A program made the translations under genes and the position numbers. From the NCBI GenBank assembly GCA_001179505.1, contig CDMY01000869.1, positions 124,001-188,000 on the forward strand: a stretch of DNA of 64,000 nt. The letters are read 5' to 3'. The notes under the pieces are model-generated. The model searched no databases and had not been told where the DNA came from. It saw nothing but the letters and a program-made list of their open reading frames with translations. Shown here piece by piece: positions 1 to 64,000 of the stretch. Source of the stretch: Vitrella brassicaformis CCMP3155 (lineage: Eukaryota; Protista; Chromerida). Numbering within the stretch: position 1 is the stretch's first letter; each line of letters opens with the position of its first letter.

Positions 1-1423
1 AGACCCAGGTTGGACCCGAGCAGCATCACGGCATAGTCCACGCCGTCGAAGGATGACGATGTGTCGACCACGGTGACACGACCCTCGACCCCTCCTTCCT
101 CTTCCCGCGCCTCCTCCGTACTTGCTCTGGTGTCGCCCCAGCTCGTGGATGGGGACGGGTCGGTCGTGATGGTCGCGTGAAGGGTGTAGCATGCGCAGGC
201 CGATGGGCGAGAAGCCTCAGTAGCAGTCGCTGTAGCCATGATTTCAAATGAGGCAATCTCACGCATGCGTTTCTCGCCGTCTGCCGTCAGGGTGTGTGAC
301 AGGTCGCGGATCGACCAATAGGAGTAGTCGAGCAGACCAGGGGCGGGGGGAGGGGCGAGAGAGGGGGAGCGGACGCGGGCACGGGTGAAGATGTAGAGAC
401 GCGGCAGGGTCATGTGGATGAAGGCCGTCACAAAGGGGTTGTCATACAGGGGGGCGTCGTATACGCGGAACGGGTGAATGAAGGCCGTCTTGGACTTGCA
501 GGCGTGCTCTCGGTCAGCGAACACGCCACCTGTACACACACACACGCCACCAGTCGGCAAGCTAGAGAACAGTCGAGCCGCACGTACCTATCGCATCACT
601 GAGTGTGGGGGAGTTCGTCGGTATGACGAGAAATCGCGCCAGCCCATCGGCGGACGCCTGCAGCTTGCCGCTCGCGAGATGGTGGCAGATGTAGCTGAGC
701 AGCTTGCTCGCCGCACCGACGGTGGCCGAGTCGTTGCTGTTCCAGCCGTGCTTGAGCAGCTGGGGGTTCTGCAGGGCGACCACGGAGACCGTCGGCGGCC
801 ACTCCTCTGTGCTGCTCTGGATGAGGCGCGCCACGGCATCGTGGGTCATGGACTCGATGAGCTGCCGGGCGAACAGAGGGTCCTCAAGCCAGTTGCGGCG
901 AAGCATCTGCCAACACACAACACCATCATGGACACACCGAGCTGCGCCCATTCTTGCTGACGACTTGCCTTGCCGTCGAGTTTGGAGACCATAGTGTCGC
1001 TGATGCCGCTGTGGACGTAGTCGAGGGCCTTGACGCAATCCAGAAAGTTGTCTTCTGTGAGGCCGTTGAGCATGGCATTGACGTCCTTCTGCAGCACAAC
1101 ACGAGCGACGTCAATGCCGATCTCGCGGATGACGATGCGGTGCGTCTTGCCCTCTGCAAAACTCCCTGCTTCCAACGCCTGCACCACACCAGACATCACA
1201 CCACACAGACAAACAAACAAACGAATGAATGAATGAATGAATGCATCTCCGACGGGTGGTTGATCTGCTTGTTGTTGACCGGTTTGAAATGGTCGAATTT
1301 CATGAGTACGTCGCGTTTGATGTGCAGCTTCTGGTCCTCGCCGGCCGCGGACTCATCTTCTCCCTCACGCACAAACACCAACTCGACAGAGGGGCTGATC
1401 AGCGACTCAGACGATGATGCCAT
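1..1423 (-). CDS. Spliced hypothetical protein with a BTB/POZ-like N-terminus; 3' end runs off the window
   Basis: ATG at 1423. Joining exons at GT-AG sites gives MASSSES...VLMKFDHFKP|ALEAGSFAEGKTHRIVIREIGIDVARVVL, a BTB-like 'F..AL...F.E...I.I' pattern. The last exon (~528 to 1) stays open to the window edge. Confidence 0.5.
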
Positions 1424-1761
1424 GGCGGGCGGCGAGAAGCAGTGCGACCACTCGGGGGAAGTGGGCAGTTGTTGCCTGCACGATAATGAACAGACGAGGC
1501 GAGCAACAGTGAGCGTCATGAGAAGGGTGATGACTATTGTAGTGGATGTCACGTGATTTCTCTCATTACCTGTTGCACACAGTGGCGTTCGCACAAAGCC
1601 GGTTAGGGGAGGACAAAACTCGTACTCGGCTGTAAATTGCATCGGTCGAGAAATTCGCGTGTTTATATCTTTGTTGGTTGTTCTCGACTGAGACGCGGTG
1701 ACGATGGCGTGTCACACCCTCTTCGACCACCACTTCAACAAGGCCCTCGGATGGCCAGCAC

Positions 1762-2087
1762 ATGGGTAAGCGAGTAGAGGCGATGTGGGACTGAGCAGAT
1801 GTTATTTGAGGCATGCGTGCATCATCGCACAACTTCCCTGTGTCGCTTCAGGGTTTGTGGAGAGTGACAGCAACACAGAGAGCGAGGCCCTGAGCGATTT
1901 CCGACTCCCACCTCCCCGCCAGCCGCCCGCTGCGCCCGCCACCCCGCCCACGCCTCCGGCCGTCATCCCCAACTATCTCAAGGCGACCAAAGCAACGGCG
2001 GCCCGGAAGAAGGCGGCGGACGAGCAGCGCGCCGCACTGCTGAAGAAGCAGGAGACGGTGAAGAAGCTCGGGCGCTTCCGTTTCTAA
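1762..2087 (+). CDS. Small two-exon hypothetical protein (~80 aa), Pro/Lys/Ala-rich
   Basis: ATG G|gtaag donor at 1766 and cttcag acceptor at 1851 join in frame to give MGFVESDSNTESE...KKLGRFRF*. The start is uncertain. Confidence 0.4.
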
Positions 2088-2227
2088 TCGTGTCGTTTCA
2101 CAGGGCGCTGCACCAGTACGCCAGGTGTTTTTTCATCGTGCCATGCGCTACTATCTGGACACGTGCCTGGCGCTACTACCTCGATTGATGGCCCGCCTCT
2201 GGCGGCAAGGGCGTCTCAAGTCCTCTC

Positions 2228-3294
2228 AGCTCGGTGTGGTGGCCGATTCGTTCGCCGAGCTGGCCGAGTGATTGCATGCGACCCATCGCTGCAGCACAAC
2301 TGGGTGGCACCGCTGGCGTGGACCATGGCCAAGGTGGGCTGCTCTCACGAGGAGCTGCTCAGACTCATAGGCGAGGCTGGTTCATTGGCGCAGGTGGGCC
2401 GCAAGAAATAGACTCATCAATCATAAGACACACTGACGTGTCTACTGGTCGTGTCCATCAATCAGGGCCTAAGGCTGTATCTGGGGTGAGTCCGCCAGGC
2501 CTACCACACCGAGATCGACGGCGACCTCGGTGCCACCTACCTCCCGTGTGCACATCAGCAGGGGACAAACTTCAAGTTGTTCGGCCGTTCACAAGTCACG
2601 GATGGGGAGAGAGGAAGGACAAGTGGTCTTGTCGAGGCAGTCGATCAGAGCACGCACTGATTGGCTCACACCCACCCACGGGCGTAGGTCTAGAGGCCGG
2701 CTAGAAGGCGGGCTGACTGACTGCTTTCTGTGGGCCACCACTGCTTTCGGACTGACTGACTGTACAGACGAGGGAGGCTGCAAGGCGGCTGGGGTTTTTA
2801 GCGGCCTCCCCACCCCCACTTATCTACACAGACGACTTTGAAGGCAAGGAAGGCAGATCAGAGAGACAGAGGAGCGGGTTTTCCTGGCTGACACAACTAT
2901 GTATGGGAGGGAAATACATAGACACAACACGACAGACACGTCCGATATCTCACATGTCCCTCCACTTGTGATATGTTTCACCTGTCGGTCAGATGGAGCC
3001 GGAACTGTCCGAAATGGAAACAAATCCACTAGCTCCAAACGGGCCGGCGAAAAGATGTTTGGTTTGAGTGGTGAGCTGGCGTTGGGCGGCGTCGTCTTTC
3101 TGGCCGCCAGCCTTATCCCCGAGAAGACACGGCGGAAGCGCAGAAGCCGGATACTTTCCTCTGTCATGGATCACATGTTGGAACTTCTATTGACGGGCCC
3201 GTCTGGCGATGGATTCGTCAGAGCATCCAACTATGTACCGACACTGCAAGTGCCAGGCCTACTCCTTCTTTCATGTTCAATTCCTCTGTCTTAA
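2228..3294 (+). CDS. Possible spliced hypothetical gene or degenerate gene fragment
   Basis: Exon ~2831-2900 (DDFEGKEGRSERQRSGFSWLTQL) joins phase-consistently through gtatgg...ggtcag to YGAGTVRNGNK...ELALGGVVFLAASLI. The upstream piece at 2228-2393 appears frameshifted. Confidence 0.25.
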
Positions 3295-3586
3295 TCTTGT
3301 GATGTTCCCGTGCTTAGTGCGATTGGCTCGTGCCATTAGCTTTCAAAGCACGGAACGACCCACGAGATTGGTTATATCGCTGCCTTCATTTTATATCGGT
3401 GGGGCAATGATCCTAAGATTGAATGTCTGCTGGACCATACCGACGTGTAACGGCGTGGTTGACGTGGTGTGCGGAGACATACACTAGAGGCTGAGACACC
3501 ATCTTCGTGTGTCTTGGCGGCAGTGAATGATTGGCTCTGGACATCTTTGGGTCGGTTTTCCGCAACTATAAACAGTGTTAGGTGAG

Positions 3587-6500
3587 TCAGATGAAGGGGT
3601 TCTCTGCAAAAATCAAAAGCCTTAACGCCGATCTACCCGTGAACACAATAAAGTGGACACCAACGAGGAATAGCCATCCAACAGCTACTATTATCGATGG
3701 ACCGCCCCCCACACGCGAGGCCGCCCCGCTCACAGCGAAATCAGGATACCACATCCGCCTATCCACGTACTCACGATACTTGTCATCACCATCGTCACCA
3801 CCTGTGTCGACGCGCACACGCGATGCGCCCGTGTCGACCCCCTGCTGCACGATGGCGGCGGCGATGTGCATGCTGATGTTGCGGATGCCCGTGAGGCTCG
3901 GGTACACGGTGCCGTGCGCCAGTTCATCGTCCGTCACCATCGATGCAAGCGTCCGTGCGGCCAGAGCAAACACCGAGTCGGGGATGGTGCGCAGCTTGGC
4001 AGAAATGGCACCTGCATGACAGACAGACAGACAGGCAGGCACATGGGGGCAAATGAGGGCACATGAGGGCACGAAGGAATGTGTTGCATTCACTGAGAAG
4101 TAAGTGGTACCTAGGCCAACGCCAGGAAAGACGTAGAGGTTGTTGCCTTGTCCAGGAACCTGTGTGCCACCTACACAGACACGGAGACACAGTGTTGTGC
4201 ATCATGCGGCTGGTTGGCCGGCTCACCGATGCCGAGTGGCCCTATGGGGACGGGGGCGAAAGGGCTACCGCTGGCGAAGATCGTTGAGCTGCCGCCCCAC
4301 TTGTACGCTGACACACAGCATCCCTGGCCTTCCTGCATTGTCTGTCTCTCTGTGTGTGTGCTACCTACCCTCTTCAGCGGTGCATTCGGACTTGGATGTC
4401 GGGTTTGAAAGAGCGAAGATGATCGGCGACTTGCACTGGCTACGCATCGCCTGCAGACATGTACAAGATACATGAGAGACAAAACTGACACACGGGCTTC
4501 TCGTCTGCTCTGTGTGTTGACCTGACCTTGATGATTTTCTCAGTGAAGGCGCCGCCCTTTCCACTCAGACCCAGGAGCATGGTGGGCCTCGCAGCCTTGA
4601 CCACTGAGAAGCAGACAGGCAATAATCGGTGGGGTGTGTTGTGTGCTGATGGATGTTGTCCATCTTTCTCACCCACCTTCGAGGAGTGTGGGCAGCGGCG
4701 GGTCGTCTCGCGCGAATCTCAGCTTGTGTGACTGCATCGCGCCGCTCCTCTGGGTCGTCACCAGTCCTGAATGTACACACACGGTCGACCGGTGGATCGA
4801 CACATCACATATGTATATCTAACATACTCATAACTCGGTGGCTGACCTTTTGAGTCGACGAGCCAGAATTTGTCTTTGGCTTCCGAGTGTGACATGCCCT
4901 TGTCCACCATGTCCTCCAATATCATGTCGGCAATGCCCACCGCCGCCGCACCCGCACCGTAGAAGACGATGGTCTGGTTGGCCCACTCGGACTGCGTGAT
5001 GCGCATGGCGCCCAGAAGGCCCGCCAGAATGACCGTCCCTGTGCCCTGGATGTCGTCATTGAACGACAGCAGCTCATCCCTGATACACACGAGGTCGCCG
5101 TACACGTTTGTATGTGACCGGAGGGCACATCGGTTCACCTGTATTTGCTGAGGATGGGGAAGGCGTGGTCGTTGGAAAAGTCCTCCCATTGCACAAGGGC
5201 CGCCGGCCATCGCCGCCGCACAGCTGACAAACAGACAGACAGACAGACAGTTGAAAAGGTCGGTCGGAAGTGTGCCTGCCTGGCTGTGATTGGTCTGCTC
5301 ACCGCTGACGAACTCATCGACGATGGCGTCGTATGCGTCGCCCTGCAGCCGTGGGTGCTTCTCGCCAATGTACAGCGGATCCATCAGCAGCTGCTCGTTG
5401 TTGGTGCCCACGTCCAACATGACTGATGGGAGTAGCGACACAGAATGGATCGGTGTACACACGTTTTCGTGGGGCAGGTGGCTCACTTGGCAGGACCTTG
5501 GACGGGTGTATTCCCGCGGCCGCCACGTACAGCGACAGCTTCCCGATCGCTATGCCCATGCCGCTGAAGCAATGCACACAGAACACACATCACTATTTCA
5601 CGGACCCACTTATTATTGTCTCTTTGTCGCCTCACTTGGCGCCGAGGTCCCCAAGGCCGAGTATCCGACTGCCATCTGACAGACACGGACGCGCGCAATC
5701 GACCAGCAACGATCCCTTTTTGCACGTGTTCGTCGTTCCTTCCTCACCCGTCACGACGATGATTTCGACATTCTTCTGCGGCCACTGCCTCAACACCTCA
5801 TAGAAACGACCCTGCAAACAGCAAAGGAGGCCGAAAAGAGCACCTCAGGTGAATCGCATGGACACAGCGAGTTGCCAATCAGTGTACCCTGAGAGAGGTG
5901 GACAGGAAGATGCCCCGCGGCTGCCGATAAATGCGGGAAAAGTTCTGAATGCACAAACGCAGACAGACAGAATCGAGTGCATCCCAAAACGCCGACGCTC
6001 ACGCATACTGACCTGGCATGCGATACCGACTGTGGGTGTGTACACGATGGGCATCATGTCGACCACATTCTCCACCAGCAGGCGGAAGTAGAGCACCTCT
6101 GACCTGTCGTGGATGGACTCCAGATACAAATACCGGTCGAAGTCACTCGTCTGCCGCTCGTAGCCATCCTGCACACATACACACAGCAACACAGGGCACA
6201 CAGGCAGGAAGCTTCATTGCAATGTACGAGGGCGTGTGCATGTTGTCCTCCGTACCATCAGCCTTATGATCTGCTGATCCATTGTTTCGCTGCACAGACA
6301 AGTACAGAGCCAGCAACGAGTGGCTGCAATGATAGTGACAGGTGTCTACGTCACGTACATGGCTGGCGGCAGATATCCGTTCAAATCAAGGCGGTCTCGC
6401 TCAGTGGCCGTGAAGGACAAACCCTGACCAAGCACACACGCACATGAAGGGAGGGAGGGAGAGGTACCTAAGTAAGTGCCTGTGTGTGTGTGTCCGTGTG

Positions 6501-6825
6501 TGTGTGTGTGTGTCTGTGATTGCACCTTGCTTGCGATAGGATCACGCAGCACATTGAGAGCAGATGAAGACATTGTGACCATTGCATGACTGCTGCGCGA
6601 CGGACCGACATCTGAAGCCGCCACCATTGACACACACAAACACACGCAACACACACGCAGAGCCCAATCAATGAATCATTCATGTGATCTGGTGCTGCCC
6701 TCACCTGCAGTGGCGTTTCGCCTGTCGGCCTCCAGCTGGTGCCCATGCTGCGGAGGCTTCAGGCCTCCTGTGTCGCGCGCAATCACGTACAAGATCAGAA
6801 TCACACACGGGAATACACGCATCAT
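3587..6825 (-). CDS. ME: Malic enzyme (NAD(P)-dependent malate dehydrogenase, decarboxylating) with N-terminal signal peptide and C-terminal hydrophobic tail
   Basis: Spliced exons give LNVLRDPIASK|GLSFTATERDRL, MMPIVYTPTVG, VVT|DGSRILGLGDLGA|NGMGIAIGKLSLY, MLDVGTNN, FNDDIQGTG, GAGAAAVGIA, WLVDSKG, GSPF and VYPSLTGIRNIS, all canonical malic enzyme motifs with consistent splice phases. Confidence 0.95.
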
Positions 6826-6927
6826 GCCGAGGTGCAAGTGCTCATCAACCGCAGCGACAGCGCCTTCTTCTTTTCCCACATTTGGCATACAGATCTCTGT
6901 GCGAGCTTAGAGTGCAGATCTCCTCTG
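6826..6927. promoter_or_regulatory. 102-bp divergent spacer between malic enzyme and TLDc genes; contains GCGAGCTT-N7-AGATCT
   Basis: ATGs at 6825 (-) and 6928 (+). GCGAGCTT at 6901-6908 and AGATCT at 6916-6921. Confidence 0.55.
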
Positions 6928-8262
6928 ATGACGGCCTCGCATGCATCTGGGTGCGCAGCCATGCTGCTTGCAGCCATCCAAGCGTTGATCTTCGACGTTT
7001 CCAACGCTTTCCAGATCTCCTCTGCTGGACCAAGAATGGCGCTGCCCTATGCACGACGGCGGCTGCATGAGCTTCGCGCGAAGCCCAGTGATGAGGATGA
7101 GCCGCTGGGGCCGCCCGGCATCGCGCCAGGAAGGAAGGTCTATGAGGAGAGAGATGACTGGGTGAGTGTGAGCATGTCAGGCACATCTCTTCAATAGATA
7201 TCTGTCTGTGCGGCTTGTGTGCAGGTGACCAAGGCAGTGAAGTTCGTGTTTGGCTCCAAAGCATTGCAAGACCCTGAGCCGCTGGGTTTTAAGCGGAGCG
7301 GCAAAGAGGCCTTCCCTGGTCAGTGAGTCGCCCAACACACACACACACTCACACACCGCAAGCGAATGGCCCTCCGTGTGTGTTGCCTGCCTGTCGTCCT
7401 GCCGTTGGTTCTGCAGAGTATTACGGCGTCAATCTCGCAGAGTGGGCTGATTTGTTGCCCGAGGATCAAGGCAACAAGGACCTGACACTCATACGACCCC
7501 TCCTGAAACAGACGCGACTTGAGCAGCGGCCCATGCAGCTCATCTATGACGCGTCGAGGCACGGCTGGTCATGTCGGTCATTTCACCAGCGTGTGGACAG
7601 GAAGGGACCGTGTGTGGTGCTGGCCAGGACCAGGGGCGGGAGCATCTGTGGGGGCTACAATGCCGCGGGGTGGGTGGGGGTTGGGGAGCTCAGGGGAGCG
7701 GCGAGCGCATTTCTCTTCACATGGCCTGATGGCGACACATCCAAGAGGCCGCTCAAGTGAGGCTTTCAACACGAAGCACTATGGCCGGCTGTGTCTGCAT
7801 TTGTTGCTGTGCTGCAGGCTGCCGAAGGTTGGTGGTGCGGGTGTGGCGATCTGTGACTTTCCTGACAAAGGGGTCTCCTTTGGCATGGACGGGTGAGCGC
7901 TACCGACACAGCAGAGAGCCGTTATGCATCCGGCGAGAGAAAAGGCGCATTGTGTGTTGGTGTGTTGGTGTGTTTCAGATTTGTAGTGCCGCTGTCGAGC
8001 AGAGAGCCCAACGGTCCTCAAATTTCCTACTCCAAGCTTGGGCCCTACTATTCCCGGAGGAAGGACGGCTTTCCCTCTCTATTCTCCGTCCGTAATCGAT
8101 CGATGTCACGCATCCATGTGAATTGTGAATGTGTGCGTTGTGTGTGGTCAGGGCGTCGAGAAGCGGCAGGCAGAGTTGGTGGAGCTGAAGGTGTACGCGG
8201 GCATCTACAAGCCCGGGGAGGCCATACCCGATAGCAAGGTGAAGCTACTGCAGCTCAACTAG
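6928..8262 (+). CDS. TLDc-domain protein with predicted bipartite plastid-targeting leader
   Basis: Leader MTASHASGCAAMLLAAIQALIFDVSNAF|QISSAGPRMALPYARRRL (signal peptide, then a basic transit-like segment). TLDc motifs LIYDASRHGW..SFHQRVDRKGPCVVLART.GG.ICGGYN..GW and AFLFTW, ending ELKVY...LLQLN* (TAG 8260-8262). Confidence 0.85.
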
Positions 8263-8579
8263 ATGATCCTGCGGGTGGGTGGGTGTGTGTGAGGGGGTGT
8301 ATCTGTAAAGTAGCTACAACACGAATGCGTGTCTGGACAGTTGGCAGACACGCATGGAATCAGGGCATCAGAGGCCCGAAGCTCATACACAGTTCGCGGC
8401 GGCCGTTGTGTATCTATCTGCTGACCTGCTTTCACAGCCGCTCACACGTCGATAAGGTCAAAGACTCCACAAAAGGAAATCTGTGCGTTAACGGTCGCCT
8501 TCTGGGGCGTACATGGCACTGTAGAACAGCAAACCGTTAATCGTTAACGGCATCAGGTTCCTTTCCAGTCAGCATCCTC

Positions 8580-8879
8580 NNNNNNNNNNNNNNNNNNNNN
8601 NNNNNNNNNNNNNNNNNNNNNNNNNNNNNNNNNNNNNNNNNNNNNNNNNNNNNNNNNNNNNNNNNNNNNNNNNNNNNNNNNNNNNNNNNNNNNNNNNNNN
8701 NNNNNNNNNNNNNNNNNNNNNNNNNNNNNNNNNNNNNNNNNNNNNNNNNNNNNNNNNNNNNNNNNNNNNNNNNNNNNNNNNNNNNNNNNNNNNNNNNNNN
8801 NNNNNNNNNNNNNNNNNNNNNNNNNNNNNNNNNNNNNNNNNNNNNNNNNNNNNNNNNNNNNNNNNNNNNNNNNNNNNNN
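8580..8879. other. Assembly gap (300 N) followed by a ~20-nt poly-C run
   Basis: Run of n characters directly visible. Confidence 1.
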
Positions 8880-8939
8880 CCCCCCCCCCCCCCCCCCCCT
8901 GTCCCCTGTGACGTTACACCAGCATCCACCCGCTCTCTA

Positions 8940-11900
8940 ATGCCGATTAGTAGTCCATTGTTGCAACAATCGACTTTGGTGCGCAGATGCCTCTTCGTGT
9001 TTCTGCTCGCGGACGCCCGTGCTGTCGTCGCGCAGTTCAGATATACACCTTCGTGTATATTTGGTAACAATCGGATACGGGATGGCGTCACAGCGAACGC
9101 TGACTGCCAACCAGGTGAGCTAGGGAAACCCGAAAAGCTAAACGGAATCACGGCATGGCTTTGAGTCGTTGCCTTTGAGTCGTTGCAGATGTCCCGCCAC
9201 CTGGTCTCCCACCGTATGCAACTTGCGTTCCGGACCCACTTCTCTTCTTCAACAGTGACAAAGGCGAACAGATGGCCTTCGGAGTGTGTATTAATGGTGA
9301 GCTCTCCGGTGACTCATGCTCTTGAGCTGTCTCTTGAAAGTCCGTGTCTTGAAGAGAAATTCGCCCAGGAATGGTTTAAAATTCAGCAGGAACTGGCCCT
9401 CAATCCGTCCCTCGGCCGCGGGGGCACTCCCGTCACCCCTTCTGGGAAAGGGCAGAGCATTCTCTGTGGAGCTGTGGACGAAAACGGCGGTACATCTGCG
9501 CTTTCACTGTGCCCGGCTGACAAGCCTATATGCGCACGCTCTGGCGACCGACGCTTTTGCTACTGCATAGAAAACCAACCAGCTCTGTCCAGAGAAATCG
9601 GTATATAAGTACGCCAAATGTTGGACTTTGAATGTGTGCGTCTCATTGTTTTCAGAGATGTTCGGTCCATTGTTGCCTCCCAAGAGTGAGGACACTTCTA
9701 TTCTTAGGGATTGGCCTGGATTTGAAAAGCTATGCTGGCCAGCTTCCTTTGACAAGTGCATCAACACGGTCAATCCGTTCGCGCCGAACCGCGACTGTTA
9801 CGATGTACTGGATGCCGCGGAGATCGCTGAGACGAGCGGCGTCGACCCTGCATTTCTCGCCATTGGCGACCACAACAACAACCCAAAGAACTTCTCACAG
9901 CTTGTACCTGGGACTTATCTGGTGAAAGACGTCGCGTTGGAGGCCTGGGCGGATTCCATTGAAAACCTGGGCGACACCGACAGCTGTATGCGCATCCGGG
10001 GAAGGATGGAGGGCTCTCATGAGGACTTCTTTGTTGACCTCTCGTGCAACACCACTGAAGGTGTGTCTGCTATCGTGTCATTCGATTGCCCTGAAGTGGG
10101 CCTCTGCTCAGTGCGTAATGGCAATGAATTCTTACCGGCGCTCGCAAGGAAGACACGGAGAGAGAATGGCTCGAGCCATCACACTTTCGTTCATCCAATA
10201 TATGCATGTCCATCAGCTTGTTATTCATGGTGTGCTGAAAGTGGTCAATGCCAGCGAAGCCGAGTGCATCGGCATCGAGGCACAAATCGAGCTGACAGGG
10301 TGAGTGAGAGACGTCTGAAGTCTAGAGGTGGTCGCAGTACTCAACGTATGTCTTCTACTTGTGTCTCTCTTCCGTGTCAGAGCTGGGTTGGTTGACGAAG
10401 CGAATTCTACTCGTGCCCGCTTCGCCAACTACACAGCAGAGCAGCGCCTTACTCTAGTTGCCGAAGGAGAAGAGACGGGATTCATCACCACAAGGGGCAT
10501 CGCTTTGATAAGTCCAGGTTTCAACTTTCCGTTAGGACTGCTCACATTTCCTACGACGGTGCCCCCCAGCTGCCCTTCCTTGCTCAACGAGCGGATCTTC
10601 ACAATCACATCAGGCGACGTGGGGACAGGCTCGGTGCTCGTGACCACTGCATCCGGGTTTGGCTATGACCCCAACGATATTGAAGTGTCACGAATAAGCA
10701 GGCAGACAGAAAGTGCGCATGACCCTAGTCTCCCTTTCCGCCTTTGGTCTCCGCATGCAGAGGTTGTTTGAGGTCGAGGAAGGCTCTGGCCGGTTTGCCA
10801 ATGATTTCAACAAATGGTGTCGTGAGGCGCCTCCGATGAATCGCAGACCCCCACATGAATTGGCCGGCATTAAGACGCCTTCGCCATGGTTTCCACTGTT
10901 CAAGACAGGCCAAAGCCCTGCCTTCCCGCTCTTCAACGCCCGCACGGTGGCACGCTATTCAGTGACCAGCGCATTTCACCCCAACAAGATTGCTGACGAG
11001 TTCGGCATTAGTGTGCACAGTCGAAGGTCTTTTTGTGGAATTCCTGGCTTGAGGCGAACGGCCCGTCCGTCTGTTCCGCTCTTAGTTCCGTCCAAATCCT
11101 ATGTGTCGAAAACGTGACGGTCTTGCCGCTGACTTTCAAGTTGGATAACTTGGAGACCGGCAGCTCTCTCGATCTTATCCTTAAGGCACAATTGGGCGAC
11201 TTGCTTGACCAAGAGGCAGGAGGTAGGAGAGAGAAAGCAGCCTTCTGAACCCTTCCATTTGTGATCGCATGATGTATGTGTTCATGGTCAGTGTATGTTG
11301 AATGCCGAGGCCTTGTACTGCAGACTCTTCCAGCTGGCTTCAGCGAGCCCTACCTGATTCCTGGCGGCCTCAAGACTGGATCGATCGCTGCTGTTGGACT
11401 TGATCCTGAGGTAGGGACGCTCGGTGACACCGTCTTCGTCGATGTGCTGATCAATGAGACAGACGGGTCTACTACCTCACTGAGAGACGAGGGGGTCGTT
11501 GCTAATCTCTCGCAGCACAACTGCTTTGGAGCAAATCAGACTGGGCAGAGAGAAATCAACGCGACGGTGTTGGTGTACGAGAGGCTAGAGGAGGGCAGCC
11601 GGAGCAGCGAGGATGTCATCTTTCACACGGAGTGCAAGATTGGCTTTGAGTGCTTCGAAGCGTGTTCCGGGGCAAGGTTGCCGGTATCCAGCCCAGCAGC
11701 AGTGCAGTCTGGGACTTATGAGCTTCTCGATGCACCATTCCAAACCATCAGATCGTCATATGAGACGATATCCGGCTATTCGGCGCCACCTCGTAACTCT
11801 TCTGGATGTCTCTCTATTTTCGATTATCATGAAAGTGAGGGATGCAGGGAAAAAGGCTATAATGATTCCACCTGCACGGCTACCGTCAATGAGAGGATCT

Positions 11901-13598
11901 ACAGCTGTCAGGGCGAATGGGGCGGCGTGGAAGTGAAGATTGAGTATGATCCAGCAGCACTAAAGGGCACTTTTACAAATGCCTTGCGCGAGCCCTCAAC
12001 CTTCGCGAATGTCATCCTTAAAGGAGCCGTCGAGCAAGTGGAACCTGTTGAATGCGAAGGTACTTGTATGACAGTGTGGATAGTAGGAGCAGTTGTGTGG
12101 ATAGTATTTTCTGTGACTTCTTGCGTACAGGCAGCGTTGTCTTCATTGAAGGTATGACAAGCGGCTGCAGGAGGATGCTTTTGATAAATGTGTACTTCTC
12201 GAATCATTGCAGGAAGCCTCCTTGTCGGAGTTGGCTTTCAGGGTGACTTTCTATCACTATCAGAGGGCGGGCCGGCCTTTGGAGATAAAATCAACACGCA
12301 GCTTTTTGATCTTCTCGCGGCAGAAGGTCTTCAGCTCAGCCTTCCTGAAGTGCTGCTTACTTCGAGTATGACATTGCTCAAGGCTGAGTATACCCTGCTA
12401 AGTCTCGCTGAAGGTGAGGCGGCCACTGTCGAGACATGCTTCAATGCAGAGTCCCGAACAAGGGTCACAAGTAAGGATCTCGTCCATGGTCCCTTCTGGT
12501 CTACGCTCGGCTCTCGGTTTGAAGTCTTCCTTTCTAACAGCCACTACGACCAGGTACACAGAAGTCTGCATGTTCGTCTGTATTATCTCGGATCTGCCTG
12601 CACAGAAATATCGATCACATCCCTTTCGCGGTCCACTGTTGAACGACGATGAGCTTGGACTCAGGTCCAACACACTTGGAAGCTTCTGTTCGTTTGTCTG
12701 TATGCGTATGTATCGTTGGTATGCGGCTACACTCAGGTCTGAGTCGCAGATCAGTGTGAATGTGTCCGCAGACAGCAGCGCCATCTGGAATGCGGCTGCA
12801 CTCTTTGGACGTCTTGGCACCTTCTGTAAACGGCCTCATCCCGCATGCGGCTGTAACCGCACTTTCTGCGATGGCTTTTTCTGCGATGAGATCGACGAAG
12901 GCAAGCAAGAGAAACATCGTGTCTCTCTGTCACTCTTTCTGGCTGTGTGCATGTGTGTTTTTTAATGATGATTCAATGTCAACAGTCTGAAGTGCTGCAG
13001 CTTACAGCAGACATCGATTCGAGGGCTGCCGATGACGTATTTGTTCATTCCATCGCAACTGTGGTCTCATCTTCTGGCGCTGACTATCTCATCGGCGATC
13101 TCACCGCCCCTTCCTCGTTCGCCTTATCGTGCAGCCGCATCGACGCACTCGATATTCTGAAGATGAGGCGCGATGGAGGAATATGTTCACTCCGTGACGA
13201 CTTTGAAGCAGACGGGATCCAGTATTACGTGATTCGCACTGTGCCATTGAGCGTTGAATTTATCAGACCGGATGATGGAGGGAGAGGGAACGTGGAGGCC
13301 CTTTGTCCCGTGGCAATCGACTGCGGTAAGGACACAGAACACCTCTGAAGAGAACGTGCTTGGTCTCTTACACATACGTGAATGTATATCAGTGCTACCA
13401 GAGACGGCGCCACGGCCGTCGCTTTCCGAGCCAGCTGACGGGACGATCGGACGACGGGACGGCGTCATCGACTCTTGTAAGAAGGCACGAGAAGAAGGGC
13501 AATTGTCGATTGCTACAGGTCGACTTTTGTTAATGTGTGCAATCAGCGTCCTAGTCAATCGTCGGCATGACACATCCAATGAGGGTTCCGTGATTTGA
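8940..13598 (+). CDS. Large multi-exon secreted Cys-containing glycoprotein of unknown family (roughly 1100+ aa); 3' end uncertain
   Basis: Signal-peptide-like MPISSPLLQQSTLVRRCLFVFLLADARAVVA. Phase-consistent GT-AG joins for the first exons (9114/9189, ~9297/9355). Long coding exons at 9655-10120, 10380-10680, 11322-12060 and others, with many N-X-S/T sequons and spaced Cys. Confidence 0.7.
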
Positions 13599-14082
13599 CA
13601 CATCAAGACGTGACTCTCCTTCTGTGTCCACTGTTCATCGTTTTCCTTATTCGGGGATTCGGGGTACACACGTTATGCCGCGATGTGGTGTCTCTGTGAT
13701 GCCTGAGTTCTGTGATGCCTGAGTGGCAGCGTGACACTCGTACGTGCATGCGCAGGGTCGATGGTGAGAGTGAGTGTTAGATTCAGTCAGTCTGTCGCAG
13801 TAGATTTCTTCCTCGATGCTGCCTGTCACTTGGCGATCAGTCGGACATGCGACTTCGCCACACACATATTGTCTGTATGGATTCACACCGTCTTCATTTC
13901 TTTTCCTTGCAGAGAAGAGCGGTCATCAAGTAAGTCTATTTGTGTATTTGTACATTTGTACATTAATTGCGTATATAGATGCGTGTCTGCGCATTCGGCG
14001 TGCACGAATGAGATCAGGGCATCAGAGACATCCAATCAAGTCTACTCTATACGATATTATACGAGCACCGTAGTGCTTTACT

Positions 14083-15558
14083 CTAATATGATCTGAGTGA
14101 GGCGTGCCACTTGATCATGCTACGTGTCTGGTTCAAGCTACCCTTGTAGAGGTCCTGCCATACCCCAACCACATCACCTGCACGCACACAGAGAATCGAT
14201 CGATTGATTGCCCCACTCACACATCTAACACATACACACGTCTCACTGACCTTCCAGCCCCGGCACACGGCACCTCTTTCTGCTTTTCGACACGCCTCCA
14301 AAGGCGCTCTTGGATGGGCTTGGCTTCAGATACTTGTATGACAGGTGGCGCTTCCGCGTCTCCTCTTTCTTGGGTGTCTGTAGCTCTTCGTCATATGGAT
14401 CAGAACGAATCATATCGATGGGCGATGTGCGGTTGAGGTCGGGTAGGGAGATCGAGGGCGTCATGCGATGGACCTTCCGCTTCCCGTTTTCCTTCCCACC
14501 CTCCTGTGTGGGCTCTTCTTGCTGCTGGCCACCACCGTAACTCTCGAATGGCCCTGCATCAGCCATCTCACTCATCTATCTCGCTGGCTTGGTGCATTCT
14601 TGTCTCTTGCCCTGCTTGCCCACCATCTGATCGCTGAAAGTGCCGCTGCCATGGTGTCTTCCTGCTGCGTGTTCGTCGACTGTCGGCTTTCACGGGTGGC
14701 AAGCAGTCCTCTGCATGGCCCTGGTCACTCTCACGAAGGCCATATTGCCTGAGCCAAACACCAATTGATAATCAATGAAAGCGCATTGATATTCAATGTC
14801 CAGACACACGCCTACCAGTTGACGGCAGCCTGGTTTGTGGGCCGCAGCGGATTGGTGACAAAGGCTCCCACAGTGGTCTTGCTGAGGTACCTGGCCTCCT
14901 CAGCCGGGCCGTCGGGGCCCACTGCAGCCTACACACATACACATACACAGCCACAGTGGGCATTTATCGACCCGCCACACAGGGTCTCTCACCTGTCTGC
15001 TCGGCCGCTCCTTGAGCTTCATGATCCTGAAGTCAGGCGCATGTGGTGCCGGCGTGGCCCTGGGCTTCCACCGTATTGACGGACCGCTCGGCGGGCTGTT
15101 GAACGCGCGGCCCCATGAGGCGGTTGTCGCGGTGTGCGCGGGGTCGGTCGCAGACGATAAATCGGCAAAGAGGGATGGATCCTGTGTGCGCAGTGCGGTG
15201 ATCCACTGCCACGTGCATGCGTCCACTCCTCACTCTTTCAGAACATCGTGGTAAGCGGCACACGAACGACTGATGCCAAGCATAGAGAGTCACGCCGCGG
15301 TAGAGTGACTGCAGTGCACAGGAGCACTGCATTGCACAATATGGTGTATGGTGTACCTGCGGTGGTATACGAAGGCGGAAGAGTAGCTGTACACATCATG
15401 ACAGCCAAATGAGCTCACACACGTGTCGGGGTTCTTTCGCGTTCTTTCCGTACCCGTTGTCCGTACCTGAATGGGGGCCGCTTGAGCGAGGAGGAGAGGC
15501 ACGTGAGAGAGGCGCTCGTGTGGCGGGGGGCACTCGCACTCGCGCTGTGCTTCTCCAT
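14083..15558 (-). CDS. Spliced hypothetical protein
   Basis: Possible start MEKHSASASAP (15558). Exons ...RTQDPSLFADL...KERPSRQ, MSEMADAG...RVPGLE|G and DVVGVWQDLYKGSLNQTRSMIKWHASLRSY* (14083). Some internal joins are unresolved. Confidence 0.45.
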
Positions 15559-16093
15559 GTGAGGGAAAGGGAGGGAAGGGAAAAACGCGCGAGCTTCTGT
15601 GCGTGTTTACGTGATGTACGGGACACTGTACCGAAAAACACTTACAGGCGGCACCAAGACAGGGCATCAGCAGGCAGCCGGAGATCATCGGCTGGCCCTG
15701 CTCACCCCTCGCCAGTCATCACTTACTCATTGACTTCCTGACTGAGTGACTCACTCACTCACTGATTCCCTTTTTCTTCCTTCCGGCACAACCGGTTTTA
15801 TTCTCTGGCCTTTTTGGACGGACAGACAGACAGACGGCCGCTCGTCCTTCAATCGAAATCGATGGAGGCCTGACAGCCGGCTTCACCAGCTTGTTCATCA
15901 TCGTGATCTTCTCGGAGGGTGGGTCAGCTGGCGCCGTCACGGGGGCCACCCATCGTCGTGAGCAGGTACGGACGACACGTACACACAGGAAGCATCAGGA
16001 AGCATCGCCATGATGGGAACGGCGTGCTGGTGTTCATTTCAGGTGCAGGCAGGGCAGGCAGGGCGGCCATTCGCTATATAGTCTGTGGTGTCT

Positions 16094-18885
16094 ATGTCCC
16101 ACCATGGGTCATGCAGCCACAATCTACTACCTGAGCCAGACCTGCCCCTCATAGCCACCTCCTCCCGCCCCCCACACCCGCCCCCCTTCGTCACCAAGCG
16201 CTCACGCAACGCCGGCCGGCCAGGCTACATCGCTCTCTGCTCGCCCAATGGGCTCAACAGCTGGCAGGACTGGCGCACCAAGCACGAGGAGCAGGGCAAG
16301 AGCGACATCGCCAATGACAACTTCTGCTTCCGCAAGGCGCAGCCCAACAGCGACTACTATAGTGAAGAGGAAGGGTGCTGGATCTTCCAGACCCGCCGAT
16401 CCAACCAGACGTGCAGCCTGCGGTGCCGCGTCCGCCTCCACGCCAATTTTCCCTTCTTGGTGTGGACGTGCGGCGAGTGCCATCTGTGCCGCGAGGGCGG
16501 GGGGAAGCGCCTCTCGTGCAACAGACGGAGGCTCTTCGGCAACGCGCTGATTGACGACAACGGGGCCGCGAGGGCGCAGCGGATTGTGTGTCTGTGTGGG
16601 CGGATCTATGACGGCAGCAAGTTCTACAAGGAGCACATGAGCCTGTGGCACGACCCTGGGATGATCGCCACCAAGGGACCAGACCACATGCTTGCCAGAC
16701 TCGGTGAGTAAGACGGGCGGCACACAGGCACACAGACACACACATACGCAGGGAGGGAGGGAGTATTACCCTGAGCGTGTGTATGTGCCGTATTTGTGTT
16801 TGATCACCGACAGATATCCTAAAGACCTATGACAGCACCAAGGGCAGCGGCAAGAAGTACCTGGAGCTATTCGAGATCAAAGACGTCAGGCACCCTGGTC
16901 CGACACACAGTTCTCTGTGCTCTGCGGCATCCATCCATCTTGCTTGCCTACATGGTGCGTTGTGTTTTTGTGTATCAGACTACAACACCACATTGGACCC
17001 GAGCCACATCATTGGCTTTTTCGAGGACCCGGGACTCATTCCCGATGTGCGCCGGAAACACACACAGCACACCACACTCAGCACAGCTCAGCACAGCAGA
17101 GAGACGCTCTCACGCACTCTGTCTTCTTCTTTCCCCTTCGGTCACAGATGCAGACGTCGTTGATGTCGACGATGCACCCCCTGCAACGGTCAGAGGCCTT
17201 CAACGCCTTCCTCGCACAGTACAACAGCAACAACCAACCACCATCACGACAAGCCGCTGCCGCACGCGTCAGCAGTGGTGTCAGGGGGCCACCACAGACG
17301 GGCTACGCCTCCTCTCAGCCACCATGCCCCCACTCCCACTCGCACCAGCACTGGTCGCAGCCCCCCTTCGCCCCTCTGCCCGCGCTGGCGCCCTCGACGC
17401 CAGACGGCCTTCACGGCAAGGACATGAGCGAGCAGGGTGGCTCTGAGTGGTCCAGTGCGGCCGGGGGGGAGGGGGGCCGGGAAGGCGACCAGCATGGAGG
17501 GGGGGGCGATCAGAGCCCACTTCTTAATGGTGGAGCGCTGCCTCACAGCCCTCGGGGCAGGGGCGTCAAGACGGAGCCTGGCGAGGCACACGCCACTGCT
17601 GCCGACGGCACCAAGGTCAGATCAGAGATCAGAGATAAGAGACAACACGGCACCCAGCACCTAGCACCTATCATCCACTGGCTGTCTGTCTGTCTGTCTG
17701 TCTGTCTGTCTGCCCTTGTAGCAGATGGACCAGTCGTCTCCGCCGACATCGACGGTGTCGTCAGCCTTCACCCCGCCCCTCCACACGCAGCCCTACCCCT
17801 CCCACTACTCAATGCGATATGCATACCCCCACAACAGCCGGGTGTCCCGCCCAGGCAGCGACAGCAGCACCGTCCTCGGATGTCCAGACAGCGATATGCT
17901 CGAGCCAATGGCCATCATCGGCGGCGACTCGCAGACGGACTTCTTCGGCGGCGCGCGCGTCAAGGAGGAGCTGATGGACGGCAGCGACGATCATGTGGTG
18001 GGCCTGGGCGGCCTTGGCGGCCGTGGGTTTGGAGGGATGAGTCCGATGGGCGATGGGCTTCTTGACCCGGTGTGTGCCACGAGAAGATGCTCACCCAGGG
18101 TAAGTAAGGATTGGGATGGTGGGATTGAAGGAGGCAGCAAGCAGAGGTCCATTGTGTGTGTATGTGTGTATGTGTGTGGTGTGTGTCAGTCGAGTTTTGC
18201 AGCCATCAGCAGCAGCAGGAGCTGCACGACGTCGCCCGGTCCAGGGCCGGCCCTCACTTTGGTGCGGATGCGCAAGGCCAACGGAGGCAAGACGCTCTCC
18301 CGTTACGTCCCCAATACGACCACCATCGGCGACCTTACAGACGACTACAACCCATTCAGGCCACACGCCTGCATTGTCAGGCCCTGCTTCGACACAACAG
18401 CCACAGCCACAGCCACAGCCACAGCCACAACCGCTACCACCAAAACCACCGCCAGCAACACAGCCAGCAGCAGCTCCGGCAGTGGGGGCGAAAGCGGTGA
18501 GGGCGGCGAGAGCAGCAGTGGCAGTGGCAGTGGCGGGGAGCAGGGCGTGCCGGGCCCCGCCTTCGCGTCCAACCCGAACAGGACGCTGCCGTGCCCCATC
18601 GACCGCACCACCACTCTCCACCAGATGTGTCGGCATTACAGCCAGCCCGTGGAGGGACCCCTGACGCTCATATTCGACGAGGACGACACCGAGGGCTGGT
18701 GGCATGGGGGCGATAGGGGCGGCTTCCTGGGTGTGGGCGTGGGTGTGGGTGGCATGGGAGGGCTGTATGACCACCACGGTCTGCCGTCGCTGCACGGCGG
18801 GCTGGGTGGCCACCATGACCTCAGTCATCATCCGTTTGGGGCGCTGCCGACCACCCCCAACTCTGATCGGGGGCTCTTCGGCTGA
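16094..18885 (+). CDS. Putative Zn-binding regulatory protein: Cys/His-rich N-terminal domain with a C2H2-like finger, disordered middle, possible ubiquitin-like C-terminus
   Basis: CLCGRIYDGSKFYKEHMSLWH (C-x-C-x12-H-x4-H) at 16589-16651, preceded by TCSLRCRVRLH...WTCGECHLC. Ser/Pro/Gly-rich exons include VKTEP and VKEE (SUMO-consensus-like). Stop at 18885; start uncertain. Confidence 0.6.
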
Positions 18886-21277
18886 TGACATCGACTTGGG
18901 GTCGTTGCTCGTTTGTCGGTTTGTGTCTTGTGCGTGTGTGTCGTGTGCATTTCACCTGGATGTTATGATGTTGTGGAAGGAACTACTTGGAGTAAGGAAC
19001 GAAGCGAGAGAGACCCTTGTACGTACTTGTGTGGTGCTCATCCTTCCTCCCTTGGTGCTTTTCACATGTCTGTGTGTGTGTGTCGTGTCAGTCAACAGTA
19101 GTAGAATGATGGAATGTATTGTGTGATGTATGTATGTGTGTGTGGTGTGTGCGAGGGGGGGAGAGGGAGGGTGTCGTGTCGATGTTTGAACAAACATTGA
19201 TGGATGGATAAATGGATGGATGGGTGTCGGTGTGTTTTGTCTCATGTCCGTGTTGTGTTGGTGTGCCGGTGTGTGTGACCGGAGAGAAGACGAGACGAAT
19301 CAGACGGACGTGCCGGGCGGGCAGGGCAGCGCAGGGCAGGGCAGGGCAGGCTGGCAGCTGCTTGTTGACCTGATCGATCCAAATATCCCCTCCTTCTTTT
19401 TTTCTGCCGCAGCCCGCCCCGCCAAGCCCCGCCCCGTCCTGTCGCGTCCCGTCCTCTCTCCTGTCCCCCCTGGCTCTCGCATCGGTTGCATGATATGACA
19501 TTGACCATGGATGGATGGACGGACGGATGCACAGACGGGCACAAAATCAGACAAACAGACAGTGACCCCGCCCCTTCCCTCTCCCCTCCCCCACTTTTTC
19601 TGCCTGCCTGCCTGCCTGTCCGCCTTGTCGTTGTGGTTGTGCTTGTTGTTTGAAAGCTTCACGGTTGGCCACGGGTGCATGCATGTGTGCATGGGGTACT
19701 TACATGGGTGGGGTGGTTTAGTTGCCGACACATACTAACATATCTTAACACACACACGGATGGATCTTGATAGGGGGCTGGGCGGGGCGGGGCGGGGCGG
19801 CGGGGAGTGGAGGGTGGCTTTTGATTGATTGAGTGAGTGAGTGCGTGAGTGAGCGATAGAGTGAGGGAGGTTGAAGCGGGCAGGTCAGCGTGCAACCGCA
19901 TGAATGCCCGAATGCATAAATGTCCGCCACCCACCCATTCGTACGCGCCTGCGTGTCCGTGCGAGCGTCCGTGTGGCGGGCGAGGAAGGTGCCTTTGCTG
20001 CCTGCCTGCCAGGTGTTGTGTTGGGAGGGACCGGAGAGTTGGTTGGTTGGGTGGGTGGGTGTATCGTACCTGTCTGGTCGGCTGGCTGATCAGACGCCGC
20101 TCGCAGGTGAGGATAATATCAATCAATCGAGACACTGCTGAGGCGCAGCATACCATACCTGATGGTGGTTTTACCGTCGGCCCTGTCGTCAGCTCAGCCC
20201 TCTCGTGCTGTGGTCTGTCTACGTATGTGTCGGTTCCCCCTCCCTCCCCCTCTGCGGCGCCAAAGCGCGCCGGCCGACACAGACAGACAGACAGACAGAG
20301 ACACCCAGACAGTGAACGAGACAGACAGACAGACAGTGGCCACACGTGCAAGGCGCCTCGGTGGGTGGGGTGGGTGGTGGGTTGTTTTGGATGATGGAAG
20401 TTTGTGTGGTGGTTGCCTTCTTTCTTGTGTGTGCATTTGGCGTTTTCGGCGAGCCTCTTAAGCTTGGACGCTCGTTGGTCGACCCTTGGTTGTAGCTTTT
20501 CTTACATGGAATCTAGAACATTAGATAGACATAGATAACTGTATGTATGTATGTGGATGGATGGAACCGGCATTTTTTCGCTTTTTCTCTCCTCTGTCTG
20601 TCTGCGTGTCTGTCTGTCTGCGTTTTTCCCTCAGATAGATGGGTTGATGGGATGGATGTGTGTATACAACACAGGACATACAGCCATGTGCATATAGACA
20701 GCTACACTACAGATGGGCGGGGCGGGCATGTGGGTGGTTGTTGCGGGCGCCAAAGGCGAGCTTCGATGGATGGATGGACGGACGGATAGGTGGGTGGATG
20801 GGTGGGTGGATGAGTTCGTACCAATGATCGGTGCCTGCCTGCCTGCATGGCATGGGTGTGGAGAGAAGTGCATCATGCGCTGCGTACGTACATGGCATGC
20901 GTACATACATACATACATACGGATGCCCACACGTACATACGTACGTACATACGCAGACTCACTAGTAGCGACTGACTGACTGACTGACCGACTGACTGCA
21001 CCGCTTCTCTCCCCCACTCTCCTCTCCTTGCACTCGCTCCCTCCCTCCCTGCCTGCCTGCCTGTCTGTCTGCCTTACCGCACGTGACGTGACACGAAGAC
21101 GCTGGACGTACGTGTGTGTGTGTGTATACGTACGTGCGTATCGACATGACATATGTCAGTCAACCATGACAGTCTTTCGCTCACGACCACATACACTCAC
21201 TCATTGAACATACAGAGGCACAAGGTCCGCAATGTCTCCATGCATCCTTCCATGCCATCCATGGTTCATTCATTCGT
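18886..21277. repeat. Long intergenic region dense in microsatellites ((GT)n, (GATG)n, (GACA)n, (TACG)n, (GGGGC)n)
   Basis: Simple repeats directly visible; no convincing protein-like ORF. Confidence 0.7.
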
Positions 21278-24200
21278 TCACTGCCCCCCGGCACTGAATC
21301 TCTTCCTCCGCTCGTCGAAGCTCCTCTTGATGGTCTGCACATCGACCTGGGGGGTGGCAGACGTGGACGGCCACCGATGCACGCGCACCTCCACCTGTAC
21401 ACAATTAAGCACATCCATCCATCCATCCTTTGCCCCCAGACACGGATGCCAACACAACACACATACCTGCTGCCCATCCATCCATCTCGCATCGTCATGA
21501 TGCTGGTGAGGCTGGTATGGATGTCGCTCGGCATCCGCCATCCAGAGACAGGGCATTCCATACTTGGCCCCAAACACGCGACACTCGTGCTGGGAAGGCT
21601 GGCCAGAAGACTTGCGTGGCCGTGTCTCCCTCACAGATGAGCTCCTTTCGAGTGAAGGAGAACGATACCTCATTGGCGTCATGGAAGGCCTGAGGTGCCG
21701 CGGCAGCCGGCCTTCCCACGGCATAGGGCGGCCTATGATGGGGTAGCAACCCGACTCATCTGCAGCACCGTGGCCGTTGAGGTGGCTCCGGATGTGTTTG
21801 TCGCACTGCTCCATCCTGAAGCTTGTCTGCAGCGACTGGGGCAACGTCCGAAGGAGCGATTCGATCTCCTGTTCCCCCAGCCACCGCTCCCGCAAGGCCC
21901 GCATGAAGGTCGATGCCAGCGGCTGCAGAGACCGGTCCGACTGCATCAGGTACTTGGGTATCGCACCATGAGACAGAGATCCAGCATCCTTCTCCTTGCT
22001 CGCGACGTGCAAAGGCACTGGAGCCCCAACAAAACGACCAGCCCCGCCGCCATTTGCCCCCATGTCCTTGGTTGGTGTGGTTACAAGAGACACAGCCTCG
22101 AGTTTCTTCACGACCTGGTCAATCAGCGGTGTGTATCGCCAGGGCGAGGGCGGATCGGGGTGCCGGAAGCCCACCGACACCAGCCGGGACTCCCGTGTGT
22201 GTGTGGCCACCCGTGACGTCATGAAAGGGGTGGACTTGCCCGAGAAGCCCGACGACCGGTGTGGCGTCAGGTGGGACCCGGCAGCAGTCGAACACTCGGA
22301 GTGCTTCGAGATGGCCAGGCGCTTTGGCGGCGTGGACGTGGCAGGGGCAGGCGTGACAGGCTTCTCGATACTTTTGGCACCGGGGTGATGGGACTCTTCC
22401 TTCGTTTCGATGCCGAACTCTGCGCTTGGGCATTCGACCAAGGCCACGCTTGGCTCGTTCTGCGTCTCGTCTGGCCTGGGCTGCTGCGTGTCGTCCTGTG
22501 TCTCTGTCTTGGCAGTCGCGTCATCAGCCGCAGGAGAGAGGGCAAGAGATGGCATGGCCCCTTTTCCCTCCACATAAGCCTTCAGCGGGTCAGCGACAAA
22601 GCCCCCCTCTCTCCACCAACGATGCTGCTGCTGATCTTGGGAAAGACCTTTGTGCACCGTCTCTTCATGGTGCCTCTCGTGGAAGCGGTTCAGCTGGCAT
22701 GACGGCGTGTGATGCGTGTGCGGCACGCCTGCATCATCAGGCCCTATCTCGGTGATCGCCACCCATCTCTTCCGTGAAGGCGAGACATTGCTGCGACGGT
22801 CGTCAGAAGGCGAGGGCGACGGACTTTGGTGCTTGGGCGGTGGCTTGGAGGGCTCTTGGCTGTCGTCTGGAGGCCGTGGCGAGTCGGGAGGACCACCTTG
22901 GCGGTCGTGGATTGGGTCAACAGGGAGGGGCTCAAGAAAGGGCTGATCAAAGGTTGTCACTGGGACCTCACCGCCGTCAAAGGCAATGGCGGGAGGAGAG
23001 ACGTCAGCGAGCGGAGAAGGGTGGTTGGGCGAGACATTGATTTCGGCCAAAGATGTATCCGTGTCCCTCGGGGGCTGTCTTGAAGGAGTCATGATCTCTT
23101 CGATGTCTTTCTCCCCAGCTGTGCGGCCCGCGTCTTTGTCTGATCCGCTTGTGATCCCATGCAGGATGTCTTCATCAAGATTGAGAGACGCCTACACCAA
23201 TCGACGGAAAGTACGTGCATCAAGGCATTGCATGAGTGTGTGCCGACTCCTCTCTCACCAGCAGTCTCTCCACGCTGAAGTCCTCATCCTTCTCTCCCAC
23301 CTCTGCCGCAAAGGGGCTGCCCTCTCCGTCAACTCGTCCCAAATCCATCGCGAACCTCGACAGGCCCACATCGGCCCCCGCCATTGGCACCGGCATGACC
23401 TCACCGCTGTCTTGATTCTTCCTATCGGCAGCAGCAGAGCGGGATGGGTCAGATCCGCGAGACACTTCGGGCAGGCCATCGAGCGACGGCATCGTGAACA
23501 CTGGACGGGCAGTGCGGGTCATGAAAGGGTCCACGGGCAGCGACAGGTCAGGGAGCGTGGCGGGCCTGATCAGCGTCTCCTCGCTGCCAATCTGTGGGGG
23601 AAAGGGCAGCCTCGCTGTTATGGCTGTTGGGGGCGGCTCGCAGAGTCTTGTTGGCGGCGAACCAAGGAGATGCCAGCTCACGGACCGGTCCACCCCGTGT
23701 TGCGCATCCTTTGGCCGCTCCGGTGTCGCAGTTGCGGACTCGAAGAAGGACATGGTCTTGCGATAAAACGGCCGGTCGGACTCCGCACTCTGCTCACTGT
23801 TCAGGGCAGGCTTTGCGGCAGCCATGTCATCTGACGAGTCACGGGGCCGCAGGCGGGAGCCGGCGAAAGCCGGAGCTCCATAGCCGATGAGGGAGCCCGT
23901 GTCTGCCGGTGGCACTGTTGAGAAGAGGGGTCTGTCGCTGTCGTGGAGTTCATGTGCTGACTTCGAGCTCCATGGAGTGAGGAGTGGGGCGAAGGGCGTC
24001 TTGAGCTCAGCAGAGGCCGCCGGGCTGAGACGGGAGAAGGGACGGATGGGTTTCGCCTCACCGAACAAGGGAAGGCTCTGGAGGGAAGAGTAGAGGCCCT
24101 TTGTTGGGGCGACAGTGGCGCTCGATGCAATGCCATGTGTGTCGAACGTGGGGAGCTTGATGAGATCACGGCTGTCGCTGCACACACGGAGTACATACGC

Positions 24201-24386
24201 GCTCTGCAGACACTCGGTGTCTTTGAGAGTTGTCTACCTGAGCTGTCCCGACGTCATTGGTGAATCGGTCGCAGAGTTTGCCTCGCTGACCGCGGCGCCG
24301 TGGGGGTTGCTCGGGAGCCCCCACCACCACGCAGTCTCGGCGGGGTTCCCCGGGGAGCGGCCGATCTGCCGCTTTGCACACACCAT
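21278..24386 (-). CDS. Large Ser/Pro-rich, mostly disordered hypothetical protein (~950 aa)
   Basis: MVCAKRQIGR...SGQL S|DSRDLIK joins phase-consistently. Long exons at 24185-23250 and 23092-21600; last exon VQVEVRVHRW...RFSAGGQ*. An upstream exon near 24564 is possible. Confidence 0.65.
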
Positions 24387-25250
24387 CGATGGACTCACAC
24401 TTGGCTGCACACTTGCAAAATTGGCCTTGTGGACTCATGTCTGTAGCAGTGTCTTGAAATGTACACCAAGCAATGAAGACATGTATGTATCACGTAAGTA
24501 TGCAAGTATGGAGAGAGGAAAGCTGAGGTAGCCGTCTTGCCCGTCTCCCCCGCTGATCGTCATGCTGGAAAAAGAGCACCCCAAGAGCATTCGTTGAGCC
24601 AGGTAAGTAGCAAGACAGCCGCTCACAGACACGCATGAATGCATCACGCCAATTCACCCACCCACCCACCACATACCCATGTGTGTGGCACTATCTGACT
24701 CTGTACGGACGGATCCGTCAACGCATACGTACAGGCAGTAGTACACACACCACACCACACAATCAATGCACCACACCGACCACTGTCTACCAGTGAGTGA
24801 GTGCAAAAATCAAACAACGAGTGGATGGATCATCCATGTCATGCAGAGGCGTACTCGCCTGATCGATGGATCAATATTCCAGTGAGCCAGCCAGCACGTC
24901 GTGAAAGGGCAATTGCGTTGACACAAAGGGGTCTGTATGTCTCATCATCACGTCAATCAGTAGACTCACTCCCATCTCTTCATTGACATACAACATAGCA
25001 GCAGACAGCTGGCGGCGAGGCGAGGCGGGCAAAAACACTTGAGTGTGACAACAGGCAGACAAGCAACAGGGAGGGAGGGAGGAGGGCAGCTGGGGAAAGA
25101 CCGTACGAGGGTGCACTCATTCATGCAGCATTCGTGGAGGCAACAACAAGAGGGGACCGATGTCACTACACCAAAGCTGCCCCCCTCCTCTCCTTGCCTG
25201 TCTGTCTGTCTGTCTGTCGCCTCTCCCCTCTGCACTCTCCCCTGTCCCTC

Positions 25251-26678
25251 TCAGACCTCGACAAGCTTCTTTTCTTCCGCAAAAGTGGCCGGGAGGCTGT
25301 CGCCCATGAGCATCTCCATCCTCATGTCCTCCTCCGCCTCGGCGCTCTCGTCCACGACCTCCTCCTCTCCCTCGATCGCCTCGCCCTCCACACCAGGTGG
25401 CACATCCATCGTCTCCTGGATGCGTGCAAACATCTCCAAGGCATCCTTGAGGTCGATGCCCTCAGGCGTCATGCCGCCCGCTGCCGCCTCGGCGGTCAGC
25501 TGCGCCTGCAGTGCCTCCGCCCCGCCAATGATCTCCGACACCTCCTGGGTGATGACGGCTTGTCGCTTCTTCTGGTAGTCGATCATGAGGGTGCCGGCGA
25601 CCTCCTTGGCGTTGTCAGTGGCGGCCTGCATGGACCGCATGCGCGCCCCCAGCTCTGCGGCGACGGCCTCCTGCAGACACCGAAGGACCTGCCCCTCGGC
25701 GTAGACGGGGAGGAGGGCGTTGATGATGGTGATGGGGTCCTGCAGCAGCTCGAGGTTGTCGATGTCCGCCGCCCGTGCCGGGGAGAGCTCTCGCTTCTCG
25801 ACTCGCACCTTGCCGGAGGTGGGGCTGGTGGTGAGGGTGAAGATCTCGTCGCCCTCGGTCTCGATGCCCTGGGGGGTGAGGGGCACGAGGGTGCGGATGG
25901 CGGGCTCGCTCTTGAGGAGGTTGATGAACTTGGTGTAGACGATCTCGATGCGGTCCGTCTCGAAGTTGATGAAGTCCTGCAGGATGGACCTGAAGATCTC
26001 GCCGGCCTGCTGGGCCGTCGGGGAGGTGGTGCACTCGTAGCCCCTCTCCCAGCCCTCGGTCTTGCGCAAGAAGCTGTTTGCCTTGAGGCCGACCGTCACG
26101 AGCCGCACCTTGAAGTCCTGGTTCTCCAGCTCCAGGATCCTGTCCTTGGCCCGCTGGATGACTTGCGAGTTGTACGAACCGCACAGCCCGCGGTCGCCCG
26201 ACACCACAATGAGCGTGACGGTCTTGGGGTCCGGCCGCGTGTTGAGCAGCGGGATCTCGTTGGTGTCCACGAACTGGGTGGTCTTGCGCAGGTAGTTGAG
26301 CATCCCAGATATCATCGACTGGATGCCAGCGTTGAACGGCCGATTCAAAATCACCGCGTCCTGCGCACGACGCACCCGGGCGGCCGCCACGGCCTGCATG
26401 GCCTGGGTCAGCTTGGCTGTGTTCTTGACTGACGAGATCCGCTCCTTGAGCGTGAAAAGGTCACCCTTGCCCATCGAGATGCCGGGGGAGCGGGGAGAGA
26501 GCGCGCGATGCCTCGCCATGCGGCTGAGCACTGCGCTGTTGGCAAAGCCGTTCCTCCCACTGCCGACGCCTGGGCTGAGGAAGGCAGCACGCGAGGGGGA
26601 GGGGGGAAGGGATCTCGCTGCCGACGCCGTCGCCAATACCGCTGCCACCAGCGGCAGGGACGTGAGGCCACACTTCAT
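25251..26678 (-). CDS. atpC: Plastid ATP synthase CF1 gamma subunit; bipartite leader, intron-free CDS, acidic C-terminal extension
   Basis: LKERISSVKNTAKLTQAMQAVAAARVRRAQ, VVSGDRGLCGSYN, DEIFTLTT, ELGARMRSMQAATDNA and RQAVITQEVSEIIGGAEAL. Leader MKCGLTSLPLVAAVLATASAA-RSLPPSPSRAAF... Confidence 0.96.
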   Translation of the reverse strand: MKCGLTSLPLVAAVLATASAARSLPPSPSRAAFLSPGVGSGRNGFANSAVLSRMARHRALSPRSPGISMGKGDLFTLKERISSVKNTAKLTQAMQAVAAARVRRAQDAVILNRPFNAGIQSMISGMLNYLRKTTQFVDTNEIPLLNTRPDPKTVTLIVVSGDRGLCGSYNSQVIQRAKDRILELENQDFKVRLVTVGLKANSFLRKTEGWERGYECTTSPTAQQAGEIFRSILQDFINFETDRIEIVYTKFINLLKSEPAIRTLVPLTPQGIETEGDEIFTLTTSPTSGKVRVEKRELSPARAADIDNLELLQDPITIINALLPVYAEGQVLRCLQEAVAAELGARMRSMQAATDNAKEVAGTLMIDYQKKRQAVITQEVSEIIGGAEALQAQLTAEAAAGGMTPEGIDLKDALEMFARIQETMDVPPGVEGEAIEGEEEVVDESAEAEEDMRMEMLMGDSLPATFAEEKKLVEV

Positions 26679-27003
26679 TTCGGCAGACAAACGCCACCTG
26701 CACAGAAAAAATGCCCACAAGCGTATCGATCCTTGGGCTTTTCGACTTCGCCAGATCCTGTGATGTCCGAATTCACCTGTTGTGATGCCTGTGGCTCTCG
26801 TCTTTCGCAGCGGGTTGGTGGTTGGTCGACCCTAACATATATCGCGCGAAACCGAAAAACGGGGGGTTTTGTTACACGGAAAACCCAACGTGCACGCCTC
26901 TTTTCTTTAATTGTGAGCCATCTCTCCACTACTGTCTACGTCTGTTGTTTCTCGTTATACATATTTTGTCCACAAAAGATCCGCCAACTTGACGATCATC
27001 ATC

Positions 27004-30000
27004 ATGACAGAGGCGACGAGGAGAGAGTCTCAGAGAGGCATCACCGTGGAAGGGGCAAAGAAGAAGTCGCAACTCATCCGCCAGCGGGTACGGGACATGT
27101 CCAGCCGCTCTCAAGGTCTCCCGCGCGGCGCTACGTGGCATTGCATGCATGCACTGTGTCTGTGCGTCCTTTCGCCTCGTTGTCTGGCGCAGATAGCGGC
27201 CTTGCGTGAAGGGGCGAGGCAGCGGAAGCAGAGATCCACCTGGAGCAGGCAGAAGCACCAGTGGGCCCAGCAGGCAAACAGACTCCTCCACGAAAGGTGA
27301 GACAGACAGACAGACAGACTGACTTGCAGGGAGGCAGGGAGGGAGGGAGACGGCACACTGGATGCATCTTGGCACGTGTTGCAGGCATGAGCTCGAGGCT
27401 GAGATCTCTCGCTTCGTTGCGACACACGGCAGCTTGCAGTGCGCCTCCGAGGATGAGACGGAGACAGGCAGTCAGCGGCCTCGCGAGGATGACGCCGGGT
27501 CTCCACAATACGGTCCTCTCTTCTCTGCCCTCCTGGCAACTGTGGATGCGCCGGCGGAAGCGTCAGATGCTGGCAGCCAGGCGACAGTGGCACGATTCTA
27601 CGGCAGGCTGGAAAAGGACCGAAATGCGTATCTGCAGAGTATCAGGGCCAAGGTGTGCACTGATTGAAAGGACACGCATTCGTTCAGGCTGCCAGGCTAG
27701 CTTGTCTGTGTAGTGAGTGCAGATTGGAGCCGCGGTGCCCAGCCCACATGACTCAACGCCTGCCGAATGCGATGAGCAGGCGATCTCGGGAGATAGAGAT
27801 GCCGCGGGCAAAATACCTCCCATCAGTGACGACGCCACAGCTGGCCCCTTGGACACGCCCAGCATTAAGACGAACATGCGTGCCCATCTCGGACGATACT
27901 TCGATCCACAGAGGCCCAAGCACATGACGGAACGCACTGCACAGTCCGCCCTCTGGAGCCTCACACACCCAGTACCACATAAACACGATGCCGCTGACCC
28001 CCTCACCCATCGAGCGCGCCCTAGTCTTCCAAGCAACAGCAACCGAGCGGCCTCTCCATCGAATGGGGAGGGACCGGGTTGTATGTCTGATTCGTGGGTG
28101 GCGTTGGCAGTGGTTGGCTCGTCGCTGCAGACGATGGGTGAGAAACTAACTGAGGAGTATCGGTGTGCGCTGCAGGGGCTGCCGGACGACACGCGGGCGC
28201 TGTTGAGAGATCACACTGTTGGACGAGCCGCCGACGGTGAGTAGGAAGCAGATGGGCAGGGGGATATCAAAAGTAAAAGCTCATTCCGTCTCTCTCTCTC
28301 TCGCTCTCCCCTTTCGATCAGATGATGGCTCCGACATCAGTGAGGCAGAGGAGTGCTTCCTCGGTCAGGAGGCACCCACACTCACACAGACCTTCCCTGC
28401 CCTCCAAGACACTCATCCAGCACCCCACCCTGCCATCAAAGACGCCCCCTCTCACCCACCATGCACACACGATGACGACAACCACTCGTCGTCGGCCGGC
28501 GAGACGACATCTGGTGTCACCTCATTCTTTCGCTCACATCCGTCGGCCATTCAGCACCGCTATCTGTCGTTGGTGCACCAGGCCGAGCAGGCCTTCCTGG
28601 ACCGATTGACAGAGCTGCGGCGAGAGAGGGCCTCTGTCAAGCTGCGGATGCAGCGGACAGTGACGGAGGCGGTTCATGAAGCCACTGCAGAGGGTGAGGA
28701 GGGTGAGGAGGGCCGTGTGGCTGTGGATGAGAACACATCGAAGAGTGAAGGGGACAATGATGAGGGCTGCACAACTTTGGCGGTGGCCGACGATGGCAGT
28801 AGCAGTGGCGATGGCGGTGGGTTCTTGGCGCGGTTTGATTTGCTATACCGGCAGTACTATGGAGGAGACTCCACAAAAGCGAGAACCGCACACGTATGGA
28901 CGTACATGGGCAGCCAGCTGGCCACTCGCACACAGTCCCTCAGTGTGTGTGTGTGTGTGTGTAATGCAGACAGACGAGCTGTTCATGGACCGGCTGACGA
29001 AGGAATGGCCCCACATAAACACGTATGTATGTCTGTATGTCTGTATGTTTGTATTTTTGCATATATATACGCATACACACGCTACGTCTTTCTTTGTGCA
29101 GGTCGTGTCTCCGCGGCTGTCGTCAGGACTATGAGGAGCTCCTGCTGCTGGCCCAGCACCACACCACCGCCATCAGACAGCACCGCAGACACAGATGGGC
29201 CATGCTTAAAGAAGCCAGGCATGAGTGGCAGACCTGCATCGACGACGCACGAAAGCGCCAGGAAGCTAATGAGCATCGGGCCAAGCAGAGAGCGGAGAAG
29301 GACCGGCTGACACGTGAGTTGGCCGATCGTCGCGTGCACTTCCTGGAGAAGCAGTGGCAGAAACAACGGAGGGAGGCCGCGCTGCAAAAGAGGTGACAAC
29401 CGACACACCCACACAACATTCACCCACACGATTTCGTGTATGTATGGCAATCAGCCGTGCCGAGGAGGCAGCCGCAGCCGAGGCCGCCTGGCAAGAGCAC
29501 GCCGCCAGGGTCAAACAGGCCGCAATGCGCTTCAGGTTAGACAGACAGGGAAGAGACATGAGTGGATGCATCTCTCCGTGTGTGTGCATTTGTGCAGGGA
29601 GGTGAAGGAGCAGCGTGCCGCGGCAGAGGAGGTTGCGCGGCACGATGCGGAGAGAGAGGCAGCAGAGCTGCTCAGACACCGACATATCATCAACTCACGT
29701 AACCAAGCACTGACGGGCAAAGAGAGATAGATCATCTGTGGTGGGTGCCTCTCGTCGCCTGGATATCTGTGTCCATTAGTCCGGCTGTGCCGTCGTCGGG
29801 AGATTGAGATATGGAAGCAGGAGGAGGCCGACCTCAGGAAACAAGCGGCCGAACAGCAAGCCGCTGATAGACAGGCACGCCTTGCCAGAGCGCTGCAGAA
29901 GTTTGCCGTCATTGCACCAAACGACCCTGCCAGGTGGGAGTGTGTGAGCGATGTTTGTCATCCATCCAAAAAAGGTGTGGTGGTTCGCGCGTACAGGCTT

Positions 30001-30561
30001 CTGAAGAGCCTCGAGTGCCACGAGATATGGAAGAAGGCCGACGACCCACATGTGAGGGAGAGAGAGAGACAAGGAAGGCGCTCAAGCAGGGAGGGATGGT
30101 GTGTGTTGTCTGGTGTGTGCAGGTGGCGTGTTTGGATTTGTTTCCGATGCGTGGCTTCAGCGAGGCGGCCCTCATGAAGGACACACGTTACAAACTGTCA
30201 GCAGCGCTGCAGGTAGGGAGGTACACAGACAGACAGACAGACACGCAGACAGACAGATAGGCAGGAAGTGAAAGATGGGTTGTCGATAGATACACACACA
30301 TACACAAAAATGCACAAACATGTACACAATAAAAGCAAGCAAGGAGACAGAGCACACGGTCTGTCTGTATCTGTGCACATGTATGTATGTATCTGTGTGT
30401 GTGTGTGTATGTGTGTGTGTATGCAGAATGCGGGTCTGTATGGGTCGTCGGCTGGGAGGTCAGCCATGCTGGCAGCACGACCGGCACAGCCCGCTCGTCC
30501 AGACACCATCACGCAGCCCATGAACCCACTCAAACAACAAAAAGGAATCGTGCAGCAGTAG
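27004..30561 (+). CDS. CCDC148: Coiled-coil domain-containing protein 148 homologue
   Basis: N-terminal 'KHQWAQQANRL', 'RQYYGGD' and a long coiled coil (RRVHFLEKQW...). The C-terminus RLARALQKFAVIAPNDPARL...LFPMRGFSEAALMKDTRYKLSAALQ|NAGLYGS matches the CCDC148 C-terminal pattern as I recall it. Confidence 0.75.
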
Positions 30562-31427
30562 AAAACGCAAAGGGAGAGGGAAGGACAGCAACCGGGCCAC
30601 CTTTTGCCCTGGTCTGTCTCACTGCCCAACCCTGCCCTCAGTGACTCGACGGTTCATTCCATTCAAGCAAACAGCATTGACAAGGAAGACGATCGCACCT
30701 TTTGTCATGAATCGATGAATCGATCAATTATCCAACACGCAACCACCCATTGCATGCAATCAAAGCAACCAGCCAAGGACGACCTGAATGAACGATTCCA
30801 GGGGCATTGAAGAACGATGCACACACACGCACACAGGCACGGGAAGGCGGCAAGCGATGCCGCGCACGCCAAAAAAGCCGCCCGAATTGGCTGACAAATG
30901 TGTGTGGGAGGATAGTAGTGGGACGGAGGCAGTCGGCTGACTCACTGACTCACTGTCAGGATGGAATGAACCACATCGTCGTGTGCTCGCACACAGAGAC
31001 TATAACAACAGGAACAGCAATAAGACACGACGCCAAACACCAGCCATCCAGGCTGATCCAGCCAGCCAGCCTACCTGTACACAAACACCAGGATGGCATG
31101 GCATGCATCTGTACGTACCTGTCTGTCTGTATAACACACTCATGTACAAATGTACGTATGTACAGACGTGTACGTACAGACACATACATATGTATGTACA
31201 CCATGCAGCACAAGCCCTGCCTGACACGCAAGCACGTACATGCCATGCATGCAACACATCCATGTACAAATTGCAAACAAACACCAAATGTAATGCTCAT
31301 TGATTGCACCCTGGCTACCTTTGCTCCCCCGCCCCTTTCCGCGCCCCAATGAACGTGGGCGGCGCCCTGTCGCCCGCGGCCTTTCTGCTTCCACGACCTC
31401 CTCCACGCCAATCCGCGGTGTGCTCAC

Positions 31428-33960
31428 CTACGTCCCTTCAGCCCCCCTCGTGGGCGATGTAGGCGTCGCCGACCCATACGCACTCGTCTCGGCGAACGAC
31501 AGGACACCCGGTCCCCTGCCCCACTGGTCAGGCTTGGCCGTCAGCACCCACAAGAGACCCACACCACCACCCCCTACAACCAGAAACGCGATAATACCCG
31601 CGGCGACCCATTCCAGGGTGCTGTACGAGGCCGGCGGGACGCTGGTGGTAGTCGTGTTGGTTTCTTCTTTGTCTGGTGTTGCAGCGACGTCACCGGACTG
31701 CCCCCTGATGGCGGAGGGGGGCTGGTCTGTGTGTGTGTCGGTGTCGCGTGAGGGTGAGGGTGAGGAGGGCGACCTGACTTCGTAGTCGGGGCCTGTCTCT
31801 TTGTCCTTGCTGATGGCGCCTGTCATACTGCCGGGTGGTTTGTCCACAACGCCTTGGTGAGCTGACGGCGGTCGCGTTGTCGTGGGTGTCGCCTCCTTGG
31901 GTGGTGCTTTACTCGATGAGGATGACGACAGAAACGCATTACCCTGGTCGGTCGGCTCGTCAGTGTCGTGGTAGTTGTCCTCATTGTAGTAATACTCCTT
32001 CAGGTCATCAGGCACCTCCGTCTGCTGCGGCACGTCTGGGGGAGCGGGTGGTGGTGTCGGCGGCGGCTGCGTGTGGGGCCGTCGTGGCTGCTGAGGGTCG
32101 GGCGGTTGTTGTGGTGGCTGTGGCGGGTCAGCATCAAAGACGGGTGGGGGATAGATGGTGACGTCGTCCTCGTCGTCGACATACTCACCCACCTGTTCCA
32201 ACAGCTGACCAATGTCCTGCCCCGTGCTCTCGCCGCCCTGTCCATCACCCGCATCGCCACCTCCATCTCCCGTCGAGCGGGGCGGAGCACCATTACCATC
32301 ATCACCGCCCTCGCCCTCGCCAGAGTCAGCCGCACCGCTCGGCCCGTACACCTCCCAGGGCTTGTCTGGCATCTGGTCGCCACCCTGCCCGTCGCCTGGT
32401 TGTGGCGGGTCCTCATGGCCCTCCGGATGGCTGTTGCCGCCGCCAGGACGTCGCCCGGTCTGGGGCGGCGAATTCCACTCCCCTTCTGGGACGCTCTCAG
32501 TCTGTGCCTGGGGCACCCGGGGTGGCTCCTGGGGGACGTCCTCATCAGGAGAGGGGGGCTGAGTCTGTGGGTCAGGGGGTGGTGTCTGGGGGTTTTCCTT
32601 GCCGTGGTCACGCAGATGTGCTGGCGGGCGGAACTGAGGCTCCTCGGTCCTCTTCCGTGGCTTCTTTGGCCCGGCGGAAGAGGGCGGGATGGGCGGCATG
32701 CCCGGCACCGAAGGGCGAAGGCGTGGCTCCCCATCTTCCCACTCGTCGAAGTAGTCGACGATCGCCCGGCACTTGGCGAGGACGGCCCGGCCTTTCTTGG
32801 TCTGGATGAACCGCTGGTACTTCTCTGGGTGCCGTTGAGGCCTCCGTGATGGCTTGGCGGTGGGGGGAGGGGGACTGCTCTCCTCCTCCTCACTTCCTTT
32901 ACTGTCGCCCCCGTCCGGCTGGTCTTGTTCGGCCTCCTTTGGGGAGGGTGCGAAGGGCGACTTCTTGACCTTGCGGCATGAGCAAATGACGTCATCACCC
33001 CCGCGCTCCTCCATCTCTACCCACTCGGCCGTGGCGGTCTCTGTGTGTGAGGGAGAAACAGAAAGAACCATTGGTGTCGGTTGGATTGGGTGTGGTGTTC
33101 TCTCACTGAGCCACATCACATACCGTTTGTGCCGCTCCCATCGAGGGGTTTGCCGAAGGCGGGAGGGGCCTTTGTTGTCGGTGCCGCGGTCGTGTCACGC
33201 GACGGCACGGCGAACAGCTTCTCGTCCTTGCTCTCCTTGGCACCGTTGTGGTTTGCTGACATCACATCGACAGGTCATGTCATGTCATGCAGATGTCGTC
33301 GTCACTGCATCATACATACGCCTACCTTGTCCTTCCTTCGGCTCTGGTTGAACTGTCGTATTGGGAGGCGCCTTGTCGTGTTGATCATCTTGGTCATTTT
33401 GGTTGTCTTGGTGTTCATCAATATCCGGTTTGCCCCACATGTCGCCCTCGTCTGCCCGAGAGGGAGGGAGGCCGAACACACTGCTGATGTCCTCAACAGG
33501 CCGACGAGAAGCTTCCGTCTCTGCGGCGCGAACACACATACACACACACACAGCCGTGCCGGAGCGTGTCGGCCTCTATCTATGATCATGCTCACTCACC
33601 GGAATCAGCTCTCGGCGATGGGCTCGGTTGTTGGTCGCCGCTCGTGTCGTCATCCGCCGGGTCTTCAGGAGGCTTGCCCCACGAGTTGTCATCGCCTTCG
33701 TCTGCCGCCGGGCTGACAGTGTGTAACAAGAACACACCGCTGTCGCCTGGAAAGGAACAGACATATAAGAGAAGCGGCCCACCTCAGCCCAGTTCAGCCC
33801 GTCCGCTGTATGTGTCCGTTGTCTGACCTTCTGAAGGCGCTGGCGCGAGGTGGCGACGGTTGAGGAGCTGCAGGGCGACGAGTGGGGAGTGCGTCCGGCA
33901 CGGATGTGTGCAGATGAGGAGAAACAGGGACAAAATGACGCCCAGGCCGCGTCGACGCAT
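31428..33960 (-). CDS. Type I membrane protein: signal peptide, Pro/Asp/Glu/Gln/Thr-rich mucin-like ectodomain, one TM helix, short tail
   Basis: MRRRGLGVILSLFLLICTHPCRT signal. Five phase-1 joined exons. TM WVAAGIIAFLVVGGGGVGLLWVL at ~31542-31610; stop at 31428. Confidence 0.75.
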
Positions 33961-34031
33961 CTAATATATATTTGCGACGCATCTCACATGTACTATTGTT
34001 TCATCCGTCTGGAACTATTGCTGGAATCGTC
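33961..34031. promoter_or_regulatory. 71-bp divergent spacer with palindromic AATATATATT
   Basis: ATGs at 33960 (-) and 34032 (+). AATATATATT at 33963-33972. Confidence 0.5.
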
Positions 34032-36505
34032 ATGCTCAGTCCACAGCGCCTGTTGAGGCTGGTGGTGCAGCCCAGATCTGCTGCTCTTATCGGCCAGGTG
34101 AAGAGATTCATCACCACTCAGCAGCCGAGAGATACCGACGACACCGAGCCATCGACAGAGGACAACAGCGCATCAGCAAGAGGCCGCAGGAGCGATCATG
34201 ACGCCCACACCGACCGCTCCTTCCCTTCATCGTCTTCAACATCATCATCCCATCACTTTCAGCCCGACACGCTCGAGAGGCTGGCTGATCTCCTCCGGAA
34301 GCAGGCCAGTGACGGAGGGCGAGGCATCCCTGAGGCCGACGAGGGCGAGGCAGCATCGGTATACGACCGGCGGGAGACCTCCCCGCAGGTGTTTGAGATA
34401 GACGACACGCTGCTGTCGACGGCCGGTCTCAAGGACAGCGTCCACGAGTCGGCCGGCGGCGGCATCCCCACTTTTGTCATCGACGCCGAGCGCGGCTTCC
34501 ACAAACCAGAGAGGGAGACCGCACCGCCACGGCAGCCGATCGACCCTACCAAGAGTGCAGAGGAGCTCATGAGGGAGGTGGAGGAATCCATCGGCGCCTT
34601 CGAACCGGTGGGTGCCGATGCGGGGGACACGTCGACGTCCACGGCGGGCGTCCACCTCGACACTCTGGCCGACGCCGAGGCGCTGCCCACTGAGCATTTC
34701 CGTGCAGCGGACGAGGAGCAGGAGCAGTCCCTGGCTGCTGCAGAGGATGACAAGACGACTGATGCGGCCGAGAGAGAGGAGGAGGCCGTGTCGTCTGGTG
34801 ACGAGGAGGACGACTATCTGACGCCGGCGCAGCGGTTCTACCGCGAGAACAAGGAGCGTCTGTTGGAGAGGGCGCAGCAGTACTACTCTGACAAGCACCA
34901 GCAGGTCATGGACGAGAACGAGTGGACCTTCTACCGCGACCCGGTGGTGCGGCCGCCCAAGGGACACCTGTGGGACTTCGGAGACATTGCCAAGGTCGTG
35001 CCCAGGTCAGTCAGTCAGTGGAGTGGACGGCTGCACGAGAACGGGACCATTCCTCCCTGCTGCCTTACTGCGTGTTGATGTGTGTGTGTGTGTATGTTTG
35101 TGTGTTTCGCCTCTGCTCAGAGAGGACATTCACTTTGAGAAGGGCCGCATGCCGACGGTGGAGCAGGTCATCAAGATACTCGAACAGGTACACGCACACA
35201 CCACACACAAATCTCTCACCCACACACATACACACACTGTCAAAGATCGTCAGTGTGTGTGTGTCCTTTGATGCATCCATCCGTCCATCCGTTGATTGAT
35301 GCCTCAGGAGCAGGTGCAGGACATCGTCGTCATCGATTTGGAGGAGTGCGGGCGGCGTGATCTCGGCCTCTACGCCATCGTGGCCACCGGACAGACACCC
35401 AGACACTGTCGGTAAGTCTGTCAGTCAGGCAGGTAGACACACAGACAGACAAGGGGGCGTATGATGTGATGCACACATAATACTTACACACACTGGCGGA
35501 TGGATCAATATATCAGTCGTGCGGCGCGTTTGGTGAGCAAGACGATCAAGGACTTGGATGTGCCTTACATCTCGGCTGTGAGCTACTCGTGGGGGTCCGA
35601 CACCGACGAGTGGAACGTCGCCCACTGCGGGCCACTCAAGGTGCACATCCTCTCCAAGGAATGGAGACAGAGCTACAAGTAAGGAAGGAAACAAAGGGAC
35701 CCTCAGCAACTGACACAGATCAGATCGACAGACTAAATGAGATGCATAAATGTGTGTGTCCCATCCCATCCCATCCCTCTCTCTCTCTCTCTCTCTCTTT
35801 GTAACCCATCTACTGATGGATGGATGGATCCTCAGTCTCGAGAATCTGTGGCTGAGGCCTCACGAGCACTTCACAGCCGAGGACTTCCCCACCTACATGG
35901 AGGACATCCCCGGCACCCCCCCGCCATGGATACACTCACCCCCCCGCAACAACAAGGCCAACGCCCCCGTCACAGAGGTCTTCGAGCAGCGCTACATCGA
36001 GTTCACCAACCCAAACGACTACAGAGACCCTACCCTCCCCATACACCTCTCAATCGGACCCCCAACGCTCTCTGACGACCGTGGTCATGGTCATGACATT
36101 GATGCAGAGAGACAGCCGCTCCCCGAGTCCGGTGATGGTGATGGTGATGGAGATGAGCAAGAGATGCGGTCATCACGGCTGGTGCGGGATGCCCCCGAGG
36201 CAGAGATGGACCTCTATGGCGTCGCTGGGGGCGAGGACGAGGCCGCCTCGCCTGTCCGCTACATCCGAGCGGCCGGACGTGCCGACGCCGAGTCGAGCGA
36301 TTTCCGCCCCCTGGATGCGCCAGCACCAACAACACCGCCACAGCCGTGGTCGTCATATCGGGGGATTGGTATGGCCCCGTCTCCCGCGAGGATGAGGAAC
36401 CGCGTGGCGCCACCGCAGGGCGGCCCGGAGATACCTGAGGAGATCAAGGGGCTGGTGGAAGGGATGGACGACTACGGCCGGGTCAGCAAGAAGGGAGACG
36501 AGTAG
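34032..36505 (+). CDS. MALSU1: Mitochondrial ribosome silencing factor (RsfS/Iojap/MALSU1 family) with long N- and C-terminal extensions
   Basis: Presequence-like MLSPQRLLRLVVQPRSAALIGQVKRF. Domain VEQVIKILEQ|EQVQDIVVIDLE...YAIVATGQTPRH...DEWNVAHCGPLKVHILSKEWRQSY|NLENLW fits the RsfS 'W...D.G...VH.....R..Y.LE.LW' pattern. Confidence 0.85.
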
Positions 36506-37530
36506 GGTCTCTCTCTCCGTTGGTGTGAATGGATGGATGATGGATGGATGGGTGGGGTGTTTTCTGTGCTCATGTGTACGGTAGGTACGCATGAGAGCTG
36601 GGAGAGGGACCTTTGTTGTTTCGTTCGTGTTTTCATTGCTGTGTGAAAGGACTCTCCGATTCGTTCGGTTAATCCATATATGTGTAAACCATGTGTGAGA
36701 ATCCTCACGCAGTGCACGAAAGCTGGCAACGTCACGCAGCTGGCCTTACACAGCCTCCCTACCCCCCAACACGCAAGCACACACACACACACATGTCGGC
36801 AAACCGCACACGATCATCCAAAAGGCACGGATAGTTCTGTGTGGTCGTTGCCCTCCCTGCAGCTCGGCACGGAGACGACTGATACGAATGACGGTGTCAT
36901 TCGCCCGCATGCCCTTCTGCACGACCACGATCACACAAACCCATCGCCAGCTCAACATACCGAGACCAAAGAGTCGACGTAGCAGCGCGTGGCACGTCTC
37001 GCGTGTCGTGTGTCCAATCGTTCCCTTTCCTCATCTGTCTGTCGGTCTGTATCGGTGGAATGCATTCGGCCCCCCCCATGTACTGCTGTTCCAAGCAGAG
37101 GGATCACCCCACCAGGAACAACAGAACATGACCGCGCTGAAGGCATTCCACCGACACAAACGAATCAAGAGGAGTCGAACAAAACCGACAGGCAGGCAGG
37201 CAGGCAGGCATGGTGCATTCATTCATTCACACGAAGCAAAACCCACCCATTCGGTGATCGATAGATCTGCCGTAGAAAAGGCAGTCAGCCACCCTACCAC
37301 ACACACGACACGACACCACACGCACACAAGACAGACAAGACCACAGAGAGCGACTAACACGACACGCACCATGGGGAGAGGCATAGCATACACGCACACA
37401 CGAATGGATGGCCAATGAGAAAACTGCCTGCGGTGGAGAGCGATGTATGTGGCTGGTCGTCCGCCGCTCCAGACGTCTCATCTTGATGCACACACGCGCG
37501 GCCGGCTGGCTGGCTGCATGGCTGGGTGGC

Positions 37531-38907
<1,377 letters not shown>

Positions 38908-41900
38908 ATGGACGACTCTGCGTTGCGTGACGAGGCGGGTGGCGATGAGGGCGTGTCAGCTCTGCTGCCGACGTACGGCGGCGTCAGCCAGGCCAACGCC
39001 CCTCCGATGTCGCTGGCGCCCCGCCATGTGTTTGGGCTCAAGAGCGACGTCAAGAACCTCCTGCACTTCGCCGAGGAGACGCAGCTCATCTACCCCGCCG
39101 GCCACAACACCGTCCTCTACTCCATCGACCACCGCACACAAAAGGTAGGTGGGCAGAGAGAGAGGGTGTGTGGTGCAGATGGATGGAAAGACGATGGATG
39201 AGTGGCGTGGCGTTTGTTGTGGCTGGGTGGGTGCAGTTCTTTTCTGGCGCTGATGAGACGCTGGGCATCACTGCAATCACCATCAGCCCAAGCAAGAGGT
39301 AGGCACTCATGCAGCAAACACAGACCCCACTGCTGCGCTGCGCTGCACAGAATGACTTTCGCACTCATTTGTATGCTGCAGGTACGTGGCAGTGGCCGAG
39401 CGGACGGAGACGGCCATCATCAGCATCTACGACCTTGTCACCGCCAAGAAACGGTGACTGACTGACCACCGCTTCTTGGCCCCGTCAACAGGCGATCAAT
39501 GTTGGTATGGTTGTTGTGCGTGGGTGCGGCCAATGTCTGTAGGCGTTCTCTGTCGTATGCCGAGTGTGCGAGCCACGAGTACGTGAGTCTCTGTTTCTCG
39601 AGCGAGAATAAGTTTCTGCTCTCACTGGGCGGCCCGCCAGACTGGTCGCTCGTCTACTGGTCGTGGGACAAGGCCAAAGTCATCGCCAGCGTCAAAGTCA
39701 GCCAGCCAATACAAGCACACACTGATTGATGCACACCTACGAAACCACAAATGGTGGTTGTTTGTTGTGTATCTATCTGTGCCTGCAGGCGTCCAATGCC
39801 CATGGGGCGCCTCTGTATGAGTGCTCTGTGAACCCCACTGACTCTACCTTGGCAGTGGTGATTGGCGAGGGCGTCTTCCGGTCGTTCCGGCTGCAAGACG
39901 GGACCCTCAAGCCGCTGCCGCACCCACTCAGCAAGAAAGAGCCACAGGTAACTAAGGCGGGCTGCACATCTGAGTGAGTGAGTGAGTGAGTGGATTTGGT
40001 CACTGACTAACGTCGTGTCTCGGTCGGTCTGTGTGTACGTGTGTCTGTCTGTCTGTCTGTTTGTTTGTCTGTCTGTCTGTCTGTCTGTCTGACTGTCTGT
40101 CAGCCGTACACGTGTCACACGTGGCTGAGCGACGACCGTCTGGTGGTGGGCACGGAGAATGGAGAGCTCCTCCTATTCGACAACGGTCCGTCTGCCCTGC
40201 CCTGCCATCCACACACCACATTACACCCCAGTCGGTGCAGTGGATGGTTGTGTGGATGTGGAATTGTGCTGTGCAGGTGGTGAGTTCAAGATGGTGCTCC
40301 CTTGCTCTCCCTCGGAGATCAGGTCGGCGCTGTGCATGGCCTCCTACTCCAAGGGATTCATCACCGGCGGAGAGGAAGGCGCCATCAAAATATTCGAGAA
40401 AAGCGACGACCCCAAAGAAGTAATTAACTAACTAATGTACCTACACACACTTCACCAAGACACACAGACAGACAGACAGACGGACACGTGGTTCCTCTCC
40501 ATCTTGTGTTGTGTTGTGTGTATGCCGTGTGCGTGTGCAGGTGTTCCGGAAGACGGTCGATGTGAAGGTGGAAAATGCTGCTGGGTCGCGGGTGATGGGA
40601 TTCGCCGTCTCGCCCTCAGAGGAAATCCTCGCCGTATGATCTACTCGACAAGAGACACAAGCCGCCCACACGAGCAACCAACCGTTCGATTGGTGTGTTT
40701 GCACTGTGCTGTGTGTGCAGGTTGGCCTGTCGAACAGCCAGCTGTATCAGTTCTCCCTGGCTGCGTCCGACCTGCTCAAATCTGAGGAGGCACCCAACCT
40801 CGACTTCCTTCTCACATCATTCCACACTGTGAGTGAGCCAGTGAGTCAGCTACTCCCGCATTGCAATGCATTGCGTGTATCTGTCTGTATCGTGTGTATG
40901 TTATGTATGATGTAGGGTGCGGTATTGGGTATGGACACGTGCATCCGCAAGCCCCTGATGGCCACGTGCGGTGCCGACAAGACTGTCCGCGTGTGGAATT
41001 ACCTTGAGAAGACCTGCGAGCTGTGCAAGTCGTTCAACGAGGAGGCCTACAGCGTGGCCTTCCACCCCTCGGGCTTCCACCTGCTCGTGGGATTCAGCGA
41101 CAAACTCAGGCTCATGAACCTGCTCATGGAGGACCTCAGGCCATTCAAAGAGATCCCCATCAAGGCCTGCAGAGAATGCAGGTAGGGAGTCGTCGAGCTC
41201 ACTCCGCAAAGGAAGGCATCCGTCAATGCATCGTCTGGCTTTGCTTTGCTTTGTGTGTGTAGGTTTTCCAACGGGGGTCAGTATTTCGCTGCAGCCAACT
41301 CCAACACGATCCAGGTGTACAAGACGTACACGTGCGACATCGTGGCCAACCTGCGAGGGCACAACTCCAAGGTCCGCTCCATCTGCTGGACCGCCGACGA
41401 CATGTCAATTGTCTCCGCCGGCATGGACGGTGCCGTGTACGAGTACAACATCGCCCAGGAGGGGAGGCGGGTCTCCGACTGGGTCCAAAAGGTCAGTCAG
41501 TGACTGAGACACTAAACTGATCAGATGTCTCGGCATCTCTGCCTCCCTCTTGATCTTTTGCTGCCTGAATGTGGTCAATCCAATCCCATCAATCAGGGCA
41601 CGAGCTTTTCGTGTGTGATAGTGTACACGGATCCGTCTGCCGTCGGAACGCCTGGGACGACGACGAGCGCCAACACGATGTATGTGGTCGGGTCAGACAA
41701 GATGCTCAAGGAAATATACAACTCACAACTAGGTCGGCCCGTCCGTCCACGACGCGCAAACACCCAAAAGAGCGGCAAGAGGGAGAGTGTATGTCTGTGT
41801 CTGTGTGTAGGTCATTACTTGGAGGCTGGCAACCAGCTGGGTCAGATAGTGCTGTCCAACTCGGCCAAGACACTCTTCGCTGCCGTGGCCGAGAACGAAC

Positions 41901-44900
41901 ACCCGGGGCCCATCCGGTCGGTCATTGCGTGACGCTGCAGCCACCAATCACACCCTCCCTGCAACGTGTCTGGCTGCTCGCTTACTAACATGTCTCTGGT
42001 GCTCATGCAGTGCGTATCGTTTCCCATTGCATGGTGAGTACGTCGAGTACCAGTGCCACGCGGGCCCCTGTGCCAGGCTGCGCATCACCTTCGACGACAT
42101 GTACCTGCTCTCTTGCTCGGAGGTATGCCATGCCACGCCCCTCCACAACCACACGCATGACCACCCCTCTCTGTCTGTCTGTCTGTCTGTCTGTTGTCAG
42201 GATGGGACGTTGTACGTGTTCGACATCCGCGAGAAGGACCGAGTGGTGTCCAAGCGTGACAAGGAGAGCGCTTTGCCGTATGCGGACGAGATCCTCGTGA
42301 CACGCTTCTTCTTGGACGAGAAGGAGGCGGCTTTGGTGGAGCTGGAGCGGCAGGTGGAGGAGCTGACCAACCAGATGGACTTCCAACTCAGAAACAGGGA
42401 CTCCTTCCACAAGGAGAAAATGGCTGAACTCGAAGACAAATACGAACACGAACTCGAGCAGGAACGGTAGAGTAGTCGTGACGGGCCGGGCCGCCTGCCA
42501 GACAGACACACGCACACAGTGTCATGGGATGGGTGTGATTGCCTGCAGGACTCGATACGAGTTGCTGCGCGAGGAGAAGAACGACATGGAGACTGAGTAT
42601 GAGGAGAACCTCAAGAGCATCGAGGAGGCCAACGCCAAGTCGACCCAGGAGCTGGAGGCCAGCTTCCAGACCAAGATGATGATCGAGGTGGCGCGCTACC
42701 AGAAGCTGGCCACAGAGCGGGAGAGGGAGGCAAAGGCCTGGGAGGAAAAACAGGGACAAATACGGGTGGGTGAGCGCACACAGCTGACTCATCTGACTGA
42801 GATGGAGAGACGTAGAATATATATCGCTGTGTGTGTGTGCATGTCACAGCAAGAGCACGAGGGTCTCATTACGCGCATGACGGAGGATTTCGAGGAGAAG
42901 AAGCGAGAGTACAACAACGAAATGAGGAACCTCATTGAGCAGAAGGAACTCGCCTTCAAGTCAGTAGCTGACTGACACCAACACACGACGACGAGACACC
43001 AGGTCTGCACACCTCTGCTCGTTTCCTGTATTATTAGGACTCATCAGGAGACATTGCGTCAGCTGGAGCAGGATGCCGACAGAGAGATAGAGGAGCTCAA
43101 GGAGCAGTATGAGGAAAAACTGGCAAACGAACGAGACGAAAAAGTGCGACTCAGAGGTCAGCCACGCAGCCAGCCTCCATGAGAGGCTGACATCGATGGA
43201 TGGATGGATGGATGGGTGTGTGTGCGTGCAGGTCAGGCGGGCATCCACCGTAAGCACCACGAGGATCTGAAGCGACAAATGGAGAAGAACAAAGAAGAGC
43301 TCAAACAAAAGGTCAGCCCACCACGGCACAGCACTGGTCCGCCTGCCTTCATGTATTTATTGTGTGTGTCTGTGTGCAGGAGGAGATCAACCAGAAGCTG
43401 CGGAGTGACATCGAGAAGCTCATGAAGGACCGAGACGGAATGGCCAAGGAGATCAAAGAAAGGGACAAAACTATCGGTTAGGCAGTCGACTCCCACTCCC
43501 CCCCAAGACACACATAGACCTCTTTCTCTCTCTGTCTGTGTGTGTGGGCATGGCATGTCTGCAGGTGACAAGGAGCAGCGCATCTACGACTTGAAGAAGC
43601 AGAATCAGGAGCTGGAGAAGTTCAAGTTCGTGTTGGACTACAAGATCAAGGAGCTCAAGGCGCAGATCGACCCCAAGAACGAGGACATCGCCGAAATGAA
43701 GAGACACATACAGGCCATGGACGCGGTCACCTCACCCGCCCGCACACACATGACATGAAGCCAACGACCAGAGAGAGCCACATCGACGTGTGTGTGTGTG
43801 TGTGTATAGGAGCTGGAAGATTACCACCGCAAGAACAAGCAGCTGGCGATGGACATCAGCCAGCTGCAGATGAAACAGAGAGCACTGCAGGAGGAGATTA
43901 CCTCCCAGAGGTGCGTGGCTCCGCGGCCAGCTGGGGGACATCCCATCCCATCAGCCAGCCACTCTCTGCCTCTTGTTGGTATGTATGCAGGAAGAAGTTG
44001 ACGGACTACCAGCACTTCTGCAAGCAGTTCCGCAACGACCTCTACGACTGCGCACAGCACATACAGGAGCCGAAACAGCTCAAGGACGCCATTGCATCGC
44101 TATACCGGTATCTACATCCAGTCCACACGGCCTGGCCAGCCAGACACAGGCCAGGCCGCATCTCACTCGCACCTTCATCACATCAATGAGCGTCTCTCTG
44201 TGTGTGTCTTTCTCTACCGACCAGCAAGTACGTGACTCAGGAGGTCAAGAAGGTGGAGCTCGACGCCGACATCCAGAAGGAATACAACAGACAGAGGTAG
44301 AAACCCTCCCTCTGTCGACGCGCACACCTACCTGGTGAAATGAGTGTGTGTGTAGGGATTATCTGGAGAAGTCGGTTGAGAGTTTGAAGCGCAAGCTGGC
44401 CAAGGACTCAGAGGTCCACAGACAGGACAACATGAAAGTCATGCAGGTGTGTATGCATCTTAGATATCCAACACACACAGCCTCTCCATCCAATCCAACA
44501 CACACACTTCTAAGCCAACCCCCCTCTGTCTCTTGTCTCTGTGTCTCTGTGTCTGCGCACGCACAGGAGAATGTGTCACTGATCCGTGAGATCAACGACC
44601 TGCGTCGCGAGATCAACTACCTCAAGCACGAGCGGCAGCAGGCCAGGCTCAACGCCACACAGCAGGCATTCCACGGCAAAACACGACAGAGAACTGGCGC
44701 CGCAGCACAACAAAAGGGCGCCACCGCACCCGCGGGCGTCCTCGGCGTCTCACACGAGCCTGACGCAGAGGCCACACGCATGCTTGAAGTGACTGACACA
44801 CACACACACACACACACAGAGAGAGAGAGACACAGAGACACAAACAGCCATGTGTGCATGTCCCTGCCCATCTGTAGGTCCAGCGAGAGGAGATCGACAC

Positions 44901-45527
44901 TCTCCGTCGGCGCGTCAACGAGCTGGAGCTGACGACCCCCCGAGCCCCGCCCACAGCGTCAGAGCGGCTGCCGTCCATCCACCACCCACCCTCACAGGCG
45001 GCCCCCTCCCCCTCACACACTGCCGCCGACCAGCCCACCCCACAGCCGCCCTCAGAGCCTGTGATGGCACCACCACCAGCCGAGGAGGAAGAGCAGGGCG
45101 GCCCCGATGCGGCGGATGTCATTGATCAGCCTGCTGCCTTCGGTGAGCCCCAGCTGCCCGAGGAAGAGATGGTGGCACCACCCGCAGAGGAGATAGCAGC
45201 AGAAGAGGAGACACTGGCCGATAAGGAGACAACACAGGTATGTAAGTAACATATATGGATGGATGGAGACAGACATGAGTGAATGAGTGGATGCAGGATC
45301 CTCAGCTGCAGGAGGTGGGTGAGGTGCCTGCCAGCAAGGAGGAGGGCGGAGCACCCGAATCCCACGAGGAAGGGCCGGAGGGTGCAGGTGAGCCAGTTGT
45401 CGATGTGGCTGGTGTGTCTCCTCCTTCTCATGTTGATGAGGCAGCAGCCGAGGAGGGAGCCGAGCGGCACCACCCCGATGCTGAGGAGGGAGAGGGAGAG
45501 GGAGAGGGAGAGGGGGCGCGGGAGTGA
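38908..45527 (+). CDS. CFAP57: Cilia- and flagella-associated protein 57 (WDR65): WD40 propellers plus long coiled coil
   Basis: [12 protein letters not shown]...[82 protein letters not shown] and [15 protein letters not shown], spread over more than 25 exons. Confidence 0.95.
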
Positions 45528-47059
45528 ACACAATGCATCTGTGTGTGTGTACATACCTGTACGTACGCCTATTGCGTGTTTTTGGTGTTAACGGGTGCTG
45601 TTGGTTGGTTGGGATGCCTGAATTGATGGATGCAAGATCACAGACAGACATTTGGTGCTGCTGCTGCTGGCACGTCGGCTTGATTGCCCTGAGGCAGGTG
45701 ACGTTTGACACTATCTATAACAATGGTTAAACTGAGGCAGGCCGGCAGTAGTAGTTTACATGGCGGAAACACACGTATCACACACACATCACATCACACG
45801 ACACGACACGACAAGAGCACGAGGACACACAGCACCGACCGCCAAGTTGACCACACACACCTGCAGCTGCACCACACCACACCCATTCATTCATGCATTC
45901 ACACAAACGACTCATCCGAGTACTCACTCGGGCATCTCATCTGTCGGTACCGTAAGCACACACATCGACCAAAACACACACACACGCACACACACACACA
46001 TGCTCATTCATTCAAGACACAAAGATGGAGAGAAGAGAGAGAGAGGCAAGGGGGGCAAAAAGGCATACGTACAGCACGTGCATGCAACGCATTCAGGAGA
46101 AGAAGGTCTTGTGTGCGCGTGACATGCGTCGAAGGAGGGAGCCAAAACGGTGTCATCATGCTTGCTTAAATAGGCCATCCATCCATCCATCCGTCCGTCC
46201 ATCCATCCATCCATCCAATGAGCTGAGGTACTGTAGGTAAGGCAAGGTCAGGGCAGACACACAGCAGACACACAGAGAGAGACAGACTGGACAGACAACC
46301 AAAGGCGAAAACAGCACGATGGATGTGATGTGCATTCATTCATTCATTGGCATGTACGCGTACGTCCCCGCCTCCCTATCTCTGTCTCCCTCCCTCCCTC
46401 CCTCGCCCTCCCTCTCCCTGCCTGCCTGCCTGCGACCCAGCACGAGAATACGTATTCACACAGACTGACTGACATAGACTGACAGAGAGATGGATGGATG
46501 GGTTCGTATCGTATCGTGGCATGGCATGGCTGTCTGTCACCATTCACTCACTCACTGCCTGCAGTGCCCACTATTTGTTCCCCACCCCTGCATCCATCCA
46601 ATCCACCCCGCCGCAGCCCACCGCAGCCAGGTAGGTAGGTAGACAAGTCAGGGAAAAGGAAAAAATAGGCAGATAGGTCCGGTCCATCCATCCATCCATC
46701 CATCCATCGATATACATACACACACCAGCACCAGCCCACAGGGAGGGAAAAAATGGATCATAGCCGACAGAACAGGATGAACCAACCACCAGACAAACAA
46801 ACAAACAAACAGACACACACACAGATGCCACGCCCTCCCGCCCAGACAGGCCAAGCTCTCACCCCACCCTGCCGCCAGATAGTGAGATGCATCCATCCGT
46901 CAAGCAATGTCACACAACAACAAATACGTCCTCCCCGCAACACATAGATGGATGGATGGAATCAGACAGACAGACAGACAGACGAGGCAGCCAACAAACG
47001 ACCCAACCCATACACCCCAGACATGTACGCTTGCAGCACCACGTGTCTGTCTATCTGTC
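45528..47059. repeat. Microsatellite-rich region between convergent 3' ends
   Basis: (CA)n, (CCAT)n, (GACA)n and (AAAC)n tracts; no credible ORF. Confidence 0.7.
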
Positions 47060-50000
47060 TCACTCATGCGCCTCCCCTCCCCCCTCCCCCCCGCCCCCGC
47101 CCCCAGCACTGCCACTGCCATTGCCCGGTTCGTGTGTCTGCCCCCCGTCTCCGCCAGACGCCCGTGCCGATGTTCCCGCTTTCTGATACACGAGCTGAGG
47201 TGGCCGGCCACGGTACCCGCCGCGGCCGCGGGGCCTGAAGCCCCGACCTCTCTCGACGTAGTGGTGGTGATGGCCAGACGGACCCCGGAAGCGATCATTG
47301 CCTCGACCGCGGGGGAAACGGCCACCGCGACCACCGCCGCCCCGGCCCCCTCCCTGATGCGTCGTGTCGGCGCCCGTCGTGTCGGTCTCCCCCACCTCTG
47401 CCTCTGCACCACCCTCATTGTCTGCTTCTGCTCCACCTTCAGCTGGTGCCGGCTGGCCGTTGGGGGTCTCTTCCTTCTGTTGTGCGTCGTTGGTAGCCGC
47501 GGAGGCGCCTCGCAACAACTGCAGGAGGTTGTCGCCGAGTTGTCTGTTGTCCAGTGGGGGCTGGGGCGCCTCATCACGAGAACGGTCGACAGCTGAAGGG
47601 GCGGGAGCAGCAGACGCCGACGGGCGAGACTCTTGTGGCTGTGGTTCGGGCGCCTCGTCGGCCTTGGGTTGCTGTGCTGCTGCAGCCTGGTCCTTGGCCC
47701 CCTCAGTGGTCGGAGCAGCCTGTTTCTTAGGCGCCCACTTCTGCGGCGAGGCGTGGTGTGGGGGTGCCTTGTGTGATGCAGAGGGATGAGCGGGCCGCTC
47801 GGGGGGCGCATGCTGGTGCTGCTGAGGCGGACGGGGAGCGGGCTGCGACGGCACCGACTGTCGCTTTTGGTCGCTCTTGTCCGGCTCGGCCTTTGGCTGG
47901 GGTGGCTCCTTCTTCTTCCACTGTGTCGCGCCATGCGGCACATGGTGAGGGGCTTCCCTGCCGCTCGCATGCGATGGCTCCTGGGGAGGCCGGGATGACG
48001 GGGACGCACCAACAGGGACAGCTGCAGCAGCCGGTGCAGGTGCACTGGGGCGGTCAGTCTTTGGCTTGGTGTCTTCATCCTTCTTGTCGCCGCCCTCCTG
48101 CTGTTTGTCGGCCTCGTGTGGCTCCCCCTGCTGCTGATCGGCGCCGCCCTCATCCTTCTTGCGTCCCTCCTGCCTGGCCCCCTTGTCCCTCTTGCGCCTC
48201 TCGCTACGCTTCTGCCCTTCACGCTTGGACGGCACATCCGATGGAGTGCTCGACGCTGCGACAGCCGCCGCCGCCGCCGCCGCAGCAGCAGCAGCGGCTT
48301 GGGGTTCTTCGGCTGGTAATTGTTTCATGCTGGCCTTCTCGTGTTCCTTGACCGCGTCGAAAAGCGCTTGCGGGTCGACCTTGATGAGAGGCCCCATGGT
48401 GCGAGGGGGAGTGGGACCCGCCGCAGCGGCGGCAGGTGGTGAGACTGGTGCCGCTGCAGCAGCAGCAGGGGGGTGGATCTGGCCCTGAGGGGGTGCTTGC
48501 TTGGAGAAGGGCAAGGGGCGTGTCGGTTGGGACTCTTGTTGATCCTGGTGCTGCTCCTCCTCGCCCCCCTCCTCCTCCTCGCCGTTGTCGCCACCATGCT
48601 GTTCGTCATGGCCGTTGTCCCGCCCGCCCCTCCTTCTGTCTCTCTTGGACTTCTTCGGCGGCTTCTTCCTCTTGGATGGGGGACCCGCTTTGCCACCTGC
48701 TGCTGCTGCTGCCGCTGCTGCTGGTCCTGCTGCCGACGACGATGCCTGGTCGGCCGCAGGAGCGGCAGGAGGGGCAGCTGAGGGCCCGTTGCTGGACGCC
48801 GCGGCCGCTTGTGCGTGCTGGGCTTGGCTGATGGACGAGCTGTCGTGGGTCAGGGCTGCAGAGAAGGCGCTCCAGTCCTCTTCGGTCTCCCTCCCTCGTC
48901 GGCCACCCCGACCCCTCCTCTCGACCATGCGGCCGCGACCACCACCCTGGGCCGCATCAGTTGACGGCACAGCAGATGGGGGAGGGGGAGGCGACACGGG
49001 CACCGGCGGGACAGGTCGATGTACTGGTGCAGGGGGGACGGCACCAGCGCGGTCGCCTGCTTGAGCGGCTTCCTGTCTGGCAGACGCTGGAGCTGCCAGT
49101 TGTCCCGGTGCCTTGGGGCGAGCGGTGGCCTCCCCGCCAGCCTGTCGCTTGGCCGGTCTTGACGGCCCTGCCTCCACCTCGGTCTCATCCCTCATGACGT
49201 CTGCGGGACCGAGATGCATCTCCTCTCCCCCCTCCCTGGCCCGCCCAGCAGCGCCAGCCCTCCCACTGGCAGCGGTGGCTCCGGCCGCCCCCTGCCGGGT
49301 TTGGTTCCTGAGGTCCTTGATGGAGTTGTTGAAGAGCTTCGAGCCAGGACTGGGTGTCGACTGGGGGGTGGTGGCGGCCATCTGCTGATGTGAGGTGGGG
49401 GAGGCGTGTGATGCCTGTGCCTGTGCCTGTGTGGTGGGCTGGCGCTGCGGCGTCTCGGTGGCTTGTGAAGGGCGGGGGTGAGCGTCGCGGGCAGGAGGGG
49501 CGCCACGGTCAGCGGCATGGGGGGGCTGAGGCGCCTCTGCAGAGATGGCAAGCAGACAGACACACAGACAGACAGGCAAGGATGAGAGCAAGCCCTTGCG
49601 TGTTCTCTATCTGTTCCTGTCTGGTGTGTCTGTCAGTGTATGTATGTCTTACTTGCTTCCCAGTGTCGCTGTGGATGGTGCTCTCTCTGCTCTCTATATC
49701 CTCCTCTCCCCCCGGCTCCCCTCGGGTGGTCATGGAATCCCCTCCCCGCTGCACCGACGAACCCCTCTCCGTGTTCGTGCCACATGCCTCCTTCCCCATC
49801 CCTCTCGCCGCGACCATAGCCCCGTCCACCGCCCCTCCCACCACCACCACGCCCCGGAGGCCCGAACCGATCCTCACCCCGATAGCCGCCGAACCTCGGC
49901 GGGCGATCTGTCGCCCCGCCGTACCCACCAGGCCCCGGCCACTGGGGCGGCGCCTCGTCCCGCCTGGGCCCTTGTGCGCCTTCGTCGATGATGGCGTCGG

Positions 50001-53000
50001 TGCGTCTCCTGTCGTTGGCGAGCCGGTGAGCCGAGACAGTGATGGGGTGGTCGGGATGCACCAGGGCAGACCGACGTCTGTCCCTCCCTCCCTCCAGCTC
50101 CTCCCGCTCGTCGCGTCGTCCCTGCCCACCGCTGCGAAGCGACGGGTGCCACGACGGCCGAGGCTGGCCTGCAAAGGGGAGGGTCGGCGACATGTGGGAT
50201 GCCGGGGGGCCGTCGTCTCGCGGACCCACGCGATGAGGAGGTCCACGAGCGGAGCCGAACGACTCGTCTTCGTACCGCTCGTCCATTGGCGGCAGGCCCT
50301 CCATCGGATGCGACCCGCGTCGGGCGTAGCGATCCTGCTCCCTCATGTCACGATCGCCAGGGCCTCGCGCCGGCGGCACATGGCGCTCGGGGCCGGGCGA
50401 TGCGGCCTGGTGCTGGTGCTGTGGGTGGTGTGGCTGCAGCTGGCGAGCCAAGGCAGCAGCGTCTTCCCTCTCCGCAAGGCGACCCTTGCCGCCCTCCCTG
50501 TGTGCCGGGTGTGAGGGATGCAGCGACGGCCGATACTGGGGAGGGCTCCCCGCCAGACGACCGACGGGTGGCCTCTGGTGGTGGGGCTGCTGCATCATGT
50601 CTCGTGGTGGCCGGGGATGTGAGTGAAGGGCGAGGATCTTGGGCGGGCGAGTGGGATGGCCGCCGTCGTGCGGACGGTAGGGCGGCCCGTGATCAAAGCG
50701 GTCGTACTGGCCGCCTCCTCCCTGGTGCCTCGGGGGCCCTCGGCCACCACCGCGGGGATGCGGCGGGTGGTGCAGGCGTGGAGGATGATGGCCCCCACGG
50801 TCCTCCCGCTCCCTCTCGACCCTCTCCCGACCCACCTGCTGGTGCTGCGCCCCCGGTGACGATGACTGACGGTTGTCGGAACCCGACAGTGATCGGGCCG
50901 CCGCGGCCTGACCCGCATCAGCAGGGAGCGGGTCCATGGTCCCAACACCGATCTCACGCAGTCGGGGCATCTCCTCAGTGGCTGGTGCGTGGAAAGGCGG
51001 GACCTCATGGGCGTGAGGCGCCATTGGCGGCTGCTCCCCGGGCGTCGGCAGGATGACGGGAGGGGGAAAGGTACCGTGACCTCTCGCCTCGTCCGTCGGC
51101 GCCTTCTGCCGCTGCTGCTGCTGTACCTGCTGTGCCTGCTGCTGCTGCTGCTGCTGCTGGGCGGCCTCACGACTCTCCTCCGGCTGTATCTGAAGCTGTT
51201 GCGGCACCTCAGGCCCGGGCGGTCTGGCCTGAACACCACCGCTCAGCACGAAGCCATCGACAGCAGGTCCCACAGCAATCTCCTGTTGCGGACGCTGCTG
51301 CTGTTGCTGCACAGACGGATGGAAGGCCGCCATGGGGTGGTCAGCAGGGGGGCCAGCGGCAGAGGGGTGGGCCTCTAGCTGCAGATCCGACGGCGACTGA
51401 TTCTGGACCGGTGACGGGCCCCGCAGCAGAGGCGCGTTTGCGACGCGTTTCTTCGTGTTGACTCCGCCAAAGTCCCCACTGTGGGACCGCTGGGTGATGG
51501 GCGTGGCGTCGGCGCCGAAGTGCTGCTGCTGGGGGTGCATCGCTGCCTGACCAGCGAGCTGCTGCCCTGGGATCTGAGCCTGTCCTTGCGGCTGGGGAAG
51601 CTGCTGTTGTTGCTGCCGCGGCATGACCGACAGACTCGGCTGCCACACGTCCGCCTGCTGCTGCTGCTGGTGGGGCTGGGGCTGAGGCTGTTGCTGCTGC
51701 TGCATGGCCACCATGTCGCCTCCCTGCGGCTGTTGCTGCTGCTGGACTGCCATGCCCTGGCTGGCGATGCCTTGCATCGCCACGTGGTGAAGCCATGCGG
51801 GGAAGCCGGCGTGACCGAAGGCCCCGGCCTGCTGGATGGCGGCAGCAGCGGCCATGGGGCTGGCCTGGGATGAGTCGATGGACATGCTGCCGTCGGGGAG
51901 CTGCATCTGGTTGGCGAATGCCATGCCGCCTGCAGCCGATGGGTCCTGGAGGGGGTAGTTGTTGTTGAAGGCCTGGGGGATGGGGGACGACATGGTCGCC
52001 TGGGAGCCGTCACCACTCTGACTGTACGCGTACTGCATACCTGATAGATACATAGACAGATAGGGACAAACAACACGCACATACATAGCACAACACAACA
52101 CAACACACATACGGTATGACGGTGTGGGTGTGGGTGTGGTGAGCTTCCCTCCCTCCCTCCCTCCCATCTGCCCATCTGTCTGTCTGTCTGTCTGCTTGAT
52201 CCATCCATCCATCCATCCATCGCTCACTCACCCTGCATAGATCCATTCATCCATTCGCCCATGCCAATCTGCTGGAAGTACAACTGCCCAGACATCTCGT
52301 CAACACCACCGCCGCCCAGCCCCGTCCCCCATCCCCCAGTAAACGGAGCAGCGTCGGCATTCAGACCACTGGCGCTCGCACTCGCCCCTCCCCCAGCCTG
52401 AACATGACCTCCCCCCTGCTGCTGTTGTTGGGGCTGCTGCTGCTGCTGCTGCTGCACCTGCATGGCCGCCTGTTGGTGGTGCTCGGACATGATCAGGTTC
52501 CGAAGATCGACCCCTTCGGCCCCGTTGACTGCAAAGAGAACCACAGCACAAAGGAATGATGAATGGCATGGGTGGCTGGTGAGGCGTGTGTCGTGTGTGA
52601 CTAACCCATGCGCAGACGCCCGCCCGCTCCGGGAATGTGGGGCGGCTGCTGCTGATGCCACGGCCCGCCAGCCGAGTGGGGCGGCTCGCCAGAGATGGAG
52701 CTGCGCGTGGGGATGGACTGGTCGCTACCCACTGCCGCACCGCCGCCGCCGCCGTGAAACGAAGAAGGCGCCACCGGCACCATGCCCTCGCTCCGCTGCT
52801 GCTGCTGCTGCTGCTGGTGCTGGTGAGAGGTCGTGTCCTGTGCCGCGGCCATGTCGCCTGCCTCCTGGGACTCTCGTGGCTTGATGAAGGTGGGCAGCTC
52901 GTGAGCGGCCGGGGGCGGAGGTGGCGCCATCGACTGGTGTGCGAAGGGCTGCTGGTCGGAGGGCGACGGAGCGAAACCAGACTGCTGCTGCATCCTGATG

Positions 53001-55126
53001 AGGTTCTCCTCCTCGTTCTCAAACATCGGTCCAGAGAACTGCGGCGGACTGGGCGGCCCCTCATAGGGCGACGCGGGCGACTCCTGGGACACATGAGCGT
53101 GTGTGTACCACTCCTGGGGCGGTGGAGGGGGCGACTGGCCGAACGGCGGTGGGGCCTGCGATGGGGGTGGCGGCTGCTGAGACTGACGGACGGCCCCCTC
53201 TCCCGGGCTGCTGCGATGCTGCTCGGGCCGGCGGGGGTAGGGCGACTCGGGGGGCGGCTGGTGGTGCTGCTGGCCCATCCTCATCTGCGAGCCACCGTGC
53301 TGCAGCCCCTGCATGTGCTGCTGCTGCTGGAAGGGCTGGCTCTGCGGGAAACCCTTGGTGGGAGGATGGTTGCCGGAGACGGGCGGCCGATAGCCCGCCT
53401 GCTGGGGGGACTGGGAGCCATGTCCTGACCGGCCGCCGCCTGGTGGATTGATAAGGATGGCCCCTCGGTCGCCCGGCCTATCACCACTGTCGCCCTGCCT
53501 TCCCGGGTAGTGTGGAAGGTGGTACCCCCCTTGCTGCTTCATGGCCTGCTGCATGCTGCGGGGAATCACCTCGGGCCCAGGAGTGGGCAGCAGATGACCT
53601 TGCGGCCCGTCCGGCCGTCCCGGTCCCATGCCGGGCGGCCCAGAGCCCCGGCCTCTCGGTGGGGGAAAGCCACCCCTCGGGGTCGAGAAGGGGAGGGGAG
53701 GCGGGCGTGGAGGGGCGGCCTTGCTGGCGTGCTGCTGCACGGCCCTCTGCTCGTGACCTGCAGTGCATTGCATTGCATGCACAGAAGAACAGACAGACCG
53801 CCGACCATAATATAGGGTAGGTGCATGAGAGTGAGCATGAGCGAGTGCCCCGCCCCATGCCACCCACCTGTGTCGTCATCCTCCATCATGTCTGCCCACT
53901 TCCTGGGGGGACCCGTGGCCTGCTCCTGCTGCTGTGACGGCTGGCCGCCCTCTCCACTGGTGTGATCCCCTCCTCCGTTGAACGGCATGCCCTGGTGATG
54001 TGGTGGTGGTGGCCGATAGTGGTGGCCCCCCTCGGCTGGTGGGTGGCGGGGTGTGGGGAGGGGACGGTGTGGTGGCGGCGGGTGAAACGCACGATCGCCA
54101 GACGGATGGGAAGATGACGCATCCCTGACGGACGGACCACGCCGTGTGTGTGATCGATCAGGGAGGGGGAGAGGGAGGGAGGGATGGTAATGCGTCTGTG
54201 TATGTGTCTGTGTCTGTGTATGTGTGTGTCTGTACCTGTCCCTCTCACTGCCCCAGAGTGGCTGCCCGCCGTTGGAGTCGGAACCCTGGGAATCTGCACA
54301 CACCACACAGACGATGGATGTGATGTATCCCCTCCCCTCCCCTGCCTGAGTGGCTGACCACTCTGAGTGTGTGGTTGTGTTGCGTACCGGTGTGTGTGTG
54401 TGTGGGCGGTCTCGGCCGTGCAGGTGCCCGCCCTCCCCCCGAGAACGGTGCAGGCTGGCGATGGTCATCACGACCACCTGACACACACGCACAACGCACA
54501 CACACGCAGAGCGGGCAAAGACAGCCAGACCACGTCAGTTGATTGACGCACGAACAGCAGTCACGTGTGTCACTCACTGACCAAGGAATGTTCGCTGATG
54601 GTTCTTATCTTGCCACGAGTCTTGCTGAAAGCCCTCAACGCGCCGCATCCTGACACACCACATGCAAGCCGACACACAGACGTGAGAAGGGCGGACAAAT
54701 CAAGGGCTTTGAGACACAGGCGGCCTCCACCCGTCCATGGACACCACTCATGACAGTCTGTGCTGCGTGCTGTGCCTGCCTGTCCCCCTCAGTCGCTCTC
54801 TGGTGGGTGTTGCGTTGCGATGTGCATGGCAGTGATCGAGCGGCATGCGCACACACCGACACTTCCCTGGCCCGTCTGCCTGGTCTGTGTGCACTCGCCC
54901 ACCCTCCCTGGGTCCCTTCTCATCGGTCCACCTGCCTGTTCTCCTCTCTGAGTGTGTGTGGTCTCATTCTCACTTACTCTGCGGATCTGCTAGGCAGTGT
55001 CTCGGTAGGATCTGCCCATTCCTCGGGCGGGATCACTGTCCTATGATGATGCCGCGTCCCTTGCTTCCTCGCGTGGCGGGATTCTCGCTTCTCGTTCTTC
55101 CCAGCCTCCAACGGATGATCTGACAT
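47060..55126 (-). CDS. Giant low-complexity Q/P/G/R/A-rich protein with RGG boxes (~2200+ aa), probably an RNA-binding intrinsically disordered protein
   Basis: ORFs 47060-49591, 49633-52227 and 52601-53863 join phase-consistently (A|AG at ~49633/49540; G|GT at ~52230/52039; G|TC at ~52609/52530). PolyQ tracts, RGGGRGGRFPRGRG and KWADMMEDDD. The 5' exons and start (55126, or ~54645) are uncertain. Confidence 0.75.
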
Positions 55127-55379
55127 ATATCTACCGCATGCGCATCTACGACTAGGCTCCAACACGCTCAGGCGGGAAAACGGGTCGCGCAAATTGCGAG
55201 CTTTCGTGCGAGCTTAGAACAAATGTAGGATTGCACACACGGCGAAAATATAGCAGGAAGGACGGGATGAGAGATCCGTCATCCTTCACAGAAGTTACGA
55301 TGCGTTATTCTTGGTCTCTTCCATCGAGTTCATCCCACCTGGCCGTGCAGTCCGTATGAGAGGCTATCGGTGAGCAGCA
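55127..55379. promoter_or_regulatory. Divergent spacer upstream of the ATM-like gene with two tandem GCGAGCTT copies
   Basis: GCGAGCTT at 55196-55203 and 55208-55215. The 13-mer GTGCGAGCTTAGA (55206-55218) is identical to 6899-6911. Confidence 0.5.
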
Positions 55380-58300
55380 ATGGACCGGCTGGACAAGCTG
55401 AGCGATATCCTGAAAGAACTGGGTGCGGACTCAGTCACACAGCGGAGGAAGGGCCTCAAGGGTGAGCCGCGTAGATCTGCACAGCATGCAGATCCTGCAC
55501 GTCACTGCGGATGGGTGTGTTGTATTGTGTGGCAGAGCTGAAGGACTTCCTGGACGATCCGCAGCGCATCCTGATGATTGAGCGGGCCGAGGACATGACA
55601 GACGTGTGGACAGCTGTCGGCAGATTGTGAGCCACCAACCTTACGCAGACCAGACTTGGTCCCATCGCCATGGATTCGACCGTCACCTCTCTGTGTCGTG
55701 TGTGTGTGTGTGTGTGTGTTCCGCTCGCAGTCTGGTTGAGGCGATGCAGAAGGAGGTGAGCTGTCGACGCACGCCACGCCCAGGGGACGGGTGGTGGTGG
55801 GGTGGGGTGGGGTGCCTGCCTGGATCTCTGTCGTTGCATGTGTTGTGCTGTGTGGCAGATCAAGCGCATCCAGCACAGCAAGTCCAAGAAAGGTAAACCA
55901 CGGAATGCCATGTCTGCCCCACCCACCACCTTGCTTTGCTGCACCACCTGTCATATCACCTCATGTGCCTGTATATGTGTGTGTGCGCGCAGCCCCTCCC
56001 AAGTTCGACCCGAATGATGCGACGCTGTTCCATGGCATTGTGACGGTGATAGAGCGGCACGGCCCCAAGCTGGTGGTGTGCGCCGACGAGTACTTCAACC
56101 ACCTGTGTGAGGTGCTGAGGGACGACGGCCAGGTGTCGCCGCGGCCCGCATGGGGAGAGGCCTACCTGGGTGTGCTGCTTGCCATGGTGTCCAGACAGCA
56201 GTACACCTACAAACTCACAGAACACCACTTGAGAGGTGCAGCAGACAGTCGACCGACCCACCCACCGTGGGGAGCGGGAGGAGGTGGATCTCTATCTCGT
56301 TTTCTGTGTGTGGTGTGTTTATGACCTTCATTCAGATTTCCTGAAGGTGTTGTCTGGCTTTTCGCTGACGCCGAAGCACATGTGCATGCAGACGCTCCAG
56401 ATACTCTGCGCCAACGCATACGGTGGGCGACAAAGGGAAGCAGTCAGACAGACAGTCAGACAGACAGACAGACAGGCAGGCAGGTCAGCTGTGTGGTGGG
56501 CTGTGTCGTTCCAGGTGACATCAGCCAGAAGCTGCCGACGATTGTCTCTACTGTCTTCGACAAAATCATCCAGCTTGAGTGAGTGAGCGACTGAGTGAGT
56601 GAGCAGAGAATACGTACACACACACACAAACGTATGTGTCCATTGTGTTACGCTGTGCTTTAAGTGAGGAGAAGGAGTTCAAGCCGAGCAATCAGTCACT
56701 CGTCGACGCCACTGTGCTCTGCGCCACCAGGTGATGCAGTGAATCAACTTTGTGTGAATCAACTGTGATGTGACTTGTTTGATTGATCTGACTCGTTCGT
56801 TCATTGTGTGTGTGTGTGCGTGCCAGTTTGGCTCTGTTGTCGCCGCTTCAGTTCCAGGACACCCTGCTGCGCAAACCCAAGATATTCGCCGCGCTCAAAA
56901 TACTTGTGCGGGTACGCCAGCAAACGGCACACAGCCAATCAATTCACCGCTGCTGCATTCTCTGTTGCTGTGCTTGTGACTTGGCGCGTGTGTGCAGACA
57001 TTTCGGTCTCTCAGCTCCAAATCGAAGGTCAGTCCAGAGGACAGCGAAAATGTGTTGACTGCGTGTGTGTGTGTGTGTGTGTATGTCTTTCATCTGTGGT
57101 GTGTGTGCGCAGGAGCGTTTGATAGTGTTGCTGCGTCTGGTGGTGGTGGTGTTTAGGTCGTCAGATACGCGCCTGCCAAAAGCACTCTCCACTGGTGGGG
57201 GAGCGACAAAGACGCTGGTGGGTGCACAAACGCTGATTTGTGTCTTTGTCTGTGTGGTGCAGGTGCTCTGCGGTGGACGTTGAAGAGTCTGCTTAGCATC
57301 CTGCCGTACTACATCGAAACGCTTCTCTCAGTGGTGATGATAGGCAGGCGTACGATGGACACACTCTCATTTCATTGGAATCTCTGCGTGTGCTACCTTG
57401 CAGAAGAGCGAGCAGAAGGGACGGCCGGACCGACAGGCACACGAATGTGGTGGGCAGTGAATGAGCCACCGTCCACTTCGTGCCGTCTTCACTTGGTGTA
57501 TATGTATATGTCAGTCATCATCGCATACCAGGATCAGTTGGGCATGTCGGCCCCTTCGGACGACGCCAACCACCGGACGAGCTCATGTTTCGGCATCCGG
57601 GGCCTCAACTCGGCCGTCGAGCTGCTCACTGACATCGTGTGGGAGGTACGCACCGACACACCATGATATCCGCACACACCTCGCCTGTGTGTGTGTGCCT
57701 GTGTGTCACACAGGCGTTCCAGCATGTGGAGTACCGTCGCATGTTTAGTGGTGATTCGGCCGCACAGGGCGGCGACACGTCATCGACACTCGCCAGTCAG
57801 GCCTCACAAATGTACCCGCCGGTCATCACACCCGAGGAGCAACGGTCGGCGCTGATGAGTACGACAGCGATCCATCTCGTGTGAGTACGTGTGTTTCTTG
57901 TACACATCTCCATCAGTGTGAAGGGCAGTGGAGAGGGCAGCGACATGCTGCGGTACTTCGAGAGGTTCCTGCACGGACCACGGGCCTCTGCATGGTACGT
58001 ACGTACGTACGCAAGCACACACACCTGCTGCTGGCCGTCATGCATGTGATGATATCAGGTGTCTGGTGCTGGCCCGTATGTGCGAGAAGGCCTGTCTGCA
58101 GCTCCCGCTGGCCGACCTGAGGGCCCTCTACCAGTTCATGACGGAGAAGCTCGAAGAAATGACACAAGCCATACTAGCGGGGTCAGTGACCGAGGGGTCA
58201 GCATGCAAAATGTGCAATCGATCGGTATCATGTTTTCTCCCCACGCCTCACTTGCAGTGTGTTGCCGCACTCTCTCGGCATCCCTTCTCTGCGCGGCACG

Positions 58301-61300
58301 TCGTTCGCCCCCGACCTGTCAGACGTCTACTGCTGGCTGCTCGGGCAGACGGCCGTCCTCGAGTGCCTCTTCCTCAACCATCTGCTCGCACCACAGCGCT
58401 GCACGGCACCGACACAAGGCGACACACCCAGCACTTCAGCAGAGGATGGAGGGAGTGACGTACCTTCGCCGCAACACACCACCCAGTTCAACGCGGTGCC
58501 GCTGCAGATGAGTGTGCTCACCACCAACAACGCCGCCTTCTGCTCGTCGCGCGGCGGTGTGGCAGACGTGCCCGCCATCCACACGCCGTCCGAGTGGGAG
58601 GACACACTGCTCGCGAGTTTGCGGTGGCTGCTGTCGAGTCTGCCGGCACTGCTGGCGGCCCGCTACACGCGGTTCTCAGAGGCCAAGAGTGCGCTGTGCC
58701 GGCTGCTCCACCACCTGCTGGTGCTGCTCCCATCCAACAGCATCCGACAGGAGATCGCCGCATTCGCACAGCTGCGGCTATTCGACGCACAGGTGCAGCG
58801 TCATGGCTCTGGTGCGATCGCGATGGCCACACAGCCCTTCTGGCTGGCCGAGTCTTGCGTGGCCATCGCGTCTCGGCACCGCCACACTCTCCCGCCGCAT
58901 GTGGTGAATCGGCTGCTGGCGTTCTCTGTGTCGATCGGCGAGAGCCTCAAGTCGCGCCACCTGGTCGTGCAGGCCGCCAGCCTGTTCAGCGCACTCCACC
59001 AGCACCAGCAACATCCCGCTGTCAACAATACACTCAAGGAGCTCCACCTCTCAGGTGAGCGATCAGACCACACCGAAAGCCCAGCCTCAGTTATATGTTC
59101 AATGTGCTGCGTGTATGTGTGTACCAAACAGCTTGTCTGCCCTCTGTCTGGCATGAGTGTCTGGAACTGGAGGTGACGGCCGAGGGCGAGGCGGGCGAGG
59201 GCAACAGTGTCGCTGGGGCCATGCTGGCCGCCACGCCAGGCGACAGTGAGGTGGTCGAGGACGCCATGCTCGCCAGAAGCGGCACTGCACTCTTGATGCG
59301 GCCCACACTCTCAGACTGGGGCATCTCCCACCCCCCGACACCCCCCGAAGCCATCGGCCCCGCCCCCCTCCCACCCCACTCGATGGCGCTCCTTCACGCG
59401 GCCGTCGCTCGCAGCGTCGACACCCTCCTCCCGTTCTTCCTCAACGAGACCGAGGATGAGGTGGTCGCCACCACACCCACACACGGCAAGTCTCGCCGTG
59501 CGGGGATGTTCTTCCAGACCGTCCACGAGACAGGGGCGGCGGCTGCGGCCGCCGCTAGTGCAGGGGCGGGAGGCACGGACGAAGCGACGCGGCGGCATCC
59601 GTTGTTGCAGTCGACAGACGGATTCTGGATGCCGAGTCTATCCAAGAGCGCCTTCCAGGCCGTCATTGGGCTGCTGAGAGTGCTCTGGCTGGCGACCAAG
59701 GTCTCGTGTCCTGCCCCAGCTGACGCGCCGGATGCGCCTGAGGTGCACGACTGCAGCTCGCTGGACTCCGGGGTGTGGCTGGGTATCCATCTGGTGGTCT
59801 TCTGGCTGCACCGACTGCTCGAGGGCAAGACCACCAAGAGCACCAACGAGGCCACACAGAAGGAGATCCGGGCCTTCGCGTCGGCCATCTGGCTGGAGCT
59901 GGCGGAGCTGCTGGCGATCAGTGAGCGGCACGGCCTCCCCTTCTCGTGCAATTACCCCGTCATGAACAACAAGGCCAGCAGGCGCATCGTGTCCAGCCAG
60001 ACCGGCAAACCAAGATGCTCATTCGCACTCTTCCTCGACACATCCGCCGTTCTCAACGATCGCATCAACGCGGGAGGAGCTCTCGAGTCACAGGGGGGCC
60101 AGGCAGCCGGCGAGGGCACGCGGCTGCTGTCCGTGGCCACCCTCAGAGGCCGGCTGATGGCTCTGCTGCAGCGAACAGTGAACCTCAGCGTCACATCGGC
60201 TGTGGTGGCCACCAGCCCCACTGAGCCCTCTTCGTCTAATCGCAACCACCGGCGCGCGGCCCCGGCAGCAGCGGCCGCAGGTGCAGCCCGCACGCAGCAG
60301 CGAGCATCGGCGGCCCCGCAGCTGGACCCAGAAGACGATGCAGACGACTTCGGAATGCGCACACCACCCAGGCCCGGCCAGGATGGAGGCCATCAGGGTG
60401 CGGACATGGCTGATGCCTTCTTCGAGGATCAGCAGGGGGACAGAGACGGGAGGGCCCAGGGCAAGCCAACCGACATGGAGATCGAGTGGCAACTGCCGCG
60501 GCACGGCGGGCCGAAAGGCGCTACCCCTGCAGAGTCGGAGCTTCTCTCGACCTTTCTGCCTTCTCGGGCGGCGGTGATCCGTATCCAGGTGGACCTGCTG
60601 GTCAATCCTGCACGGACTGTCGGGCCGGTGGATGAAGCCACAGACAGACTCTACAGCGGCATGCTGAAGGTGAGACTCTCACATCACGCAGGCACCCCAT
60701 CAATCGCAGGGCACGCTGTCATCACGCATGTGTGCATTTCAGGCACTGGAGTCACTGGTAATGGACGAGCAAGTGGCGGATCGGCAGCAGGCTCGACGCA
60801 GCGGGGAGGAGGAGACCGCCTCAAGAATGCCCTGCGCCCAGCAGATGGGAGTCTTCGCACTGGTCGTCACCGCACTCGTGTCCAGACGCCCACCGATCCA
60901 CCTGTCAGGTGCCATGACCATTGTGGGGATGCTGTGCCGGTGCGCCATTCGCCTTGCGGCCCTGAATGTGCAAATGGCGCTCATGGTGGTGTTTCCCCTC
61001 TGCCGGCTGGTGCTGTGGGCCATCGACACCAGCCGCAGCGCCGGCAAGGAGTGGGAGCTGTGCGGCGTGCTCACGCACCTCACGGGCGGCAACGACTCGC
61101 CCGCAGTGGTGTGCCGGCTGCTGAGCAGCCTGGCCAAGCGACACAAGATCTTCACTCCCCACCACCACGTTGCCTTCGGCGTCATGGCGGCGTCGACGCT
61201 CCGGTTCCTCCAGAGGTGGGCGGGCTCAGGGGTGGACTGGCCATGCGCGTACACAAACAGACAGACACTCGTGTGTGTCTGGTCGTAGGAACAAGCATCG

Positions 61301-64000
61301 TGTGGCACCAGACGTGATTGAGACGCTGTGCACTATCGTGATGAACAGGGTCCCAAACCTCATTCTTGACGCCAACACCAACCCTGAAGTGAGTGAGTGA
61401 ATTCAGGAGACACAGCCGACAGGGCAGGCAAGGATCGCCCTCTTCTGTGTCCATCCATCTGCATCTCCCATGCAGGTGCGTCTGGTTGCTGCAGCATGGT
61501 GCACTGCTCCTCTGTAAGCCATGATTGCAACGACAGAAGCCATGATTGCAACGACAGACCTGCTGAGTGTCAATGTATCGTTTGTGCATCTCTGATCATG
61601 GGTCAGCATGGAGGTGTTTCCCGCGGCTGAGGTGTCGGAGGAGTTCAAGTCCAAGGCTCTCAAGCGCCTCGAGCAGCTGCAGGGCGGCAACAAGGAAGTG
61701 AAGATCGACCAAGACGTCAGACAGCTCCTGCACAAGCACGGCATATCGGTGGAGGCCGACGCATTCCAGGCGCTCATTTCAGCCCACCACGTGGCCGACG
61801 TCCTCTCCCTCGCTCGCGCTGGCATCGCCGCGCCCGAGATCACTGTCGACTTCCTCACATCGATATGCGCGGTGGCGAGGGAGCCATCCCTGGTCCAAGT
61901 GTGCTTCTTGGCCATCCGGCACATGGATCAGTCGCTGATGCAGGAGCAGCCGACACTGCTCGCCAGGCACATGCAGCACATCGCCGCGGGCTGGATCCGA
62001 CGCAAGCTGCCTCTGGGGCAGTTTCCGACCCAGCTGTTCGATGGCGGTGCGAGTCATTCGGACTTCTTGTGGTCCAACTCGGCGATGCTGGTGAGTGCGT
62101 GCATCCTCGGCGGGCTGGAGCCCAACAAAGTCATGCCCTGCTTCCGCGAAGCACTCGGCCTCAAGAGGGTACGCCAGGCACACGCACAGAGAGAGACGGG
62201 CTCCAGCTGCATGCTGGCTTTGTGTGCGCGCTGTGTGTGGATGTCGTCAGGACAATCAGGAGAAGGGACCCGAGCTCCGCGACGCCGTGGCGCCAGCGTT
62301 GGTGGCGATCCTGCTGATGATCAAGGGGCAGAACGGCGGTGCGTCTGAATATCTGAAGCAGCTGCTCGGCAGCGGCAACATCATCAGTGTGCTCAAGCAG
62401 CACCTGCGGTCATCGGTGCTGTCGAGCATGCTGCGCTTCAAAGCCCAGCCCCGCGATGCCGTCGCGGCCGTCGCCTTCCCCAGCCTGCAGGCCGCCCTCT
62501 CCGAGGTCATCCCCACACCCATCGACAGCTACCCCAACCTGGACGCCTTCGTCAGTGCCAACTTCAAACACATGCTCCTCGTACTCGACAGCGCCGTCCT
62601 GCTCTCGCACGGAGACGGTGCGACCCCAGACAAGGCCGCGGCTGGCTGTTTCCAGGACTTCCTGCGCATGACGTCGTGTGTGCTCAAGCAGACGTCGCAC
62701 GTCCGCCACCTCATCAACTTCCTCTTGCGACACCTCAAAAGCGCCATGGAGGCACGCGAGTCGGCGGGCGGGCGGATGGTCAAGACGGCCGGCAGCTGGC
62801 CGGATGTGCGGCAGTCCTGGATGGTGGACGGAGGGGCGCTGGCAGCCCCAGAGGAGACCAACGAGAAGTGGCAGCGGACGCTCAGCGACGAGGTGTGCCG
62901 CATTCTGAGGGAGTGCACCGACGCCATCCTCCTGCAGCTGTTCGACCGCCCTGCTCCGGGCATCATGGATCTCCTGCTCGAGCTCGTCGTCAAGAAGTAC
63001 GGCGGTCTCATGGTTAGCCGGGAGGGCAGCAGCAGCAGCAGCGGAGGGGCGGACGGCAGCTGCGACGAGCCCAGCGTGACGATGGCCACCTGCCCCGTCT
63101 TCAAAATCGTCGGCGAGGCCGTCCTTCGCCTGCTGCCCCTTCGCTGCACGAGGTTCAACACGAGAGGCCGCACACAGGCGGACACGCCCAGTGTGGTTGA
63201 GGTGTTGGGACCCTCCTTCGTTCCATTCTTTGCCGCTGCAGACATCATCCCCGACACAGCAGCCGTGGCCGTCAATTCTGTCGCAGCACACTGTCTGCAG
63301 CACATCCAAGAAAGCCTCCGAGCACAAACGGATACTGCAGCGGCGCAATTAGGCAAGAGGCGACGCAGCGGCACAAAGGCAGCCGCCGCAGAGGGCGAGC
63401 CAGCGGCCAAGAAGAAGAAGCCCGCCCAAGAGGATGCGGCTCGACCGGGGGTCGAGCCAGTGCCGATGGACACCGATGATGCCGACAATGAGCCACTGTG
63501 GCCGTCTGCAGAGGCGACGGAGGCGGTGCTGGCCGCATCGGGTGGTGACGCCGTCTTGTCTCCAGAGGACCGGCTGAGGCTCTTCATGGATGAGCTCACC
63601 GACCACGACCAGCGGGCATGCGACAACCGTACTCGCATGGCCGCCGCCAAATCGTGGGCGGACCGCCTCTCCAACAGTTTCGGCTCCGCTTTGCTCCTCC
63701 GGCGTGTGGCGGCGATATGTCTGTGGCTGAAAGGGGCCAAGGCACACGCCAGCGCCGTGAGGGCCAGTGGAGAGTCGGCCCCGGCAGGACCACGGGTGTT
63801 TGTGAGCATGGTGGTGCGGCACCTGGTCAACATCTCCAGACTCGGGACGTCGGACCATCTCCCCGAGGCGTGGAAGCTGCAGACGGCCCGGCTGCTTAGC
63901 CATGAGGGTCTGCGTGATACCAAGCTCGTGTCCGATGCTCTCCGTCAGGACCTATCCGCCAACCTCGCCCGTGATGCCACCATGGCCTTCGACCTCGTCT
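55380..64000 (+). CDS. ATM: ATM/Tel1-like PIKK kinase, N-terminal TAN and HEAT-repeat region (kinase domain not in the window)
   Basis: MDRLDKLSDILKELGADSVTQRRKGLK|ELKDFLDDP...VWTAV...AMQKE...ERHGPKL...FNHLCEVLRD...WGEAYLGVLLAMVSRQQYTYKL parallels the ATM N-terminus ([20 protein letters not shown]...WDAV...IQKE...RAPRL...YGADCSNILLKDILSVRKY). Helical exons stay open to the window edge. Confidence 0.75.

Follow-up and report, generated by a model that had tools for sequence, protein, structure and literature searches.

A malic enzyme gene that is intact and transcribed lies within the window, the whole stretch of 64,000 nucleotides of Vitrella brassicaformis DNA analysed here, and its mRNA encodes additions at both ends of the enzyme, a signal-peptide-like leader and a predicted hydrophobic helix at the C-terminus. 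As an export-type signal is combined with a membrane-spanning tail, the enzyme probably resides in a membrane-bound compartment. We give roughly even odds (about 0.5) to a type I anchored malic enzyme that faces the lumen at some point along the pathway leading from the ER to the four-membrane plastid and is not located in the mitochondrial matrix. The gene model was built from the window sequence and comprises a coding sequence of 1953 nt for 650 amino acids in 18 exons with GT-AG introns; the joined exons form a single open frame that starts with the ATG at 6825 and gives the N-terminus MMRVFPCVILILYVIARDTGG. The features are as follows:

3587–6825, minus strand: malic enzyme gene, 18 exons, 650 codons plus stop (open frame, RNA joints, Pfam)
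6825–6705, 6611–6526, 6423–6359, 6289–6256, 6168–6013, 5944–5888, minus strand: exons 1–6
5811–5748, 5675–5636, 5563–5487, 5422–5303, 5223–5139, 5079–4847, minus strand: exons 7–12
4766–4677, 4603–4527, 4450–4369, 4307–4227, 4170–4111, 4011–3587, minus strand: exons 13–18
6822–6881, minus strand: upstream open reading frame in the 5' leader, ATG at 6881, 19 codons, with its TGA overlapping the main ATGATG
6778–6825, minus strand: signal-peptide-like leader, amino acids 1–16 (MMRVFPCVILILYVIA) (hydropathy, transcripts, published predictors)
6553–6777 with intron 1 inside, minus strand: linker, amino acids 17–60, the rest of exon 1 and most of exon 2
3737–6552, minus strand: malic enzyme core, amino acids 61–601 (VLRDP to MWYPDF), exons 2–18 (translation, Pfam, PDB matches)
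3590–3736, minus strand: lineage-specific extension, amino acids 602–650 (AVSGAASRVGGG, hydrophobic helix, RSALRLLIFAENPFI), present in RNA contigs and without homologues
3635–3700, minus strand: predicted transmembrane helix, amino acids 614–635 (PSIIVAVGWLFLVGVHFIVFTG), followed by Arg636 (hydropathy, AlphaFold2)
3587–3589, minus strand: stop codon TGA, with the transcript contigs ending 28–49 nt beyond it (3559, 3560, 3538)

The gene model was compared with contigs from three RNA runs (X1 and X2 of study P1, X8 of study P4) and one DNA run (X3). The X8 contig (2013 nt) extends from 6857 to 3559, with all 17 introns spliced out between start codon and stop codon and the tail retained, confirming that the signal-like leader, the complete malic enzyme and the hydrophobic run described in the first-pass annotation are all encoded on one mRNA. 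The X2 contig has with 1975 nt the length of the gene model from 6798 to 3538. Fifteen of the intron joints are listed across the three RNA runs, the other two were deduced from contig arithmetic, and the splice from exon 1 to exon 2 (6705/6611) is carried by spliced RNA contigs. At the other end the RNA contigs are collinear with the genome from 4009 to 3538, 3559 or 3560 and hence retain the tail unspliced. Exon 1 and the 3' end, for which a check against RNA had been proposed, are both present in contigs of three runs from two studies. The DNA contig of X3 is unspliced and collinear over 3084–6436. An assembly or frameshift error was rejected as an explanation, as comparison of the window with the DNA run and the RNA runs gave neither base differences nor indels.

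To describe the enzyme itself we used single exons in the homology searches, while the joined protein served only for frame, hydropathy, codon usage and local BLAST against fetched proteins. The N-terminal malic domain (PF00390) was recognized above its gathering score in exon 5 (E 1.6e-7) and exon 10 (E 9.4e-12) and the NAD(P)-binding domain (PF03949) in exon 12 (E 1.9e-22) and the last exon (E 1.2e-10), and malic enzymes from the PDB, NADP- as well as NAD-dependent, match the exons with a best E of 1.5e-18. The motifs YTPTVG, GLGDLG, GKL, WEDF, NDDIQGT, GAGAAAVG, SNPT and GQGNN, which we take to have catalytic, metal-binding and dinucleotide roles, are all found in the translation and align with those of the homologues, in agreement with the earlier statement that the catalytic motifs are intact. 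Amino acids 51–601 are 50–53% identical to bacterial-type malic enzymes, and the large enzymes of this type (SAR324, P0165) show the same two-domain architecture and motifs. Pigeon cytosolic malic enzyme (1GQ2) and human ME1 (2AW5), the best PDB matches of exon 12, likewise possess PF00390 and PF03949, the catalytic, metal and Rossmann motifs and, as NADP enzymes, the VDSK motif that is also present here. A profile search with the homologues and the exons as separate rows returned generic malic enzymes only, most of them bacterial. We infer an NADP-type enzyme, the cofactor choice being deduced from sequence, and KEGG number K00029 was assigned to the published entry Vbra_19014 (Füssy et al. 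2019). Neither the 129 full-length homologues examined for it nor the solved chains have a signal-like start, and a hydrophobic C-terminal extension is absent from them as well, unlike in the Vitrella gene; judged by this comparison leader and tail are both additions to the enzyme core.

The leader shows the arrangement of a signal peptide with Arg3 in the n-region, a hydrophobic core of 13 residues (hydropathy 2.92 in a 13-residue window over amino acids 4–16) and V-I-A at positions −3 to −1. Apart from leader and tail, the only hydropathy window of at least 1.6 in the protein is the Rossmann motif GAGAAAVG. We predict a cleavable ER signal peptide of about 16 residues, and the earlier reading of exon 1 as a signal peptide is well supported by this core, by the presence of exon 1 in the transcripts and by published secretory calls. 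These calls are available as the gene is almost certainly Vbra_19014: a gene for the ATP synthase gamma subunit is found about 20 kb away within the window, which agrees with the listing of Vbra_19020, about six genes from Vbra_19014, as atpG in a table of Füssy et al. 2019. For Vbra_19014 the same supplement gives TargetP ‘S’ with an mTP score of 0.036, HECTAR ‘signal peptide’ with a chloroplast score of 0.037 (threshold 0.16), MultiLoc2 ‘ER’ with a mitochondrial score of 0.01, and ASAFind scores of 1.68 and 1.49 (Vitrella threshold 1, ‘Yes, Low’); as the ASAFind score is non-zero we take SignalP to have been positive. Table S1 furthermore flags Vbra_19014 and its Chromera counterpart Cvel_1621 with ‘@’ (‘SP or N-terminal extension detected’). 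The N-terminal signal of what is almost certainly the same locus was thus already marked there, whereas the passages of text and supplement consulted say nothing of a C-terminal transmembrane tail, and neither identifier was found in the literature searched.

Despite these scores Füssy et al. 2019 filed Vbra_19014 as mitochondrial. Their Table S1 has the K00029 malic enzymes of both chromerids in its third localization column, which we read as ‘mitochondrion’ on account of the ribosomal sheet's header, the ‘M’ of Table S2 and the text, and the text assigns a malic enzyme to the mitochondrion. The enzyme would then be mitochondrial, or shared between mitochondrion and plastid, and the leader an ambiguous presequence as in apicomplexans. 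From this sister lineage TgSOD2 is known to have a signal-like leader and to be delivered to the mitochondrion or to both organelles, and TgTPX1/2 and aconitase get there as well despite leaders of this kind. We nevertheless regard a mitochondrial location as quite unlikely, as the filing runs against every predictor that Füssy et al. 2019 ran: the mTP and MultiLoc2 mitochondrial scores are low, and the HECTAR class is ‘signal peptide’ and not ‘mitochondrion’. An uninterrupted hydrophobic core of 13 residues is also atypical for a matrix presequence, and a matrix enzyme would offer no obvious place for a C-terminal transmembrane helix.

A location inside the plastid has to be weighed more seriously, although we consider it doubtful. 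The leader would be the first part of a bipartite signal, the helix would fix the protein to an inner-envelope or thylakoid membrane so that the enzyme lies in the stroma, where it would provide fatty-acid synthesis or carbon fixation with pyruvate, NADPH and CO2. Plants have plastidic NADP-malic enzymes, and their thylakoid-bound ascorbate peroxidase is a stromal enzyme with a C-terminal anchor. Being otherwise soluble and held by a short hydrophobic C-terminal tether it resembles the protein proposed here, but it is a different enzyme from a primary plastid and is imported by a simple transit peptide. The linker of 44 residues contains 9 Ser/Thr (20%) and, with 3 Asp, 1 Glu, 4 Arg and 1 Lys in amino acids 17–60, has a net charge of +1, so that the post-signal region is not acidic as had been assumed before. 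The best cleavage site (after Ala16) is followed by Arg17 and not by Phe, Trp, Tyr or Leu. The absence of Phe at +1 had therefore been noted correctly, yet it is a weak ground against the plastid, as conservation of this Phe in Vitrella is weak and not strict (Füssy et al. 2019), and the Arg does not exclude a plastid location for the same reason. Together with the positive linker and the ASAFind scores above the threshold this leaves the grounds for excluding the plastid weak. The HECTAR chloroplast score is well under its threshold, but many true plastid references in the supplement also score low in HECTAR and are called ‘ER’ or ‘extracellular’ by MultiLoc2. Other points speak against a stromal enzyme more directly. 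Besides the Arg after the cleavage site, the linker has four acidic residues and exceeds the homologues by only about 20–30 residues (median of 15 residues before the core motif in bacterial-type homologues), and a stop-transfer helix would be expected to retain the protein in the ER or the outermost membrane.

At the C-terminus the frame stays open for 49 codons (3736–3590) past RRMWYPDF (F601, 3739–3737) before the TGA, and the earlier claim of a continuation by about 50 amino acids beyond the normal malic enzyme end is correct, with the RNA contigs including it. The C-terminal motif W/Y-x-P-x-Y/F is followed by no more than 17 residues (median 4) in any of the 129 full-length homologues. 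Amino acids 616–634 form a 19-residue window with a mean hydropathy of 2.46, and AlphaFold2, applied to a part of the protein, predicted one helix in the tail with block-mean pLDDT values of 75–86 over its main part, this helix being the best-predicted part of the model. It is followed by Arg636 and Arg640, and the terminal 15 residues contain these two Arg and one Glu. According to the positive-inside rule, Arg directly after a helix is expected on the cytosolic side. Signal peptide, single transmembrane helix and positive flank fit a predicted type I single-pass membrane protein. A GPI-like anchor, which had been suggested as well, is unlikely: GPI signals have small omega residues, a short spacer and a hydrophobic stretch that reaches the C-terminus, whereas here 15 more residues with their charges follow the hydrophobic run, and a transmembrane anchor fits better. 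The sequons formerly cited as support, at N37, N155, N336 and N554, carry no weight and were dropped as evidence, as four in 650 residues are estimated to be about what chance would give.

Searches of 1.84 billion representative proteins, of the PDB and of metagenomes found no homologue of the tail. When phmmer was run with the last exon as query, all matches were distant, with at most 53% identity, and none of them aligns past query residue 106. The metagenome scan with the same exon yielded three bacterial-type loci; an apparent long match at one of them (L001) crosses two stops into a neighbouring lipoprotein and was discarded.

The tail is bracketed by splice-like signals, a GT at 3733–3732 and an AG at 3605–3604. 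An intron at this place (GCT/GTGAGC to TTTTTGCAG) was rejected as the main isoform, the three RNA runs being collinear here, and removal of the hypothetical 130 nt would shift the frame and give an open reading frame with its stop at 3487, beyond the ends of the contigs. A minor tail-spliced isoform may exist, since the contigs are blind to minor forms.

The position of the helix, which ends 15 residues from the C-terminus, also calls to mind a different topology. Were translation to start at Met51 or Met54 (MVTMSSSALNVLRDP...), both internal to the linker, and the signal be skipped through the upstream open reading frame or an internal transcription start, the product would be a tail-anchored enzyme facing the cytosol, with its helix inserted post-translationally into the ER or the outer membrane of an organelle. 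The distance of the helix from the C-terminus is within the usual range of tail-anchored proteins, the two Met residues lie just ahead of the core where ordinary malic enzymes start, and the upstream open reading frame terminates on the main ATG. The N-terminus could indeed shift, either by initiation at Met51/Met54, through the upstream open reading frame, or by use of an in-frame ATG at 6888 that would add 21 residues if transcribed; the 5' ends of the X1 and X8 contigs are at 6886 and 6857, respectively. We nevertheless consider a cytosol-facing enzyme very unlikely, as the mRNA encodes an N-terminal signal, exon 1 is spliced in frame in all three RNA runs and an internal start was not found in the RNA contigs, which cannot show minor 5' ends.

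Judged from its two ends, then, the protein is most likely anchored as a type I membrane protein and has its enzyme domain in the lumen. The signal peptide would direct the growing polypeptide to the translocon of the ER, the catalytic domain would cross the membrane, and the C-terminal helix would act as stop-transfer anchor, leaving the enzyme in the lumen, topologically outside the cytosol, and its short tail in the cytosol. Its final station might be the ER itself, the periphery of the plastid or a place beyond, and there it would convert malate to pyruvate and CO2 while reducing NADP+ to NADPH. More specifically, but tentatively, we propose a lumen-facing anchored NADP-malic enzyme in the ER or the outer plastid compartments, i.e. 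the chloroplast-ER lumen or the periplastid space. NADPH, pyruvate and CO2 would then be made where no malic enzyme is known, and if the enzyme sits beside the plastid the release of CO2 just outside of it would amount to a C4-like step.

In animals NADPH in the ER lumen is provided by hexose-6-phosphate dehydrogenase. If the ER reading is right, both would be lumenal dehydrogenases that make NADPH, although the animal enzyme has an unrelated fold, uses another substrate and lacks a C-terminal anchor. The first-pass annotation regarded malic enzymes as known only from cytosol, mitochondria and plastids, which overlooks a membrane-bound one in Mucor and reports of surface or secreted ones in Trichomonas and Entamoeba. 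Trichomonas AP65 and Entamoeba EhME resemble the proposed case in that they are malic enzymes outside the cytosol and the organelle matrix; EhME has no signal peptide and is released unconventionally, and both lack a membrane anchor, unlike the gene described here. In Mucor circinelloides malic enzyme activity is reported to be bound to membranes (Kendrick & Ratledge 1992) and has been proposed as the NADPH source for fatty-acid desaturation. The fungal case is a biochemical observation, and to our knowledge neither a signal peptide nor a transmembrane anchor has been linked to this activity. If the proposed location is true, Vitrella would possess the first malic enzyme found with a genetically encoded membrane anchor among those searched, and a photosynthetic organism closely related to the malaria and Toxoplasma parasites would have an enzyme of core carbon metabolism at work within its endomembranes or at the periphery of its plastid. 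This would point to where NADPH and CO2 could come from in a compartment for which no redox supply is known in algae, and the published metabolic map of chromerids, in which the enzyme is mitochondrial, would change.

With regard to its age, the tail looks evolutionarily young, as suggested by its non-optimal codons. The fraction of GC at third positions is 0.41 in the helix, 0.55 in the whole tail and 0.76 in the core, and each of the 13 hydrophobic windows taken as control lies higher than the helix (minimum 0.50), although this control is crude and only suggestive, as the window has no gene models beyond this gene. The helix uses the rare codons ATA (twice), GTA and CTA, and the core makes little or no use of the tail codons ATA, GTA, CTA, TTA and AGA. 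The tail may be former 3' untranslated sequence that was brought in frame by loss of the original stop, and as a recent read-through extension it could be neutral or destabilizing. From this one might argue that it is accidental and has no anchoring role, so that the enzyme would be soluble in the lumen or secreted with a tolerated tail, or unstable. The missing homologues and the codon usage are consistent with this, as are the very short remaining 3' untranslated region (at least 28–49 nt) and the GC-rich window, in which 39% of random 49-codon stretches are open. The hydrophobicity is less easily obtained by chance: only 1% of these open stretches match that of the tail, and when the tail was shuffled at constant base composition 14% of the shuffles kept an open frame, of which 0.5% are equally hydrophobic. 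As the helix is followed by Arg like real anchors, as the mRNA occurs in three RNA runs of two studies and as so hydrophobic a helix would enter the membrane regardless of its origin, we consider a tail without anchoring role unlikely. If the tail indeed is a young read-through, the gene would be an example of a soluble enzyme gaining a membrane anchor from untranslated sequence.

Canonical GT-AG junctions in the reverse complement of 3300-6950 define a malic enzyme gene of 18 exons on the minus strand, whose 1953-nt frame encodes 650 aa and has a single terminal stop. The protein divides into leader (aa 1-16), linker (aa 17-60), core (aa 61-601) and tail (aa 602-650), and the exon model is bounded as follows:

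6825, minus strand: start ATG of the malic enzyme
3589-3587, minus strand: stop codon of the malic enzyme

Eight public runs contain the malic enzyme stretch, and the RNA runs X1 and X2 (study P1) and X8 (study P4) each contain roughly 40% of the sampled words, a share expected of spliced RNA. After alignment of their contigs to 2600-7300, 15 of the 17 intron joints were directly visible, each bounded by plus-strand CT..AC; in a contig of the DNA run X3 the introns are retained collinearly. The two other joints follow by arithmetic, since an X2 contig of 1975 nt exactly matches the length of the exon model from 6798 to 3538 and an X8 contig of 2013 nt that from 6857 to 3559. This agreement also places ATG, leader, whole enzyme, tail and stop on one assembled transcript, and the comparison of the run contigs with the window listed neither base differences nor indels. 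The model is transcribed as read. Exon 1 and the 3' end, for which the first-pass annotation had looked to RNA-seq, are both accounted for: exon 1 is present and spliced to exon 2 (6705|6611, among the 15 joints seen), and all three RNA runs follow the last exon without interruption from 4009 to the ends of their contigs, so that the tail is not removed in contigs, which are blind to minor isoforms and true transcript ends. Splice-like signals bracket the tail over a 130-nt segment (3604-3733, minus strand): GCT|GTGAGC, which resembles a donor and recurs unchanged at three real donors of the gene, and TTTTTGCAG|, which resembles an acceptor. Every contig seen leaves this segment unspliced, and the signals may be vestigial or may serve a minor isoform.

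Judged from its sequence, the core is an ordinary member of its family. Exon pieces exceed the gathering scores of both Pfam malic enzyme domains (PF00390 and PF03949) and match solved NADP- and NAD-dependent malic enzymes in the PDB, and the catalytic motifs are intact as first annotated, the translation containing the full usual set (YTPTVG, GLGDLG, WEDF, NDDIQGT, GAGAAAVG, SNPT and GQGNN). VDSK in exon 12 is shared with the NADP-dependent enzymes 1GQ2 and 2AW5. Residues 51-601 are 50-53% identical to bacterial-type malic enzymes, which stop at most about 10 residues past the position of F601. Identity of the enzyme core (3737-6552, minus strand) is higher to the bacterial-type, SAR324-like proteins P0165 and P0172 (52-53%) than to the eukaryote-like hit P0148 (43%). 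In 129 full-length-like homologues the chain runs on for no more than 17 residues, with a median of 4, past the C-terminal W/Y-x-P-x-Y/F motif, and hydrophobic tails and signal-like starts are absent from all of them. A phmmer search of 1.84 billion representatives with the last exon gave 362 matches, none aligned beyond query residue 106, and none of the 99 having the C-terminal motif carries a hydrophobic extension; a metagenome scan for patterns made from tail peptides yielded just three loci, all bacterial-type and lacking the tail. Unlike the Vitrella gene, no homologue or solved structure examined, in a mostly bacterial sample rather than a myzozoan survey, combines a signal with a C-terminal anchor. 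By this comparison leader and tail are add-ons to the core.

Three segments reach a Kyte-Doolittle mean of 1.6 over 19 aa, of which the Rossmann motif (1.72) belongs to the fold. The leader reaches 1.69 (aa 4-22; 2.92 for its 13-aa core, aa 4-16) and the tail 2.46 (aa 616-634). The leader has the layout of a classical signal peptide, with Arg3 ahead of its hydrophobic core and V-I-A preceding Arg17. A single-sequence AlphaFold2 model of the last exon alone is poor overall but best in the tail, where it predicts a helix whose main part has a block-mean pLDDT of 75-86; the preceding AVSGAASRVGG linker is disordered. Directly after the helix stands RSALRLLIFAENPFI, and Arg at this place fits a cytosolic side. 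The signal peptide and hydrophobic C-terminal run of the first-pass annotation were thus both found and are both transcribed. Its GPI-like anchor is unlikely, because a GPI signal should end in its hydrophobic stretch and here 15 residues including three charges follow. The C-terminus ends in AENPFI (3590-3607, minus strand), and the NPF in it is a tripeptide such as EH-domain endocytic proteins bind, though in a 15-aa tail it may be meaningless. A cytosol-facing, tail-anchored form starting at Met51 or Met54 could use the same helix; exon 1 with the leader is on the assembled transcript, and we regard such a form as very improbable.

The tail could also be accidental and non-anchoring. At 59% GC, 39% of random 49-codon stretches of the window are open, so an open extension by itself means little. 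A hydrophobicity at least that of the tail occurs in only 1% of the open random stretches; among shuffles that keep the base composition of the tail, just 0.5% of those that are open reach it. An accidental tail seems unlikely. GC3 is 0.76 for the core, 0.55 for the tail and 0.41 for its helix, against a median of 0.68 and a minimum of 0.50 for 13 hydrophobic windows from coding-like stretches elsewhere in the window, a crude control. The tail also uses ATA (twice), GTA, CTA, TTA and AGA, rare or absent in the core. Both features speak against a long-selected coding segment. We take the tail for a real helix that probably inserts into the membrane and arose recently, perhaps from earlier 3' UTR sequence brought into frame by stop-codon loss; the 3' UTR left after the stop is very short.

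The two malic enzymes that Füssy et al. 2019 (PMC6668581) give for Vitrella are Vbra_17851 (K00027) and Vbra_19014 (K00029), and their atpG is Vbra_19020. Roughly six genes from the malic enzyme the window contains the following gene:

25500-26450, minus strand: ATP synthase gamma subunit (PF00231; motifs LTQAMQAVAAARV and KKRQAVITQEVSEI)

This is probably the plastid atpG Vbra_19020, and since the spacing matches, our gene is almost certainly Vbra_19014. In Table S1 of that work Vbra_19014 and its Chromera counterpart Cvel_1621 are both flagged "@ = SP or N-terminal extension detected" and stand in the third localisation column, which we take as mitochondrion from the ribosomal-sheet header and the "M" label in Table S2; the text also assigns malic enzyme to the mitochondrion. 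This filing is at odds with the same authors' listed predictor outputs for Vbra_19014: TargetP "S" with mTP 0.036, MultiLoc2 "ER" with a mitochondrial score of 0.01, and HECTAR "signal peptide". Bipartite-looking leaders in Toxoplasma can deliver to mitochondrion, apicoplast or both, and the authors of that study warn that prediction is insufficient without experiment; a mitochondrial or dual location is nevertheless quite unlikely here. The Cvel_1621 ASAFind score is non-zero (0.79), which we take as SignalP-positive and which argues for an old and functional leader. The tail is not discussed in the passages of Füssy et al. considered, and neither identifier was mentioned in the literature searched.

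Entry into the ER is supported; past this point the signals disagree. As to the plastid, ASAFind gives Vbra_19014 1.68 and 1.49 ("Yes, Low"; Vitrella threshold 1) and HECTAR a chloroplast score of 0.0367 against a threshold of 0.16 (PMC6668581). The linker has a net charge of +1, nine Ser/Thr and four acidic residues, and is not acidic as first described; only some 20-30 of its residues are extra to homologues, which would make a short transit peptide. The first-pass annotation is right that Phe at +1 is absent, a weak ground against the plastid, as the motif is weakly conserved in Vitrella. A stroma or thylakoid enzyme is possible, if rather unlikely, and while secretory signal and membrane anchor stand, the earlier rejection of the plastid does not. 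A stop-transfer helix would favour retention in the ER, in secretory membranes beyond it or in the outermost membrane of the plastid, leaving the enzyme lumenal, and we give a type I membrane protein with lumen-facing enzyme a probability of about 0.5. The first-pass interpretation as a whole is partly supported, with the ER lumen and the cell surface as candidate locations. The closest functional analogies would be hexose-6-phosphate dehydrogenase as a lumenal NADPH source and thylakoid ascorbate peroxidase as a soluble enzyme with a C-terminal anchor. The malic enzyme locations first listed are incomplete, as a membrane-bound activity has been reported in Mucor (Kendrick & Ratledge 1992), and surface or secreted enzymes are reported from Trichomonas and Entamoeba, that of Entamoeba being stated to lack a signal peptide. 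For diatom malic enzymes a mitochondrial location is predicted.

Short repeats of GT/CA and GACA type occur in introns, at 5221-5256, 6437-6525 and 6630-6656. In the 5' leader of the mRNA (6822-6888, minus strand) there is a 19-codon uORF with its ATG at 6881 and a TGA overlapping the main ATGATG, and an in-frame ATG at 6888 would put 21 more residues before the hydrophobic segment; this ATG and the uORF sit at the contig edge, and the 5' end is provisional. An assembly gap of 300 N stands at 8580-8879. The neighbouring gene, which is divergent, codes for a TLDc-domain protein (PF07534; 6897-7760, plus strand). Its transcript contigs extend down to 6897-6932 and those of the malic enzyme up to 6886, therefore the 5' ends lie head to head, about 10-50 bp apart.
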